Shown here: piece after piece, positions 1-64,000 of the stretch | How the letters are laid out: each line of letters begins with the position of its first letter | How positions within the stretch are numbered: position 1 is the first letter of the stretch | Assembly: GCA_949295085.1 (NCBI GenBank) | Contig: CASFJS010000005.1 | Span: 136,991 to 200,990 of the forward strand | Source: an uncultured Pseudomonadota bacterium | GTDB taxonomy: Bacteria; Pseudomonadota; Alphaproteobacteria; RF32; CAG-239 | DNA length: 64,000 nt | Direction: 5' to 3' | Translations under genes and position numbers: made by a program | Notes under the pieces: model-generated | What the model was told of the DNA's origin: nothing | The model's input: only the letters and a program-made list of their open reading frames with translations | Databases searched by the model: none

Positions 1-3000
1 AATTTGTCAAATATGAGCTTGAACAGCCGAAATATGATGTCGATGAGTGTATCAAGCGCGATATGACTTATGCCGCGCCGGTTAAAGCAACGCTGCGTCT
101 GGTGGTTTGGGATACCGACGAGGCAACGGGGGCTAAATCCATCCACGATATCAAAGAGCAGGATGTTTATATGGGTGATATTCCGTTGATGACGGAAAAA
201 GGCACCTTTATTTTCAACGGTACGGAGCGCGTTGTTGTTTCGCAGATGCACCGTTCGCCGGGGGTGTTTTTTGACCATGATAAAGGCAAGACGGTTTCTT
301 CCGGCAAATATTTGTTTGCCGCGCGGATTATTCCGTATCGCGGATCGTGGCTTGATTTTGAGTTTGATGCCAAAGATTTGGTTTATGCGCGAATCGATCG
401 CCGTCGTAAATTGCCGGTAACTTCGGTTTTGTACGCGTTGTATTCCAAAGAAACCGAAGAAAGAATCGCCAAGCTCAAAAAAGAAGGCAAGCATATCGAC
501 AGGGCCGAAATCAAAGGTATGGATAAGGAAGAAATTTTGCATTATTTTTATGATGTTGATACCTTTGAAGCCGTTAAAAAAGACTGGAAAGTTAAGTTTG
601 AGCCTTCACGTATGAAAGGGGTTAAGTTCAGTTTTGATCTGGTTAATGCCGAAACCGGTAAAACAGTTTGGGAAGCCGGCAAAAAACTGACGCTGCGTTC
701 GGCGCAAAAGCTGGCAGACGACGGGTTGAACTATTTTAAGATTGCCCGCGATAAGGTTATCGGCAAGTTCTTGGCCAATAATATTGTTATTGCCAAAACC
801 GGTGAGGTTTTGGCCGAGGCCGGTGACGAAATTACCGAAGATTTGTTGGATAAATTGGCCGTCAATAAGATTAATGAAATCAGGATTTTGTTTATTGACG
901 GTGTGAATGTCGGGCCGTATATCCGCAACACGCTGGCGATTGATAAGAATTCCTGCCGTGAGGAAGCTTTGTTGGATATTTACCGCGTGATGCGTCCCGG
1001 TGATCCGCCGACGTATGAGGCGGCTGATGCTTTATTCAAGGCTTTGTTCTTTGACAAAGACCGTTATGATTTGTCGTCGGTCGGCCGTGTTAAAATGAAC
1101 ATTGCACTCGACATTCCGTTTGAAGAGGCGCCGGATACCTATGGTACGTTGCGCAAAGATGATATTTTGCGTATTGTTAAGCGTATGGTTGAATTGCGCG
1201 ACGGCAAGGGTGAGGTTGACGATATCGACCATCTGGGCAACCGCCGCGTTCGTTCGGTCGGCGAGTTGATGGAAAATCAGTATCGCATGGGATTGCTCCG
1301 TATGGAAAGAGCCATTCGTGAGAGGATGTCGTCAGAGAATCTGAACAACGTTAAGCCGCAGGATCTGGTGAATGCCAAGCCGATTGCCTCGGTTATCCGC
1401 GAGTTTTTCGGTTCTTCTCAGTTGTCGCAGTTTATGGATCAGAACAACCCGTTGTCCGAGATTACGCATAAGCGCCGTTTGTCGGCTTTGGGACCCGGCG
1501 GGTTGTCACGCGATCGTGCCGGATTTGAGGTGCGCGACGTGCATCCGACGCATTACGGTCGTATCTGCCCGATTGAAACGCCGGAAGGGCCGAATATCGG
1601 TTTGATTAACTCGTTGTCAACTTATGCCCGCATTAATAAATACGGCTTTATTGAGTGTCCGTATCGCAAGGTTGTTGACGGCGTGGTTACCGACGAAGTT
1701 GTTTATTTGTCGGCTAATGAAGAGGGTAAATTCAAGATTGCCGAAGCCAATGCCAAAGTCAAAGAAGACGGTCATTTTGAAAATGAGTTGGTGGCTTGCC
1801 GTAAGGCCGGTGAGTTTGAGTATGCCAAGCCGGAAGAAATCAACTTTATCGACGTTTCGCCGAAACAGCTGGTTTCGGTGGCAACGGCTTTGATTCCGTT
1901 TTTGGAAAACGATGACGCCAACCGTGCTTTGATGGGATCAAACATGCAACGCCAAGGTGTGCCGTTGCTGCGGTCGGAAGCGCCTTTGGTCGGTACCGGG
2001 GTTGAGGCCGTGGTAGCTAAAGATTCCGGCGCAACGGTTGTTTGTAAGGCCGACGGTATTGTCGACGCGGTTGATGCCAACCGTATTGTGGTGCGTTCCA
2101 AAGACGAGCATGCCGCCAATGCCGGTGTTGAAATCTACCGGTTACAGAAATTCCGTCGTTCCAACCAGAATACCTGCATTAACCAAATTCCGCTGGTGAA
2201 AGTCGGCGACGAGGTTAAGGCCGGCGATATCATGGCTGACGGACAATGCACCGATATGGGTGAGCTGGCTTTAGGTAAAAACGTTTTGGTGGCGTTTATG
2301 CCGTGGAACGGTTTGAACTACGAAGACGCGATTTTGCTGTCGGAAAGAATTTCGCGCGATGACGTGTTTACCTCGCTGCATATTGAGGAATTTGAGGTTA
2401 TGGCCCGTGATACCAAGCTGGGTCAGGAAGAAATTACCCGCGATATTCCGAATGTCGGCGAAGACGCGCTGCGCAATTTGGATGAGGCCGGTATTGTTTA
2501 TATCGGCGCCGAAGTTAAGGCCGGTGATATTCTGGTCGGTAAGGTGACGCCGAAAGGCGAATCGCCGGTAACGCCGGAAGAAAAATTGCTGCGGGCCATT
2601 TTCGGCGAAAAGGCATCCGATGTCCGCGATACTTCCCTGCGTGTTCAGCCGGGTATTGAGGGTATTGTGGTGGATGTTCATGTCTTTTCGCGCCGCGGTG
2701 TTGAAAAAGACGAACGCGCTCTGTCGATTGAGCAGCAGGAAATTTCACAATTGGCCAAAGACCGCGACGATGAAATTGCCATTATCCGTCGCAATGTCGA
2801 GGCTCGTTTGAAAGCGATGCTTTTGGGACAGAAAGTTGTTGACGCGCCGAAGGGGACAATCGCCAAAAATGCCACCATCAGCGAAAAAGATTTAGACGGT
2901 ATGCCGTCGTCGCAGTGGCGCAAGATTGTGGTTAAAGACGAAAGCGTTATGGCTAATGTCGAGGAATTGTTAAGCGCTTTTGATGCCCGTGTTAAAAAAG

Positions 3001-3965
3001 TGCAGCAGCATTTTGACGACAAGGTGGAGAAAGTTCAGCGGGGCGATGATTTGTTGCCGGGTGTTTTGAAGATGGTTAAAGTCTTTATTGCCACCAAGCG
3101 TAAAATCCAATCCGGTGATAAGATTGCCGGTCGTCATGGTAACAAAGGTACGATTTCACGCGTTTTGCCGTTGCAGGATATGCCCTATATGGAAGACGGC
3201 ACGCCGGTTGATATCGTACTCAATCCGCTGGGTGTTCCGTCACGTATGAACGTTGGTCAAATTCTGGAAACTCACCTCGGCTGGGCGGCACAGAAACTCG
3301 GCCAGCAGGTTAATGAGTTGTGGGAACAGGTTAAGGCCGGTCAGAAGAAAGAAAAAGATCTGCGCGCCAAACTGAAAGAGATTTACGGCGAAAAGCAGTA
3401 TAAGCGCGAGATTGAAAAAATGACAACGGAAGATTTGGATCTGATGATTCCGAATCTGAAAAACGGTATTCCGATGGCAACGCCGGTTTTTGACGGCGCT
3501 ACCGGTGATGATATCAACAATATGTTGGCGATGGCCGGTTTGCCGACATCGGGACAGATTGATCTGTATGACGGTCGTACCGGCGAGAAGTTTGACCGCA
3601 AGGTTACGGTCGGCATTATCTACATGATTAAGCTGCACCATATTGTTGACGAGAAAATGCATGCCCGTTCGGTTGGGCCGTACAGTCTGGTTACCCAGCA
3701 GCCGCTCGGCGGTAAGGCGCAATTCGGCGGCCAACGTTTCGGTGAGATGGAAGTTTGGGCCTTGCAGGCATACGGCGCAGCCTATACCCTGCAGGAAATG
3801 CTCACCGTTAAGTCCGATGATGTTAACGGCCGTACAAAGGTTTATGAGGCAATCGTCAGAGGCGAAGATTCATTTGAGGCCGGCATTCCGGAGTCATTTA
3901 ATGTTTTGACTAAGGAAATTAAGTCGCTGTGCTTGAATGTTGAACTCTTGAACGATGAAATTTAA
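1..3965 (+). CDS. rpoB: DNA-directed RNA polymerase beta subunit (5' end outside window)
   Basis: Motifs [42 protein letters not shown]. The frame is open from position 3 ([16 protein letters not shown]...), upstream of the track's Met at 63. Confidence 0.99.
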
Positions 3966-3972
3966 GGTATAA

Positions 3973-8157
<4,185 letters not shown>

Positions 8158-8175
8158 AAGAAGCCAAACTTACGG

Positions 8176-8207
8176 AAACTCCCGCAGTGTTTTTGCGGGA
8201 GTTTTTT
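8176..8207 (+). terminator. Intrinsic terminator after rpoC
   Basis: aaactcccgca / tgcgggagttt hairpin followed by T-run. Confidence 0.85.
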
Positions 8208-8219
8208 GTGATGGATTGA

Positions 8220-8247
8220 TTGACAAAGGCGGTTTTTATGTTAAATT
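8220..8247 (+). promoter_or_regulatory. Sigma70-type promoter for small ORF
   Basis: TTGACA-N16-TAAATT with TG just upstream of the -10. Confidence 0.55.
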
Positions 8248-8289
8248 CGGGCGAGGAATGAGAATTATTATAAAATTAAAGTATAGATT

Positions 8290-8469
8290 ATGGGATATGA
8301 AATTTTAAAAATCACAACAATGGTTTTGATTGTTTTGACGTTTTCGGTACTGGTTACGTTTGTTTGTGTCAAATGTACGGATTTCGCGATATTTGTGCGC
8401 AAACGTAAAAAGCAACGGCAAAGAGAAAGAAGAAAACAGCGCTTGGAGATGCTAAAGCAAAATCAGTAA
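8290..8469 (+). CDS. Unannotated 59-aa small membrane protein (hydrophobic helix plus basic tail)
   Basis: Hand translation: MGYEILKITTMVLIVLTFSVLVTFVCVKCTDFAIFVRKRKKQRQRERRKQRLEMLKQNQ. Bracketed by a promoter and a terminator; below the 60-aa track cutoff. Confidence 0.7.
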   Translation: MGYEILKITTMVLIVLTFSVLVTFVCVKCTDFAIFVRKRKKQRQRERRKQRLEMLKQNQ

Positions 8470-8470
8470 C

Positions 8471-8509
8471 AAAAAACGTTTGCCGGGGCAGACCGGGCAA
8501 ACGTTTTTT
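8471..8509. terminator. Bidirectional terminator
   Basis: aaaaaacgtttgcc / ggcaaacgtttttt inverted repeat between convergent ORFs. Confidence 0.85.
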
Positions 8510-8525
8510 GGTATCAATATCAGAT

Positions 8526-9557
8526 TTACAAACCGTGAGCCGCTTTATAGGCTTTGATTTGTTTAAGATTTTTGAGGTGTTTTTTCTGCAATTCTTTTTT
8601 ATGGTTATCAAAATTGCTGTGGGTGCCGGAGCCTTTGATGTTTTGGCCTTTATCACCGGCCCGGCTGACCAGCTGCCATACTTGCTGCTGATCTTGAGCC
8701 GACAGATTTTCGGTGGCGGCTTTTTGGAGAAGAATGGTGTTTTCGGCATTAGGCTGCACCAAAGAAGCCACGGTAATGGTGTGAGCCAGATGTTCCATAC
8801 TTTCGTCCTGAGGGACGCTGAGCCGCCCCTCTTTTATTTGGTTGTTTAAGTTATTGTATAATTGGTCGCGGCCGCTTGTACCGAGGTGGATTTCCAAAGC
8901 GGTATCATAGTAGTTTTTATAGATTTTGGCTAAGGTATCGGACATTGCGGTTTGCGGTTCGATTGTGAATGTTTTGGCCGAGGTTTTGGTTGTGTCTGCG
9001 CGGGGAACAAAATTTTCAATTTTGTTTTGTTGCGGCGATTTATGAGCCTGTCTGGCCAGTTTGCCGCCGCCGACCAAAATGCCGGCCAAGATAACCAGAC
9101 CGATAAGTTTATCTTTGTTGCGACGGAAAAAAGACGGCTTTTTCGGATTGGACACGGAGGCTTTGGGTGCGGGGCGCGGGGTTGGTTTTTGGTGCGTTGA
9201 ATGGAAAATGCCAGCTATGCGACGGCTTAAAATACCGGCATTATAGTAATTCCACGCCTGAAAACGACGCAGTATTCCGGGACGGTTGCTGGAAGATATC
9301 CAATTTAGGCGGTCAAAACCTTTGTAAGCATCCTCGGTGACGGTACGATGTTTGATATAACCAAAAGTGCGGAGATAGGTGTACATCATATCGCAGTCGG
9401 AGGGGGTAACACCGTAGCGTCCTTTGACAAAACGGTGAATTTTTTTGGCTGCCTGAAGTTTGATTTTGGTTGCTTTTGTTTGATTAAAGAGCTGGGCAAA
9501 ATAGTATTGACGTAAATCGCGGCGCAGCTCTTTGTTTTTTAATATTACATTGTGCAT
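8526..9557 (-). CDS. Hypothetical protein with one central transmembrane helix
   Basis: 343-aa ORF, AAGGA SD, upstream TTGACA-N17-TACGGT, TM segment LIGLVILAGILVGGG. Confidence 0.8.
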   Translation of the reverse strand: MHNVILKNKELRRDLRQYYFAQLFNQTKATKIKLQAAKKIHRFVKGRYGVTPSDCDMMYTYLRTFGYIKHRTVTEDAYKGFDRLNWISSSNRPGILRRFQAWNYYNAGILSRRIAGIFHSTHQKPTPRPAPKASVSNPKKPSFFRRNKDKLIGLVILAGILVGGGKLARQAHKSPQQNKIENFVPRADTTKTSAKTFTIEPQTAMSDTLAKIYKNYYDTALEIHLGTSGRDQLYNNLNNQIKEGRLSVPQDESMEHLAHTITVASLVQPNAENTILLQKAATENLSAQDQQQVWQLVSRAGDKGQNIKGSGTHSNFDNHKKELQKKHLKNLKQIKAYKAAHGL

Positions 9558-9702
9558 GGTATTCCTTTTTTATGAAAAGTGACGAATGGGGGCACCGTAC
9601 TCTTTTTTGGATATTTTGTCAATATCTGTTTTTTATTACAGCTTGAAATCTGCCGGAAAATCTTTAATATGTACGTCCGGGGGAGTATGATTAAGGATAA
9701 AG

Positions 9703-11508
9703 ATGTTTGATATTCAAAAAGGTTTGGAAAATTTAAGAAAACATATTAAAGTTGCGCCGGAAAAACCGGGTGTCTACCGGATGATTGATGCCGGCGGGAC
9801 GGTGCTTTATGTCGGCAAGGCCAAAAATATCAAAAAAAGGATTGTTGCTTATTCGCATTTGAACAAATTGCCGCGGCGGTTGCAGCAGATGGTGGCGCAG
9901 ATTGAGCGGATGGAGTTTATTGTCGTTGAAAATGAGGCCAGAGCCCTGTTGGTTGAGAATGAGCTGATTAAAAGATATTCGCCGCGTTATAATATTCTTT
10001 TGAAAGACGACAAGACTTTTCCTCATTTGATGATTAATATGGAGGCGGAATTTCCGAGGTTGTCAAAATATCGCGGTACGCGCAAGGACAAAAATAAATA
10101 TTTCGGGCCGTTTGCCAGTGTGGCGGCAGTGAATGAAGCGTTGGATATTTTGCAGAAGGTGTTTTTACTGCGTTCCTGCCGCGATAATGTTTTCAAGAAC
10201 AGGCAAAGGCCTTGTCTTATGTATCAAATCAAACGGTGTTCGGCACCGTGTGTGGGGAAAATATCGGCGGCGGATTATAAAGAACTGGTTAAAAAAGCGA
10301 TAGATTTTTTGGAGGGAAAAAACACCGAAATACAAAAGGAATTATCCGAACAGATGGAAGAAGCCAGTCGTCGCCAAGATTTTGAGACGGCTTTAGTTTT
10401 GCGGGACCGAATCAGGGCATTGAGCACTATTCAGGCGCGGCAAAATGTTGAATATTCCAAACTGATGTCGGCCGATGTTATCGGTATTGCCGAGGAAAAG
10501 GGATTGTTCGGAATTGAGATATTTTTTATCCGGTCGGGACAAAATTGCGGTAATGCGGTTTATTTTCCGAGCCAGACCGAGGGTGCCGGAAGCAAAGAGG
10601 TTTTGGAGGCTTTTCTGGGCGAATTTTACAATAATCATGAGCCTGGAAAAGAAATTATTGTCGGGGAAGAACCCGAAAATACGGATTTTTGGCAGCAGGC
10701 ACTTAAAACAAAAGTTATTTGTCCGAAAAGCGGCAATAAATACAAGTTGGCGCAGTTTGCCGAGCAAAATGCCCGTGACGCCATCAGACGAAAAATGGCT
10801 TTGGAAGCTTCGGTTAAAACCAATTTGGAAGCTTTTCGCGAGCGGTTTGGTTTGGCGCATATGCCCAAAAGAATTGAGGTGTATGACAACTCGCACAATC
10901 AGGGAAGCTATGCCATCGGCGCCATGATTGTGGCGACACCGGACGGTTTTGATAAGAAAAATTACCGCACTTTCAATATCAAATATACCGACAACACGCA
11001 TGATGACTTTGCCATGATGCGCGAGGTTTTGCGGCGGCGGTTTGATAAAATGACGCCGGAAAATAAACCGGATGTCATTTTGCTGGACGGCGGCAGGGGG
11101 CAATTAAACGCCGTGTATGAGGCTCTTAAAGATTATGATTTAACGGATATTGCCATTATCGGTATTTCGAAAGGACCGGACCGCAATGCCGGCAAAGAAT
11201 TTTATCATATGAAAGACAAAGAAAGTTTTGAACTGGAATATCGGTCACCTTTGGCCTTTTATCTGCAAAATCTGCGTGATGAGGCACACCGGTTTGCTAT
11301 TGGTACGCACCGGAAGAAACGTGCTAAATCAATGTATAAGTCATCGTTGGATGAAATTGAGGGTATCGGCAGTAGGCGCAAGGCCGACTTGTTGAGGCAT
11401 TTTGGTTCGGCTCGGGATGTGGCGGAAGCTGATGTTGCCGATTTGCAAAAAGTGGAGGGAATCAGTAAAAAAACGGCGGAAAAAATATATAACTACTTCC
11501 ATAATTAG
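9703..11508 (+). CDS. uvrC: Excinuclease ABC subunit C
   Basis: GIY-YIG N-terminus (PGVY..LYVGKAKN), RIEVYDNSH, DGGRGQL, RDEAHRFAI, C-terminal HhH. Confidence 0.98.
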   Translation: MFDIQKGLENLRKHIKVAPEKPGVYRMIDAGGTVLYVGKAKNIKKRIVAYSHLNKLPRRLQQMVAQIERMEFIVVENEARALLVENELIKRYSPRYNILLKDDKTFPHLMINMEAEFPRLSKYRGTRKDKNKYFGPFASVAAVNEALDILQKVFLLRSCRDNVFKNRQRPCLMYQIKRCSAPCVGKISAADYKELVKKAIDFLEGKNTEIQKELSEQMEEASRRQDFETALVLRDRIRALSTIQARQNVEYSKLMSADVIGIAEEKGLFGIEIFFIRSGQNCGNAVYFPSQTEGAGSKEVLEAFLGEFYNNHEPGKEIIVGEEPENTDFWQQALKTKVICPKSGNKYKLAQFAEQNARDAIRRKMALEASVKTNLEAFRERFGLAHMPKRIEVYDNSHNQGSYAIGAMIVATPDGFDKKNYRTFNIKYTDNTHDDFAMMREVLRRRFDKMTPENKPDVILLDGGRGQLNAVYEALKDYDLTDIAIIGISKGPDRNAGKEFYHMKDKESFELEYRSPLAFYLQNLRDEAHRFAIGTHRKKRAKSMYKSSLDEIEGIGSRRKADLLRHFGSARDVAEADVADLQKVEGISKKTAEKIYNYFHN

Positions 11509-11558
11509 AATTTATGTCCTACTATGGGGAAAAACTAACTTCTCAGGGACATAAGGAC

Positions 11559-12251
11559 ATGTATAATCTTCCTAATCTGCTGACAATATCGCGTATTGTC
11601 GTTATTCCGGTTATCTTTTTGTCGGTTTATATTACATCAATGTGGTGGGCCGTATTTACGGCAATTTTGTTTATCGTGGCGTCCATTACCGATTATTTTG
11701 ACGGCTATTTGGCACGGGCCCGCGGCGAGACTTCGGCTCTCGGGCGGTTGTTGGATCCGATTGCCGATAAGCTGTTGGTTACGTCGGCTTTGGTGGTGTT
11801 GTTGGCCAAACCCGGAATGGTCGAGTATAAAATCAGTTTTATTCCGGTTATTGTTATTCTTTGTCGTGAGATACTGGTTTCCGGTTTGAGGGAATTTTTG
11901 CGTGAAGTTAATGTCGGGTTGCCGGTGACGCGTTTGGCCAAGTGGAAAACGGGTTTTCAGATGACGGCGCTGTCAATGATGTTGTTGAAAGGTGTTTGGT
12001 ATTGGGGCGGTATCGGCGAGTTTTTGTTATGGATTGCCGGTGTTTTGACCTTTTTGACGGGGTATCAGTATTTTCAAAAGAGTCTGGATTATATTTGCGA
12101 GACCGAAAAGTGTGCCAAGGTTCCGCCAATGCCCAAATTGCTTAAAACAAAACCGGTTGTTAAGGCCGAAAAGGCTTTGTCGCGTCAAAAAAAGCCTGCC
12201 GGTAAAAAGCCTGCCGGTAAAAAGAAAAAAACAATCAAAAAAGCCAAATAA
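11559..12251 (+). CDS. pgsA: CDP-diacylglycerol--glycerol-3-phosphate 3-phosphatidyltransferase with Lys-rich C-terminal tail
   Basis: NLPNLLT, DYFDGYLAR...GRLLDPIADK; uvrC-pgsA synteny; start placed at the ATG after AAGGA. Confidence 0.96.
   Translation: MYNLPNLLTISRIVVIPVIFLSVYITSMWWAVFTAILFIVASITDYFDGYLARARGETSALGRLLDPIADKLLVTSALVVLLAKPGMVEYKISFIPVIVILCREILVSGLREFLREVNVGLPVTRLAKWKTGFQMTALSMMLLKGVWYWGGIGEFLLWIAGVLTFLTGYQYFQKSLDYICETEKCAKVPPMPKLLKTKPVVKAEKALSRQKKPAGKKPAGKKKKTIKKAK
12189..12218 (+). repeat. 15-bp tandem duplication encoding KKPAG x2
   Basis: aaaaagcctgccggt repeated twice. Confidence 0.9.
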
Positions 12252-12269
12252 ATCATATGGGCCGTTTTA

Positions 12270-12956
12270 ATGGAGAAAGAACAGAAACATATTTTGGTGG
12301 TTGATGATGATACGCGTCTGAGGCGTTTGTTGCAACGTTTTTTGCGCGAAAACGGTTTTCTGGTTTCAACCGCCAAGGACGCCGACGAAGCGCGGTTGAT
12401 GTTGAAACAATATCGGTTTAGTTTGCTTATTGTCGACGTGATGATGCCTAAGGAAAACGGCGTGGATTTTTTACGGCAGTTTAGGCAGGAAAGCTCGGTT
12501 CCGGTGATTATGTTAACGGCTATGGGCAATGTTGAAGATCGAATTGCCGGTTTGGAGCAGGGGGCGGATGACTATATGTCCAAGCCGTTTGAGCCGAAGG
12601 AATTGTTGTTGAGAATTGCCAGTGTTTTGAAACGGACGCCGGCGGAAAAGAAAGAAACGCAAAAACTTGATTTGGGATTGTATGTTTTTGATATGCAAAG
12701 CAAAGAGTTGGTTTCCAAACAAGGGAATGTTATGCATATTACGCCGGTTGAACAAAGTTTGCTCAGTATTCTCGGAATGAAAAGCGGGCAGGTGTTTTCA
12801 CGGGAGAAATTATCGGAAATTCTCGGAGCCGGACAGTCGCCGCGGTCAATAGACGTGCAAATTACACGGTTGAGAAAGAAAATAGAAAGGGATTCAAAAA
12901 ATCCCCGCTATTTGCAGACTTTGCGCGGTAAAGGTTATATGTTGCTGGTTGATTGA
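12270..12956 (+). CDS. ompR: OmpR-family response regulator
   Basis: Receiver (VVDDD, DVMMP, GADDYMSKPF) plus winged helix (RSIDVQITRLRKKIE). Confidence 0.9.
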   Translation: MEKEQKHILVVDDDTRLRRLLQRFLRENGFLVSTAKDADEARLMLKQYRFSLLIVDVMMPKENGVDFLRQFRQESSVPVIMLTAMGNVEDRIAGLEQGADDYMSKPFEPKELLLRIASVLKRTPAEKKETQKLDLGLYVFDMQSKELVSKQGNVMHITPVEQSLLSILGMKSGQVFSREKLSEILGAGQSPRSIDVQITRLRKKIERDSKNPRYLQTLRGKGYMLLVD

Positions 12957-13007
12957 ACCGGGAGTGCGGGCAAAGTATAAAGTAAAGCGGAATTTGGGGA
13001 GCGAACA

Positions 13008-14369
13008 ATGCATTTGAGATTGCCGCAAAAGCTTGAAGACAAGGTAACTTTCTGGCGCCGGAGGTTGCTGCCGAGAACATTGTTCTTCCGGACGATGTTG
13101 TTGATATTTATTCCGTTGATTGTCGTGCAGATTGTTTCGGTCGTGGTGTTCTTTGACGGTAGTTGGAGCCGGATGGGGCGCCGTTTGTCAGAGAATCTGG
13201 TTGATGAGATGAATATGATTATCGCCCTTAAAGAAGACGGAATGCCGCTTGAAAAAATTCAGGATTTGGCACAGAAAGGATTTCAGATCAGGGTGCATTT
13301 TTATGATGCGGCGCAAGGTAATGACGTTAAGCACAGGTTTGCGGCCAATCCGATGGTGATTGCATATTTGAAAGAAGCGATGGAGCACGCTTTTACCGAG
13401 GATAAATGGAGTATTTCGGTTGATGAAAGTCAGGACAACAACAGTGATTTGATTATTTTTGTTGAGAAAGAAAATGTTATCTACGAGTTTGTTTGTGCCA
13501 AGAAAAAAATATTTTCGACCTCTATTTTTATGTTTGTGGTGTGGATGGTGGCCACGTCGATACTGTTGTTTTTGGTCTCGGTTATGTTTTTGCGCATACA
13601 GGTGCGGGCCATTGCCGATTTGGCGCGGACGGCCGAAAATTTCGGTAAAGGTATTGATGACGACGGTTTTAAGCCTTATGGTTCATCGGAAGTGCGCAAA
13701 GCCGGATATGCTTTTATTAAGATGAAAGAGCGTATTTGGCGGCAGATTATGGAGCGCACCCAGATGCTGGCCGGAATTTCGCATGATTTGCGTACGCCGT
13801 TGACCCGAATGAAACTGGCGACGACAATGATGGAAAATTCGCCGGATAAAAAAGATTTTTTGGCCGATATTGATGAAATGGAAAAAATGCTAAACGGCTA
13901 TTTGGCCTTTGTGCGCGGTGAGGGCGATGAGACGGCTGTTCTGGTGGATCTTAACAAACTGGTGGGAGAAATCGTTGGTCGATTTGCCTCACAACGGATT
14001 AAAATTAAGTATTTTTCCAAAGATGAAACTATCGAGATATGCGCAAAAGAACAGGCGTTGCGGCGGGCCATTACAAATATTGTGGCTAATGCCGGCCGAT
14101 ATGGTAAAAAAATCGAGGTGCGGGTTGAAAAAATCGGGCGTAAAGTGAGAGTTATTGTTGATGATAATGGTCCCGGAATTCCGAAAGATAAAAGAGAAGC
14201 CGTTTTCAGAGCTTTTTATCGTTTGGATAATTCGCGTAATAAAGAGACCGGCGGTATTGGTCTCGGACTGGCCATTACCAAAGATATTATTACCGCGCAC
14301 GGCGGGCACATTCAGTTGGAAGACGGTTCGTTGGGCGGGTTACGCGTGATTATAGAATTGCCGCTTTAG
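13008..14369 (+). CDS. envZ: EnvZ-like sensor histidine kinase
   Basis: Two TM helices, HAMP, H-box SHDLRTPLTR, N/G boxes DNGPGI and GGIGLGL. Confidence 0.88.
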   Translation: MHLRLPQKLEDKVTFWRRRLLPRTLFFRTMLLIFIPLIVVQIVSVVVFFDGSWSRMGRRLSENLVDEMNMIIALKEDGMPLEKIQDLAQKGFQIRVHFYDAAQGNDVKHRFAANPMVIAYLKEAMEHAFTEDKWSISVDESQDNNSDLIIFVEKENVIYEFVCAKKKIFSTSIFMFVVWMVATSILLFLVSVMFLRIQVRAIADLARTAENFGKGIDDDGFKPYGSSEVRKAGYAFIKMKERIWRQIMERTQMLAGISHDLRTPLTRMKLATTMMENSPDKKDFLADIDEMEKMLNGYLAFVRGEGDETAVLVDLNKLVGEIVGRFASQRIKIKYFSKDETIEICAKEQALRRAITNIVANAGRYGKKIEVRVEKIGRKVRVIVDDNGPGIPKDKREAVFRAFYRLDNSRNKETGGIGLGLAITKDIITAHGGHIQLEDGSLGGLRVIIELPL

Positions 14370-14386
14370 AATGACGGGGTGGAAAA

Positions 14387-15661
14387 ATGGCTGATGATAA
14401 ATTGTTAGATGACGATATTAATTTGGACGAGTTTAATTTTGATGATCTGACTCTCGATGACGGTCATAATCCGGCATCGGAAGTCGGGGAACAAAAAGCT
14501 TCCGGGAAAGATGCATTTAATCTTGATGATATTTCGTTGGATGAATTTAATTTTGATGATTTGCCAGATAGTGCTGCGGAAAGTCCGAAGCCGGCAAATG
14601 AGACAGCCGCAACCGAGGCTGATACCGAAAATGTTGTCCGGGAATCGGCGGAAGTTGATTCGCCTGAGGCAAATGAATTAATTGACGACGAAGAAAATGT
14701 TTTATCACCGGAAAGGCAAGAAGTTGATTCGCCGGCCGCCGATGAAGATATACGGGATGTCGTGCCGGAAGAAAATACGGCAGAATCTGCGGAAGTGCCG
14801 GAGTTTGAAATAAAAAACAGACCGGAAGTCATTCCGGAAACCGAGGGAGAAATTGTTGCGGCGCCGGCAGCTGATTTAGAAACCGATTTTGCCGATGAGC
14901 CGGAAGTTGCGGCCGAGGCCGAAAATGCTCTTTCTTTTGAGGAGGAAGTTGTGGCCGAAGCCGAAAATGAGCCTTCTTTTGAGACGGAGGAAAGCTCTAA
15001 TCGGGAAACCGTTTTGGAAAATGAGGCAGAAACCGCGGAGGAAGTTGTTGCGACGGGTGAGGAAACGAATGCGGATATAATTTCCGTCGGTGAGATGTCT
15101 CAAGATATACCGGCAGAGGAAGATAATCATGAAGACAATTATGCCGTAAAAGTTGATGAAGAAATTGTTAATCAGATGCCGAATCATCAGGAAGACAAAG
15201 AGGATGAGGAAGATATCTTTGCCGGAATTGATTCTCCGGCGGAGGAGCCCCAAGCCAATAATATGGCCGGTGAAATTGATTATGATGTGCCGAATACTCC
15301 AAAAGATGAAGTCGCCATGTTGCAGGAGAGCGGTCGTATCGGCTGTTTGAGATGGTACAGCGGCGCTTCCTCCGACAGGATGTTTGAGATAAGTAAAGCA
15401 GCGGAAAGCGCGACCTTTAATGCGGACGAAGAATGTAAGACCATACACGTTAATGCCGGATATGATACTTATGGCTGGGAAGTTCAATTTTTCGACGGTG
15501 TGGTTATGAATTTGCGCGATGTTCGGGAATATCAGATACGCAACGGCCGGCTCCCCTCCGCCGACGGACGTATTGTTTACGGGCAAAGTGCATGGTCATT
15601 TTCCGGGATCGAAAGAATAGTCGTTTACGAAAGTGTTAAATATTTTTCGTACGGTGTTTAG
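14387..15661 (+). CDS. Hypothetical highly acidic, probably disordered protein with globular C-terminal domain
   Basis: 424-aa ORF rich in D/E, with repeated DDI(N/S)LDEFNFDDL motif. Confidence 0.85.
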   Translation: MADDKLLDDDINLDEFNFDDLTLDDGHNPASEVGEQKASGKDAFNLDDISLDEFNFDDLPDSAAESPKPANETAATEADTENVVRESAEVDSPEANELIDDEENVLSPERQEVDSPAADEDIRDVVPEENTAESAEVPEFEIKNRPEVIPETEGEIVAAPAADLETDFADEPEVAAEAENALSFEEEVVAEAENEPSFETEESSNRETVLENEAETAEEVVATGEETNADIISVGEMSQDIPAEEDNHEDNYAVKVDEEIVNQMPNHQEDKEDEEDIFAGIDSPAEEPQANNMAGEIDYDVPNTPKDEVAMLQESGRIGCLRWYSGASSDRMFEISKAAESATFNADEECKTIHVNAGYDTYGWEVQFFDGVVMNLRDVREYQIRNGRLPSADGRIVYGQSAWSFSGIERIVVYESVKYFSYGV

Positions 15662-15726
15662 GGGGCAATAAAAAACACGGAGCTCACCGCTGTTTTTCGG
15701 CTGTTGTGACGATGGTTATGTCCCGG

Positions 15727-16641
15727 TTATTCCGCGGGTGTTTCCGTGGCCGTATCGGGGGTTGTTTCTGCGGTGACGGTGTCTTCCTGTTTGGGAAGCG
15801 GAAAAACCTGCACTTCGTTCAAATTGGCGGACGAGAGGCTGTTGTTTCCCTCTATGCCGGCGGCTCTGTTGGCAGCGTTTGTTTGCAGCCCTTTGGGGGC
15901 TTTTAGAGCCGGCGACAGCGGATAAGCGTTTTTTGGCAAGCGCAACAGCATATAGCCGTTGCCGCCGCCGAAAGCCGGTCCGGACAAACCAATGGAATAA
16001 TGGCCGCCGATATAGCCGTAATCCAGATCAATATAATCGATTGCGAAAACGGTCTTAACGTTGGTCATGCCGACGGTGGTCATTTTGCAATTATAGCCGG
16101 CATCCTCCAAAAGAACGTGATTTACCGTTTTGGCAAAGAGCAATGATTTGGCCGGCGTGCAATCGGCAACCTGTCCGCCATAAGTCATGTTGTAGTTTAA
16201 GATGATGTTCATGACGTTGTGTTTGCCGACAATCACATCGGTGATTTTGGCATGATCAATGTAGGCATTGGTCGGAACAACGCCGACTTTAACCGGTAAA
16301 GTAATGTAATTTTCAAGGCAGGTGCGTGTTTGCGGATCGGCCTGGCAGATGAGAATCTTTTGGTAATTATTGTTGTCAAACAATTGCAGCAGCGAGTTGT
16401 AAATATATGTTGCCGACATTGATAATTTGGACGGGGCACATTGATGTGAGCGGCACACCACAACGGAAGACGGATATCGGACCGACGAGGCAGACGCCCC
16501 CGCCGCAGCGGTTTGGGTTTGTTTTGGTTTGTCGGCGAAAGTAAAGAAATGATCGGGAATATAATTTTGCAGCGTTTCACAACCGCATAACCCGAAAACA
16601 GCGGTTAACAAAACCAATGAACGTAAGCTTTTGTGCAGCAT
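15727..16641 (-). CDS. Hypothetical lipoprotein
   Basis: Signal peptide with lipobox-like LCGC; several Cys in the mature part. Confidence 0.8.
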   Translation of the reverse strand: MLHKSLRSLVLLTAVFGLCGCETLQNYIPDHFFTFADKPKQTQTAAAGASASSVRYPSSVVVCRSHQCAPSKLSMSATYIYNSLLQLFDNNNYQKILICQADPQTRTCLENYITLPVKVGVVPTNAYIDHAKITDVIVGKHNVMNIILNYNMTYGGQVADCTPAKSLLFAKTVNHVLLEDAGYNCKMTTVGMTNVKTVFAIDYIDLDYGYIGGHYSIGLSGPAFGGGNGYMLLRLPKNAYPLSPALKAPKGLQTNAANRAAGIEGNNSLSSANLNEVQVFPLPKQEDTVTAETTPDTATETPAE

Positions 16642-16814
16642 TTGAGCCCCTTAATCATAAAAGTATAGCTTATATTATGCCAGCCGCTGGTAAATACCAA
16701 GCCTTTTTTATAATTATTCAATGTATTTTTTGAGCTTTTGTGTTTTTTAGCTTGTCAGAAAAGCAAGAATGTGCCAAATATGAAGTTGTCGGAGCTTTAT
16801 ATGAGAGAAAAATT

Positions 16815-17294
16815 TTGAAAAAAGTGTTGTTATTCATCGGTCTGTTGATGGCGTCCGCCGGTTTGGCCGCCGAAGGGATTAACGTGGTGGACGGCGATAG
16901 TCTGGAAGCCGGCAACGAGCGGTTAAGACTGATGAATATTGACGCGCCGGAGTTTTTCCAAAAATGTTATGATGCCAGCGGGTGGAAATATTTGTGCGGG
17001 TTTGAAGCTACGGAGTATTTGAAGAAGTTAATGCAGGGGCAGGTTCGCTGCGAAAGGTACGGCAAAGATCGTTACGGACGCTCGTTGGTGGAGTGCTGGC
17101 GGGCAGACGGTGTCAATATCGGGCAGGAAATGGTGCGCTCCGGTTGGGCAACCGCGTATAACGAAAAGTATCAGGCCGATGAAAAACAGGCGCGCGCCGC
17201 CAAAAAAGGAATCTGGCGCGGGAAATTTATGCGGCCGGAATTGTACCGCGCATTAAAAAGAAGTCACGAAACACTTAAAAATGAAAAAAGATAG
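16815..17294 (+). CDS. Thermonuclease (SNase-like) family secreted nuclease
   Basis: VVDGDSL, RLRLMNIDAPE, DRYGRSL, ARAAKKGIW; TTG start with signal peptide. Confidence 0.92.
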   Translation: MKKVLLFIGLLMASAGLAAEGINVVDGDSLEAGNERLRLMNIDAPEFFQKCYDASGWKYLCGFEATEYLKKLMQGQVRCERYGKDRYGRSLVECWRADGVNIGQEMVRSGWATAYNEKYQADEKQARAAKKGIWRGKFMRPELYRALKRSHETLKNEKR

Positions 17295-17303
17295 AGATTC
17301 TTG

Positions 17304-17331
17304 TTGACAGCCGGAAAAAGTTATGTATATT
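17304..17331 (+). promoter_or_regulatory. Promoter of rplU-rpmA
   Basis: TTGACA-N16-TATATT. Confidence 0.65.
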
Positions 17332-17376
17332 GCAAAGCAACGTTTTTATGTTTTTTAAATATAAAGGTGAAAGAAT

Positions 17377-17679
17377 ATGTATGCAGTAATTAAAACCGGC
17401 GGCAAACAATACCGCGTTACATCGGGTGATGTAATCAAGATTGAAAAAATCGCCGGAGAGGAAGGCAAAGAGGTTGTTTTTAACGAGGTTCTGGCTTTGG
17501 GTGACACCATCGGTTCGCCGTTGGTTGCCGGTGCTTCGGTCAAGGCAACGGTCTTGAAACAGGCCAAAGATGCCAAAGTTATCATTTTCAAAAAGAAGAG
17601 AAGACAAAATTATCGCCGTAAAAACGGCCACAGACAGAGCATTACGCTGGTTAAAATTACCGACGTAATCGGCAAGTAA
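17377..17679 (+). CDS. rplU: 50S ribosomal protein L21
   Basis: MYAVIKTGGKQYRV...GHRQ. Confidence 0.99.
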   Translation: MYAVIKTGGKQYRVTSGDVIKIEKIAGEEGKEVVFNEVLALGDTIGSPLVAGASVKATVLKQAKDAKVIIFKKKRRQNYRRKNGHRQSITLVKITDVIGK

Positions 17680-17695
17680 GAAGGAGATTTGAACA

Positions 17696-17950
17696 ATGGC
17701 TCATAAGAAATCAGGCGGTAGCTCATCCAACGGGCGCGATTCCATCGGACGCCGGCTGGGTTTGAAAAAATCCGGCGGTCAGGCGGTTATTCCGGGAAAC
17801 ATTATTGTCCGTCAACGCGGAACGCAGTATCATCCGGGTGCTAATGTCGGCATGGGGAAAGACCATACTTTGTTTGCTTTGAGCGAGGGTAAGGTTGTGT
17901 TCTCGAAAAAAGCCGGCGACAGGGTTGTCGTTTCGGTTGCGACCGAATAA
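17696..17950 (+). CDS. rpmA: 50S ribosomal protein L27
   Basis: [24 protein letters not shown]. Confidence 0.99.
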
Positions 17951-18040
17951 ATTTCGGTTCGACGTTACCAAAAAAAGTTTGAGGGGATGTTTGTCGGCGT
18001 CCCCTTTACTTTTCGGGCAAATGGGATATTTTGAAAGTAG

Positions 18041-19120
<1,080 letters not shown>

Positions 19121-19139
19121 TTGACGGGAGAAAACAACA

Positions 19140-19502
19140 GTGGCTGAAAAAGTAAATAAACAAATGCAGGATACGGCGGAAAAAATACTGGAAATCGTTA
19201 AAAAAACCTTGGATGACGGCAAGGCGGAAGATATTGCGGTGATTGATCTGGCCGGCAAAACATCGATTGCCAGTTATATGGTGGTGGCCAGCGGAACATC
19301 GAACCGGCATGTGGCTTTTTTGGCCGAGAATCTGCAGCAAAAGCTAAAAGAAAACGGCTATGTTTCAACCGCAGAGGGGGAGGATAAAGCCGACTGGGTG
19401 CTGATTGACGCGTTTGACGTGATTGTGCATATTTTCCGGCCGGAGGTGCGTAGTTTTTATAGTCTGGAAAAGATGTGGGCGGCGTTTAAAAAGCCGGAAT
19501 AA
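19140..19502 (+). CDS. rsfS: Ribosome silencing factor (Iojap)
   Basis: KAEDIAVID, WVLIDAFDVIVHIF..EVRSFYSLEKMW. Confidence 0.96.
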   Translation: MAEKVNKQMQDTAEKILEIVKKTLDDGKAEDIAVIDLAGKTSIASYMVVASGTSNRHVAFLAENLQQKLKENGYVSTAEGEDKADWVLIDAFDVIVHIFRPEVRSFYSLEKMWAAFKKPE

Positions 19503-19518
19503 AAACGGGCTTCGGGAC

Positions 19519-19563
19519 AAACAAACCCCGCCTTGCGTGATATCGGCAAGGCGGGGTTTGTTT
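19519..19563. terminator. 18-bp perfect hairpin between convergent genes
   Basis: aaacaaaccccgccttgc / gcaaggcggggtttgttt. Confidence 0.8.
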
Positions 19564-20158
19564 ATAAGTCATTTTTTAATAAGATGTCTGCCAGCGGCCA
19601 TGGAAACCAGTGGCCGGTTTTTATCGGTGAGCAGGAAAGTCCGCTGGGGTCGTCGTGCTCGGCAAATATACAAGTGACCATAATTTGGCCATTCATATAT
19701 TTGCAAACCGCAAAGGGGCGCAGGTTCTTTTTCGTCGGCAGGTAAATCCGGAAATTTTCCGCCGGGTCGAACGAGATGTCCGTGCCGTCGGAAAAACGGA
19801 TTGTGGTGTCCTGCACGGCCGCATAAATGTAGCCGTACGTCCGACGGACGGCCAGAACAGCCTCTTTAAAACAGCCGTTTGCCGTGAAGACGTTGTAGGT
19901 TTTAACGTCTTCCCAGCTAACTCCCCGATGGGCGCCGGCTTCCATCAAAAGATGGTTGACGGATTGCAGGAACTCCCGACCGTTTAGAACCGGCTCTTTA
20001 AGTTCGGCCAGTTTGTCCGCGGGCAGGGCTTTGATAAAGTTTCCTTCATCGTGTTCACGCGCTTCGCGGTAGGGGTCCAGGAGTGGGGTTGTTTCTTTTG
20101 CCGGGGCGGTTTTTTCCGTCTTGGAAAAAATGTCCGCCAGTTTTTTTAATACCTTCAT
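19562..20158 (-). CDS. Hypothetical protein (198 aa)
   Basis: ORF from ATG at 20158 (MKVLKKLAD...); own promoter TTGACA-N17-TATATC at about 20193-20221. Confidence 0.75.
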   Translation of the reverse strand: MKVLKKLADIFSKTEKTAPAKETTPLLDPYREAREHDEGNFIKALPADKLAELKEPVLNGREFLQSVNHLLMEAGAHRGVSWEDVKTYNVFTANGCFKEAVLAVRRTYGYIYAAVQDTTIRFSDGTDISFDPAENFRIYLPTKKNLRPFAVCKYMNGQIMVTCIFAEHDDPSGLSCSPIKTGHWFPWPLADILLKNDL

Positions 20159-20228
20159 ATAATAAAAAATTAAAAATTTGTTTCTGTGGACAGATATAGA
20201 CGAAAATATGCCAAGTGTCAAATAAAAT

Positions 20229-20669
20229 TTATTCGCGGTGGTAAGGATGGCCGGCAATAATGGTTTGGATACGGTAGATTTGTTCGGCCAAAACCGCGCG
20301 CATCAGCATATGCGGCAGGGTCAGACGGCCGAAAGCCAAAATCAAATCGGCCCGGTCGCGAGTGGATTGCAGATGACCGTCGGCACCGCCGATTAAAAAG
20401 CAAATTTCCGAAGTGCCGTTAAGCTGCCAGCCGGCGATTTTGGCAGCGAGTTCGGTTGATTTGAGGTTTTCGCCGCGTTCGTCCAAAACAATAACTTTGG
20501 CGCCGTGCGGAATATGCGCGGTTAAAAAAGCGGCCTCGTCCGTTGGGTTGGAATTGTCTTGTTCTTTAACGATAATCTGCCAGCCGGAGCGCTTGGCGTA
20601 TTCGGTGATGATGGCGGCTTCGGGCGAGTTTTTTTTGCATTTGCCGATGGCGAGAATCGTGGCTTTCAT
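20229..20669 (-). CDS. rlmH: 23S rRNA (pseudouridine1915-N3)-methyltransferase
   Basis: SPOUT motifs LDERGE, FLIGGADG, TLPHMLMRAVLAEQIYR...GHPYHRE. Confidence 0.97.
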   Translation of the reverse strand: MKATILAIGKCKKNSPEAAIITEYAKRSGWQIIVKEQDNSNPTDEAAFLTAHIPHGAKVIVLDERGENLKSTELAAKIAGWQLNGTSEICFLIGGADGHLQSTRDRADLILAFGRLTLPHMLMRAVLAEQIYRIQTIIAGHPYHRE

Positions 20670-21715
20670 CGATAGACTTCCAGATCAAAAACATTTTGCA
20701 GGAAAAACAACGAAATGTAACACAACAAAGCCGCGGCTACCGGAGTTAATATCCAGCCGACGGCAATGCGGCCGAGAAGCCCCCAGTTAATACTGCAGCC
20801 TTTTAAGATGCCGATGCCCATAACGGCGCCGATAATTGCCTGTGAGCTTGAAACCGGTACCAGCGGAAAACTCGGAAGATTGTGCGAGACCAAAAAATGC
20901 TGCAAATTTTGCGAGGCAAAAAGAAATAACACCAAAGCCTGCGAAACCACGGCAACCCACGCCATCAGCGGCGACATCCGGATAATGCCGTTACCGACGG
21001 TGGTCATTAAGCCGCGAGAATAGGTGAATACGCCGACGCTTATGGCAATACCGCCGATGAGAAACAAAACCTGAGTCGGCGACAAGGTCAACAGCGATCC
21101 GATGTCAACCGCCTGCAGCGGGCTTGAGGAAACAAATACTCCCATGACGTTAGCTATGTTGTTGGCGCCCAAGGCATAAGCGCCGAAAGCACCGGCTAAA
21201 ATCAGGCCGATGCGGGTGTAGCAATCCTGACGAATCAGCGTGATATGGCAGTGGCGAATGACAAAACGAACCATATAGTAAAGCAGTACGGCGATGATGC
21301 CGGCCAAAACCGGGCAAAAGACCCAGGTGCCGACAATCTTGCCCAAAACGGCAATATCCGTCGGTTTGCCGGCAAAAAGGTTCCAGCCGATAATGCCGCC
21401 GACAATTGCCTGCGAGGTGGAAACCGGCAGAGAAAGTTTGACCGTCCAATAAATGGTTAAGGCAGCGGCCAGAGCGGACATAAAAGCGCCGGCCAAAGCG
21501 TTGACCGAACCCAAAGCGCCCAGAGTCTGCGAAGCGCCGGAGCCGGCATAAACCGCGCCGATGGTGATAAACAGCGAGGATATAATTGCCGCGGTGCGGA
21601 ATTTGACCATTTTGGTGCCGACGGCGGTGCCGAAAATATTGGCGGCGTCGCTGGCGCCCAAAGACCAGCCCAAAAACAAGCCGGAGCTTAAATAAAACCA
21701 GAAGGATATATCCAT
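20666..21715 (-). CDS. PiT-family inorganic phosphate transporter
   Basis: GASDAAN / GANNIAN signature repeats, PVSTSQAIVG. Confidence 0.92.
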   Translation of the reverse strand: MDISFWFYLSSGLFLGWSLGASDAANIFGTAVGTKMVKFRTAAIISSLFITIGAVYAGSGASQTLGALGSVNALAGAFMSALAAALTIYWTVKLSLPVSTSQAIVGGIIGWNLFAGKPTDIAVLGKIVGTWVFCPVLAGIIAVLLYYMVRFVIRHCHITLIRQDCYTRIGLILAGAFGAYALGANNIANVMGVFVSSSPLQAVDIGSLLTLSPTQVLFLIGGIAISVGVFTYSRGLMTTVGNGIIRMSPLMAWVAVVSQALVLFLFASQNLQHFLVSHNLPSFPLVPVSSSQAIIGAVMGIGILKGCSINWGLLGRIAVGWILTPVAAALLCYISLFFLQNVFDLEVYR

Positions 21716-22374
21716 CAGATGCTCCGTTTAATGGTGAAAATCAGCAATTCATCAATAAAATCTTCGGCGGTGTCGGCGATATCGGCAATTTCGTTGATAA
21801 ATTGCTTGAGCTGAAGTTTGTTGGCCAGCGGGAGTTTTGAATCGAAAACTTTTTCCAAAAGCTGACGTGAACATAAATCCGATTCATGCTCAATGAAATA
21901 AACTTTTTGCGAGTAATCACGCACCGAGCTCAGGTCGCGGAAAAACGAGCGCGAGGCTTTGCCCATATTTTCGGCGCACTCGGCGCTCAATCGGCCGAGC
22001 TCACGGATATTGCCGTGATATTCGTCGGGAATTTCCGGTTGTTCGACGTAAAACATATAGGTCGCCTCGTCGAATTTGTTGATGATACGATCCAGATTTT
22101 CGGTCAGCTGCAGGACATCGGCACGTAAATCGGGCAGAAGATTGTTGCCGTACAGCTGATTTTCAATACTGCGGCGCAGGGCATCGGCTTCGTGTTCGAT
22201 CTTTTTTATCTGACGAGATATTTTTTTGAAATTTTCGCTGCGGCCTTCGCGCAGATAAACATCGATAGCCTTGCCGAAGGTCATGGAGGCGTTAATCAGT
22301 TTGTTGTGAAAATTGTCGATATCGGCTTCGAGGGTTTTGGTTTTGGAGAATAAAGAAAGCTGCAAATGAAACAT
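21715..22374 (-). CDS. DUF47 / PhoU-like phosphate transport regulator
   Basis: EHEADALRR and EHESD helices; TGATG overlap with the PiT gene. Confidence 0.88.
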   Translation of the reverse strand: MFHLQLSLFSKTKTLEADIDNFHNKLINASMTFGKAIDVYLREGRSENFKKISRQIKKIEHEADALRRSIENQLYGNNLLPDLRADVLQLTENLDRIINKFDEATYMFYVEQPEIPDEYHGNIRELGRLSAECAENMGKASRSFFRDLSSVRDYSQKVYFIEHESDLCSRQLLEKVFDSKLPLANKLQLKQFINEIADIADTAEDFIDELLIFTIKRSI

Positions 22375-22529
22375 TAGATTTATTCCTGCTTGTTTTTTGG
22401 TTTTTACATCCTATTTATGACGCATATTTTAGAGATTATCAATAAGATTTATTTTTAGCTTGTAAAAATATTTCAATTGATTAATATGTATCTGGTTTTT
22501 GGATATTATATTTTTATAAGGATGATAAA

Positions 22530-23261
22530 ATGAAAAATACTAATGCTGTTTATATATCTTTGGTGGCTTTGGTCGTGGCCATTGTTGCGCTGGTTATGTG
22601 CATCGTTTGCTGCACTTCCGGCAAAGGCGGCGCCAATGTTGACGTGAAAGCTGCTTTGATGGAAGAACCGGGAATGGTTATTGAAGCCATGCAGGCCTTT
22701 GAAAATAAACAAAGAGAAGATGCTTTGCGCCTGGTTGAAGAAAAAATCAAAGACAATGCCGACGAATTGTATGAGCGTGCCGATGACGGCGTTATCGCCA
22801 ATCCGGACGGCGAGATGGTCTTGGTTGAATTCTTTGATTATTCTTGCTCATTCTGTCACAAACTGTATCCGGCTTTGAAAGAGATTATTGCCAATAATCC
22901 GGATGTTAAGGTTGTGGCCAAACCGATGGCTTTCCTGGCTCCGGTTTCGAAATATGCGGCCGAAGCTTCTTTGGCGGCGGCAGAACAGGGCAAATTCGGG
23001 GAGGCTTATTCGGCAATCTTTGAGATTGAAGGCCGGATGACCGAAGAATCCGTTGATGCCGCTTTGGCCGGCGTCGGCTTGGATATGGAAAAACTGAAAG
23101 CCGATATGAAATCGGACAAGGTTCGCAATACGCTGGATGCCGTTTCCAAATTGTCGTCTGAGATTCAGGTGAGCGGTGTTCCGACTTTGGTATTCAATAA
23201 TAAGCTTTTGCAAACATTGGATGCCGAGGATATCCAGAAAGCGATTGACGAAGCTAAATAA
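22530..23261 (+). CDS. DsbA-family (Com1/ScsC-like) thiol-disulfide oxidoreductase
   Basis: EFFDYSCSFC active site, GVPT cis-Pro loop, N-terminal membrane anchor. Confidence 0.9.
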   Translation: MKNTNAVYISLVALVVAIVALVMCIVCCTSGKGGANVDVKAALMEEPGMVIEAMQAFENKQREDALRLVEEKIKDNADELYERADDGVIANPDGEMVLVEFFDYSCSFCHKLYPALKEIIANNPDVKVVAKPMAFLAPVSKYAAEASLAAAEQGKFGEAYSAIFEIEGRMTEESVDAALAGVGLDMEKLKADMKSDKVRNTLDAVSKLSSEIQVSGVPTLVFNNKLLQTLDAEDIQKAIDEAK

Positions 23262-23285
23262 GCTTGGCTTAAGAGGCGTTGAAAG

Positions 23286-23316
23286 AAAGTCGTTCTCGCA
23301 AGAGGGCGACTTTTTT
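23286..23316 (+). terminator. Intrinsic terminator
   Basis: aaagtcgttctc-gcaa-gagggcgacttt plus T-run. Confidence 0.8.
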
Positions 23317-23407
23317 GGTCTAAGAACTTAAACAAAAGCTTGTGTTTGATAAATAAAAACACTATATATATAAAAGATTTTGGTTATTAATTTTTTAGGA
23401 TCATATT

Positions 23408-25273
23408 ATGGGAATGGGAAGAAACTTTTTTATCTGGCTCGGGGTGTTTGTTGCTTTGTCACTGGCGGTCAGTCTGTGGGGCGGCGATCCGGTACGGGCC
23501 GGTGCGGAAAAATTGGCGTTTTCGGAATTTATGGACCGGGTGGAGAGCAAACAAATTGCCGAAGTGGTTATCAGCGGCGCCAATATCAGCGGAACTTATA
23601 CCGACGGCAAAAAGTTTTATACCTATGCGCCTTATGATCCGACAATGGTTGAAAATTTGCGCCAGAACGACGTCAAAGTAACGGCAGCACCCGAAGATAA
23701 CACCAGCAATAATTTATGGGGAATTTTTGTTTCGTGGTTTCCGATGTTATTGCTTATCGGGGTGTGGATTTTCTTTATGCGGCAGGCTAATTCCGGCAAC
23801 AACAAGGCTTTAAGTTTCGGTAAATCGCGGGCGCGGTTGATTGAGAACAATAAAAAAGTGACCTTTGCCGATGTGGCCGGTGCCGATGAAGCCAAACAAG
23901 AGCTGGAAGAGATTATCGAATTTTTGAAAGATCCGGCCAAGTTTCAACGGTTGGGCGGTAAGATTCCGCGGGGCGTGTTGATGGTCGGGCCTCCGGGAAC
24001 GGGTAAAACCCTGTTGGCCAAAGCCGTAGCCGGTGAGGCAGATGTGCCGTTCTTTTCAATATCGGGGTCGGACTTTGTCGAGATGTTTGTCGGCGTCGGC
24101 GCCTCAAGAGTGCGCGATATGTTTGCTCAGGCCAAGAAAAATGCCCCGTGTCTGCTGTTTATCGACGAGATTGACGCGGTGGGGCGTCATCGCGGCGCCG
24201 GTTTGGGCGGCGGTAATGACGAGCGGGAACAGACGCTCAACCAGCTTTTGGTCGAGATGGACGGTTTTGATGACAAAGAAAACGTTATTTTAATTGCGGC
24301 AACCAACCGGCCGGATGTTTTGGATCCGGCGTTGCTGCGGCCGGGGCGGTTTGACCGGCAGGTAACGGTGACGAATCCGGATAAAAAGGGTCGCGAGGAA
24401 ATTTTGAAAGTGCATGTCAAAAAAGTGCCTTTGGCGAGAGATGTCAATTTGTCGGTTATTGCCCGCGGCACGCCGGGGTTTTCGGGTGCGGATCTGGCCA
24501 ATCTGGTTAATGAGGCGGCGCTTTTGGCGGCGCGCAAAAACAAAACCAAGGTAACCTCAAAGGACTTTGACGAGGCCAAAGACAAGGTCTTGATGGGGGC
24601 GGAGCGCAAGTCAATGGCGATGGATGAGAACGAGAAAAAATTGACGGCTTATCACGAGGCCGGACATGCGATTTGCTCGTTGTTTGTCGAGGAGACCGAT
24701 CCGATCCACAAGGCAACGATTATTCCGCGCGGACGGGCGCTGGGTATGGTGCAGCAGCTGCCGGAAAAAGACCAGTATTCGTATTCCAAGACCAAAATGT
24801 TGTCACGCCTGATTATTATGATGGGCGGGCGTGTGGCCGAGGAGCTGAAATTCGGTCCGGCCAAGATTACCTCCGGCGCATCGTCGGATATTGCCGCGGC
24901 AACCAATCTGGCGCGCTCGATGGTAACCGAATGGGGAATGAGCGATAAGCTGGGGCCGGTTTTGTATGCTGAAAACACCGGTGAGGTGTTTTTGGGTAAA
25001 TCGGTGACCCAGAGCCGCAATATGAGCGAGGAAACCGCCCGTCTGGTGGATGAAGAAATTAAAGGGCTGGTGATGAACGCTTATAAAAATGCGACGGCGT
25101 TGTTGAAAGAACATCAGGCGGATTGGGAAAAATTGTCCGAAGCGCTGATGGAATACGAAACACTAACCGGCGAAGAAATTAAAGATCTGCTTGCCGGCAA
25201 GCCGATTAATAAGGACACGGACGCACCTGTAGCGCCGGAAAAGCGAACGCAGGCGTCATTGCCGGAATTGTAA
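23408..25273 (+). CDS. ftsH: ATP-dependent zinc metalloprotease FtsH
   Basis: Two TM helices, [17 protein letters not shown] motif, HEAGH. Confidence 0.99.
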
Positions 25274-25277
25274 AAAG

Positions 25278-25303
25278 AAGAGAGCTTCGGCTCTCTTTTT
25301 TTT
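25278..25303 (+). terminator. Intrinsic terminator after ftsH
   Basis: aagagagc-ttcg-gctctctt plus T-run. Confidence 0.88.
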
Positions 25304-25422
25304 GATGTGTATGGATCGGTTGACTCAATTTAGACAAAAAGTCTAACATGACTCAAACAGAGTCTGAGTCTCGGTTTGCTAAAATCAAAAAAGCAAATTT
25401 TTTTCATTTTTTTTGCTTTTTT

Positions 25423-25675
25423 TGCTTGCAATTTGGTTTGCGATATGTTACAAGGGGCGCGTATCAAAGGGGTTGAGGCTGAAGATGCCGGCAACTTTTT
25501 GGGTATAAAACATAACGCATTCCTTGGATCTTTCCGCTTTGCGGAGCGTCTGGAAGACTGGCGGACGGGTGAACAACATGAGATTGCAAGGCTCTGCATA
25601 AGGTTTAACTTTTAGATGGCAAGCTTCTAAATTAGTGGAGGTTATGCCGTCTAGTTATAAGGAAAAGTATTTAAG
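25423..25675 (+). promoter_or_regulatory. Putative S10-operon promoter and long structured leader
   Basis: TTGCTT-N16-TATGTT candidate promoter; hairpin tagatggc/gccgtcta (25613-25653) just before the rpsJ SD. Confidence 0.45.
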
Positions 25676-25984
25676 ATGGATACACAAAATATCAGAATTC
25701 GCCTGAAGGCTTTTGACCATCGTTTGCTGGATCTTTCCACCAAAGAAATCGTCCATACGGCCAAAAGAACAGGCGCCAACGTCAGAGGGCCGATCCCCCT
25801 GCCGACCAGAATCGAAAAGTTTACGGTAAACCGTTCGCCGCACGTTGACAAAAAGTCGCGCGAGCAGTTTGAAATCCGTACGCACAAGAGACTTCTGGAT
25901 ATTGTTGACCCGACGCCGCAAACGGTTGATGCTTTGATGAAGCTTGATCTGGCTGCCGGGGTAAATGTTGAAATCAAGTTATAA
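25676..25984 (+). CDS. rpsJ: 30S ribosomal protein S10
   Basis: [23 protein letters not shown]. Confidence 0.99.
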
Positions 25985-26047
25985 TATTAATGTTGGCTTG
26001 GTAAGTAAGAGGTCAGGTCAACCTATTAAGAAAAGGAAAAAATAATA

Positions 26048-26776
26048 ATGCGTACAGGTCTGATTGCAAAAAAACTTGGAATGTCCCGCATTTTTAATGT
26101 TGACGGTACTCATGTGCCGGTAACGGTTTTGCAGATTGACGGCTTGGAAGTCGTCGCGGTGAAGACTCAGGAAAAAGACGGTTATACGTCGGTTCAACTG
26201 GGTTGCGGCAGTATCAAAGCAAAGAATCTGTCAAAGCCGATGAAGGGATATTTTGCAAAGGCTAATGTTGAGCCGAAGAAAAAGCTGGCTGAGTTCCGTG
26301 TTTCGGAAGATTGCCTGCTTGCCGTCGGCGATAAATTATCTGCAGAACACTTTGTTCCGGGGCAGTTTGTTGACGTCTGCGGAACATCAATCGGCAAAGG
26401 GTTTGCCGGCGCCATGAAGCGCCACAATTTTGCCGGTTTGGAAGCATCGCACGGTGTGTCGATTTCGCACCGCTCGCACGGTTCTACAGGAAACAGACAG
26501 GATCCCGGTAAGGTATTTAAGGGCAAAAAGATGGCCGGACACATGGGCGATGAGCGGGTTACCGTGCAGAACCTCAAGGTTGTTTCGGTTGATGCCGATA
26601 AGGGATTGATTATGGTTAAAGGCGGTGTTCCCGGATGTGAAAACAGCTGGGTTTATGTTACCGATGCCGTTAAGAAATCTTCTTCGGTTAAATTGCCGTT
26701 GCCTGCCGGTTTGATTAAAGTTGATGAACCTGTTGCAGCTAAAGCCGAGGCTGAAACTCCGGCTGAGAATGCATAA
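26048..26776 (+). CDS. rplC: 50S ribosomal protein L3
   Basis: [23 protein letters not shown]. Confidence 0.99.
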
Positions 26777-26797
26777 AAAGTTATAAGGATGAAGATA

Positions 26798-27418
26798 ATG
26801 AAACAGGACATCTTAAATTTGGAAAACAAGGTTGTCGGTTCGATTGAACTTGACCAGTCAATTTTCGGACTGGAAGTTTGTGCCGATATCCTGCACCGCG
26901 TTGTGGTTTGGCAGTTGGCCAGACTGCAGGCCGGTACTCATAAGACCAAAGGCCGTTCGGAAGTTGCCTTAACGCCGGCCAAACCTTTTAAACAAAAAGG
27001 CGGCGGTCGTGCCCGTCAGGGTTCGCGCAAAGGTACGCAGTTCCGCAAGGGCGGCGTGGTGTTTGGTCCGGTTGTTCGCGATCATTCGCATGATTTGACC
27101 AAGAAGTTTAGAAAATTGGGCTTGAAGACAGCATTGTCTGCCAAGGCCAAAGAGGGCAATTTGGTTATTATCGACGAGGCCAAACTGGCTCAGCCGAAAA
27201 CCAAAGACCTCAAAAACAAACTGGAAGCTTTGAATCTGACCAACAGTTTGTTTATTGACGGTAAAGAGGTTGATACCAATTTTGCTCTGGCTTCGCGCAA
27301 TATCATCGGTGTTGACGTTTTGCCGACCATCGGTGCTAACGTATACGACATCTTGAGAAAAGAAAAATTGGTCTTGACGAAAGATGCGGTTGTTTGCTTG
27401 GGAGAAAGATTGAAATGA
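26798..27418 (+). CDS. rplD: 50S ribosomal protein L4
   Basis: [18 protein letters not shown]; alternative start at 26789. Confidence 0.98.
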
Positions 27419-27732
27419 GTAAGGCTAAGAAAACAAACAATGTAACGGCCAAAATGTATGATACGTTGGTTCGTCCGGTTATTACCGAGAAATCAATGTT
27501 GTCGTCGGAAAACGGCAAAGTTACATTCATCGTTCCTTTGTCTGCCAATAAAGACGAAGTTAAGGCTGCCGTTGAAGCAATCTTTAATGTCAAAGTAAAC
27601 AAAGTGAATACAATTCGTATAAACGGCAAAGAGAAGTTCTTCCGCGGCCATGCCGGACAGCGTTCCGACTACAAAAAAGCGGTGGTGACACTTGCCGAAG
27701 GTCAAAACATTGATGTTACTACAGGGATATAA
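27415..27732 (+). CDS. rplW: 50S ribosomal protein L23
   Basis: PVITEKS, KKAVVTL. Confidence 0.98.
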
Positions 27733-27735
27733 AAA

Positions 27736-28572
27736 ATGGCATTGAAAAATTATAAGCCCACATCTCCTGGACTTCGTCAGCTCGTTATCGTTGACAGAAG
27801 CGAGTTGTACAAAGGCAAACCTGAAAAATCGTTGACGGTCGGTTTGACAAAGACCGGCGGCCGCGATAATTTCGGTCATGTTACCAGTCGCAGAATTGGT
27901 GGCGGTCATAAACGCAAATTTCGCGTGATTGACTTCAAACGCAGAAAATTTGATGCAGAGGCAACCGTCGAGAGGATTGAATATGATCCGAATCGTTCGG
28001 CTTTTATTGCTTTGATAAGCTATGAGGACGGCGAAAAGGCTTATATTCTGGCTCCGCAAAGATTGAAAGCCGGCGATAAGATTATTTCTTCGGAAAAAGC
28101 CGATATCAAGCCGGGCAACGCGATGCCTTTGAAAAATATGCCGGTCGGCACGATTATTCACAACGTTGAGCTTAAAGCCGGAAAGGGCGGACAGTTGGTT
28201 CGTTCGGCCGGGTGCTATGCTCAGCTGGTTGGTAAAGATGCCGGTTATGCGCAGTTAAAACTCAGCTCGGGCGAGCTTCGGGTTGTCCGTGAAGAATGTT
28301 TGGCAACGGTCGGTGCGGTTTCGAACCCCGATAACCAAAACAAATCACTCGGCAAAGCCGGTCGCAATCGTTGGCTGGGTAATCGTCCGGTTTCGCGCGG
28401 TGTTGCCATGAACCCGGTTGACCACCCGCACGGCGGTGGTGAGGGTCGTACTTCGGGCGGTCGTCATCCGGTTACGCCTTGGGGTAAACCGACGAAAGGT
28501 GCTAAGACTCGTACTAACAAAAAGACGGATAAGTTCATTTTGAGAAGCCGTCATGAAAACAAAAAGAAATAA
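27736..28572 (+). CDS. rplB: 50S ribosomal protein L2
   Basis: [25 protein letters not shown]. Confidence 0.99.
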
Positions 28573-28584
28573 GGAGAAACGCTC

Positions 28585-28866
28585 ATGACACGTTCCGTAT
28601 GGAAAGGGCCGTTTGTTGATGGCTATCTTCTGAAAAAAGCTGAAGCCGCAAGAGCTTCAAAACGTAACGAAGTGATTAAAATCTGGTCTCGTCGTTCAAC
28701 GATGTTGCCGCAGTTTGTCGGTTTGACGTTCGGCGTGCATAACGGCCACAAGTTTATTCCGGTACTGGTTACCGAGGATATGATCGGCCATAAGTTCGGT
28801 GAATTTGCGCCGACCCGCACGTTCTACGGTCATGCCGCAGACAAAAAGGTTCAGAGAGGTGAGTAA
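28585..28866 (+). CDS. rpsS: 30S ribosomal protein S19
   Basis: [19 protein letters not shown]. Confidence 0.99.
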
Positions 28867-29240
28867 TGAGTAAAAAACAAAATGCAAGAAGAGTAGAGGC
28901 AAACGAGGCTTTGGCTATTTGTCACTCTATTCGCACTTCTCCGCGCAAGCTTAATTTGGTGGCGCAAACCATTCGCGGTTTGAGCGCATCAAAAGCGGTG
29001 GCAGAGCTCAGCTTTTCGAAGAAAAGAATTGCAAAAGTTGCTTTGGCGGTATTGCAATCGGCAATTGCCAATGCAGAAAACAATCACCAGCTCAATATCG
29101 ACAAATTGTTTGTTAAAGAAGCTTTTGTCGGTAAGGGCTTAGTTATGAAACGTATGCACGCGCGCGGTCGCGGCAGAGGGGCCAGAGTTTTGAAGCCCTT
29201 TTCAAAGTTGACCGTTGTGGTGGCAGAACGCGGGGAGTAA
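28866..29240 (+). CDS. rplV: 50S ribosomal protein L22
   Basis: [18 protein letters not shown]. Confidence 0.98.
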
Positions 29241-29244
29241 TCTA

Positions 29245-29913
29245 ATGGGACAAAAAGTAAATCCTACCAGTCTTCGTTTGGGAGTTAACCGTACATGGGA
29301 CTCTCGGTGGTATGCTGATGACAAGTATGCGGATTATCTTCTCGAAGACGTTAAAATTAAAGAATTTTTGAAGGAAAAATTGGCACAGGCCGGCGTCAGC
29401 AAGATTGTGATTGAGCGTCCTGCCAAGAAAGCCAGAGTGACAATTCATTCCGCAAGACCGGGTGTTGTTATCGGCAAGAAGGGTCAGGATATTGAAGTCT
29501 TGAGAAAAGACATTCAGAAGATGACTGATTCGGAAGTCCAATTAAACATTCTGGAAGTAAGGAAACCTGAGTTGGATGCGCAATTAGTGGCAGACAGCGT
29601 GGCACAGCAGCTGGAGCGTCGCGTGGCTTTTCGCCGGGCAATGAAACGCGTTATGCAGTCTGCTTTGCGTCTGGGTGCCGAGGGGATTAAGGTTGCTTGT
29701 TCGGGACGTTTGGGCGGCGCGGAAATCGCCAGAACCGAGCATTACCGCGAGGGCCGTGTTCCTTTGCATACCCTGCGTGCCGACATTGATTATGCAACCT
29801 CAACCGCTCATACGACTTATGGGGCTTGCGGCGTTAAGGTTTGGATCTATAAGGGCGAAATTATGGCTCATGATCCGATGGCGCAAGACAAAAAGTTGGC
29901 TGAGCAGAAATAA
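29245..29913 (+). CDS. rpsC: 30S ribosomal protein S3
   Basis: [21 protein letters not shown]. Confidence 0.99.
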
Positions 29914-29926
29914 TGGGTGAATAGAA

Positions 29927-30355
29927 ATGTTAAGTCCAAAAAGATTGAAATTCCGCAAACAGCATAAAGGCCGTATTCACGGTCTGGCCAAGGGCGGATC
30001 AGAATTGAGTTTTGGTTCATACGGTCTGAAAGCGTTGACGCCGGATCGCATTACGGCTCGCCAGATTGAGGCGGCTCGTCGTGCGATTACCCGTGAGATG
30101 AAAAGACTGGGTCAGTTGTGGATCAGAATTTTCCCGGATGTTCCGGTGTCGGACAAACCGGCTGAGGTTCGTATGGGTAAAGGTAAAGGTTCTGTCGAGT
30201 TCTGGGTTGCCAGAGTTAAACCGGGACGCATTTTGTTTGAATGCGAAGGTATTGACGAGGCAACGGCGCGTCAGGCGTTGGCGCTTGGTGCCGCAAAACT
30301 GCCGATTAAGACCAAGTTTGTAAAAAAACTTAATTCGGAACTGGGAGCAGAATAA
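29927..30355 (+). CDS. rplP: 50S ribosomal protein L16
   Basis: [15 protein letters not shown]. Confidence 0.99.
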
Positions 30356-30552
30356 TGGTAAAAACAAAAGATCTTCGCGCTATGAGTTTGGATGAACTGG
30401 AAGCCAAACTGCTTGAGTGCAAAAAAGAGCAGTTTAACTTGCGCGTTCAACAATCTACCGGCCAATTGCAAAACACAGCCCAGCTGGCAAAGGTCCGTAA
30501 AGAAGTAGCCAGAATCAACACGCTCATCAGTGAGCGCAACAAGAAGAATTAA
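30355..30552 (+). CDS. rpmC: 50S ribosomal protein L29
   Basis: KKEQFNLR..TGQL..VRKEVARINT. Confidence 0.97.
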   Translation: MVKTKDLRAMSLDELEAKLLECKKEQFNLRVQQSTGQLQNTAQLAKVRKEVARINTLISERNKKN

Positions 30553-30568
30553 TTGAAGGAGAAAACTT

Positions 30569-30805
30569 ATGCCTAAAAGAATTCTTCAAGGTGTTGTTGT
30601 CAGTGATAAACAGGATAAAACCGTCGTGGTCAGCGTAGAGCGTCAGGTTATGCATCCGGTTTATAAAAAATTCATCAAAAGGAGCAAGAAGTATGCAGCT
30701 CATGATGAAAACAATCAGTTCAAGGTTGGCGATGTCGTCCGCATTGAAGAATGCGCGCCGAAGTCAAAAACCAAAACATGGACTGTACTCGTTGATAACG
30801 CCTAA
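30569..30805 (+). CDS. rpsQ: 30S ribosomal protein S17
   Basis: [21 protein letters not shown]. Confidence 0.98.
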
Positions 30806-30823
30806 GAGAAAAGGAATTAGAAA

Positions 30824-31192
30824 ATGATACAGATGCAAACCAACCTTGATGTCGCCGACAACTCTGGTGCTCGTCAGGTGCAGTGCATTAAAGTTCTTGG
30901 CGGATCCAAGAGAATGCACGCTTCCGTTGGCGATGTGATTGTCGTATCCGTTAAGGATGCGATACCAAAGGGTCGTGTGAAAAAAGGTGATGTTCACAAA
31001 GCCGTTATTGTTCGGACGGCTTCGGACATCAGACGTAAAGACGGATCGGTTATCCGTTTTGACAAGAATGCTGCCGTTCTCATCAACAAAGACGGCGAGC
31101 CGATTGGTACGCGTATCTTCGGCCCCGTTACGAGAGAACTCAGAACCAAGAAATTTATGAAAATTATTTCATTAGCACCGGAGGTACTGTAA
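30824..31192 (+). CDS. rplN: 50S ribosomal protein L14
   Basis: [22 protein letters not shown]. Confidence 0.99.
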
Positions 31193-31500
31193 TGCCTAAA
31201 TTGAGAATTAAAAAGGGCGACCAAGTTGTCATTTTGTCAGGTGATGACAAAGGCAAAACTGGTGAGGTATTGAAAGCGATGCCGAAGGAAAACAAAGTGG
31301 TTGTGCAAGGTGTTAATCTGGTTAAAAGACACACCAAGCCCAGCCAGACCAACCCTGGCGGTATCGTCACCAAAGAAGCACCAATCAACGCATCAAACGT
31401 TGCGTATGCCAAGGACGGGAAAGCCACCAAAATCGGCTATAAGGAAGTCAATGGCAAGAAAGTGCGCGTTGCCCGCAAAACCGGTGCCGTAATCGATTAA
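31192..31500 (+). CDS. rplX: 50S ribosomal protein L24
   Basis: [21 protein letters not shown] motif. Confidence 0.98.
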
Positions 31501-31514
31501 TGGGAGAAAAATTT

Positions 31515-32054
31515 ATGGCAAATTTTGAAGATTTGTACAATCAGGTCATAAAAAAATCTCTTGTGGAAAAATTCGGTTACACCAACCCACACGAGATTCC
31601 GAAGCTGACAAAGATTGTATTAAATATCGGTGTCGGTGATGCCGTTACCGATAAAAAGAAACTGAATAACGCGGTTGAGGAGCTTGCTCTGATTGCCGGG
31701 CAAAAACCGGTGGTTACCACGGCGCGCAAATCAATTGCGACGTTTAAGGTCAGAGAAGGTATGCCGATCGGCTGCAAAGTGACGCTGCGTTCAACCAGGA
31801 TGTATGAGTTTTTGGAAAGACTGGTCAACATGGCTTTGCCGCGCGTCAGAGACTTTCACGGTATCAGCGGAAAGAACTTTGACGGTCGGGGCAATTTTGC
31901 GTTTGGTATTAAAGAGCAGATTATTTTCCCCGAAATCAACTATGATAAGGTTGAAAATATCAGAGGTATGGATATCTGCATTTGCACCAGCGCCAAAACG
32001 GACGAAGAAGCCAAGGCTCTTTTGACCGGATTTAATCTGCCTTGCAAGAAATAA
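31515..32054 (+). CDS. rplE: 50S ribosomal protein L5
   Basis: [22 protein letters not shown]. Confidence 0.99.
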
Positions 32055-32068
32055 GTGGAGAGAAACAC

Positions 32069-32374
32069 ATGGCAAAAACAAGTTCAGTTTACAGAAACTT
32101 GAAAAGAGCTGAGATGGCGAAGAAATATGCTTCTCGTCGCGATAAGCTCAAGAAGATAGTTATGGATAAAACCATCTCTCCGGAAGAGAGATTCCAGGCT
32201 ACTTTGAAACTGGCCGAGCTGCCGCGTAATTCTGCCAAGAACAGATACAGAAACCGCTGCAAGCTTACGGGCCGTTCTCGTGGTGTTTACCGGAAATTCG
32301 GCTTGTCCCGCATTGAGTTGCGCGATATGGCAAGCTTTGGTGAAATTCCGGGTTTGGTTAAATCAAGCTGGTAG
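32069..32374 (+). CDS. rpsN: 30S ribosomal protein S14 (long, zinc-independent form)
   Basis: [21 protein letters not shown]. Confidence 0.98.
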
Positions 32375-32385
32375 GAGATTCGAAT

Positions 32386-32784
32386 ATGTCAATGACAGAT
32401 CCTTTGGGCGATATGCTCACACGCATTAGAAACGCACAAAGAGCCAAGAAGAGTGAAGTCGTATCACCTGCTTCTCGCTTGCGTGAAAATGTGTTGGAAG
32501 TTCTGAAAAAAGAAGGGTACATCCTTGGTTATGAAAAAGCCAATGTTCGTCCCGGTGTTGATGAACTTCATATTAAATTGAAGTATCATGAGGGTGCTTC
32601 GGTTATTACGGAAATTTTCCGGGTGTCCACTCCGGGCAGAAGAGTTTATTCTTCGGTTAAAGATTTGCCGAGAGTGTATAACGGCCTGGGTATTTCCATT
32701 ATTTCGACCCCGCGCGGCGTTATGAGCGATAATGAAGCCCGTAAAGCCAATGTCGGCGGCGAGATTTTGTGCCAGGTATTTTAA
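32386..32784 (+). CDS. rpsH: 30S ribosomal protein S8
   Basis: [19 protein letters not shown]. Confidence 0.99.
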
Positions 32785-32799
32785 GAGGGAGAAAACGGT

Positions 32800-33336
32800 A
32801 TGTCTAGAATTGGTAAAAATCCGGTTATTATCCCTGATGGCGTTAGTGTTGCGGTTGATGCCGGCAATGTTTTGGTTAAGGGGAAAAACGGTGAATTGTC
32901 CTGCCATTATGATGCCGATCATGTGTCGGTCGCGGTAGAAGGGAATAAAGTGGTTGTTGCACCGAAAGCCGAGACCAAACAGGCCCGCGCTTTGTGGGGG
33001 ACAACCAGAGCCAACATCAACACCCTGGTTAAAGGTGTGCATGACGGCTATACAAAAGAGTTGGAGCTGGTCGGCGTCGGCTATAAGGCCCGCGTTGAAG
33101 GCAGCAAGCTGATTTTGTCTTTGGGTTTTTCACATGATGTGACGATTGAAACCCCGAAAGGCTTAAAAATCACCTGTGCATCGCCGACACAGATCAGCAT
33201 CTTTGGTGCAGACAAGCAGCTTGTCGGACAGACGGCATCGGAAATTCGCGATTGGAGAAAACCGGAGCCTTATAAGGGTAAAGGTGTTAAATATGTCGGC
33301 GAATATGTCCGTCGTAAAGAAGGCAAGAAGAAATAA
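32800..33336 (+). CDS. rplF: 50S ribosomal protein L6
   Basis: MSRIGK, PEPYKGKG. Confidence 0.99.
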   Translation: MSRIGKNPVIIPDGVSVAVDAGNVLVKGKNGELSCHYDADHVSVAVEGNKVVVAPKAETKQARALWGTTRANINTLVKGVHDGYTKELELVGVGYKARVEGSKLILSLGFSHDVTIETPKGLKITCASPTQISIFGADKQLVGQTASEIRDWRKPEPYKGKGVKYVGEYVRRKEGKKK

Positions 33337-33349
33337 GGATAAATAAAAG

Positions 33350-33712
33350 ATGAGTACACCAAGAGAATCATTTGAAAAGAGAAAGGGCCGGGTTCGGGCC
33401 GCTCTTAAAAAAGCTGCCAACGGCAAGATGAGATTGTCCGTCTTCCGCAGCGGCAAACATATGTATGCTCAGATTATTGACGACGTTAAGGGCGTTACGG
33501 TGGCTTCGGCTTCGACTTTGGATAAAGAAGTCAGGGAAAACCTGAAGAAGACCGCTAATGTCGAGGCGGCAAGCTTTGTCGGCAAAGTTGTTGCCGAGAG
33601 AGCCGTCAAGGCCGGCGTCAGTGAGGTGGTTTTTGACCGCGGCGGTTATGTTTATCATGGTCGGGTCAAAGCTTTGGCCGATGCAGCACGCAGTGCTGGT
33701 TTGAAATTCTAA
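33350..33712 (+). CDS. rplR: 50S ribosomal protein L18
   Basis: [24 protein letters not shown]. Confidence 0.99.
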
Positions 33713-33723
33713 GGAGAGTAGAA

Positions 33724-34299
33724 ATGGCACAACAAGCTGTAGAACAACGCCGCAATAATAACAGAGCGGAAAAGAAAGAAGAACTGGTTGAGAAGCTGGT
33801 TCATGTCAACCGGGTTGCCAAGACGGTTAAAGGCGGCCGCACGATGTCGTTTGCGGCGGTTGTGGTTGTCGGCGACCAGAAAGGCCGGGTTGGTTACGGC
33901 GCCGGTAAGGCTTCGGAAGTTCCGGAAGCCATTACCAAAGCGACCAATGAAGCCAAAAGAAATATGATTCGCATTCCGTTGCGTGAGGGCAGAACTTTGC
34001 ATCACGACGTGTCGGGGCGTTTTGGCGCGGGCAAGGTTTATTTGAGAACAGCCCCTGCCGGTACCGGTGTTATTGCCGGCGGCCCGATGCGTGCGGTGTT
34101 TGAGGTTCTGGGCGTTCAGGACGTGGTTGCCAAATCGGTCGGGTCAAACAACCCGTACAATATGATTAAAGCAACGTTTAACGCTCTTGAATCCATCAAT
34201 TCGCCAAGAATGGTCGCGGCCAAACGCGGTAAAAAGGTCGGTGATATTGTTTCGCGTCGCGAAAGCACCGGTTCAAAAGCAGTTGCAGAGGAGGCTTAA
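33724..34299 (+). CDS. rpsE: 30S ribosomal protein S5
   Basis: [19 protein letters not shown]. Confidence 0.99.
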
Positions 34300-34302
34300 T
34301 CG

Positions 34303-34488
34303 ATGGCTAATAAAAAAACTATTAAGGTTACGCAAATCGCCAGCCCGATCGGCAGACCGAAAGACCAGAGAGCGACTTTAATCGGTCTCGGATTGAACAA
34401 GATGCACAAGGTGTCCGAACTGGAAGATACGCCTGCAATCCGCGGGATGATTAAGAAAGTTCAGCATCTTGTAAAGGTTGAAGAATAG
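34303..34488 (+). CDS. rpmD: 50S ribosomal protein L30
   Basis: [24 protein letters not shown]. Confidence 0.98.
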
Positions 34489-34490
34489 TC

Positions 34491-34594
34491 AAGGATTGCA
34501 AAAGGGCTGTCATGCTTGGAATTTTGTCGCTTGTGTAGCTATTTGTACACCGCACTCTAAAATTCCTGCGCAGCACAGCCCTTTATCAACCCTT
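34491..34594. repeat. Long imperfect palindromic element (RPE/MITE-like) between rpmD and rplO
   Basis: Nested arms aaagggctgt/acagcccttt, ggaatttt/aaaattcc, gtgta/tacac. Confidence 0.7.
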
Positions 34595-34634
34595 TTTAGA
34601 GTATAAAATCAAGTTTTATAATAGGATTAAAACA

Positions 34635-35090
34635 ATGAAACTCAATGAAATCAGAGATAACGAAGGCGCCAGAAAGCCCCGCAAGCGTGTGGCGCGCGGT
34701 ATCGGCAGCGGCTCCGGCAAAACGGCCGGTCGCGGTCAAAAGGGCCAGAAGTCGCGTTCGGGTGTTGCCGTTAACGGGTTTGAGGGCGGCCAGATGCCGA
34801 TTTATCGCAGACTGCCGAAAAGAGGTTTTAAAAACCACTTTGCCAAAGAGTTTGCCATTGTTAATCTGGACAGCATTCAAAAGGCGCTTGACGCCGGCAA
34901 ACTGAATGCCGAAGAGATTAATATTGAGGCTTTGTTGAAAGCCGGTCTGGTCAATAAAAAGCTGGATGGTGTTCGTCTGCTGGCCAGAGGCGCGATTACC
35001 TCAAAAATCAACATTACGGTTAACTCGGCGTCTAAGTCGGCGGTTGCCGCGGTTGAAAAAGCCGGCGGTAAAGTCAGCCTGGTGGCTTAA
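34635..35090 (+). CDS. rplO: 50S ribosomal protein L15
   Basis: [28 protein letters not shown]. Confidence 0.99.
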
Positions 35091-35109
35091 GAGTTTGCTT
35101 GCATAGCGC

Positions 35110-35146
35110 AAAAAATCCGTCCTTTTATTTGAAGGGCGGGTTTTTT
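35110..35146. terminator. Bidirectional terminator after rplO
   Basis: aaaaaatccgtcctt / aagggcgggtttttt. Confidence 0.85.
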
Positions 35147-35152
35147 GTTATG

Positions 35153-35709
35153 TTATTTATCCGGTGTGTATAGATATATACAGGTTTTAATGAAACCCCA
35201 AGACAGATCTATTCGTCTTTTTAATTTAAGAACGGAGAGTTTGAATACTTCAGACAGAACAAGACTGTCGGAGGTCAGTTCTTTATTGAGTTTGCTGCCT
35301 ATTTTTGTTCAATGCCGGTACCGAGATAACATAAAATCAAACGATATTCCGATAAATCTTCAAGAAAAAAGTCGCGATACTTTATCGTTATGTTAGGCAA
35401 ATTTCTGGTTTTGTAGACGGCCAGCATATAAGGGATGATATCCTATTCGTAACCGACAAATTGATGGTTTGGAAATTGTTTGGCCAAAGGAATCAGTAAA
35501 CTGCCGGAACCGCAGCCGAGACAACGGTTTGGGCGTCGGGGTGTTGTTGCAAAAACAATGCAGCCTGGCGGATGGTTTCTTTTTTGGGTTTGCCAAAAGA
35601 GGCTATAAACGGCGGGTTAAGGCCCCTGCTCTTGACAAAATAGATAATCAACCACAAATTAAAAAAAACAGGCCAGAATAAACAAAAACAGCGCAAAATA
35701 AAAAAACAT
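35153..35709 (-). pseudogene. Membrane-anchored class I SAM-dependent methyltransferase pseudogene
   Basis: Stitched translation MFFYFALFLFILACFF/NLWLIIYF..NPPFIAS..QTVV/LGCGSGSLL..FVGYE*DII..RDFFLEDL..ILCYL..EQK/IGSKLNKEL..VLSEVF. AAGGAG SD; three frameshifts and one TAG. Confidence 0.85.
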
Positions 35710-35733
35710 TCGGACAGCTCCTTGTTCGAGAAT

Positions 35734-35833
35734 AAAAAAAGCCGCCTTTGTCGGGGCGACTGGAAGTTGGAAACTACCGAAAGATAGTGCGACATATTGA
35801 CTGAAACAGCGTATTTTGCCGCCTTCCAGTCAT
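35734..35833 (-). ncRNA. C4-like antisense RNA (three-way junction) with overlapping terminator
   Basis: Minus strand P1 GACTGGAAG/CTTCCAGTC, P2 GCGGCA/TGTCGC with AATAC/AATA internal loop, P3 ACTATC-TTTC-GGTAGT, junction TTCCA; terminator GTCGCC/GGCGGC plus T7. Confidence 0.7.
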
Positions 35834-35881
35834 TGTGATGACTCTCAGACGTGCAAAATTTTCGTCTTTACACTACAGACG

Positions 35882-35963
35882 CTTTCGGAGAGGTTTCCAC
35901 ACCCCGGAACGGTCTATCAACCATTCCGCCGATCATCGTATTTGATTTTGCGGCAAAAGTAAA
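35882..35963 (-). promoter_or_regulatory. Promoter and upstream target site (a1/b1-like) of the C4-like RNA
   Basis: TTTACT-N17-TACGAT; downstream TGGAAAC-ctct-CCGAAAG is complementary to CTTTCGG-ta-GTTTCCA in the RNA. Confidence 0.65.
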
Positions 35964-36154
35964 GAAAATTGAGTTTAAAGGGGATTGTTTGAAAAAGTTT
36001 TTTGGGTTTGTCGATAAAAGCCGGGCAACTTCTTTTGTGTGCGGTAAAGGGATAAAACAGTTGCATTAAAAATTTTTTAGTGTATTAATATCTTAGCTTA
36101 AAAGGGTTTTAAAAAAGCCCTGATTGTTGTTTTTGAATTTTTAAGGAAGTAAAA

Positions 36155-37504
36155 ATGGTTTCATTGGCAGAAAAAATGGCGGCAAATATGGATATGTCCG
36201 CCTTCAGCAAAGCAGATGAATTAAAGAAAAGATTGTGGTTTACCGTGCTGGCGCTGATTGTGTTTCGCGTCGGGACGTTTGTGCCGCTGCCGGGGATTGA
36301 CCCGACAATCGTGGCCGAGTTGTTTGCCCGTAATTCCGGCGGTCTGTTGGGGATGTTTAATATGTTTGCCGGCGGCGCGCTGGAACGTATGACCATTTTT
36401 GCTTTGAACATTATGCCTTATATCTCGGCCTCGATTATCGTGCAGCTGGGACAATCGATTATTCCGTCGCTGCAATCGTTGAAAAAAGAGGGCGAGGCCG
36501 GACACCGCAAGATTACGCAGTATACCCGCTATCTGACGGTGTTGATTACGATTATCCAAGGCTATGGTATCGCCGTCGGGCTGGAAAGCATGAGCGGCGC
36601 CAGCGGTATGTCGGCGGTGTTGTTGCCGGGCGGTTTGTTTAAGTTTACGACGATTGTTTCGTTGGTCGGCGGGACGATGTTTATTGTCTGGCTGGGCGAA
36701 CAGATTACCGCGCGCGGCGTCGGCAACGGGTCGTCGTTGATTATTACCGTGGGTATTATCGCCAATATTCCGTCAGCCTTGGCGCAGACGTTTGAACTGG
36801 GGCGCGTCGGGTCGATGTCGACGGGGGTTATTTTGATGTTGCTGGTGATGGCGGTGGCGCTTGTTTATCTGATTATCTTTGTTGAGAGAGCGCAGCGCAA
36901 AATCATTATTCAATACCCCAAACGTCAGGCAATGGGGCGTATGGGCGCGGCCGAGAGTTCGCACCTGCCGCTTAAGATTAACCCGACCGGTGTTATTCCG
37001 CCGATTTTTGCCAGCTCGTTGTTGCTGTTGCCGATAACCATTGCCAATTTGAGCGCCGAAAACGGCCCGGCCTGGGTACAGAATTTGTCGCAGATGCTGG
37101 GACACGGTCAGCCGTTGTATTTGGCTCTGTATGCGTTTTTGATTGCGTTTTTTGCTTTCTTTTATACCGCGATTGTGTTTAATCCGGAAGAAACGGCGGA
37201 AAATTTGAAAAAACACGGCGGATTTGTTGCCGGTATCAGACCGGGCAAAAATACCGCCGAGTATCTGGACTATGTGATTACCCGTCTGACGGTTTTGGGC
37301 GCGGTTTATCTGGTCGGTTTGTGTATTTTGCCGGAAATTCTTATCAGCAAGTTGTCGGTGCCGTTTATTTTGGGCGGTACGACGCTGCTTATCGTGGTGC
37401 AGGTGACCATGGATTTTGTCGGGCAGATACAGTCGCATTTGTTGGCCTATCAGTATGAGTCATTAATCCGCAAAGCCTCTCTGGCCGGCAAAAAGAGAAG
37501 ATAA
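36155..37504 (+). CDS. secY: Preprotein translocase subunit SecY
   Basis: IMPYISASII, GEQITARGVGNG, GIRPGK, GGTTLLIVV. Confidence 0.99.
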   Translation: MVSLAEKMAANMDMSAFSKADELKKRLWFTVLALIVFRVGTFVPLPGIDPTIVAELFARNSGGLLGMFNMFAGGALERMTIFALNIMPYISASIIVQLGQSIIPSLQSLKKEGEAGHRKITQYTRYLTVLITIIQGYGIAVGLESMSGASGMSAVLLPGGLFKFTTIVSLVGGTMFIVWLGEQITARGVGNGSSLIITVGIIANIPSALAQTFELGRVGSMSTGVILMLLVMAVALVYLIIFVERAQRKIIIQYPKRQAMGRMGAAESSHLPLKINPTGVIPPIFASSLLLLPITIANLSAENGPAWVQNLSQMLGHGQPLYLALYAFLIAFFAFFYTAIVFNPEETAENLKKHGGFVAGIRPGKNTAEYLDYVITRLTVLGAVYLVGLCILPEILISKLSVPFILGGTTLLIVVQVTMDFVGQIQSHLLAYQYESLIRKASLAGKKRR

Positions 37505-37505
37505 C

Positions 37506-38177
37506 ATGACCGACAGCAAACGCGGACTACGCATTGTTTTGACCGGCGCACCGGGGTGCGGCAAAGGCACGCAGGCCAGACTTTTGAAACAAAGAATCGG
37601 TGTGCCGCATTTGTCTACCGGCGAGATGTTGCGCGCCGAAGCGCAGACGGGATCAAAACTCGGTTCGGAGATTAAGGCGTTGATTGACAAGGGTAATCTG
37701 GTGCCTGATGAGATGATTATCACGATGCTCGGCAAGCGAATCGATGAGGCCGACTGCCAAAGCGGGTTTATCCTTGACGGTTTTCCGCGGACGTTGCCGC
37801 AGGCCGAGGCGTTGGATAAGATGCTTAAGGAAAAAGGCATTGAGCTTGACGCGGTGATTGAAATTCAGGTTCCGGACGAGATTATCATGGAGCGTATTCT
37901 GGGGCGCTATGCCTGTATGAAATGCGGACAAGGCTATCATGACAAGTATCAGCAACCGAAAGTTTACGGTGTTTGTGATAATTGCGGCGGTACGGAGTTT
38001 TATCGGCGAATCGATGACAACCGCGCAACGGTACAAAACCGACTCGTCAATTATCGGGCGCTGACTTATCCGACAATACCGTATTTTGAAAAAGAAGGTT
38101 TGCTGCGTTGTGTTGACGGAACCGGCTCAATTGAGGCGGTTGCCAAGAAAATTGATGATATTTTGGGGCTCGGTTAA
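37506..38177 (+). CDS. adk: Adenylate kinase (zinc-binding LID)
   Basis: GAPGCGKGTQ, LDGFPRT, CxxC-x16-CxxC. Confidence 0.98.
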   Translation: MTDSKRGLRIVLTGAPGCGKGTQARLLKQRIGVPHLSTGEMLRAEAQTGSKLGSEIKALIDKGNLVPDEMIITMLGKRIDEADCQSGFILDGFPRTLPQAEALDKMLKEKGIELDAVIEIQVPDEIIMERILGRYACMKCGQGYHDKYQQPKVYGVCDNCGGTEFYRRIDDNRATVQNRLVNYRALTYPTIPYFEKEGLLRCVDGTGSIEAVAKKIDDILGLG

Positions 38178-38240
38178 CAAGGTCTGGTTTTAGAATTTTG
38201 AAAAAAGTGTATTTTTTTGGAATTTTTGTTAAATCTGTGG

Positions 38241-38268
38241 TTGACACAAACAAATTTTGTCATATAAT
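38241..38268 (+). promoter_or_regulatory. Alpha-operon promoter
   Basis: TTGACA-N16-TATAAT, perfect hexamers. Confidence 0.8.
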
Positions 38269-38342
38269 CCGGCTTAATTTTGAAAAGTGGTGATCAACTT
38301 TTTAAATTGTGTTGTAATTTTAAATAAAGATGGAGAGTGAAT

Positions 38343-38711
38343 TTGGCTCGTATAGCTGGTGTAAACATTCCAACTGCCAAGAAAATCGGAGTCGCCCTGA
38401 CTTATATCTATGGCATTGGTAGAAAAACTGCTCAGGACATTTGCAAAAAGTCCGGCGTTTCCGAAGATCGCCGTGTTCAGGAATTGAGCGATGAAGAAGT
38501 TGCCAAAATTCGTGATGTGATTGACAGCAGTGTTGTTGTCGAAGGCGAATTGCGCCGCGAAGTCGGTGTTAATATCAAAAGACTGATGGACCTCGGTTGT
38601 TACAGAGGTTTGCGTCATCGTAAAGGTTTGCCCGTCAGAGGTCAGAGCACCAAACAAAATGCCCGTACCCGCAAAGGCAAACGCAAAACCGTCGCGAACA
38701 AAAAGAAATAA
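38343..38711 (+). CDS. rpsM: 30S ribosomal protein S13 (TTG start)
   Basis: (M)[24 protein letters not shown]. Confidence 0.98.
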
Positions 38712-38724
38712 GGTGATTTGAGAA

Positions 38725-39117
38725 ATGGCAAAAGCAGTATCACAACGTGTTAAAAGAAAAGAGAAGAAAAATATTTCGGCAGGCGTTGCCCATATTAATT
38801 CTACTTTTAATAATACCCGGGTAACCATTACCGATGCTCAGGGCAATACGGTTGCCTGGTCAACCGCCGGTGCTCAGGGTTTTAAGGGCTCCAGAAAATC
38901 GACTCCTTATGCCGCGCAGGTTGCGGCCGAGGAAGCCGGCAAAAAGGCTCAGGAGCACGGGATGAAGACTTTGGAGGTTGAAGTTAAAGGTCCGGGGTCC
39001 GGCAGAGAATCGGCCATCAGGGCTTTGCAGGTTGTCGGTTTTACCATCACGACCATTCGCGATGTAACGCCCATTCCGCACAACGGTTGCAGACTGAGAA
39101 AAAGACGCCGCGTATAA
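38725..39117 (+). CDS. rpsK: 30S ribosomal protein S11
   Basis: [24 protein letters not shown]. Confidence 0.99.
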
Positions 39118-39218
39118 TTTATTTTTGTGAAAGATTGCGGAGCGGGATGTTCCGCAATCTTTAAGTCCGTTTATAAAACTTTAAGCATATGCAATAAAAA
39201 ACTTTAGAGGGCATTCCA

Positions 39219-40229
39219 GTGATTCAAAAAAATTGGCAAGAACTTATTAAACCGACTAACTTGAATATCACGGCTTTGGAAGAAGCCAATAAAACCAAGA
39301 TAGTCGTTGAACCTTTGGAAAGAGGTTTTGGTTTGACTCTGGGCAACGCGTTGCGCAGAGTTCTGTTGTCTTCATTGCAGGGCGGCGCCGTGACCAGTAT
39401 CAAGATAGACGGTGTATTGCATGAATTCTCGGTTATTCCGGGGGTCAGAGAAGATGTGACCGATATTGTTTTGAACATCAAAGGATTGGCGGTTGCTGTT
39501 CACAGCGAGGGCGTCAAAACCATGACATTGAAAGCCGAAGGACCGTGTGTGGTTACCGCGGCGATGATTGAAGTCGGCCATGATGTTGAAATCAAGAATC
39601 CGGAGCTGGTTATCTGCAATTTGGACGCCGGCGCCAAACTCAATATGGAAATGACGGTCGGAACAGGCAAAGGCTATGTGCCGGCAGCAATGAACAAAAC
39701 AGCGGATACGCCGATCGGGGTTATCCCGGTTGATGCGATTTATTCACCGGTCAGAAAAGTTTCGTACAAAGTCGAAAATACCCGTGTCGGTCAGGCTACC
39801 GACTATGATAAATTGACGTTGATTGTGGAAACCAACGGTGTGGTGACGCCGGAAGATGCCGTGGCTTATGCGGCGAGAATTCTGCAGGATCAATTGAAGC
39901 CGTTTATCAACTTTGACGAGCCGGAAGCAGAAACCGAAGCGGAGAAAGAAGAACTGCCGTTTAACCGCAACTTGTTGAAAAAAGTTGATGAGCTTGAGTT
40001 GTCGGTACGTTCGGCTAACTGCCTGAAGAACGATAACATCGTTTATATCGGTGATTTGGTTCAGAAAACCGAAGCCGAGATGTTGCGGACACCGAACTTC
40101 GGTCGCAAGTCATTGAACGAAATTAAAGAGGTTTTGGCTAAGATGGGTATTCATCTGGGGATGGATACGCCGGGATGGCCGCCTGAGAATATTGAGGAAT
40201 TGATTCGCCGTTGTGACGAACCGTTCTAG
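39219..40229 (+). CDS. rpoA: RNA polymerase alpha subunit
   Basis: [37 protein letters not shown]. Confidence 0.99.
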
Positions 40230-40238
40230 AAAGTTAAA

Positions 40239-40264
40239 AAAACCGAGCTGAAAAGCTCGGTTTT
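40239..40264 (+). terminator. Terminator directly after rpoA
   Basis: aaaaccgagct-gaaa-agctcggtttt. Confidence 0.85.
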
Positions 40265-40332
40265 CTTGTTTAATGATTTATTGAGAAGATTTAGTTAGCA
40301 TATCAGAAATAAATCTTTTTCCGGAGGAAAGT

Positions 40333-41220
40333 ACGAAAATAATTAAAACAGAAGTTCGAAAAGACGGGCAATGCCGTATATATTTGTGGGGTCTTAGAAT
40401 ATTGAGTTATAAAAAAGGCCAATCGTGGCATAATAAATTGATTGAAGGATATCGGAATAAATTTGAAAAAGCGGGGTGGAAGATTACACATCGGAAGACG
40501 GGATTTATCCTTGCTAAAGATGATTTTGAAGTTTGCGGAATTGCCGAGAATACGCTATGGACAGGGTATGGGGTCTTTGTTCGGGAAGATTATGCTTTTT
40601 ATGATGATGCCGATTATATCATGATTGATATCGGATTTAATCTCGGCTTTACCAGTTTGAAGATGGCTCAACGAAAAAATATTAAAAAAATTTATGCTTT
40701 TGAGCCTTTTGCGCAGACATTAAAACAAGCTCGAGAAAATATGGCACTGAATCCAAAATTGGCCAGAAAAATAAAGATTTTTGATTATGGCCTCAGTGAT
40801 GCCGATAAAGTTAAAGAAATTCATTATAATCCAAAAATGCCCGGCGGTATGAGTACGGTTAGAGACAGTTATCCAGAGTGTCAGGAGCTAACGAAGGTTG
40901 TGTTGCGTCATGCCGCTGATGTTTTACGACCAATTTTGCAAAATAACAAACATAAAGTGTTTGTTAAAATAGATTGCGAGGGCGCCGAAACGGAAATTAT
41001 ACCCTGTCTGGACAAAGCAAAGTTACTGAAAAAAGTAGATCTGATAATTATGGAGTGGCATTTTGGATGTTTCAGGCAGTTGATTGAAGTGTTAACAAAA
41101 AACGGATTTGTGGTTTGTTGTACGCATGAGATCGCCGGAGAAAGAGGAATGATAACGGCTTTTAGAAAAAAAACAGCCGGATTAAAGCGGGTTTTGATTT
41201 TATCGTTGCGTTATTGGTAA
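40333..41220 (+). CDS. FkbM-family methyltransferase; probable original start is ACG at 40333
   Basis: IDIGFNLG, YAFEP, KIDCEGAE, IIMEWH; GGAGG SD 5 nt before an in-frame ACG; AT-richer than flanks. Confidence 0.85.
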   Translation, partial: TKIIKTEVRKDGQCRIYLWGLRILSYKKGQSWHNKLIEGYRNKFEKAGWKITHRKTGFILAKDDFEVCGIAENTLWTGYGVFVREDYAFYDDADYIMIDIGFNLGFTSLKMAQRKNIKKIYAFEPFAQTLKQARENMALNPKLARKIKIFDYGLSDADKVKEIHYNPKMPGGMSTVRDSYPECQELTKVVLRHAADVLRPILQNNKHKVFVKIDCEGAETEIIPCLDKAKLLKKVDLIIMEWHFGCFRQLIEVLTKNGFVVCCTHEIAGERGMITAFRKKTAGLKRVLILSLRYW

Positions 41221-41263
41221 AAACGATGTATACACAAAATTCAACTTTAATTATATATATATT

Positions 41264-41911
41264 ATGAGCAGTTTTAAATTCAGTGTTCCCAAGAGGAATG
41301 CCCCCGCCGAACAATGGCAAAAATTTTCATTAATGGCGCCGCATGCCGTGGTTGAAGAAGTGTATTACGGAATTCTTCATAAAAACGGTTATGAGAAAGC
41401 AAGAGAAATTTTATCCTCTCGTCTGAAGATATTTGACCGTCCGCTGGTTCGGATTGTTACGGATACGAGCATAATGGTGGCCGCGGATACGCCTAATGAA
41501 GAAATTAAAAAACAGGTTGCCGCCGTAAAACAAGGGATTTTTCCGGCAATCGTTTGTGAAGTAATGGATACGAATCCCGCCAAAAGTTTTGGCTGGTTTC
41601 GAGGATTAGCCGTTAACAGGGAGCTGGTGTTTGCCGGTGTCGTGAGTCTGTCAATGAATGTTGAAGAGGCTTGTGCGCTGGTTAGGAAAAACGGAATGTC
41701 GTTGTTGACGGTTGACGATGTTGTTGCCATAAGTGAGAGGTTGACAACTGTTCGCGAAATATTTCGCAATATGTGTTATCCGCTGCGTTCCGGAAGATAT
41801 TGGATTGAAGGTCAGGTGGCTGATGAAAATCTGGTATGGACGCTCGGCAGTTGTACAAAGTTTGCTTGCGCACCGGAAGGTGTTGAATGTTTGGTGGCGG
41901 CTAAAATCTGA
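41264..41911 (+). CDS. Hypothetical protein
   Basis: 215-aa ORF followed by a terminator; no recognisable motif. Confidence 0.75.
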   Translation: MSSFKFSVPKRNAPAEQWQKFSLMAPHAVVEEVYYGILHKNGYEKAREILSSRLKIFDRPLVRIVTDTSIMVAADTPNEEIKKQVAAVKQGIFPAIVCEVMDTNPAKSFGWFRGLAVNRELVFAGVVSLSMNVEEACALVRKNGMSLLTVDDVVAISERLTTVREIFRNMCYPLRSGRYWIEGQVADENLVWTLGSCTKFACAPEGVECLVAAKI

Positions 41912-41922
41912 ATGCTGGAAGT

Positions 41923-41964
41923 AAAAAAAGCTTTTGTTCCTGAAAAAGGGCAGAAGCTTTTTTT
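41923..41964 (+). terminator. Intrinsic terminator
   Basis: aaaaaaagcttttgttc / gggcagaagcttttttt. Confidence 0.75.
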
Positions 41965-42058
41965 ATGGGTATAACCGGCAAAAAAAAGTGGTTGCGAAGT
42001 TAAAAAATTGCTATGATTTTCGCAGTTTTTAACAGGATATAACAAAGGAAGAATCAAA

Positions 42059-44872
42059 GTGTCTGAAGAAAGTAATTTGGTTGAAAGCAGGCAGGATATT
42101 TCGCCGGTTGAAATTTCGGAGGAAATGCGCCGTTCGTATCTGGATTATGCGATGAGCGTTATTGTGGCGCGTGCGTTGCCGGATGTCCGCGATGGTTTAA
42201 AGCCGGTGCACCGGCGTATTATTTATTCGGCTTATGAAAACGGTTATGACTACAACCGGCCGTTTCGTAAGTCGGCACGTATCGTCGGTGATGTCTTAGG
42301 TAAATATCATCCGCACGGTGATAGTTCGGTTTATGAGGCAATGGTGCGTTTGGCGCAGCCGTTTTCAATGCGGGTGCCGCTGATTGACGGGCAGGGTAAC
42401 TTCGGTTCGATGGACGGCGACAGTGCGGCGGCAATGCGTTATACCGAAGCCAGGTTGGCTAAGGTCGCCCATGCGTTGATTGATGATATTGACAAAGACA
42501 CGGTTGATTTTATGCCCAACTATGACGAGAGCCTGCAAGAGCCGACGGTTTTGCCGGCGCGCTACCCGAATCTTCTGGTCAACGGGGCTAACGGTATTGC
42601 CGTCGGTATGGCGACAAATATTCCGCCGCATAATCTGGGCGAAGTGATTGACGCCTGTTGTGCCTATATTGACAATCCGGAAATTTCAACAGAGGATTTG
42701 ATTAAGATTGTTCCGGGGCCGGATTTTCCAACCGGCGGGCTGATTCTCGGCTATTCGGGCGCCAAGTCGGCTTATCTGACCGGGCGCGGGTCGATTGTGA
42801 TGCGCGCTAAATGCACGATTGAGGAACTACACAAAGACAAAGAGGCCATTATCGTGCATGAGATTCCGTACCAGGTCAACAAAGCGGCAATGATTCAACG
42901 AATTGCCGAATTGCTGAAAGAAAAGAAGATTGAGGGTATATCCGAAATCCGCGATGAATCGGACCGGCAGGGTGTGCGTGTGGTTATTGAAATCAAACGC
43001 GATTTTCAAGCCGACGTGGTGTTGAATCAATTGTATAAATATACGCTGCTGCAAACCAGTTTCGGTATGAATATGCTGGCGATTTATAACGGCCGGCCGA
43101 TGATGCTGACGTTGAAAGACATTATCAAAGCCTTTATTGAATTTCGCGAAGAAGTTATTCGCCGGCGGACGATTTTTGAGCTTAACAAGGCGCGTGACCG
43201 GGCGCATACGTTGGTCGGTTTGGCAATTGCAGTGGAAAATATTGATCCGGTGATCGAGCTTATCCGCACGTCGCCGTCGCCGCAGGAGGCTAAGGACGCC
43301 TTGTTGTCTAAAGCTTGGCCGGCAGGCGATGTTGAGGCATTGGTCAAGTTGATTGATGAACCGGATCGCAAGGTTGAAAACGGCACCTACCGGTTGTCGG
43401 AAAATCAGGCTAAGGCGATTTTGGATTTGAAATTGCAGCGCTTAACCGGGCTTGAGCGTGATAAAATTCATGAAGAGTTGGTTGGTTTGGGCGAAGAGAT
43501 TAAGGAATGTCTGGCGATTTTGAGCTCTCGCGAAAAGCTTTATGGTATTATGCGCGATGAGCTGGTTGAGATTAAAGACGAATATGCCAATCCGCGCCGT
43601 TCAAAGATTGAGGATATTGAGTATGATACCGATGTCGAATCGTTGATTCAGCGCGAGGAAATGGTGGTGACGGTAACCGAGGCCGGTTATATCAAACGTG
43701 TGCCGCTCAATGCTTACAAGGCGCAAAAACGCGGCGGCAAGGGTAAATCCGGTATGGCAACCAAAGATGAGGATTTTGTGACCCGTTTGTTTGTGGCCAG
43801 CACGCATACACCGGTGTTGTTCTTCTCATCCAAAGGGTTGGTGTATAAGATGAAAGTTTATAAACTGCCGCTGGGGTCGCCGACCTCAAAAGGCAAGCCT
43901 TTCATCAACCTGCTGCCTTTGGAAAACGGCGAGACGATTACAACGATTATGAAACTGCCGGAAAATGAGGCCGAGTGCAAGGATTTGTTTATTATGTTTG
44001 CGACGGCGTCAGGTAATGTCCGCCGCAATTCGCTGATGGATTTTGTTAACGTACAGTCCAACGGTAAGATTGCAATGAAGTTGGATGAAGGCGACAAGTT
44101 GATTAACGTGCGTATTTGCAACGAAGACGAAGATGTTTTGCTGGCAGCCAAAAGCGGCAAATGTATTCGTTTTCCGGTGACGGAAGTACGCGTGTTTGTC
44201 GGCCGCAATTCGACCGGTGTGCGCGGTATTAAACTCGGTAGCGGTGACGAAGTGGTTTCGATGTCTGTTCTGAACCACAGCGAGGCAACATCGGAGGAAC
44301 GCGACGAATATCTTAAAGTATCGTCGGCCTTAAAACGCCTGCAAGCCGAGAGGGGTGAAGATTTTGAGCCGTCATTTGCCGAATTCGGTGTTGAAACAAC
44401 GGTATTAACGGCCGAAAAATTTGCGGCGATGAGAGAAAAGGAACAATTTATTTTGTCAGTAACGACGACAGGTTATGGCAAGCGTTCATCATCATACGAA
44501 TATCGTGTGACGGGACGCGGCGGTCAGGGGATTGCCAATATGGAGATGTCGGCACGTAACAAAGAAATAGTCAGTTCTTTTCCGATTGAGGATGACAACC
44601 AGATTATGATGGTGACCGATGCCGGCAAGCTTATCAGAATGCCGGTTGAGGATATCCGAATTGCCGGCCGCAAGACTCAAGGTGTTATTTTGTTCCGCAC
44701 GGCTGATGACGAGAAGGTCGTTTCGGTAACCAAATTGGAAGCTGATGCCGATGACGAGGAAGAGCTTGAAGCTGAAGAAGGATCTGAGGTTTTGGGTGAA
44801 AGTGTCCCGGAGTTTGACGATACCGAGCCGGCGATTGAAGAACCGGAAGTCGGACCGGAAGATGAGGCGTGA
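42059..44872 (+). CDS. gyrA: DNA gyrase subunit A
   Basis: YHPHGDS, AAMRYTE, GyrA-box QKRGGKG, acidic tail. Confidence 0.99.
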
Positions 44873-44892
44873 TGCCACAATTGTTAAGCAGG

Positions 44893-44921
44893 GAGCCTCC
44901 GTTTTAAAGCGGAGGCTTTTT
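44893..44921. terminator. Terminator between gyrA and lysR
   Basis: gagcctccg / cggaggctt. Confidence 0.8.
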
Positions 44922-45816
44922 ACTGTTCAACTTTTTTGGGACAGGTCATATGAAAAGTGCATTTTTCCATCCAACTCAGAAGCGGTGAAAGGTATTTTTG
45001 GCTGCTTTTGAGGTAAGAAAGGTAGTAGGTCGTTTTTAACCCTTCATCTTCCAGCGGAATTATGACGCGATTGTCGCCGTCGTTGCGGTAATTGCGGACA
45101 AGTTTGGTCGTAAAGCACAGATGATTGCCGTTTTCAAGCAGCTGGCGGAAAACAAAGTAGTCATTATAGGTTTTCATGCCGAATTTATCGGTCAGCCAAT
45201 TAATAAAAGGCTGTATTTGGCGGACATATGCGCCGTCGCCGGAATAATTTATTAATTGCAGATTTTTTTCATTATGCAGGCAAACGCTTTTTTTTGCTGT
45301 CAAGGGGTGGCCGGCGGGAACAGACAACATTAATTCTTCTGCGGCAAACGGAACGGTCACGATATTTTCGTTTTGCGGCTGTCTGAGAGATATAACGGCG
45401 TCATATTTATGTGTCAGCAGCAATGTTTCCAGATTGCTTTCATCCGGCAGCAAAGCAGAAGTAATATTGATATCGGGATTGGCTTTTTGCAGCTGCGGTA
45501 CGGAAAAACGCATCGGTCCCGGATCACAAAATCCCAGTGACAAGATGTTATCCCTGCGAATAAACTGATAAAAAGTGCTTTTCATCTCGTCGGTTTTGGA
45601 CAAGATGGTTTCGGCATAAGTCAAAGCCAGACGTCCGGCACCGTTTAAGCATAGTTTATTTTTTGAGCGCTCAAACAGCGGTACGCCGAGTTCCTCCTCC
45701 AGCTTTTTTACGGCAAGACTGAGTGCCGGTTGGGAAATATGCAGTTTTTCTGCGGCCTCGGATAAATTGTTGCATTCCGCCGCCATCTTAAAATAACGTA
45801 ATTGCGTCAGTTCCAT
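44920..45816 (-). CDS. LysR-family transcriptional regulator
   Basis: QLRYF..AAEKLHISQPALS..LEEELGVPLFER helix-turn-helix. Confidence 0.95.
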   Translation of the reverse strand: MELTQLRYFKMAAECNNLSEAAEKLHISQPALSLAVKKLEEELGVPLFERSKNKLCLNGAGRLALTYAETILSKTDEMKSTFYQFIRRDNILSLGFCDPGPMRFSVPQLQKANPDINITSALLPDESNLETLLLTHKYDAVISLRQPQNENIVTVPFAAEELMLSVPAGHPLTAKKSVCLHNEKNLQLINYSGDGAYVRQIQPFINWLTDKFGMKTYNDYFVFRQLLENGNHLCFTTKLVRNYRNDGDNRVIIPLEDEGLKTTYYLSYLKSSQKYLSPLLSWMEKCTFHMTCPKKVEQ

Positions 45817-45826
45817 AATATTCTCA

Positions 45827-45845
45827 CTATAAGTTTAAATTATAG
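45827..45845. promoter_or_regulatory. LysR recognition site in the divergent promoter
   Basis: CTATAA-N7-TTATAG palindrome containing T-N11-A. Confidence 0.65.
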
Positions 45846-45928
45846 TTATATAAACAAACGGTATTGGACTTTTGGGCAAACGTCAAGCATAATATAACCG
45901 GTTTCCAGCTAATTTTGCGGAGGATGGT

Positions 45929-46780
45929 ATGAGATTTATCCGGTGTATTTTATTTGTGACTTTAATTTTTTGTACCAGTTTTGTTAATGCTAAGGAGGAT
46001 AAGATGATGACCCGAAGCGAGCGTGCCGACAGGACTTATGAACAATTGTTTTTAGCCAAACGGACGGCCAGTCCGACCGATCCGGAATTTATGGAAATTT
46101 TGCAGCGCAATATTTTCGGGGATGTTTTTTATACCGGAAATTTGCATAACAAAGAACGCGAATTGATAACCGTGGTTGCGCTGGCGACCATGCAGACACT
46201 GCCGCAGCTAAAAGCGCATATCGGCGCGGCGCTTAATGTCGGCAATTCTCCTTTGGTCATCCGCGAGGCTATTTATCAATGCGCGCCGTTTATCGGTTTT
46301 CCGCGGACGTTGAACGCTATCGGTGTGTTTAATGAAGTTGCCAAAGAAAGAAACATCAAACTACCGCTGGAAAATGTCGGAACGACAACGGAGGCCGACC
46401 GACATGAAAAAGGCATGGCCGTGCAAAAAAAACTTTACGGCGACGAGGTAAAAAAGGCGATGGCGGCATTGCCCGGGGGATATAAAGATATTGTGCCGGA
46501 CACTTTGACCGACTTCTGTTTCGGCGATTTTTATACCCGTGACGGTTTGACAGTTCAACAACGCGAATTGTTGTCGCTTGTTGTTTTAACCGCTCTCGGG
46601 GCGGAAAAACAACTTGGCGCCCATGTCGTCGGCGCACTCAAAGCCGGAAACGACAAAGAAACGCTGCTGGCGGCGATGGTGCAGGCTGTTCCTTATACAG
46701 GGTTGGCGAACGCAATGACGACCATCAACCTGATTAAAGAGGCGGATGTTGATAATTATAAGCCGATTTATGAGGAATAA
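45929..46780 (+). CDS. Carboxymuconolactone decarboxylase (CMD/AhpD-like) family protein, two domains, with signal peptide
   Basis: Duplicated FGD..R..L..RELI..L......QL..H..AL..G; N-terminal signal peptide ending VNA. Confidence 0.9.
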   Translation: MRFIRCILFVTLIFCTSFVNAKEDKMMTRSERADRTYEQLFLAKRTASPTDPEFMEILQRNIFGDVFYTGNLHNKERELITVVALATMQTLPQLKAHIGAALNVGNSPLVIREAIYQCAPFIGFPRTLNAIGVFNEVAKERNIKLPLENVGTTTEADRHEKGMAVQKKLYGDEVKKAMAALPGGYKDIVPDTLTDFCFGDFYTRDGLTVQQRELLSLVVLTALGAEKQLGAHVVGALKAGNDKETLLAAMVQAVPYTGLANAMTTINLIKEADVDNYKPIYEE

Positions 46781-46784
46781 TGTG

Positions 46785-47237
46785 ATGAATAAGCTTTTTG
46801 TCGGGCTGCTTGTTGCTGTTTCATTGTGGGGCAATGCGGTATTCGGCGGGGGTGTGACGGAGAGTAAACCGATGAAAATCAAGTTGAGTTTTAATCAAAA
46901 CGAGGTAGTTGTGCAGATGGCGGATAATGCCGCGGTTGAGCAGTTTTTGCAAATGCTGCCGGCAGAATTTGAATTTATAGACTTTGCCGGCGAAGAAAAA
47001 ATCAGCGAATTTCTAAGCCCTGTTTCGCTTACCGGCGTGCCGCACGGCATGATTGCCGCAAGAGGCAAAATGTTTATATACGCACCGTGGGGAAATTTCG
47101 GCTTTTTTTATAAAGACCACGGAAGCACGACGGACAACAGCCTGATTGAACTCGGCGAGATTGAAAGCGGGTTGGAATATCTGGCGGAAATAAAAGGCGG
47201 TTTTTCCGCCAGGATAGAGGTTTTACGAGAGGAATGA
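46785..47237 (+). CDS. Cyclophilin-like fold protein with signal peptide
   Basis: DNAAVEQFLQMLP, DFAGEEKI, YAPWGNFGFFYKD, LIELGEI. Confidence 0.85.
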   Translation: MNKLFVGLLVAVSLWGNAVFGGGVTESKPMKIKLSFNQNEVVVQMADNAAVEQFLQMLPAEFEFIDFAGEEKISEFLSPVSLTGVPHGMIAARGKMFIYAPWGNFGFFYKDHGSTTDNSLIELGEIESGLEYLAEIKGGFSARIEVLREE

Positions 47238-47872
47238 TTATTATGAAAAGAAGAGAATTTATAAAAACAACTCTGGCGGCAGCCGCTTTGTCGGTTTTGC
47301 CGCGGGTTTCGACAGCAACAAACGGAGGTAAAATGAAAATTTTGGTCTTAACCGGAAGTCCGCGCAAAAACGGTAATTCCAACACATTGGCAGACAATTT
47401 TATCAAAGGCGCTGAAGAAGCCGGACATGAGGTCGTGCGCTTTAATGCGGCTTTTAAGGAAGTCCATCCCTGTATCGGTTGCAACTCCTGCGGTATGAAC
47501 GGGCCTTGTGTTTTTAAAGATGATTTTGAGTTTGTCCGGCAGCATATTGTTGATGCCGATATGGTTGTGTTTGTCACGCCGATGTATTATTTCGGTATTT
47601 CGGCGCAGCTCAAAGCCGTTATTGATCGCTTTTATGCCGTTAACGGACAAATTCACCGTCCAAAAAAAGCCGCTTTATTGATGACGTATGCAAATACGGC
47701 GGCTTTGGAGGCTGAACCGATTAAATCGCATTACAAAACCTTGTTAAATTATCTTGGTTGGACGGATGTCGGGCAGATTATCGCTTCCGGTGTGTGGCCG
47801 GTCGGCGCCGTTAACCATACCGAGTATCCGCGACAGGCTTATGAATTGGGAAAATCATTGAAGTTGGCATAA
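47234..47872 (+). CDS. Flavodoxin family (NADPH-dependent FMN reductase / iron-sulfur flavoprotein-like) with Tat-like signal
   Basis: KRREFIK twin-arginine motif; GSPRKNGNS, CIGCNSC..C, TPMYY. Confidence 0.9.
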   Translation: MIIMKRREFIKTTLAAAALSVLPRVSTATNGGKMKILVLTGSPRKNGNSNTLADNFIKGAEEAGHEVVRFNAAFKEVHPCIGCNSCGMNGPCVFKDDFEFVRQHIVDADMVVFVTPMYYFGISAQLKAVIDRFYAVNGQIHRPKKAALLMTYANTAALEAEPIKSHYKTLLNYLGWTDVGQIIASGVWPVGAVNHTEYPRQAYELGKSLKLA

Positions 47873-47968
47873 ATATGAAGAATTTGTTGGGAGGAACAGG
47901 CATAGATCTCGACAGGACAGATCAAATACGACGGAACAGAGGATGTTGGTGGTTTGCCAAATTTGCGG

Positions 47969-47997
47969 TTGACACGGTAAGAATTTTGCATTAAAAG
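47969..47997 (+). promoter_or_regulatory. Promoter for the tRNA-like element and tRNA-Val
   Basis: TTGACA-N17-TAAAAG. Confidence 0.55.
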
Positions 47998-48011
47998 CTT
48001 GTGTGGTAAGA

Positions 48012-48248
48012 GGGCGTGTAGCTCAGTTGGGCAGTCGCGCTGTGTTCACATCGCAGAGGCTTGAGGCAGAAAACGGCTCCGGCGGAGCGGTTTTCAACGA
48101 GAGGCGAGAGTTTGTTAGTTTATGAGCAAGCTTTTAGCGTCGCGAGATAAACGTTACAAACCGAGTGACCGCAGCGAGTTAGCGATTGGCTTTTGAGAAA
48201 AAGCCAGAGCTTAGGAGCCAGACCACAAGCTTGCTTGTGACCGATGGC
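48012..48248 (+). other. tRNA-Val 5' copy fused to a multi-hairpin structured element
   Basis: 48012-48059 nearly duplicates the tRNA 5' part; four hairpins follow; no acceptor 3' strand or CCA. Confidence 0.8.
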
Positions 48249-48274
48249 AGGGGTATATGATTATAGATTTTTTG

Positions 48275-48351
48275 GGGCGTGTAGCTCAGTTGGTTAGAGC
48301 GCTGTGTTCACATCGCAGAGGTCACAAGTTCGAGCCTTGTCACGCCCACCA
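48275..48351 (+). tRNA. tRNA-Val (anticodon CAC)
   Basis: GGGCGTG/CACGCCC acceptor stem, D-arm AGCTCAGTTGGTTAGAGC, anticodon loop TTCACAT, T-loop GTTCGAG, encoded CCA. Confidence 0.97.
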
Positions 48352-48353
48352 TC

Positions 48354-48384
48354 AAAAAAAACTCGGTTTAGGCCGAGTTTTTTT
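48354..48384. terminator. Bidirectional terminator
   Basis: aaaaaaactcggt / gccgagttttttt. Confidence 0.85.
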
Positions 48385-48405
48385 GGTTTTTTATGACGAT
48401 ACACA

Positions 48406-49431
48406 TTAATCTTCATAGGGTTTGCTTATTTTGCGGTAGATATAAACGGCGGTCGGGACACCGAGCAGCATACCCCACATTCCGATGAGGCTGTGTGCAA
48501 TATAGAGAATAATCAGGGTCATAACCGGATTGATGTGCATGACGGATGATACAATACGCGGATTTAGGACATAGGCCTCAAGCATATGGATAACGATAAT
48601 CATGGCCAAGGCCCAGAGACCGAGCTCAATGCCGCCGGTATTGACCGCCATCAAAACAATCGGCACGGATGAAATCCACATTCCGAGAACCGGAATCAAG
48701 CCGCACATAAAGACAATGGTACAGAGCAAAGCAATGGCTTTGATACCTATAAAGTGTAAGCAGATGGCCGTGAGCGTGGTGTTGATGACCGAAATCATTA
48801 ATTGGGCACGAAAGTTTTCACCGACGACTTTGGCAAACAGCAAGATGCTGTCGGCAGTTTCGCGATAAGATTCGGCCAGACGGGTAAAGCGCAGGCGGCG
48901 CATGCCTTTTGACAGAATCGGCAAATCAAGCATGATTAAAAAACTGAACAAAACAGCTAAGAAAAACCAGCCGAAATAATGTACGCCTTTTTCCAGCATG
49001 CCACGGACGATATTCCAGGCGCTGACAATCATACTTTCGGGAAGCATGGCTTCTTTGATTTGCGGCAATATGGGAGCAACCAGTTCGTTGGTGCCGAGAT
49101 TGGCGTTAAGCCAATTGCGAACGGATTCAAAACTTTGCGGCAGTTGTTCGGTAAAATTGATGGTTTCGGACAAAAGACGCGGCGGAATGTAAACCAAAAA
49201 AGCCGATACGGCCATCAAGAACAATAAATAAAGAAAAACGACCAGCATTCGGCGGTTTAGATGGTATTTGCGCCGCAGGTGGTGCGTGATTCCCGAAACG
49301 ATGAAACACATGATAAACGTGATGAATACCAGTCCGAACATATTGCGGAAAAGATAAAGCAGCCCCATAAAAGCTGCCCAGATAAAATAGACCCGGTTGA
49401 TACGTAAAAATTCGGAAATATTAAACGTCAT
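48406..49431 (-). CDS. AI-2E (PerM-like) family transporter
   Basis: Multiple TM helices, GLIPVLG, LEAYVLNPRI, GMWGMLLGVP. Confidence 0.9.
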   Translation of the reverse strand: MTFNISEFLRINRVYFIWAAFMGLLYLFRNMFGLVFITFIMCFIVSGITHHLRRKYHLNRRMLVVFLYLLFLMAVSAFLVYIPPRLLSETINFTEQLPQSFESVRNWLNANLGTNELVAPILPQIKEAMLPESMIVSAWNIVRGMLEKGVHYFGWFFLAVLFSFLIMLDLPILSKGMRRLRFTRLAESYRETADSILLFAKVVGENFRAQLMISVINTTLTAICLHFIGIKAIALLCTIVFMCGLIPVLGMWISSVPIVLMAVNTGGIELGLWALAMIIVIHMLEAYVLNPRIVSSVMHINPVMTLIILYIAHSLIGMWGMLLGVPTAVYIYRKISKPYED

Positions 49432-49612
49432 GAGGACTCCTTTGCCGTTGCGGCGGATAAAAATAAAATTTGATATGTGCAGTATAAAAGGCGTTGGTTA
49501 ATATTTATTCAAAAAGCATGAAAGAATTTGAGGTTCTTGAAAAAGCCGTCGGGGTGTGTTATTGAACATAGGACGGGGTTGATGTTAAAAAGATGTAGGC
49601 AGGCTTAAACAA

Positions 49613-52600
49613 ATGGCGGAAAAAGTTTTGTATCTTGGTATTGACGTTGGTTCGACCACGGTTAAAGCGGTGGTGCTGGACAAGAATGAAAAGGTTTTGT
49701 TTGCCACTTATCAGCGCCATATGTCCGAGGTGCGGCAAAAGAGTGTTGAGATTGTCAAAGAAATCGCGCAACAATTTGCCGGTTGCTGTTTTAAGCTTTG
49801 TATGACCGGTTCCGGTGCATTGTCTTTGTGTACAAAGTTGAATGTTTCTTTTGTGCAGGAAGTTATTGCTTCAAGCCTCAGTATCAAGAAGATGATTCCC
49901 GATGCCGATGTGATTATCGAGCTTGGCGGCGAAGATGCCAAGCTGACGTTCTTGACCAGCGGTACCGATCTCAGGATGAACGAAACCTGCGCCGGCGGTA
50001 CGGGCGCTTTTATCGACCAGATGGCGTCGTTTTTGAACCTGGATATCAACGAGTTGGACAAACTGGCGTTGAAATACCGTCATATTTATCCCATTGCGTC
50101 GCGTTGCGGCGTGTTTGCCAAAACCGATATTGTGCCGCTGATTAACGAGGGGTGCGCCAAGAGCGATATTGCGATGTCTGTTATGCAGGCGGTGGTCAAC
50201 CAGTTTATCGGCGGGTTGGCGCGCGGACGCGAGATCAGCGGCAAGGTGGTTTTTTTGGGCGGGCCGTTGGCTTTCTTAAAATCATTGCGCCAATGTTTCA
50301 AGGATACGCTCAAACTTGACGACGAACATGCCGTTTTGCCGGAAAAAGCCGAATTGTTTGTTGCCGTTGGTGCGGCGCTTAATGCCAAAGCCGGAGCGGA
50401 AGAAGCGGTTGATTTGTCCGGGTTGGTGAGGGCGTTGGAAAATACGGATGAGGAAAACGGGATTCAAAAACTGCCGCCGTTGTTTAGAAACAAACAGGAA
50501 AAGGAAGAATTTGACGCCAGACACCGGTCGGCCGATGTTGAGAGATTTCCGCTTGGGGCATACGAGGGCGATGCCTGGTTTGGTATTGACAGCGGCTCAA
50601 CAACGATTAAAGCGGTGTTGATTGATGACAAAAACCGGTTGTTGTATTCTTATTATGGTTCCAACAACGGCGATCCGTTTCATCTGGCGCTTAAAATCCT
50701 GACCGAGATTTACAGCACAGCCAAACCGGGGCTCAAAATTAAGGCCGCGGCAGCCACGGGTTACGGCAGCGCATTGCTGAAAGCCGGTTTGCGGCTGGAT
50801 ATTGACGAAGTGGAGACGGTGGCGCATTGCCGCGCGGCGACGTTTTTTGCGCCCAAAGCCAGTTTTGTGCTGGATATCGGCGGGCAAGACATTAAATGTA
50901 TGAGCCTTAAAGACGGCGTGATTGAAAAAATAGGTCTTAACGAGGCGTGTTCGTCGGGCTGCGGGTCGTTTATCGAAAATTTTGCCCGCTCGCTTAATAT
51001 GGATATGCCGGCGTTTGTTGCGGCGGCGCTCAAGGCAAAACATCCGGTCGATCTGGGCACGCGCTGTACGGTGTTTATGAACTCAAAGGTCAAACAGGCG
51101 CAAAAAGAGGGTGTTTCGGTCGGTGATATTGCGGCGGGATTGTCGTATTCGGTAATTAAAAATGCCTGTTATAAGGTGATCAAAATCAGCGATATGGCGG
51201 AGCTTGGCGAGTGTATTGTGGCACAAGGCGGCTCGTTTTTGAACGATGCGTTGCTGAGGGCTTTGGAAATACAGGTCGGACGGCCGGTTATTCGCCCGGG
51301 ATTGGCCGGATTGATGGGCGCTTTTGGCGCGGCGCTGCTGGCCAAACAACGCGGACCTGAAGACGGCGCGGCAACCAAATTGATAACCTTGGATGAAATC
51401 GGCAAATTGCAGATTAAAACCACCAACGCGCGTTGTCAGGGATGTGCCAATCGTTGTATGTTGACGATTACCGATTTCGGCAACAAAAAGAAATTTATCT
51501 CCGGCAATAAATGCGAAAAAGGCGCCGGTCTGACTAAGAGCGACAAAATCAACCTGTGCGCTTATAAATACAAAAGGTTGTTTGAACATTATCAACCGTT
51601 ATCCAAAGAAAAAGCCCCGCGCGGCACGGTGGGAATCCCGCGGGCGCTCAATATGTATGAAAATTATCCGCTGTGGTTTACGTTGCTGACACACTTGGGT
51701 TTCAGGGTGGAATTGTCGGCGCCGTCGTCAAAGAAAATGTTTTTTGACGGCTATGGCTCCATCCCATCACAAACGGTGTGTTATCCGGCCAAGATGGCGC
51801 ACGGGCATATCATGGACTTGATTGCCAGAAACGTTGATTATATCTTTTTTCCGTGTATTCCGCGGGAGCAAAAAGAGTTTGCCTCGCAGGCGGATTGCTA
51901 CAATTGTCCGGTAGTGACCGGATATCCGGAGGTTTTGGCTAAGAATATTTCCGAGCTCGGCGAAAAGGGCATACCTTTTTTTGCGCCGTTTTTGCCGCTT
52001 GATGAAAAGATTTTGGCAAGGCGTTTAAAGGCGGTGCCGTTATTTGCGGGGTTTTCGGCGTTGCAATTGCGCATGGCGGTTAAACGAGCGTTTGTTGAGC
52101 TCAGGCGGTTTAAGAAAGATATTCGCCGCGCCGGAGAAGAAGCAGTCGAAAAACTGCGGCAGAACGGCGAATACGGTATTGTGCTGGCCGGACATCCGTA
52201 TCATATTGATCCGGCGATTAATCACGGCATACCGGAGCTGATTAATTCTTGCGGGTTGTCGGTTTTGACCGAAGATTCGGTGGCGCATCTCAAGCCTAAT
52301 CCGGAGGCTTTGCGGGTGCGCGACCAATGGACTTATCACGCGAGGCTTTATCGTGCCGGTGCTGTTACTGCCGAGAACGCCAATCTGGCGGTGTTGCAGC
52401 TGGTGTCTTTCGGCTGCGGGGTGGATGCGATTACCGCAGACCAGCTGGAGGAAATCGTAACTTCACAAGAGCGGCTCTATGCGCAGATTAAAATCGACGA
52501 GGGCGACAACCTCGGGCCGGCCAAAATCCGTATCCGCTCGCTGTTGGCGGCGCTTAAGGATATGCAGCAGCGGCAGCAGGAAGCCGCGCGGCAGCGGCCG

Positions 52601-53842
52601 CAGCAACCGCCGGTGTTTACGTCGGAGATGAAAAAAACGCACACGATTTTGATTCCGCAATTGTCGCCGGTGCATTTTCAGTTTTTGGAGGCGGTGTTTG
52701 CCAGCGAGGGCTATAAGGTGGCGCAGCTGCCAAAGGTTAGTAAGAGCGCGATTGAACTTGGACTAAAGCATGTTAACAACGATGCGTGTTTTCCGGCGAT
52801 TGTGGTTATCGGCCAGTTGTTGCAGGCTATCCGCGACGGCGATTATGACACGAATAAAATCGTGCTGTTGATTTCGCAGACCAGCGGCGGTTGTCGGGCA
52901 TCGAACTATGCCGGATTGTTGCGGCGGGCACTGGCGCAATGCAATCTCGGCCATGTTCCGGTGATTACGCTTAATGTCAGCGGTCGGGCGATGAATACCG
53001 GTTTTGCGCCGGGGCGCAAGGTTTTGTTGCGCTCGATTATGGCCGGTTGCTACGGCGATGCGCTGATGCGGATGATTAATCGGGTGACGCCTTATGAGAA
53101 AAAGCCGGGAAGCACGCTTAAATTGACGGCCAAATGGGTTAAAATCATTAAAAAGAACTTGAAAGACGGCGATATTATCAAATTTAATGTTAATATGTTT
53201 CGAATGATAAGGGCATTTGACAAGCTGCCGTTAAAGGATATGCCGCGCAAGCCGCGAGTCGGGCTGGTGGGCGAGATCTTGCTCAAATATCATCCGGATG
53301 CCAATAATCAGGCGGCGCGGATTATCGAGCAAGAAGGCGGCGAGGCGGTGGTGCCGGATTTGATGGACTTTATGCTCTATGGCTTTTATGACCATGTGTT
53401 TAACTATAAATATTTGCAAGGGTCGCGAAAAGCCTGTGCGGTGAGTCTTCTGAGTATTGCGTTTTTGGAGTTTTGCAGGGGGGCGATGCGACTGGGGTTT
53501 GCGTTGTCCAAGAGGTTTGAACCGCCGGTGTTTTTCAAAAATCTGCGCAAAAAAATCCGCGGGCTGATTTCGCTCGGACATCAGACCGGCGAGGGCTGGT
53601 TGTTGACGGCCGAGATTATTGAACTGTTGGAGGCCGGTGTCAACAATGTGTTGTGTATGCAGCCGTTTGGTTGTTTGCCGAATCATATTACCGGTAAGGG
53701 CTTTATCAAAGAGATTAAAAAGAAATTCCCCAATGCCAATATTATGGCTGTGGACTATGATCCGGGCGCCAGCGAGACCAATCAGGTCAACCGGATTAAG
53801 CTGATGATGTCGATATCCAAAGAACAGACGAAGGATAAATAA
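49613..53842 (+). CDS. 2-hydroxyacyl-CoA dehydratase activator fusion protein (two BcrAD/HgdC ATPase domains plus C-terminal dehydratase-related domains)
   Basis: GIDVGSTTVK and GIDSGSTTIK, MNETCAGGTG, SRCGVF, NEACSSGCGS, TRCTVF, SFGCGVDA, QPFGCLPNH. Confidence 0.92.
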   Translation: MAEKVLYLGIDVGSTTVKAVVLDKNEKVLFATYQRHMSEVRQKSVEIVKEIAQQFAGCCFKLCMTGSGALSLCTKLNVSFVQEVIASSLSIKKMIPDADVIIELGGEDAKLTFLTSGTDLRMNETCAGGTGAFIDQMASFLNLDINELDKLALKYRHIYPIASRCGVFAKTDIVPLINEGCAKSDIAMSVMQAVVNQFIGGLARGREISGKVVFLGGPLAFLKSLRQCFKDTLKLDDEHAVLPEKAELFVAVGAALNAKAGAEEAVDLSGLVRALENTDEENGIQKLPPLFRNKQEKEEFDARHRSADVERFPLGAYEGDAWFGIDSGSTTIKAVLIDDKNRLLYSYYGSNNGDPFHLALKILTEIYSTAKPGLKIKAAAATGYGSALLKAGLRLDIDEVETVAHCRAATFFAPKASFVLDIGGQDIKCMSLKDGVIEKIGLNEACSSGCGSFIENFARSLNMDMPAFVAAALKAKHPVDLGTRCTVFMNSKVKQAQKEGVSVGDIAAGLSYSVIKNACYKVIKISDMAELGECIVAQGGSFLNDALLRALEIQVGRPVIRPGLAGLMGAFGAALLAKQRGPEDGAATKLITLDEIGKLQIKTTNARCQGCANRCMLTITDFGNKKKFISGNKCEKGAGLTKSDKINLCAYKYKRLFEHYQPLSKEKAPRGTVGIPRALNMYENYPLWFTLLTHLGFRVELSAPSSKKMFFDGYGSIPSQTVCYPAKMAHGHIMDLIARNVDYIFFPCIPREQKEFASQADCYNCPVVTGYPEVLAKNISELGEKGIPFFAPFLPLDEKILARRLKAVPLFAGFSALQLRMAVKRAFVELRRFKKDIRRAGEEAVEKLRQNGEYGIVLAGHPYHIDPAINHGIPELINSCGLSVLTEDSVAHLKPNPEALRVRDQWTYHARLYRAGAVTAENANLAVLQLVSFGCGVDAITADQLEEIVTSQERLYAQIKIDEGDNLGPAKIRIRSLLAALKDMQQRQQEAARQRPQQPPVFTSEMKKTHTILIPQLSPVHFQFLEAVFASEGYKVAQLPKVSKSAIELGLKHVNNDACFPAIVVIGQLLQAIRDGDYDTNKIVLLISQTSGGCRASNYAGLLRRALAQCNLGHVPVITLNVSGRAMNTGFAPGRKVLLRSIMAGCYGDALMRMINRVTPYEKKPGSTLKLTAKWVKIIKKNLKDGDIIKFNVNMFRMIRAFDKLPLKDMPRKPRVGLVGEILLKYHPDANNQAARIIEQEGGEAVVPDLMDFMLYGFYDHVFNYKYLQGSRKACAVSLLSIAFLEFCRGAMRLGFALSKRFEPPVFFKNLRKKIRGLISLGHQTGEGWLLTAEIIELLEAGVNNVLCMQPFGCLPNHITGKGFIKEIKKKFPNANIMAVDYDPGASETNQVNRIKLMMSISKEQTKDK

Positions 53843-53876
53843 AAAAAGAAAACCTCGCAATGAGGTTTTCTTTTTT
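53842..53876. terminator. Bidirectional terminator
   Basis: aaaaaagaaaacctc / gaggttttctttttt. Confidence 0.88.
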
Positions 53877-53887
53877 GCGCCGCCAAG

Positions 53888-54640
53888 TCAGTCGAACAGA
53901 CTTTTAGGCGGTTGGAATGTCGCGGTGGCGACATCGGCGGGTACTCCCTGATGGTCGGGGTAGTACTTCTTGCCGCAGCCGCGCCAGTAGCCGAGAACGA
54001 GGTAGCTTGACAGCCGCCCGTCGTTGCCCCACCAGACGATGTAGTTGCAGCCGTAGCAGTCATCTGGATCGGTGATGTTGATCATCGGGGTTGTCAAGAA
54101 CTCCAGACCGCCCCAGAGAACCCCGAACACATTGGTGTCCGAGTAAACCCATTGGGAAACAACGTCCGCTTTGGGTTCATATAAATCGTAGTCAAATTCA
54201 TGACGGACGAACTTATATTTTTCCTCCAGTTTGGTGCGCGGAATGGCATAAAATTCGTTTTTGATGACATTCTGCGCGGCGACGCTGTTATCATCGAGGG
54301 TTACCGAATGTTCTTCGTAGCCGTCGATGACGGTTTTTATGGCATCTCCGGGCTTGATATTCGGCCACACACGGATGGGTTCCTGCTTGCGGGCGAAATA
54401 GACGCCGTGCTTCTTGGCCATCTGTTTGCCGTGTTCATAAAAATCGACAAACCGATATTCAACGCCGATTTCGTTGAAAAGCCTTTTGGGCATGGCAACG
54501 ATATTGCCGTTGATGACGGCGGTTGCTTTTCCGTTGATAACGGCGATGTAATTGCCGTTAAAGTTTTCAGCGTCTTTGGCGCTGATTTTGGTAAACACGG
54601 TTCCGTCTACGCTGCGGAAAATCTTGTTAAAATTTTGCAT
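53888..54640 (-). CDS. Hypothetical protein, possibly PGDYG-like
   Basis: 250-aa ORF; ARKQ..KPGDAIKT..EFYAI...LEEKY..YEPK..WG pattern. Confidence 0.7.
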   Translation of the reverse strand: MQNFNKIFRSVDGTVFTKISAKDAENFNGNYIAVINGKATAVINGNIVAMPKRLFNEIGVEYRFVDFYEHGKQMAKKHGVYFARKQEPIRVWPNIKPGDAIKTVIDGYEEHSVTLDDNSVAAQNVIKNEFYAIPRTKLEEKYKFVRHEFDYDLYEPKADVVSQWVYSDTNVFGVLWGGLEFLTTPMINITDPDDCYGCNYIVWWGNDGRLSSYLVLGYWRGCGKKYYPDHQGVPADVATATFQPPKSLFD

Positions 54641-54829
54641 ATATTAATAATTTTGGGCGTTTGTCCCTGATTGCCGATTTGCCCTGAATGCGGCGGGATA
54701 ATAATTTTTTGTCGTTGGATAATATACCATAATCAGAGGATACAAACAACAGTAAAATTGAGCTGTGTTTTTGTGGTTGTGTTTCGACAGCGGAGCGGTT
54801 ATAGTAACGGAAGATGAGGAATAAAAAAT

Positions 54830-55525
54830 ATGTTGCCGCAGGATGAAATATTCAAGAATAAGGCGCCGCTTAAAGAACGGTTGGAAAAGTTTGGCTTTGC
54901 GTCAAGGGATGGCGGAGTTTATGTCTATGCCGCGCCGGTGCTTGAGGGGCAGTTTCGGCTAGAGGTAACGGTTGACGGACAGGGCGATGTTGCCAGTTTG
55001 GTGTTTGATACGGACACCGGCGATGAATATGTGCTCTACCGTGCGGAAAGCGCCGCAGGGGCGTTTGTCGGCAAGGTGCGGACGGAATGCTGTGCGGTTT
55101 TGCAAAAAATAGCGGCTGAATGCTTTGTCAGCAAAGTTTTTAAGACACCGGGAGCGGCGGCGATTATCCGCCATGCCAGAGAGAAATACGGCGATGAATT
55201 GGAATTTTTGTGGACAAACTTTCCGCGTGACGCTATTTTGCGCCGGCAGGACAATCGCAAATGGTATGCGGCGGTTTTGACTGCGGCGCAAAATAGAATC
55301 GGGCTTGCCGGAGATAAAATTATTGAGATTGTCGATGTGCGGATGGCGCCGGGAGATGTGGCCGTCAGGGTTGACGGGCAAAGAATTTTTCCCGGCTATC
55401 ACATGAATAAAAAGCATTGGGTAACACTCTTGTTGGATGGTTCAATGCCGGAAGAAGAATTGCTGGCGCTGGTTGACGAAAGTTATGCGCTGGCCGCTAG
55501 GCCAAACAAAAAAAACACCAGCTAA
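54830..55525 (+). CDS. MmcQ/YjbR-family DNA-binding protein
   Basis: EFLW, NRKWYA, PGYHMNKKHWVT, LVDESY. Confidence 0.92.
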   Translation: MLPQDEIFKNKAPLKERLEKFGFASRDGGVYVYAAPVLEGQFRLEVTVDGQGDVASLVFDTDTGDEYVLYRAESAAGAFVGKVRTECCAVLQKIAAECFVSKVFKTPGAAAIIRHAREKYGDELEFLWTNFPRDAILRRQDNRKWYAAVLTAAQNRIGLAGDKIIEIVDVRMAPGDVAVRVDGQRIFPGYHMNKKHWVTLLLDGSMPEEELLALVDESYALAARPNKKNTS

Positions 55526-55558
55526 GCAGCTGATGTTTTTTTGGGGTTAGGGACGGGG

Positions 55559-56590
55559 CTATTCGTCTCCGGCCGAGGGCGTTTCGCCGCCGATCATCTC
55601 CGAGCTTAAGTGTCCGGCGTCGGCTTTGATTTTGTTCTCGATTTCCAGCGCGACATCCGGATGTTCTTTCAAGAAAGTTTTGGCGTTTTCACGTCCCTGA
55701 CCGATCTTATCACCGTTATAGGCAAACCAGGCGCCGGATTTTTCAATCACATTGGCTTTGACACCGAGGTCAATCAGCTCGCCGGTTTTGGAAATGCCTT
55801 CGCCATACATAATGTCAAAATCAACAACCTTGAACGGAGGCGCAACCTTGTTTTTGACGACTTTGACGCGGGTTTGCGAACCGATGATGTCTTCTTTGTC
55901 TTTAATTTTGCCGATACTGCGGATATCCAGACGCACCGAGGCATAAAACTTCAGGGCATTGCCGCCGGTGGTGGTTTCGGGGTTGCCGAACATGACGCCG
56001 ATTTTCATGCGAATCTGGTTGATGAAAATAACCAGAGTATTGGAACGGGCAATGGTGGAGGTCAGCTTGCGCAAGGCCTGGCTCATCAAACGAGCCTGCA
56101 AACCCATGTGGGAATCGCCCATTTCGCCCTCAAGCTCGGCCTTGGGCACGAGAGCGGCAACCGAATCGACCACCAAAACATCAATGGCGCCGGAGCGAAC
56201 CAAAGTGTCGGCAATCTCTAAGGCTTGCTCGCCGGCATCGGGTTGCGAAATCAGCAGGTTTTCCAAATCAACGCCGATTTTTTTGGCATAAGACGGGTCC
56301 AGCGCGTGCTCGGCATCAATAAAGGCACAGGTGCCGCCTGTCTTTTGCGCCTGAGCAACAACACTTAGGGCCAGCGTGGTTTTGCCGGAGCTTTCCGGTC
56401 CGTAAATCTCGACAATGCGGCCACGCGGCAGGCCGCCGATGCCCAAAGCCATATCCAACCCGAGCGAGCCGGTTGAGATGCCCTCAATATCCACATGGGC
56501 ATTGTCTTGTCCCATTCTCATAATCGAGCCTTTGCCGAAAGCCTTTTCAATCTGGCTCAGGGCGGCGTCCAGTGCTTTTTCTTTATCCAT
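55559..56590 (-). CDS. recA: Recombinase A
   Basis: [33 protein letters not shown]. Confidence 0.99.
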
Positions 56591-56627
56591 AAAGTTTACT
56601 CCGTAGTTTTAGAATCGTTATATCGTT

Positions 56628-56656
56628 AATATGTTCTAATTATGTTCTTTTGGCAA
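56628..56656 (-). promoter_or_regulatory. recA promoter with alphaproteobacterial LexA box
   Basis: TTGCCA-N17-CATATT enclosing GAAC-N7-GAAC (56633-56647). Confidence 0.85.
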
Positions 56657-57568
56657 GAGTTTTTTTCGCCGGCGGTTGTTTTTTTGTTCGGCAACACCGG
56701 TTTTTCTTGACTTTTCAAGCTCTTTTAGGTGTTCTCCGTCTTTATATTCGCCAAGGGCGGCGGTCACGGCGGCGCCGAAAATGACCACCGCCCAGCTCAA
56801 ATACAGCCACAGCAACAAAAGCGGAATGGCGGCCATGGCTCCGTAGAGCGTGGCATAAACCACCGAAGAAGCAATAAAAGTGCTGAAGACTTTGCGCATG
56901 ATATAGATGCCGGCCAGAGCAATTAACGCGCCCCAGAAAGCGTGCATAAAGTGAACCTTTTTGTTGGGCACCAGCGTATAGACCAGTATCAGGGTCAAAA
57001 GTGTAAACAAGCCGGGGAGCATTACCTGTACGGCAGAGCCGACGCCGTATTCCTCGGGAAACAATTTTTGCAGCGTGAAAAAGTAGCCTTTGAGCGAAAC
57101 GCCGACACCGTAAAGCAATGGACCCAAGGTGATGACCGTCCAGTAAAGGGTGATTTTGGTTTTGATGCTGCGGGGTTTGTAGACCTTAAAGATGTAGTTG
57201 AAAGAGTTTTCAATCGTTGAAAGCAGCAAAATGGCGGTCACGACAATGCCGATGACGCCGATGGTGGTCAGTTTGGCGGTGGCGGAGATAAATTCGTTGA
57301 AGTATTTGGTAATCTCCTGACCGATGGCCGGCACCATGTTTTGAATCAGGGTGTCCTGCAACTGGCTCCGGATATCGTTAAAAACCGGAAAAGCCGAAAA
57401 AATGGCCAGACTGATGGCAAACAAAGGCACAATCGCAATCAGCGAGGTATAGCTCAAAGACGAGGCCACCCGCAAAATATTGTCGGTTTGGATACGTGAG
57501 CCGATAAAACGAAAGAAGTCTTTGGCGGCAGTCAGGCGGGCGGCGAGTTTGGCGGTGTTAAAATTCAT
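56636..57568 (-). CDS. YihY/virulence factor BrkB family membrane protein
   Basis: ASSLSYTSLIAIVP, YWTVITLGP, LYGAMAAIPLLLLWLYLSW. Confidence 0.92.
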   Translation of the reverse strand: MNFNTAKLAARLTAAKDFFRFIGSRIQTDNILRVASSLSYTSLIAIVPLFAISLAIFSAFPVFNDIRSQLQDTLIQNMVPAIGQEITKYFNEFISATAKLTTIGVIGIVVTAILLLSTIENSFNYIFKVYKPRSIKTKITLYWTVITLGPLLYGVGVSLKGYFFTLQKLFPEEYGVGSAVQVMLPGLFTLLTLILVYTLVPNKKVHFMHAFWGALIALAGIYIMRKVFSTFIASSVVYATLYGAMAAIPLLLLWLYLSWAVVIFGAAVTAALGEYKDGEHLKELEKSRKTGVAEQKNNRRRKKLLPKEHN

Positions 57569-57714
57569 ATTTGTCCTTAGCCCCTAAAAAAAGATGTTTA
57601 CAAGCTTATGCAAATTTTATAGAAGTTTACCCTATATTGCAAGAGCCTAAAAACTCGATTGTGTATTGTGCGGCAATATGTGTTGTGTGGAAATAATATA
57701 AGGACTAAAAACGA

Positions 57715-58539
57715 ATGTTAAAACCTTTGATGGAAGGAAAAAGAGGCCTGATTATGGGGCTGGCTAACGATAAGTCCATCGCCTGGGGGATTGCTCAGGC
57801 TTTGAACGAACACGGGGCGCAGCTTGCGATATCGTATCAGAACGAGGCTTTGGAAAAAAGAGTTAAACCTTTGGCGGCGCAGTTGGACAAGGAGCCTTTG
57901 TTGTTGCAATGCGATGTGTCCGACAGCGCCAGTATGGAGGCGTGTTTTAAGGAATTAGCCGCTCAATGGGGCAAGATTGATTTTTTGGTGCACGCGATTG
58001 CTTTTTCGGACAAAAATCAACTGCGCGGGCGGACGATTGATACCACGCGCGATAATTTTGCGATGACAATGAATATTTCGTGTTTTTCGTTTTTGGAGGC
58101 CTGTAAGTATGCCTCGCCGTTGATGACGGACGGCGGTGCGGTCGTTACCCTGACCTATATGGGTGCGGAGCGGGTTTTGCCGAATTATAACATCATGGGT
58201 GTGGCCAAAGCGGCGCTGGAAGCGGCGGTACGTTATGCGGCGATGGATATGGGCGAGCAAAACGTGCGGGTTAATGCGATTTCGGCCGGACCGGTTAAGA
58301 CTTTGGCGGCCTCGGGTATCGGCGATTTTAGAAAAATGCTGCATTGGAACGCGTTGAACTCAGCATTGGAGCGCAATATTACGCCGGAAGAAGTCGGCTA
58401 TGCGGCGCTCGGGCTGTTGTCGGACTGCGGCACGGGGATTACCGGCGAGGTTTTGCATGTTGACAGCGGCTACCATATCCAAGGAATGCTCCGGATGAAG
58501 AATATTGATAAAGATGTTGAAATTTTAACCGAAGGCTAA
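57715..58539 (+). CDS. fabI: Enoyl-ACP reductase (NADH)
   Basis: GLANDKSIAWGI, YNIMGVAKAALE, NAISAGPVKTLA. Confidence 0.97.
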   Translation: MLKPLMEGKRGLIMGLANDKSIAWGIAQALNEHGAQLAISYQNEALEKRVKPLAAQLDKEPLLLQCDVSDSASMEACFKELAAQWGKIDFLVHAIAFSDKNQLRGRTIDTTRDNFAMTMNISCFSFLEACKYASPLMTDGGAVVTLTYMGAERVLPNYNIMGVAKAALEAAVRYAAMDMGEQNVRVNAISAGPVKTLAASGIGDFRKMLHWNALNSALERNITPEEVGYAALGLLSDCGTGITGEVLHVDSGYHIQGMLRMKNIDKDVEILTEG

Positions 58540-58540
58540 A

Positions 58541-60340
58541 ATGGCAAAAGAAAAAACAAAGGCTTTGAGTTTGTCGCGCGCGGAAGCAGCCAAAATGCTG
58601 CTTAAGTCGGTGATTTGGGCTTTTGCGTTGTTCGGGCTTTTGTTTATTGTCTTGTTAATGGTGCTGGCCGGGTTTCTGCGCGCTGATATCGGCACGGCGG
58701 CACCTTTGCCGGAAAAAGCCGTTTTGCGGATTGATTTTGACCATGCGCCGGCAGAGGTCAAACCGGACAGTCTGATGACGGATTTTTACGGCGGTCAGGC
58801 GTCTTTTTTTGAGCTGCTACAGGTGTTGGCAGCGGCAGCGGTGGATGAACAGGTTAAAGTCGTCGTCGGTGAGGTTGGCGTATCGGATTTGTCGTTGGCA
58901 CAAATACAAGAGCTCAGAGAAGCTGTTAGATATCTTCGCGCCGCCGGCAAAAAAGCCTATTTGTTTTCGGATGGTTTTGGTGCTTTTGGCGGCGGTACGG
59001 GGGAATACTATCTGGCGTCGGCTTTTGATGAGATTATTTTGCAGCCCGGCAGTGATGTCGGTATAACCGGTATAAGCATTGAGATGCCGTTTGTGCGGCA
59101 GCTGCTTGACAAAGCGGGGATTATGCCGGCGTTTTATGCACGGCATGAGTACAAAAGTGCTTTTGCCTCATTTACCGAGAAGACAATGCCGCCGTTGTTA
59201 AGGCAGGAACTTGATCGTCTGGGCGGGGATTTGTTTGCCCAAATGACGGGAGACATCGCCCGGGACAGGAAGATTGAGCCGCAGCTCCTGCGAAAGCTCA
59301 TCGACAAGGCGCCGATCGATGCCGAACAGGCCTTGAAAGAGGGGCTGGTTGATAAGCTGGAGTACCGTGAAGAATTGTTGGCGCGGCTGGAAAAAGAATA
59401 TGATGCCGTCCGGTTTGACTGGCTTGATTATTTGGCGTTTTTGCGTCCCATAGGTAAGGGGGCGCCGGTGGTTGCGGTTATGACGATTGAGGGCGAGATT
59501 GCCGAAGGCGACAGTATGTTGCCCTCTTTGGAGGGGGAGTCGGTTGTCGGCGCGGATAGTTTTATTGAGGGGCTTGAAGATATTGCCGAAATTAAAAATC
59601 TGCGGGCGTTGGTTTTGCGGATTGATTCACCCGGGGGCAGCTATGCGGCGGCCGACGCCATGCGGCAGGCATTGGCGGAGTTTAAGCGGAAAACGAATGT
59701 TCCGGTGGTGGTGTCAATGTCGTCTTACGCGGCATCCGGCGGCTATTTTGTTGCTTTGCCGGCAGACAAGATTTTGGCTCAGCCGGCCAGTTTGACGGCT
59801 TCAATCGGTGTTTTGGGCGGCAAGCCGGTGTTGGCCGGATTGTGGAATAAGCTCGGGGTGAAGTGGGACGGTGCTTATTTTGGTAAAAATGCCGGTATTT
59901 TGAGTATTAACCGCGCTTTTACGCCGCAGGAAGAAAAAGTGTTTAACCGGTCGCTGGATAATGTTTACCGGGATTTTACGGCCAAGGTCGCGGCGGCGCG
60001 ACACATCAAGCTTAAAGATTTGGATCAATTGGCGCGCGGGCGGGTGTTTACCGGCAGACAGGCCGCGGCCAACGGTCTGGTCGACGGATTGGGCGGCTAT
60101 AACACGGCGTTGACGACAGCCGCGCAGTTGGCTGGTATTGATATTCGGCAGCCGGTGCGGGTGGAGGTGTTTCCGCGGCCGAAAACCATGCAGGAAAAGA
60201 TTGCCGAACTTATGAATGCGACGCCTTTGGCAGCGGCACAAAAACTTAAAATGCAAATCGGGCTTGATAAAGATACATTTGGTGTGCTAAAAAGACTGAA
60301 ATACGACGCGGTGATGCCGCCGATGGAAATTACGTATTAG
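58541..60340 (+). CDS. sppA: Signal peptide peptidase SppA (67K type)
   Basis: EYKSA, RIDSPGG, AASGGY, SIGV, GRVFTG. Confidence 0.95.
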   Translation: MAKEKTKALSLSRAEAAKMLLKSVIWAFALFGLLFIVLLMVLAGFLRADIGTAAPLPEKAVLRIDFDHAPAEVKPDSLMTDFYGGQASFFELLQVLAAAAVDEQVKVVVGEVGVSDLSLAQIQELREAVRYLRAAGKKAYLFSDGFGAFGGGTGEYYLASAFDEIILQPGSDVGITGISIEMPFVRQLLDKAGIMPAFYARHEYKSAFASFTEKTMPPLLRQELDRLGGDLFAQMTGDIARDRKIEPQLLRKLIDKAPIDAEQALKEGLVDKLEYREELLARLEKEYDAVRFDWLDYLAFLRPIGKGAPVVAVMTIEGEIAEGDSMLPSLEGESVVGADSFIEGLEDIAEIKNLRALVLRIDSPGGSYAAADAMRQALAEFKRKTNVPVVVSMSSYAASGGYFVALPADKILAQPASLTASIGVLGGKPVLAGLWNKLGVKWDGAYFGKNAGILSINRAFTPQEEKVFNRSLDNVYRDFTAKVAAARHIKLKDLDQLARGRVFTGRQAAANGLVDGLGGYNTALTTAAQLAGIDIRQPVRVEVFPRPKTMQEKIAELMNATPLAAAQKLKMQIGLDKDTFGVLKRLKYDAVMPPMEITY

Positions 60341-60352
60341 AAGGAAAATAAA

Positions 60353-60640
60353 ATGACAGTGGATACGCAGACGGTTAAACGAGTTGCGGCTTTGGCGAAG
60401 TTGAAAATCGACGAAGACAAAGTTGCGGCAACGGAAGCCGAGTTTAACAAAATTTTGCAATGGGTTGATCAGCTCAAAGAAGTTGACACAAGCAATGTCG
60501 AGGCGTTGGTTTCGGTTAACGAAAACTTTTTGGAAATGCGTCGGGACGAGGTTACCGAGGGCAACCAGGCCGATGCGGTTTTGGCCAATGCGCCGCAAAA
60601 AGAGTACGGGTATTTTGCCGTGCCGAAAGTGATTGAGTAA
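60353..60640 (+). CDS. gatC: Asp/Glu-tRNA amidotransferase subunit C
   Basis: VAALAKL, NAP....YFAVPKVIE. Confidence 0.97.
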   Translation: MTVDTQTVKRVAALAKLKIDEDKVAATEAEFNKILQWVDQLKEVDTSNVEALVSVNENFLEMRRDEVTEGNQADAVLANAPQKEYGYFAVPKVIE

Positions 60641-60691
60641 AATTTTGCTTGGCGGTTGGCTTATTAAGAGGAAAAAAGTTGTTGGCATAAT

Positions 60692-62161
60692 ATGGAAAAA
60701 AAGATGACGGATTTAACAAAACTGACAATTGCAGAAGCCCGAGAAGGCTTAAAGAAAAAAGAGTTTACAGCGGTTGAGCTGGCTGAGGATTATATTAAAA
60801 GTATGGAGGCCAAGCGCGCCCTTAACGCCTATGTTTGCGAAACACCGGAAAAAGCGCTTGAGCAGGCCAAAGCCAGTCAAACTAAGATTAATGCCGGGCA
60901 AGGCGGCGATTTGGAGGGGATTCCCTTGGGTATTAAGGATTTGTTTTGTACCAGAGGTATTGCGACGACGGCTTGCGCAAAAATTTTGCAGGGATTTGTG
61001 CCGCCTTATGAGTCCACGGTAACGTCAAAGCTGTTGGCAGCCGGGGCTAACTTTTTGGGTAAGTTGAATATGGATGAGTTTGCCATGGGCGGCAGTAACG
61101 AGACATCGGCATTCGGTCCGGCAGTGAATCCGTGGAGCAAGGATAAGCCTTTGGTTGCGGGAGGATCGTCCGGCGGGTCGGGGGCAGCAGTGGCGGCGGA
61201 GATGTGTGCGGCAGCGACCGGAACGGATACCGGCGGTTCTATCCGCCAGCCGGCGGCTTTTTGCGGCGTAACGGGAATTAAGCCGACGTACGGGCGCTGT
61301 TCGCGTTATGGTATTATTGCGTTTGCCTCGTCGTTGGATCAGGCGGGGCCGATAGCTAAAGATGTGCGCGATTGTGCCATTATGCTTAAAACCATGGCCG
61401 GTCATGATGCCAAAGATGCGACTTCGGCCAAAGAGGCCGTGCCGGATTTTGAAAAAGTTTTGGGCGGTGATCTTCGGGGATTGCGTGTCGGTCTGCCGAA
61501 AGAGTATCGTGCGGACGGGCTTGAGGCGGAAGTTGCGGCTTATTGGGATAAAGCGGCTGCCATGCTGAAAGATCAAGGCGCGGAGGTGGTGGATATTGCG
61601 TTGCCGCATACCCAATATGCGTTGCCGACGTATTACATTATTGCGCCGGCAGAGGCTTCGAGCAATCTGGCACGTTATGACGGCGTGCGTTACGGCAATC
61701 GCGTGGATGGCGAGCACCTGGAAGATATGTATGTTAATACACGGACGGCCGGTTTTGGTGCCGAGGTCAAACGCCGGATTATGATCGGAACCTATGTGCT
61801 TTCGGCCGGGTACTATGACGCTTATTACGTGAAAGCGCAAAAAGTACGGCGGCTTATTCGCAATGATTTTGTTGAGGCTTTTAAGCAGTGTGATGCGATT
61901 TTGACACCGACGGCGCCGACGGCGGCTTTTGCCATAGGTGATGAAAATATGAAAAACAATCCGATTAATATGTGGTTGAATGATATGTTTACGGTGGCGG
62001 TGTCTTTGGCCGGGTTGCCGGCGCTGAGTTTGCCGATAGGGCTAAATAAAAATGGTTTGCCGCTCGGAATGCAGATTATCGGCCGGGCGTTTGATGAAGA
62101 AACGGTATTTAAGACTGCGTTCGTTTTGGAAAAACAGGCCGGTTTTAAGGGGGTAAAATAA
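60692..62161 (+). CDS. gatA: Asp/Glu-tRNA amidotransferase subunit A (start may be 60704)
   Basis: Amidase signature [27 protein letters not shown]. Confidence 0.98.
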
Positions 62162-62162
62162 A

Positions 62163-63620
62163 ATGAGCGGAATGATTATCAAAGGCAAGACCGGCGATTG
62201 GGAAATTGTTTGCGGTTTGGAAATCCACTGCCAGATTATATCAAAGTCGAAAATATTTTCCGGTGCATCGACGCATTACGGCTCGGATGTTAACCAAAAT
62301 GTATCGTTTGTTGATGCCGGAATGCCGGGGATGTTGCCGGTTTTGAATGAGGAGTGCGTACGTCAGGCAGTTAAGACCGGTTTGGGTCTTAATGCCAAAA
62401 TTAATAAATATTCGGTCTTTTCGCGCAAAAACTATTTTTATGCCGATCTGCCGCAGGGGTATCAGATTACGCAGTTTGAACATCCGATTGTCGGCGAGGG
62501 GTTTGTTAAAATCGAGCTTGAAGACGGGACGAGCAAAAATATCGGGATTGAGCGGCTGCATATTGAGCAAGATGCCGCCAAATCGATTCACGATATATCG
62601 CCGACCAAAACATTTATTGATTTAAACCGCTCGGGCGTCGGGCTGATGGAGATCGTAACCAAGCCGGATTTCAGGGCACCGGAAGAAGTCGGGGCGTTTT
62701 TGCGCAAGCTGCGCTCCATTGTGCGTTACCTTGGCACCTGCGACGGCAATATGGACGAGGGCTCCATGCGCTGCGATGCCAGTATTTCGGTGCGACCGGC
62801 CGGCAGCAGCGAACTGAGAGAACGGGCGGAAGTTAAAAACGTCAACTCGGTCAAGTTTGCAATGCAGGCGGTTGAGTTTGAGGCCAAAAGGCAGGTTGAA
62901 CTTTATGAAAACGGCGGAGAAATGCGCCAGCAAACCTGTCAGTTTGACCAGACGACCGGGCAGACCAAATTTTTGCGTTTTAAGGAGTTTTCGGATGATT
63001 ACCGTTATTTTCCGGAGCCGGATTTGCCGCCGTTGGTTTTGAGCGATGAGTTTGTTGAGGAAATTAAACGCGGTATGATTGAGCTGCCGGATGCCAAGAA
63101 AGAGCGCTTTGTCAAAGAGCTCGGTTTGACGCCGTATGACGCGTCGGTTATTTGTGAAAACAAGGAGATGGCCGAGTTTTTTGAAAAGGCAGCCAAAGGG
63201 CACGAGGCTAAAAAAGTGGCCAACTGGCTGATGGGCGACTTTTTTGCGATGTTGAACGAGAAACACCTGAGCCTTGAAGAATCGCCGATTTCGGCAGAAA
63301 ATCTCGGTAATCTGGTTGAGCTGGTGTCCAAGAATGTCATTAACGGCAAAACCGCCAAAGACGTGTTTGCGATGATGGCCGAAACCGGGGAGGCTCCGGA
63401 AAAAATCGTTGAGGAACGCGGGTTGAAACAGGTTACCGACAGCGGGGCGATTGAAAAAGTGATTGACGAGGTGATCGCTGCCAATGCGGATAATGTCGCG
63501 GCGTATCGCAACGGCAAAACGGCGCTGATGGGCTGGTTTGTCGGTCAGGTAATGAAAGCCAGCGGCGGTAAAGCAAACCCCGGTATGGTTAACCAGTTGT
63601 TGAAACAAAAATTAGGATAA
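62163..63620 (+). CDS. gatB: Asp/Glu-tRNA amidotransferase subunit B
   Basis: GLEIH, RKNYFYADLP, DYRYFPEPDL, GQVMK..GKANP. Confidence 0.99.
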   Translation: MSGMIIKGKTGDWEIVCGLEIHCQIISKSKIFSGASTHYGSDVNQNVSFVDAGMPGMLPVLNEECVRQAVKTGLGLNAKINKYSVFSRKNYFYADLPQGYQITQFEHPIVGEGFVKIELEDGTSKNIGIERLHIEQDAAKSIHDISPTKTFIDLNRSGVGLMEIVTKPDFRAPEEVGAFLRKLRSIVRYLGTCDGNMDEGSMRCDASISVRPAGSSELRERAEVKNVNSVKFAMQAVEFEAKRQVELYENGGEMRQQTCQFDQTTGQTKFLRFKEFSDDYRYFPEPDLPPLVLSDEFVEEIKRGMIELPDAKKERFVKELGLTPYDASVICENKEMAEFFEKAAKGHEAKKVANWLMGDFFAMLNEKHLSLEESPISAENLGNLVELVSKNVINGKTAKDVFAMMAETGEAPEKIVEERGLKQVTDSGAIEKVIDEVIAANADNVAAYRNGKTALMGWFVGQVMKASGGKANPGMVNQLLKQKLG

Positions 63621-63634
63621 GCCGGAGGGTTCGG

Positions 63635-63670
63635 AAAAAAGCGGCGGATGTTTGAACCCGCCGCTTTTTT
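63635..63670. terminator. Bidirectional terminator
   Basis: aaaaaagcggcgg / ccgccgctttttt. Confidence 0.88.
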
Positions 63671-63681
63671 GGATGTGCTGT

Positions 63682-64000
63682 TTAATTTGGCCTTGTAAAG
63701 TCTTTATCAGTATAACCAACGGTTTCGTAGGTGTAGCCGGCGTTGTCAAAGACCAGTGATCCATCACCGCCGCTGCTGGCCCCACCGCCGGTACCTCCGC
63801 TGCCGCCGTTACCAGGTTTCTCTGTTGCAATGTAGACGTTACCCCCGGAAACAATCACATATCCGCATTTGAAATATTCGGCATTGCTGGGGCAGTCTAT
63901 TCTGCTCTGACCTTCGGGACAGGAACCGGTAAGTTTTGTATACCCTTTTTCTTGACATACCTGAGCGGATGTTTTTGGCGAACACATAATATATCTCACT
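63682..64000 (-). CDS. C-terminal part of a Cys-rich, Gly-rich hypothetical protein (start outside window)
   Basis: C...GY...C..G...CP....Y.KC module followed by a Gly/Ser linker; ends at a terminator. Confidence 0.7.
   Translation of the reverse strand, partial: VRYIMCSPKTSAQVCQEKGYTKLTGSCPEGQSRIDCPSNAEYFKCGYVIVSGGNVYIATEKPGNGGSGGTGGGASSGGDGSLVFDNAGYTYETVGYTDKDFTRPN

Follow-up and report, generated by a model that had tools for sequence, protein, structure and literature searches.

The minus strand of positions 35963-35734 in the window, the whole 64,000-nucleotide stretch of DNA analyzed here, carries one copy of a leader RNA ahead of a decayed methyltransferase gene. The flanking genes encode L15, SecY and Adk, and across the family the genes downstream are envelope and glycosyltransferase genes; this is not the phage, prophage or plasmid immunity region in which C4-type RNAs are expected. 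No phage gene lies near the leader, as the first-pass annotation of this DNA had stated, and a pattern scan of viral contigs for the element returned 0 matches. The same annotation described a promoter, an upstream target (target 1, here a1 and b1), a three-way-junction (3WJ) RNA with exact complements of that target, and a terminator overlapping helix P1 of the RNA. All of these are present, and every letter and coordinate was recovered on the minus strand when the sequence was re-read (Table 1).

Table 1. Features of the leader and of the gene that follows it, in window coordinates.
Feature	Position	Strand	Detail	Basis
Promoter	35935..35963	-	TTTACT (35963-35958), N17, TACGAT (35940-35935)	Sequence read
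H0, 5' hairpin	35905..35928	-	CGGAATGGTT / GACCGTTCCG	Predicted folds
a1 hairpin	35890..35905	-	GGGG / CCTC stem, 8-nt loop with a1 TGGAAAC (35899-35893)	
b1	35882..35888	-	CCGAAAG, exact complement of P3 loop b'	
H1 hairpin	35863..35881	-	CGTCT ... AGACG	Predicted folds
Conserved spacer, anti-P1 (alternative) hairpin	35832..35862	-	AAATTTTGCA..	Complementary to 5' strands of helices P1 and P2
3WJ RNA core	35758..35831	-	Helix P1 of 9 bp, P2, P3	
b'	35783-35777	-	CTTTCGG, in P3 loop	
a'	35774-35768	-	GTTTCCA, in J3/1	
Intrinsic terminator	35734..35761	-	AGTCGCC / GGCGGCT + T run; stem 35761-35740	Terminator scan
SD (GGAG) and ATG of downstream gene; target 2 of the first-pass annotation	35707..35721	-	GGAGCTG-t-CCGAA (35721-35709), ATG (35709-35707)	Sequence read
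Pseudogene of 185-aa methyltransferase with N-terminal membrane anchor	35156..35709	-		tblastn with intact orthologues

The downstream gene has decayed through at least three frameshifts and a TGG>TAG change; tblastn recovers it as pieces in different frames, with the TAG stop in-frame. Intact 185-aa orthologues are found at the same site in two other loci (L022 and L028), and Pfam Methyltransf_4 scores 32 bits on the intact form. The methyltransferase that was described earlier as the regulated gene is intact in these orthologous loci but a pseudogene in the window itself. For annotation, the gain is an added RNA family and a decayed gene flagged inside the ribosomal-protein cluster.

Family and anatomy of the leader

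Further copies were sought with a model built from this one. The genome contains four, the present copy and three more with the same layout, and the model has matches in 50 of 101 related genomes (38 of the 55 that belong to the same genus), with a maximum of 24 in a single genome (G057). There are 71 distinct copies in total. A species collection holds at least 120 stretches with the element, nearly all of them titled as gut or rumen Alphaproteobacteria MAGs. The downstream genes encode Opacity-like outer-membrane β-barrels, glycosyltransferases (GT1, GT2 and GT8), LicD, Stealth, a resolvase, lipoproteins and pilin-like proteins. Instead of the single domesticated module that was first suggested, the leader belongs to a large family associated with genes for surface proteins.

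The promoter motif aligns across the copies in this genome and stands at a fixed distance in 51 of 70 copies, compared with 3.9% of shuffles. It is absent from the list of a generic promoter scan because it matches only 8 of 12 consensus positions. Hairpins H0 (at least 6 bp, with a stem sequence that varies among copies) and H1 are each predicted in 64 of 64 copies. The a1 stem-loop motif is present in 64 of 71 and has the same design as the Rfam c4-a1b1 consensus as seen on phage P1. The a1 (35899-35893) and b1 (35888-35882) sites are separated by ctct. Farther downstream, the spacer pairs with its own partner at -19.6 kcal/mol, compared with -14.9 kcal/mol for other copies and -8.8 kcal/mol for shuffled spacers, and the anti-P1 spacer hairpin appears in minimum-energy folds.

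A three-way junction is the predicted fold of the 77-nt core (z = -5.6), which scores 92.6 bits with the model (R1) and carries b' CTTTCGG and a' GTTTCCA separated by ta. Both sides have changed in 23 of the 27 pairs of the family alignment, and 0 of 500 shuffles attain the observed score; these counts overstate independence, since the copies are related and the alignment had been fitted to the model. Helices P1 and P2 and an internal loop are highly conserved. In three folded copies, b' falls in the loop of P3 and a' in the segment that links P3 with P1, the arrangement of a C4 RNA. A C4-type RNA is expected to have a tRNA-like purine-CC tail; here the tail after helix P1 is a purine in 75/75 copies, followed by C in 61/75 and again by C in 62/75, with ATC or GTC in some copies instead. 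In C4-type biogenesis, RNase P is described as cutting the 5' end at the base of P1 (PMC5320573, available text). The terminator shares 3-4 nt with the 3' strand of helix P1, an overlap present in the copies listed.

Two further candidates around the core were rejected. A conserved GGGGTG on the 5' side of a1 was considered as an antiterminator pairing with the tail after helix P1; the tail varies (ATC, GTC, GCT) and the pairing would be largely wobble in many copies. A contig from an RNA run (X1) was considered as a product of this locus; it covers only 35756-35833, with 6 differences and unlike flanks, and is therefore the copy of a relative or a paralogue.

Pairing specificity and the start region

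Of 60 copies, 55 pair a1 with a' at all seven positions (7/7) and the other 5 at six (6/7), with Watson-Crick covariation at four positions. The best partner of an RNA is its own leader in 42 of 70 copies, and the own leader lies within rank 2 in 54 of 70; duplex energies are -17.6 kcal/mol with the own leader vs -11.1 kcal/mol with others. The same orthogonality is seen between copies of one genome, with the own leader best for 21 of 25 copies inside G057 and for all four in the present genome. The b cores are distinct in 69 of 71 copies, and 25 variants of a' occur among the 71. Between copies with cores at least 95% identical, b-loop identity is 0.49, and that of the apical part of P2 is 0.67. 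These values define a clear specificity code, in which a and b differ in nearly every copy and each matches its own leader. The covariation between the loops and target 1 for which the first-pass annotation proposed a test is thus observed, and is strong. The configuration is that of C4 systems: a1/b1 lie upstream on the same strand, a short hairpin exposes a1 in its loop, and both sites complement a'/b' and covary with them.

The second proposed target fares differently. In classical C4/CI immunity, the processed 3WJ RNA would pair in trans with an a2/b2 site over the SD and start codon and block translation, target 1 serving as a decoy or autoregulatory site. The window does have GGAG..CCGAA over its SD and start, phage P1 has exactly such a layout, and in the copy on the contig labeled C4 of this genome the start region TCATATG pairs 7/7 with b', one pair being G-U. 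Four tests give this target no support. Pairing to downstream regions is -10.8 kcal/mol for the own region vs -10.1 kcal/mol for others (own best in 3 of 71), the longest run around the start codon is 7.15 vs 7.10 nt, and helices covering the AUG score 3.63 for own and 3.83 for other regions (permutation p 0.96). Of five orthologous leaders sharing the loop CTTTCGG, only that of the window (G000) has CCGAA at the start codon. Pairing of the loop with target 2 does not exceed chance across the family and is not shared by the orthologues with the same loop; we reject target 2 as a family feature, and as a part of the design it is unsupported. Furthermore, in this family the RNA and the SD are separated by an intrinsic terminator. 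The phage P1 record annotates none between C4 and a2, and none is known to us there. Immunity of the classical type is, in our judgment, quite improbable at this locus.

Relation to C4 RNAs and other Rfam families

C4-type RNAs are known mainly as phage immunity devices, with a few chromosomal relatives. At gathering thresholds, the only Rfam match in the whole window is a tRNA. The C4 model (RF01695, gathering 45 bits) has no match at E<=10 in 35000-36250 and none in 22 other copies; c4-a1b1 (RF03163, gathering 46.7 bits) and c4-2 likewise give no match at E<=10. As positive controls, phage P1 scores 68.8 bits for c4 with the first model and 51 bits with the second. The Rfam search suggested in the first-pass annotation thus returns no C4 match, and no Rfam riboswitch family, which it named as a possible better match, matches either. 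The architecture of the leader matches C4 systems although the Rfam C4 and c4-a1b1 models miss it.

The phage P1 record annotates a1, b1, C4, a2 and b2. In the Rfam consensus, a first hairpin precedes a 4-bp hairpin with a1 in its loop, the P3 loop holds b', and J3/1 holds a'. Our leader resembles the phage P1/P7 C4 RNA and its a1/b1 leader (RF01695 and RF03163, clan CL00128) in the series of promoter, hairpin, 4-bp a1 hairpin, b1 and hairpin, followed after about 50-65 nt by a 3WJ RNA of ~75 nt with the same placement of b' and a' and, in most copies, a purine-CC tail after helix P1. In both, specificity lies in a and b. The differences are also considerable. The model from this family gives phage P1 c4 just 7 bits, helix P1 has 9-10 bp here vs 17 bp there, and no a2/b2 over the ribosome-binding site is conserved. 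Here the terminator overlaps helix P1 and an anti-P1 spacer is present, and the fold with a/b paired in cis is the minimum; the phage P1 leader keeps the 3WJ in its minimum-energy fold, which indicates that the two-fold behavior is not common to the archetype. The context is chromosomal, many-copy and non-phage. The C4-type layout claimed earlier thus holds for the promoter, a1/b1 and the 3WJ RNA with a'/b', but not for target 2.

The only Rfam family to touch this RNA is sRNA-Xcc1 (RF02221), found in integron cassettes and islands of Xanthomonas and Xylella. It aligns over its full length at 34.1 bits (E 7.6e-4), below the gathering threshold of 53 bits, and is not detected in the 22 other copies (0/2 at E<=5, 0/20 at E<=1). 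We reject membership, the match being sub-threshold and unique to this copy. The two share the same 3WJ with a 9-bp helix P1, and differ in host clade and downstream genes. sRNA-Xcc1 is described as multi-copy in some genomes (PMC12189769, available text) and as lying upstream of the non-phage gene symE in the same orientation (bioRxiv 10.1101/2025.06.18.660453, available text).

The Group 1 C4-like sRNAs of A. baumannii provide another comparison. According to the available text of Weiss et al. 2016 (PMC5320573), they form a large family in one chromosome in which mainly the specificity loops vary, and are thought to be processed from longer transcripts. The same text calls them phage-derived and reports that they fit the Rfam C4 motif, unlike the RNAs here. 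The latter are also, in contrast to the A. baumannii sRNAs as that text describes them, fixed as envelope-gene leaders with their own a1/b1 and terminator.

The isrK model (RF01394; IsrK of the Salmonella Gifsy-1 prophage) matches the phage P1 a1/b1 leader at 35 bits and therefore covers a unit of hairpin, a1 hairpin and terminator-like hairpin; H0, the a1 hairpin and H1 resemble this unit. The model has no match here or in 22 other copies. The present leaders make up a large RNA family missed by current Rfam models and fixed, in an uncultured clade of gut bacteria, ahead of genes for the envelope and for surface variation.

Predicted folds and a candidate attenuator

In 64 of 64 copies, the fold forced to contain the a helix lies below the fold forced to contain helix P1, by a mean of -11.9 kcal/mol, and it is the minimum-energy fold in all 8 copies examined (8/64). 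The terminator stem has a mean of 7.4 bp in the a/b-paired fold vs 1.9 bp in the 3WJ fold. The energy model therefore predicts two exclusive, conserved folds, one of which has an intrinsic terminator just upstream of the SD. Such folds point to an attenuator, where the first-pass annotation had suggested a delay or self-silencing switch. These are nearest-neighbor energies, and helix P1 and the terminator overlap by just 3-4 nt, so that strand exchange could permit both. With a1/b1 blocked in silico, only 10 of 64 copies keep helix P1 in their minimum-energy fold; occupancy of a1/b1 alone may thus not give the 3WJ, and the thermodynamics is no proof of trans-activation.

Taking these results together, we favor, with a probability of roughly 0.55, the reading that this leader belongs to a lineage-specific, multi-copy class of 5' leader RNAs in uncultured Alphaproteobacteria from gut and rumen, and acts as a locus-specific attenuator with two exclusive folds. 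From a conserved promoter, transcription would run through H0, the a1 hairpin, b1, H1, the spacer, the 3WJ RNA and the terminator to the SD and gene. In one fold (B), a1/b1 would pair with a'/b' and the spacer with the 5' strand of P1, leaving the terminator whole, and transcription would stop. In the other (A), the 3WJ would form and helix P1 would hold the base of the terminator, allowing read-through. A 3WJ RNA supplied in trans may occupy a1/b1 of nascent leaders and tip them toward fold A; since a and b are locus-specific, it could do so only on leaders from its own locus. In the antisense attenuation of pT181 and pIP501 and in P4 CI immunity, formation of a terminator depends on RNA-RNA pairing with the nascent leader, and by analogy the same logic is proposed here. 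The two plasmids transcribe their antisense RNA from the opposite strand; P4 and phage P1, like the present family, have the complementary element farther downstream on the strand of the leader itself.

The two folds with a terminator could also belong to a purely cis-acting leader, in which a ligand or protein bound to the 3WJ would select the fold and the a/b helices would be an expression platform that never acts in trans. The high conservation of P1, P2 and the internal loop and the regulon-like set of envelope genes, resembling riboswitch regulons, are consistent with this. We regard it as unlikely, however. J3/1, which would line the junction pocket, is the variable a' (25 variants in 71 copies), and the b helix has changed to saturation even where copies are nearly identical, at a higher pace than the variable tip of P2, something that a helix acting only in cis does not account for. 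In addition, a1 is presented in a hairpin loop, as in antisense targets, and Rfam riboswitch models do not match.

If the attenuator is real, it would be a compact, programmable and orthogonal RNA switch. It would also explain how the surface repertoire is controlled in small-genome gut Alphaproteobacteria, and suggest a specific function for the upstream a1/b1 sites in C4 systems. A stronger version is decidedly doubtful: each copy might be an RNA-only, locus-specific bistable switch of a surface-structure gene, in which a 3WJ produced by read-through, with a'/b' free, would block the terminator fold at its own locus and sustain the ON state. Hypervariability of b would then keep up to 24 switches per cell from cross-talk, and pilins, Opa-like porins and glycosyltransferases could be set ON or OFF heritably and independently with no change in the DNA.

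A third possibility is that the locus is a stand-alone sRNA gene, ending at its own terminator and acting on unlinked mRNAs, with a1/b1 holding the sRNA inactive or setting its level and the downstream gene merely adjacent. The strong terminator directly after the RNA would suit such a gene, and bacterial targets have been proposed for the C4-like sRNAs of A. baumannii (PMC5320573, available text). Searching this genome for paired a and b targets of its four copies returned nothing beyond their own a1/b1, the trivial antisense strand and sites at chance level; the sole exact a+b site, on contig C23, is antisense to a coding region and was rejected as a trans target. Furthermore, a second promoter would not fit into the 25-45 nt or so that separate the terminator from the start codon, and the module includes a conserved SD motif, GGAAGTT. 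These points make a stand-alone gene very unlikely.

The state of the downstream gene bears on both the stand-alone sRNA and the favored attenuator. In this window the leader is intact although the methyltransferase gene is dead, which suits a stand-alone RNA and fits either recent decay of the gene or a gene-independent role of the leader. In another genome (G019), the methyltransferase gene is split and a1, b1 and H1 have decayed while the 3WJ is intact, a pattern that links the upstream targets to expression of the gene.

The rplO-secY locus and its leader RNA

The leader RNA encoded between rplO and secY shares the design of C4-type units. In the window, the 1065-bp gap separating the two genes contains a minus-strand unit, the elements of which are listed in the table. 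All of the strings named by the first-pass annotation were confirmed by a sequence check at the positions where it had placed them, and the isolated core does fold as the proposed three-way junction (3WJ), with z = -5.6. A strong two-way terminator-like hairpin lies directly 3' of rplO (35108-35148, plus strand) and a second hairpin is found just 5' of secY (36103-36121, plus strand); secY and rplO are therefore probably not co-transcribed in this genome.

Features of the rplO-secY gap, in window coordinates
Feature	Position	Strand	Remark
rplO (L15) end	35090	+	flank of RNA unit
secY start	36155	+	other flank of RNA unit
Promoter TTTACT-N17-TACGAT	35963-35935	-	read in sequence
5' hairpin	35928-35905	-	read in sequence
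Target 1, TGGAAAC-ctct-CCGAAAG	35899-35882	-	read in sequence
Core, about 75 nt, with CTTTCGG-ta-GTTTCCA	35831-35758	-	read in sequence
Terminator (plus a T run)	35761-35740	-	sequence and terminator scan
GGAGCTG-t-CCGAA over SD and ATG	35721-35707	-	read in sequence
Methyltransferase pseudogene	35156-35709	-	three frames, at least 3 frameshifts, one TGG>TAG (Trp) stop

The regulated gene had been described as a membrane-anchored methyltransferase. This holds for the orthologous loci of genomes G031 and G042: between secY and rplO, 3' of the same RNA, each encodes an intact methyltransferase of 185 aa whose N-terminus includes a hydrophobic stretch. The window itself carries a pseudogene. The neighboring ribosomal, secY, and adk ORFs are all intact. 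The methyltransferase family occurs in 30 of 56 genomes of the genus, unbroken except in the window's own genome (G000) and G019, and the RNA stands directly 5' of the gene in six genomes. In G019, where the gene is split, complementarity in a1/b1 (the two halves of target 1) and the following hairpin H1 is lost and the 3WJ is kept. The leader at this locus (L207, contig G019:C2) shows several pairing-breaking substitutions in the GGGG stem, a1, b1, and H1, with an unchanged 3WJ core.

The rplO-secY site appears to be a variable locus with replaceable content. In G018, a very close relative (SecY 99.6% and L15 97% identical), the corresponding site (L199, G018:C1, 2291-5685) shares the promoter and has no RNA; its methyltransferase allele is just 57% identical and extra ORFs are present, so the site is variable. 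The G018 site includes a 631-aa ORF without a Pfam match. In sequencing run X3, the kind of which is not on record, one contig of depth 2.8 fuses 35579 to 35998, omitting 418 bp (35580-35997) between 13-nt direct repeats (CAAACCCAAAAAA, at 36010-35998 and 35592-35580 on the minus strand). Missing from this form are the promoter, the complete RNA, and the methyltransferase gene's 5' end.

Pairing of the RNA with its two proposed targets

The family alignment comprises 75 matches, 71 of them distinct in the P3/J3-1 segment. A promoter motif, TT[TG]AC[ATC]-N16-18-TAnnnT, is present in 51 of 70 copies (3.9% of shuffles) and lies 26-28 nt ahead of the next element in 44 of 50. The hairpins H0 and H1 are predicted in 64/64 copies, and a1 occupies an 8-nt loop on a 4-bp stem, G(G/A)GG with CCTC, in 64/71. 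For the 3WJ, 93.8% of alignment cells are paired, both sides change in 23 of 27 pairs, and 0/500 shuffles reach the observed score, though these counts come from an alignment fitted to the model. In the copies listed and in the terminator scan, the terminator always begins within the last 3-4 nt of helix P1.

Target 1, which had been proposed as complementary to the RNA loops, is real. The a1 element matches a' (J3/1) at 7/7 positions in 55 of 60 copies and at 6/7 in the other five, with Watson-Crick swaps at four positions; against the a' of other copies the mean is 5.34 of 7. The whole b'+a' segment pairs with its own leader at -17.6 kcal/mol versus -11.1 kcal/mol for the leaders of other copies, and the own leader is the single best partner in 42/70 cases and ranks second or better in 54/70. 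Within G057 it is best for 21 of 25 copies, and within the window's genome for 4 of 4. The b cores are distinct in 69/71 copies. Where cores are at least 95% identical, b identity is only 0.49, as low as in the most distant pairs, and the variable P2 tips retain 0.67. Thus, b varies more rapidly than a loosely constrained segment elsewhere in the RNA and remains matched to b1.

Target 2, the second pairing site proposed over the downstream start, is not supported as a design element. Pairing energies are -10.8 kcal/mol for the own downstream region and -10.1 for others, the own region being best in 3/71 copies. There is no excess pairing between -30 and +12 (longest run 7.15 nt own, 7.10 nt other), nor are AUG-covering helices enriched (3.63 vs 3.83; permutation p 0.96); three copies have such a helix of at least 6, with 3.96 expected. 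The cleanest test is provided by the orthologous methyltransferase leaders sharing b'. CTTTCGG is common to those of G000, G031, G045, G047, and G019; the five bases 5' of the ATG are TCCGA in G000, CTTGT in G031, and CACAT in the other three. CCGAA is thus private to the window, and its position over the start is best read, from these sequences, as a chance match.

Alternative folds and the genes served

Enforcing the a1:a' helix gives a lower energy than enforcing P1 in 64/64 full leaders (mean -11.9 kcal/mol), and this cis fold is the overall minimum in every copy with folds printed (8/64). Here, the 5' strands of P1 and P2 are taken up by pairing with the conserved spacer (AAATTTTGCA..GCCTTCTGG); this duplex is worth -19.6 kcal/mol for a copy's own partner, whereas partners from other copies give -14.9 and shuffled spacers -8.8. 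The fold has a terminator stem of 7.4 bp on average, versus 1.9 bp with P1 enforced. Conserved, partly covarying helices in both folds are the mark of a switch, and the folding models suggest that the leader works as one. With a1/b1 blocked, the 3WJ is regained as the minimum fold in only 10/64 copies; occupied a1/b1 would, in the proposed mechanism, lead to read-through.

The downstream ORFs include Opacity-like β-barrel proteins, glycosyltransferases (GT1, GT2, GT8), LicD, Stealth, a DXD sugar transferase, several lipoproteins, a resolvase and, in G057, numerous paralogues whose N-terminus is of the prepilin type. At loci L013 and L014, the RNA lies 5' of a small serine recombinase (Resolvase + HTH_7), an enzyme type that often serves DNA inversion switches. 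Of 57 RNA-linked genes, 32 have GGAAGTT as their Shine-Dalgarno (SD) region (12/35 without the pilin-like genes), compared with 5 of 1428 crudely called gene starts of G000. Its exact complement, AACTTCC, is invariant at the 3' side of the junction (end of J3/1 and P1 3' strand), and the two may form an SD/anti-SD pair gated by P1. GGAAGTT is seen downstream of most copies, for example at L008 (1455-1475, minus strand).

Relation to C4-type RNAs and distribution

As in the phage P1 consensus, the first hairpin is followed by a second, of 4 bp, whose loop holds a1, and b1 comes next; as in phage P1 C4, the 3WJ displays b' in the loop of P3, with a' on the strand joining P3 to P1. Given this shared design on the phage P1 consensus structures, we read the RNA as working like C4-type units, to which it is probably distantly related. 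Unlike them, it has neither a2/b2 nor a phage context, and their sequence models do not recognize it. The Rfam C4 and c4-a1b1 models, which score 68.8 and 51 bits on the phage P1 control (whose record annotates a1, b1, C4, a2, and b2), have no match in the window at E<=10 or in 22 other copies, and the same is true of isrK. Among Rfam families, only sRNA-Xcc1 touches the RNA, scoring 34.1 bits (below its threshold of 53), and it does so in this copy alone. The phage P1 leader also differs in having a 17-bp P1, the 3WJ as minimum fold, and unpaired a1/b1.

In published work, C4-like sRNAs are multi-copy on the A. baumannii chromosome (PMC5320573), sRNA-Xcc1 lies 5' of symE in integron cassettes (bioRxiv 10.1101/2025.06.18.660453) and occurs in multiple copies in Xylella (PMC12189769), and c4 and c4-a1b1 are listed for Proteobacteria and phages (PMC2864571). 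A full-text literature search found no paper joining C4 antisense RNA with Alphaproteobacteria.

The RNA belongs to a family and is not a single module: there are four copies in the window's own 1.47-Mb genome (BLAST and R1, a covariance model from three of them), and R1 has matches in 50 of 101 genomes searched, with 38/55 in the same genus, 43/60 in the same family, and a few further families within the class. A strict pattern drawn from the alignment recovers at least 120 stretches from the species collection, almost all of them titled as MAGs of uncultured Alphaproteobacteria from the gut (animal or human) and rumen; viral contigs gave 0 matches to this pattern. G057 has 24 R1 matches. Most of its copies (L038-L061) lie 5' of paralogues of ~210 aa with the prepilin-type N-terminus (..GRSMIEMLGVLAIIGVLS..), and each has a different b sequence. 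In another family, two tandem copies ~285 nt apart (L066, G084:C24, 1201-1284 and 1486-1571, minus strand) recall the arrays of sRNA-Xcc1 described for Xylella. Finally, tRNA genes lie ~200 nt 5' of three RNA copies (L016, 1226-1297; L029, 1213-1285; L043, 1484-1556).

Follow-up and report, generated by a model that had tools for sequence, protein, structure and literature searches.

What is a partial copy of a tRNA gene, filled with hairpins and carrying no gene of its own, doing directly in front of the gene that it copies? This arrangement precedes an intact tRNA-Val(CAC) gene in the window, the whole 64,000-nt stretch of DNA that was analyzed, and its layout is given in Table 1. As stated in the original prediction, the segment that we call the head reproduces the 5' part of the tRNA. 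It is composed of the acceptor 5' strand, an altered D arm, an intact CAC anticodon arm, and the bases AGG, and blastn aligned it to the first 48 nt of tRNA-Val(CAC) at 91.7% identity over 48 columns. The mismatch is confined to the D arm (TTGGGCAGTCGCG versus TTGGTTAGAGCG), and the D-arm variant CAGTCGCG was also found in heads from other genomes. The four helices that had been noticed (H1, H2, H3, and cacaag-CTTG-cttgtg) are all present, and the acceptor 3' strand is indeed missing: none follows the body or the hairpin, and neither ARAGORN nor Rfam called a tRNA within 48012–48274. The 163-nt body sits exactly after the GG in the variable loop of this dead partial copy of tRNA-Val(CAC), which keeps the promoter side of the gene. 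The last hairpin (48224–48239) had been taken for a match to the T stem of the real tRNA, an interpretation that had to be given up. There is no T arm at this position; the hairpin consists of a 7-nt copy of the target followed by a 9-nt inverted copy of the unbroken target (GGTCACAAG).

Head, body, hairpin, and spacer together make up a unit of 263 bp (48012–48274). It contains no recombinase gene, and no open reading frame of at least 60 aa was found in 47873–48405; the gene on the upstream side encodes an FMN reductase, and the one on the downstream side encodes an AI-2E-type transporter. Spacers of related upstream units are 23–32 nt long. In searches against Rfam, only the tRNA was matched at the gathering threshold, and nothing else appeared in 47850–48450 at E values up to 10. 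A TTGACA promoter had also been proposed ahead of the head. The motif, its 17-nt spacer, and a weak -10 are there, and the promoter-like site is kept in the orthologue of genome G018 (L042), but a promoter rule applied to 47850–48450 called no promoter.

Table 1. Features of the unit in front of tRNA-Val(CAC), in window coordinates.
Feature	Position	Strand	Basis
Promoter-like site: TTGACA (47969-47974), 17-nt spacer, weak -10 TAAAAG (47992-47997)	47969..47997	+	by eye
Head, the displaced 5' part of tRNA-Val(CAC); ends in GG at the insertion point	48012..48059	+	blastn
Family-A body, 163 nt	48060..48222	+	HMM and CM matches (CM 171.8 bits), covariation
Body left end CTTGAGG, then H1 (48069-48095), then ACGAGAGGCGAGAG		+	
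Long helix H2	48110-48161	+	
Conserved core CGAGTGACCGCAGCGAGTTAGCGA	48162-48185	+	
H3	48187-48206	+	
Body right end GAGCTTAGGAGCCAGA	48207-48222	+	
CCACAAG, short direct copy of the tRNA just 3' of the insertion point (tRNA: TCACAAG)	48223..48229	+	
Hairpin turn CTTG	48230..48233	+	
CTTGTGACC, inverted copy of the unbroken target GGTCACAAG; extends 2 nt past the insertion point	48234..48242	+	
AT-rich spacer/leader, 32 nt	48243..48274	+	
Intact tRNA-Val(CAC); first 48 nt are the compensating duplicate	48275..48351	+	ARAGORN; Rfam tRNA 67.4 bits
Intrinsic terminator of the tRNA	48355..48384	+	

The body belongs to a family, designated family A, whose members keep close company with tRNA genes. 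The source genome (1.47 Mb in 37 contigs, 41 tRNA genes, 100% complete) holds seven copies, and a tRNA gene lies beside every one of them (Val-CAC, Val-GAC, Pro-CGG, Pro-GGG, Asn, Ser-CGA, and Gly-GCC); the copy before tRNA-Val(GAC) shows 86% identity. In DNA searches, 32 of 36 further genomes of the same genus had the body, as did 1 of 24 genomes from other families of the class. The exact 22-nt core pattern was found at 36 loci in a collection of genomes from 185,579 species, all 36 of them in uncultured (alpha)proteobacterial MAGs, many labelled animal or human gut. Pooling the fetched loci with the source genome gave 93 HMM matches, corresponding to 73 distinct copies. For 61 of these copies a tRNA gene was present in the fetched locus, with at least 11 amino-acid types represented; it lay within 122 nt for 51 of the 61, and the remainder were inside arrays. 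Eight of the 12 copies with no tRNA were at the ends of fetched DNA or contigs. Among the 61, 15 lie upstream and 46 downstream of the tRNA. The upstream copies are all on the same strand as the tRNA, the downstream copies are on the same strand (17) or the opposite one (29), and none is divergent, which makes 32 same-strand and 29 opposite-strand bodies overall. The check proposed at the outset was whether copies sit beside other tRNAs with matching heads; all seven in the source genome lie beside tRNAs, and most family copies have a tRNA 3' tail in place of a head.

Read in body orientation, the copies follow a common junction rule, with GG(G) always closing the target and CT(T/G/C)GAGG opening the body; at its other end the body runs to ...AGA, after which tRNA sequence resumes from 0–3 nt past the break. 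A tRNA segment is duplicated in every case. The long tRNA side reaches the end of the gene and beyond, taking in the leader and native promoter in upstream units or the terminator in downstream units. On the other side, which invariably faces the intact tRNA, just 4–13 nt of tRNA are left, followed by a 2–6-nt turn and then by an inverted copy of the unbroken target, which reaches 2–8 nt across the break. Inverted matches of at least 9 nt, allowing one mismatch, were present on the tRNA-facing side in 40 of 44 full-length copies; their mean length was 11.7 nt, compared with 7.4 nt in shuffled flanks, and 29 of them spanned the computed junction in what is a rough test. Because perfect inverted copies also occur at non-palindromic sites, for example GACTTCTTGCACC on the anticodon side of tRNA-Pro, the feature is not a by-product of T-stem symmetry. 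The break points themselves fall in the variable loop (Val, Pro-CGG), at anticodon loop position 37 (Pro-GGG, Pro-TGG), at both ends of the T loop, and at the T-stem/acceptor border (Asn, Gly). In the source genome, same-strand downstream members end in a tRNA tail that matches tRNA-Pro(cgg) at 25 of 25 nt and tRNA-Ser(cga) at 21 of 21 nt.

The nature of the head becomes apparent when empty and occupied sites are compared. At empty tRNA-Val(GAC) sites (L055–L057, L059, L061, and L064–L067) the promoter TTGCAA-N17-TATTAT stands directly before the tRNA, and at an occupied tRNA-Val(GAC) site (L049) the same native promoter precedes the head. The head also varies with the neighboring tRNA; it is 16 nt long in the C8 copy (G000), and 3' tails take its place elsewhere. 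Because the head varies with the tRNA and carries the native promoter, it is the displaced 5' part of the target gene and lies outside the conserved element. The same two observations speak against the tRNA-headed, SINE-like RNA that had been suggested, since in contrast to a tRNA-derived SINE-like retroelement the head is no conserved part of the unit. The repeated sequence extends only 1–16 nt upstream of the tRNA +1, so the unit brings no full promoter and the tRNA is expected to be transcribed through it. The tRNA-Val(CAC) site is occupied in the source genome and in G018, where the orthologue of the window locus is 95% identical and its body 96% identical, and it is empty in G009 (L062). 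No insertion or loss between near-identical genomes was caught at the window locus. A synteny comparison over 2.1 kb of the window was set aside because the flanks were too diverged or rearranged to yield an empty tRNA-Val(CAC) site with the same neighbors.

Bodies that are nearly the same are found at quite different tRNAs. Those at tRNA-Ala(CGC) (L018, G025) and tRNA-Gly(GCC) (L023, G032) are identical at 151 of 157 positions (96%), while the flanks of L018 and L023 are unrelated and tRNA-specific, each with its own 62–70-nt local repeat. A tree of 64 bodies requires at least 26 changes of tRNA amino-acid type. Clades that mix tRNAs include Ala/Gly (98%), the Asn, Pro, and Gly copies of the source genome (97%, SH-aLRT), and Arg/Lys (97%); the window Val-CAC body nests among Val-GAC copies (99%). 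Tandem arrays are also common, with three identical units in L033, two in L019 and in L085, and 1.5 units in L046–L048 and at C8 of G000. The window assembly has a single unit. In the DNA run X2, a 293-nt contig reads 48084–48274 and then 48012–48113, its ends overlapping by 30 nt, at a depth of 4.76 that is similar to that of the flanks. This junction contig is an assembly-graph cycle and reflects either a tandem array or a 263-bp circle. The flank design is not confined to family A: at least three further body families, unrelated in sequence (about 80, 100, and 130 nt), have it at T loops in these genomes, and two further units that do not belong to family A are present in the source genome, at tRNA-Pro(TGG) and tRNA-Gly(CCC). 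In one case (L055), a sister-family unit has brought along a tRNA tail whose terminator is foreign, the native one being found distal to it, an arrangement that is predicted by integration through tRNA homology.

The near-identical bodies at different tRNAs, the empty orthologous sites, and the tandem arrays point to a mobile DNA cassette. On balance we lean toward the view that 48012–48274 is a gene-less, structured cassette unit of family A that lodges in tRNA genes and is selfish at the DNA level, with the design of the tRNA-linked repeats (TLRs) of Escherichia coli in mirror image. Among the possibilities raised at the outset, a non-autonomous element targeting tRNAs gives the best fit to the occurrence at many tRNA genes, the 96%-identical bodies at Ala and Gly, and the empty sites.

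The body has a conserved structure, which was analyzed with a covariance model (R1) built from eight close copies that recovers 59 copies in 50 sources. Covariation statistics were computed over 57 distinct rows and 36 pairs, on an alignment that was fitted to the model and consequently favors structure. In this model-fitted alignment 93.5% of cells were paired, compared with 75.3% in shuffles and 38–43% when the partners were slid. Double-sided changes were observed at 29 of the 36 pairs, and compensatory cells numbered 334 versus 84 in shuffles; neither level was reached in any of 500 shuffles. The slid-partner control and the count of pair types are less affected by the fitting. Covariation is strong in three body helices and supports the long helix 2 with its extension as well as the helix around H3; helix 1 has an A run on one side and a T run on the other. 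A predicted GGCG/UGACC helix is invariant in the alignment. A 24-nt unpaired core is strongly conserved and nearly invariant. Outside the GGCG/UGACC helix, the roughly 1650 cells include 23 G-T and 19 A-C cells. With G-T no commoner than A-C, the stems are almost purely Watson-Crick and carry no strand signal, and stems of this kind fit hairpins that act at the DNA level or on either strand better than they fit typical RNA. Fold z-scores for 48012–48274 were -2.34 on the plus strand and -3.78 on the minus strand. A plain MAFFT alignment of 42 bodies analyzed with RNAalifold returned just 5 pairs because the hairpins were misaligned, and the model-based alignment was used in its place.

If the unit is a selfish DNA cassette, its history can be pictured as follows. 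The body would enter a tRNA gene as a DNA-level insertion, possibly through an enzyme acting in trans, and one of the two tRNA segments created by the break would be duplicated or brought along such that a working gene is rebuilt beside the insert. This duplication would be what lets the insertion survive. The rebuilt segment would be the 5' part plus leader in the window unit and the 3' tail plus terminator elsewhere. Tandem multiplication of the 263-bp unit could follow, or the unit could loop out and return via tRNA homology. The inverted copy may be templated from the local target at insertion, and it could pair with both flanks of the body and hold them like a splint. In the upstream layout, the unit would form the transcribed leader of the tRNA-Val precursor, from which RNase P would release it. 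As for the origin of the flank duplication and the inverted copy, no known mechanism could be fitted. Three readings were considered and rejected. A guided reading of the kind proposed for bridge RNAs does not accommodate an inverted copy that changes sides, following the body (3') in upstream units and preceding it (5') in downstream ones; a hairpin serving as a serine-recombinase crossover site would have half-sites whose orientation mismatches the natural T arm; and a staggered cut with a short target-site duplication fails as a general rule because the two terminators of L055 differ.

The strong conservation of the 24-nt unpaired core and of the helices would also fit a functional RNA. The unit could accordingly be a non-coding RNA module, co-transcribed with the tRNA as leader or trailer and cut out by tRNA-processing enzymes via its tRNA-derived ends, that functions as a small RNA or controls the maturation of tRNAs and is kept by selection and spread mainly by descent. 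We regard this as unlikely, although several results speak for it. Three body helices covary around a nearly invariant unpaired core, and the 15 upstream copies, without exception, follow the tRNA promoter in the sense direction. Because of this co-orientation, the processing leader that had been suggested is possible as a secondary property, while the decoy suggested along with it found no support. Contigs from three RNA libraries (two studies) cover 48028–48251 at 95–99% identity and stop at 48240–48251, just past the hairpin, where DNA contigs continue. None of the RNA-library contigs covers the flanking genes or reaches the tRNA, and the DNA run covers the flanks, although in assembled contigs the uncovered parts are uninformative. 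Since they are assembled contigs, they give a weak hint that head, body, and hairpin are transcribed together as a tRNA leader ending just past the hairpin. A precedent exists in the TLRs of E. coli rRNA operons, which are described as transcribed, processed, and bound by Hfq and CsrA (PMC8144298). On the other hand, of the 46 downstream copies, 29 run antisense to the tRNA and are separated from it by a terminator, and G-U pairs are almost absent, being no commoner than A-C. A module spread by descent also sits poorly with near-identical bodies at different tRNAs and with sites that are often empty in relatives. Finally, at least four unrelated body families have the same flank design, which argues for an insertion process and not for a single RNA function.

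We also considered a minimal integrase-dependent element: a circle of about 260 bp amounting to little beyond an attP, with arm sites in the body, that is mobilized by the tyrosine or serine recombinase of a helper island or phage, as cis-mobilizable elements are. Direct repeats of a tRNA segment do flank the insert, a tRNA tail and terminator can arrive with the unit (L055), units accrete in tandem at one tRNA (L033, L036), and the X2 contig is a possible circle junction. Moreover, the source genome has recombinase islands at tRNA-Trp (with a 376-aa integrase) and at tRNA-Ser (with a 191-aa serine recombinase). Nevertheless, we think this explanation improbable. The tRNA genes occupied by one body family cover at least 11 types, with breaks in the anticodon loop, in the variable loop, and at both ends of the T loop (at least three sublocations), so no single att site read by a protein would suffice. 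The body helices covary, unlike the arm sites of such proteins, and the 22-nt core pattern had no match in a viral contig collection. We know of no such helper for the TLRs of E. coli K-12, which have the same layout.

No transposase, recombinase, or nuclease tied to the element was found in the source genome or at the Y1 loci of the genus. Of the three tyrosine recombinases in the source genome, one is the 376-aa integrase, located in an island behind a tRNA-Trp 5' part, and the other two, judged by length alone, are presumably Xer-sized. Serine recombinases gave seven matches. The paralogues of about 198 aa, of which two whole copies were scanned and a third is apparently split between contigs C29 and C21, are Mpi-type invertases, and the 191-aa enzyme belongs to a 4.5-kb island with 17-nt repeats of the tRNA-Ser tail. 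The only reverse transcriptase is encoded beside a phage lysozyme gene, away from the elements. An IS110 DEDD transposase (PF01548) was not found in the source genome, where the model gave a sub-threshold 22.6 bits in a 1417-aa ORF of the BadF/BcrA type. The linked HUH or GIY-YIG partner that had been envisaged did not materialize. The source genome gave no match to the Y1 transposase model (PF01797) and has no TnpB; Y1 matches occurred in 11 of 56 genus genomes, and none of six such loci that were fetched contained a tRNA gene or an element. The source genome likewise has no small GIY-YIG gene, its sole GIY-YIG domain being in a 605-aa ORF that we take from its size to be UvrC-like.

The head differs slightly from the tRNA 5' part that it copies, which might suggest that the tRNA region was locally duplicated and has decayed, or that the assembly is wrong at the tRNA. 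Such an origin is very improbable, as the same arrangement is present at 95–96% identity in an independent genome (L010/L042), the junctions are covered by contigs of several independent sequencing runs, and the body comes from a family of 73 distinct copies with conserved structure.

Two groups of known mobile elements offer partial parallels. Integrative elements that target tRNA genes restore the lost tRNA segment with a duplicate, leave a partial tRNA copy at the far end, and accrete in tandem, and their integrase-less derivatives are the cis-mobilizable elements. Like them, the window unit has tRNA direct repeats at both ends (head 48012–48059, tRNA 48275–48322) and restores the tRNA. It differs in its size of about 260 bp, its lack of genes, the position of the body inside the partial copy, the inverted target copy, and the many tRNA types used by a single family. 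The palindrome-associated elements of IS200/IS605 (PATE) and the REP/RAYT system, for their part, are short, non-coding, multi-copy sequences with subterminal hairpins and covarying stems. They insert directly 3' of a short motif with no short target duplication, and a complement of the cleavage site lies beside the hairpin. Family A resembles them in these respects, the motif in this case being GG. In contrast to PATE and REP, however, it has a long duplication of the tRNA flank and a strict tie to tRNAs, and its source genome has no Y1 transposase.

The closest likeness is to the TLRs, which according to PMC8144298 were first described by Egan & Landy in 1978, with 22 members at ten loci counted in E. 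coli K-12 by Rudd (1999). As described there, the 3' ends of all E. coli TLRs have 18–19 bp in common with the tRNA or rRNA gene just upstream, the rRNA-operon members are transcribed and processed, and the function and origin of the class are given as unexplained, save for the binding of Hfq and CsrA by three members from rRNA operons (PMC8144298). One TLR, rttR, is annotated as a small RNA in K-12. Like family A, the E. coli TLRs (the 178-bp tyrT-tyrV repeats, RtT RNA/rttR, RF00391) are gene-less, hairpin-rich, 100–180-nt units tied to tRNAs, and in both cases the units are often in tandem, each with a copy of the tRNA end. The likeness extends to the junctions. Each tyrT-tyrV-rttR unit of K-12 starts with an inverted copy of the T arm, continues through a turn and a short direct piece into a body situated in the T loop, and closes with the tRNA tail, which is the family-A layout by our own reading of the locus and not by a published definition. 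The TLR range of one to five tandem units per locus also covers family A. As judged from sequence searches, what is shared is the design and not the sequence, homology being undetectable: RF00391 gave no match to the window or to nine alphaproteobacterial loci (E up to 1 in the nine; cut-off 45 bits) and four matches of 133–137 bits in the E. coli control, and model R1 found nothing in E. coli, its best score being 2.3 bits.

There are also differences. TLRs lie downstream of the gene and copy its 3' tail, whereas the window unit precedes the gene, repeats its 5' 48 nt, and interrupts the variable loop; moreover, family-A bodies occur in both orientations, unlike the E. coli TLRs. The window unit is the mirror image of a TLR, and sister copies of family A have both of the features in which it departs, with 46 of the 61 copies that have a tRNA lying downstream of it. 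No description of units on the front side was found in the papers that use the term "tRNA-linked repeat", and nothing fitting was found in the literature on miniature or non-autonomous tRNA-targeting elements, tycheposons, and partial-tRNA satellites. What is new here is the front-side, 5'-duplicating unit; the TLR class itself has been known since 1978.

To what is known of TLRs, family A adds a large number of copies with near-identical bodies at different tRNAs, pairs of empty and occupied sites, a junction rule, and the mirror form that duplicates the 5' side. Taken together, this evidence argues that TLRs as a class are mobile DNA and depend on the rebuilding of the tRNA gene that they hit, and the target-derived inverted copy is a feature for which any mechanism must account. 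A bolder generalization, which we hold to be doubtful, is that TLRs from E. coli RtT to family A form one widespread class of gene-less tRNA-gene parasites. Such parasites would move between tRNA genes, possibly via host enzymes, with the inverted target copy made anew at each insertion to serve as a splint or guide for excision and insertion of the body; the 5' units would show that either half of the tRNA can be rebuilt. Because E. coli K-12 has the same layout, the question is open to bench work. Raised coverage at tyrT-rttR has been reported there, and in the account given the authors credit RNA/DNA hybrids and not circles (10.1101/2024.07.17.603846). For annotation, hairpin-bearing partial tRNA copies beside tRNA genes are not necessarily the scars of lost islands.

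Some copies depart from the standard layout. In the 1.5-unit C8 copy of the source genome, the stretch from the D loop through the first ten bases of the body has been lost. Several downstream loci (L015, L057, and C25) have an extra, distal inverted copy, which calls for further events.

At least three more, unrelated families of gene-less bodies, about 80, 100 and 130 nt long, were found in the T loops of partial tRNA copies. They share with family A, the 163-nt structured body lodged in partial tRNA copies beside intact tRNA genes, the design in which an inverted copy of the unbroken tRNA target lies on the side facing the intact tRNA, and at a single tRNA they frequently form a stack together with family A. 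In the dead heads of upstream units, the displaced 5' tRNA parts that precede the body, an odd D-arm variant, CAGTCGCG or CAGCCGCG, replaces TTAGAGCG. This variant was found at both Val-CAC and Val-GAC loci in several genomes, and the 95% identical orthologue of the window's unit in another genome has a normal D arm. The recurrence of the variant could be due to gene conversion or to selection against recombination between head and tRNA.

The tRNA-Val(GAC) taken as the intact copy in the window's own genome is only 73 nt long, with a D loop 4 nt shorter than that of relatives (GCTCAGGTAGAGC versus GCTCAGGTGGTTAGAGC). This shortened, putatively functional tRNA scores 63.8 bits with the Rfam tRNA model.

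Several other features were observed in this genome. Immediately behind a tRNA-Trp fragment, a 5' part that extends into the anticodon arm, come the genes for a phage-type integrase of 376 aa and for a Prim-Pol. Because no complete tRNA-Trp is present among the 41 tRNA genes detected by ARAGORN, the assembly probably has a gap where the intact copy belongs. An AT-rich 4.5-kb island behind tRNA-Ser(GCT) carries 17-nt repeats of the tRNA tail at both ends and encodes a 191-aa resolvase-type serine recombinase, which may be its integrase. Three paralogous serine recombinases of about 198 aa are also encoded, one of them 100 nt from tRNA-Pro(GGG). The two whole copies, which were the ones scanned, score 298–300 bits against NF009949, the family of the Mpi master DNA invertase (cut-off, 272 bits), and these paralogues suggest that the genome has invertible promoters. 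The single reverse transcriptase gene encodes 377 aa, and a phage lysozyme gene lies close to it within that locus.

Coordinates of the features, by contig (C) of the window's own genome or fetched locus (L)
Feature	Position	Other loci or remarks
Non-A bodies	C1 ~58097-58216; C27 ~11730-11880	L031, L033, L036, L048, L054, L055-L057, L064, L066
Heads with D-arm variant	window 48028-48040	L011, L013, L046, L047, L049
tRNA-Val(GAC)	C8:52314-52386	L002 1695-1767
Partial tRNA-Trp	C32	L071 ~2766-2805, minus strand
tRNA-Ser(GCT) island	C10:41261-45898	
~198-aa serine recombinase	C5:43859-44452	
~198-aa serine recombinase	C11:39077-39673	beside tRNA-Pro(GGG)
~198-aa serine recombinase	C29/C21 contig ends	third copy, split
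Reverse transcriptase	C5:60632-61237	L073
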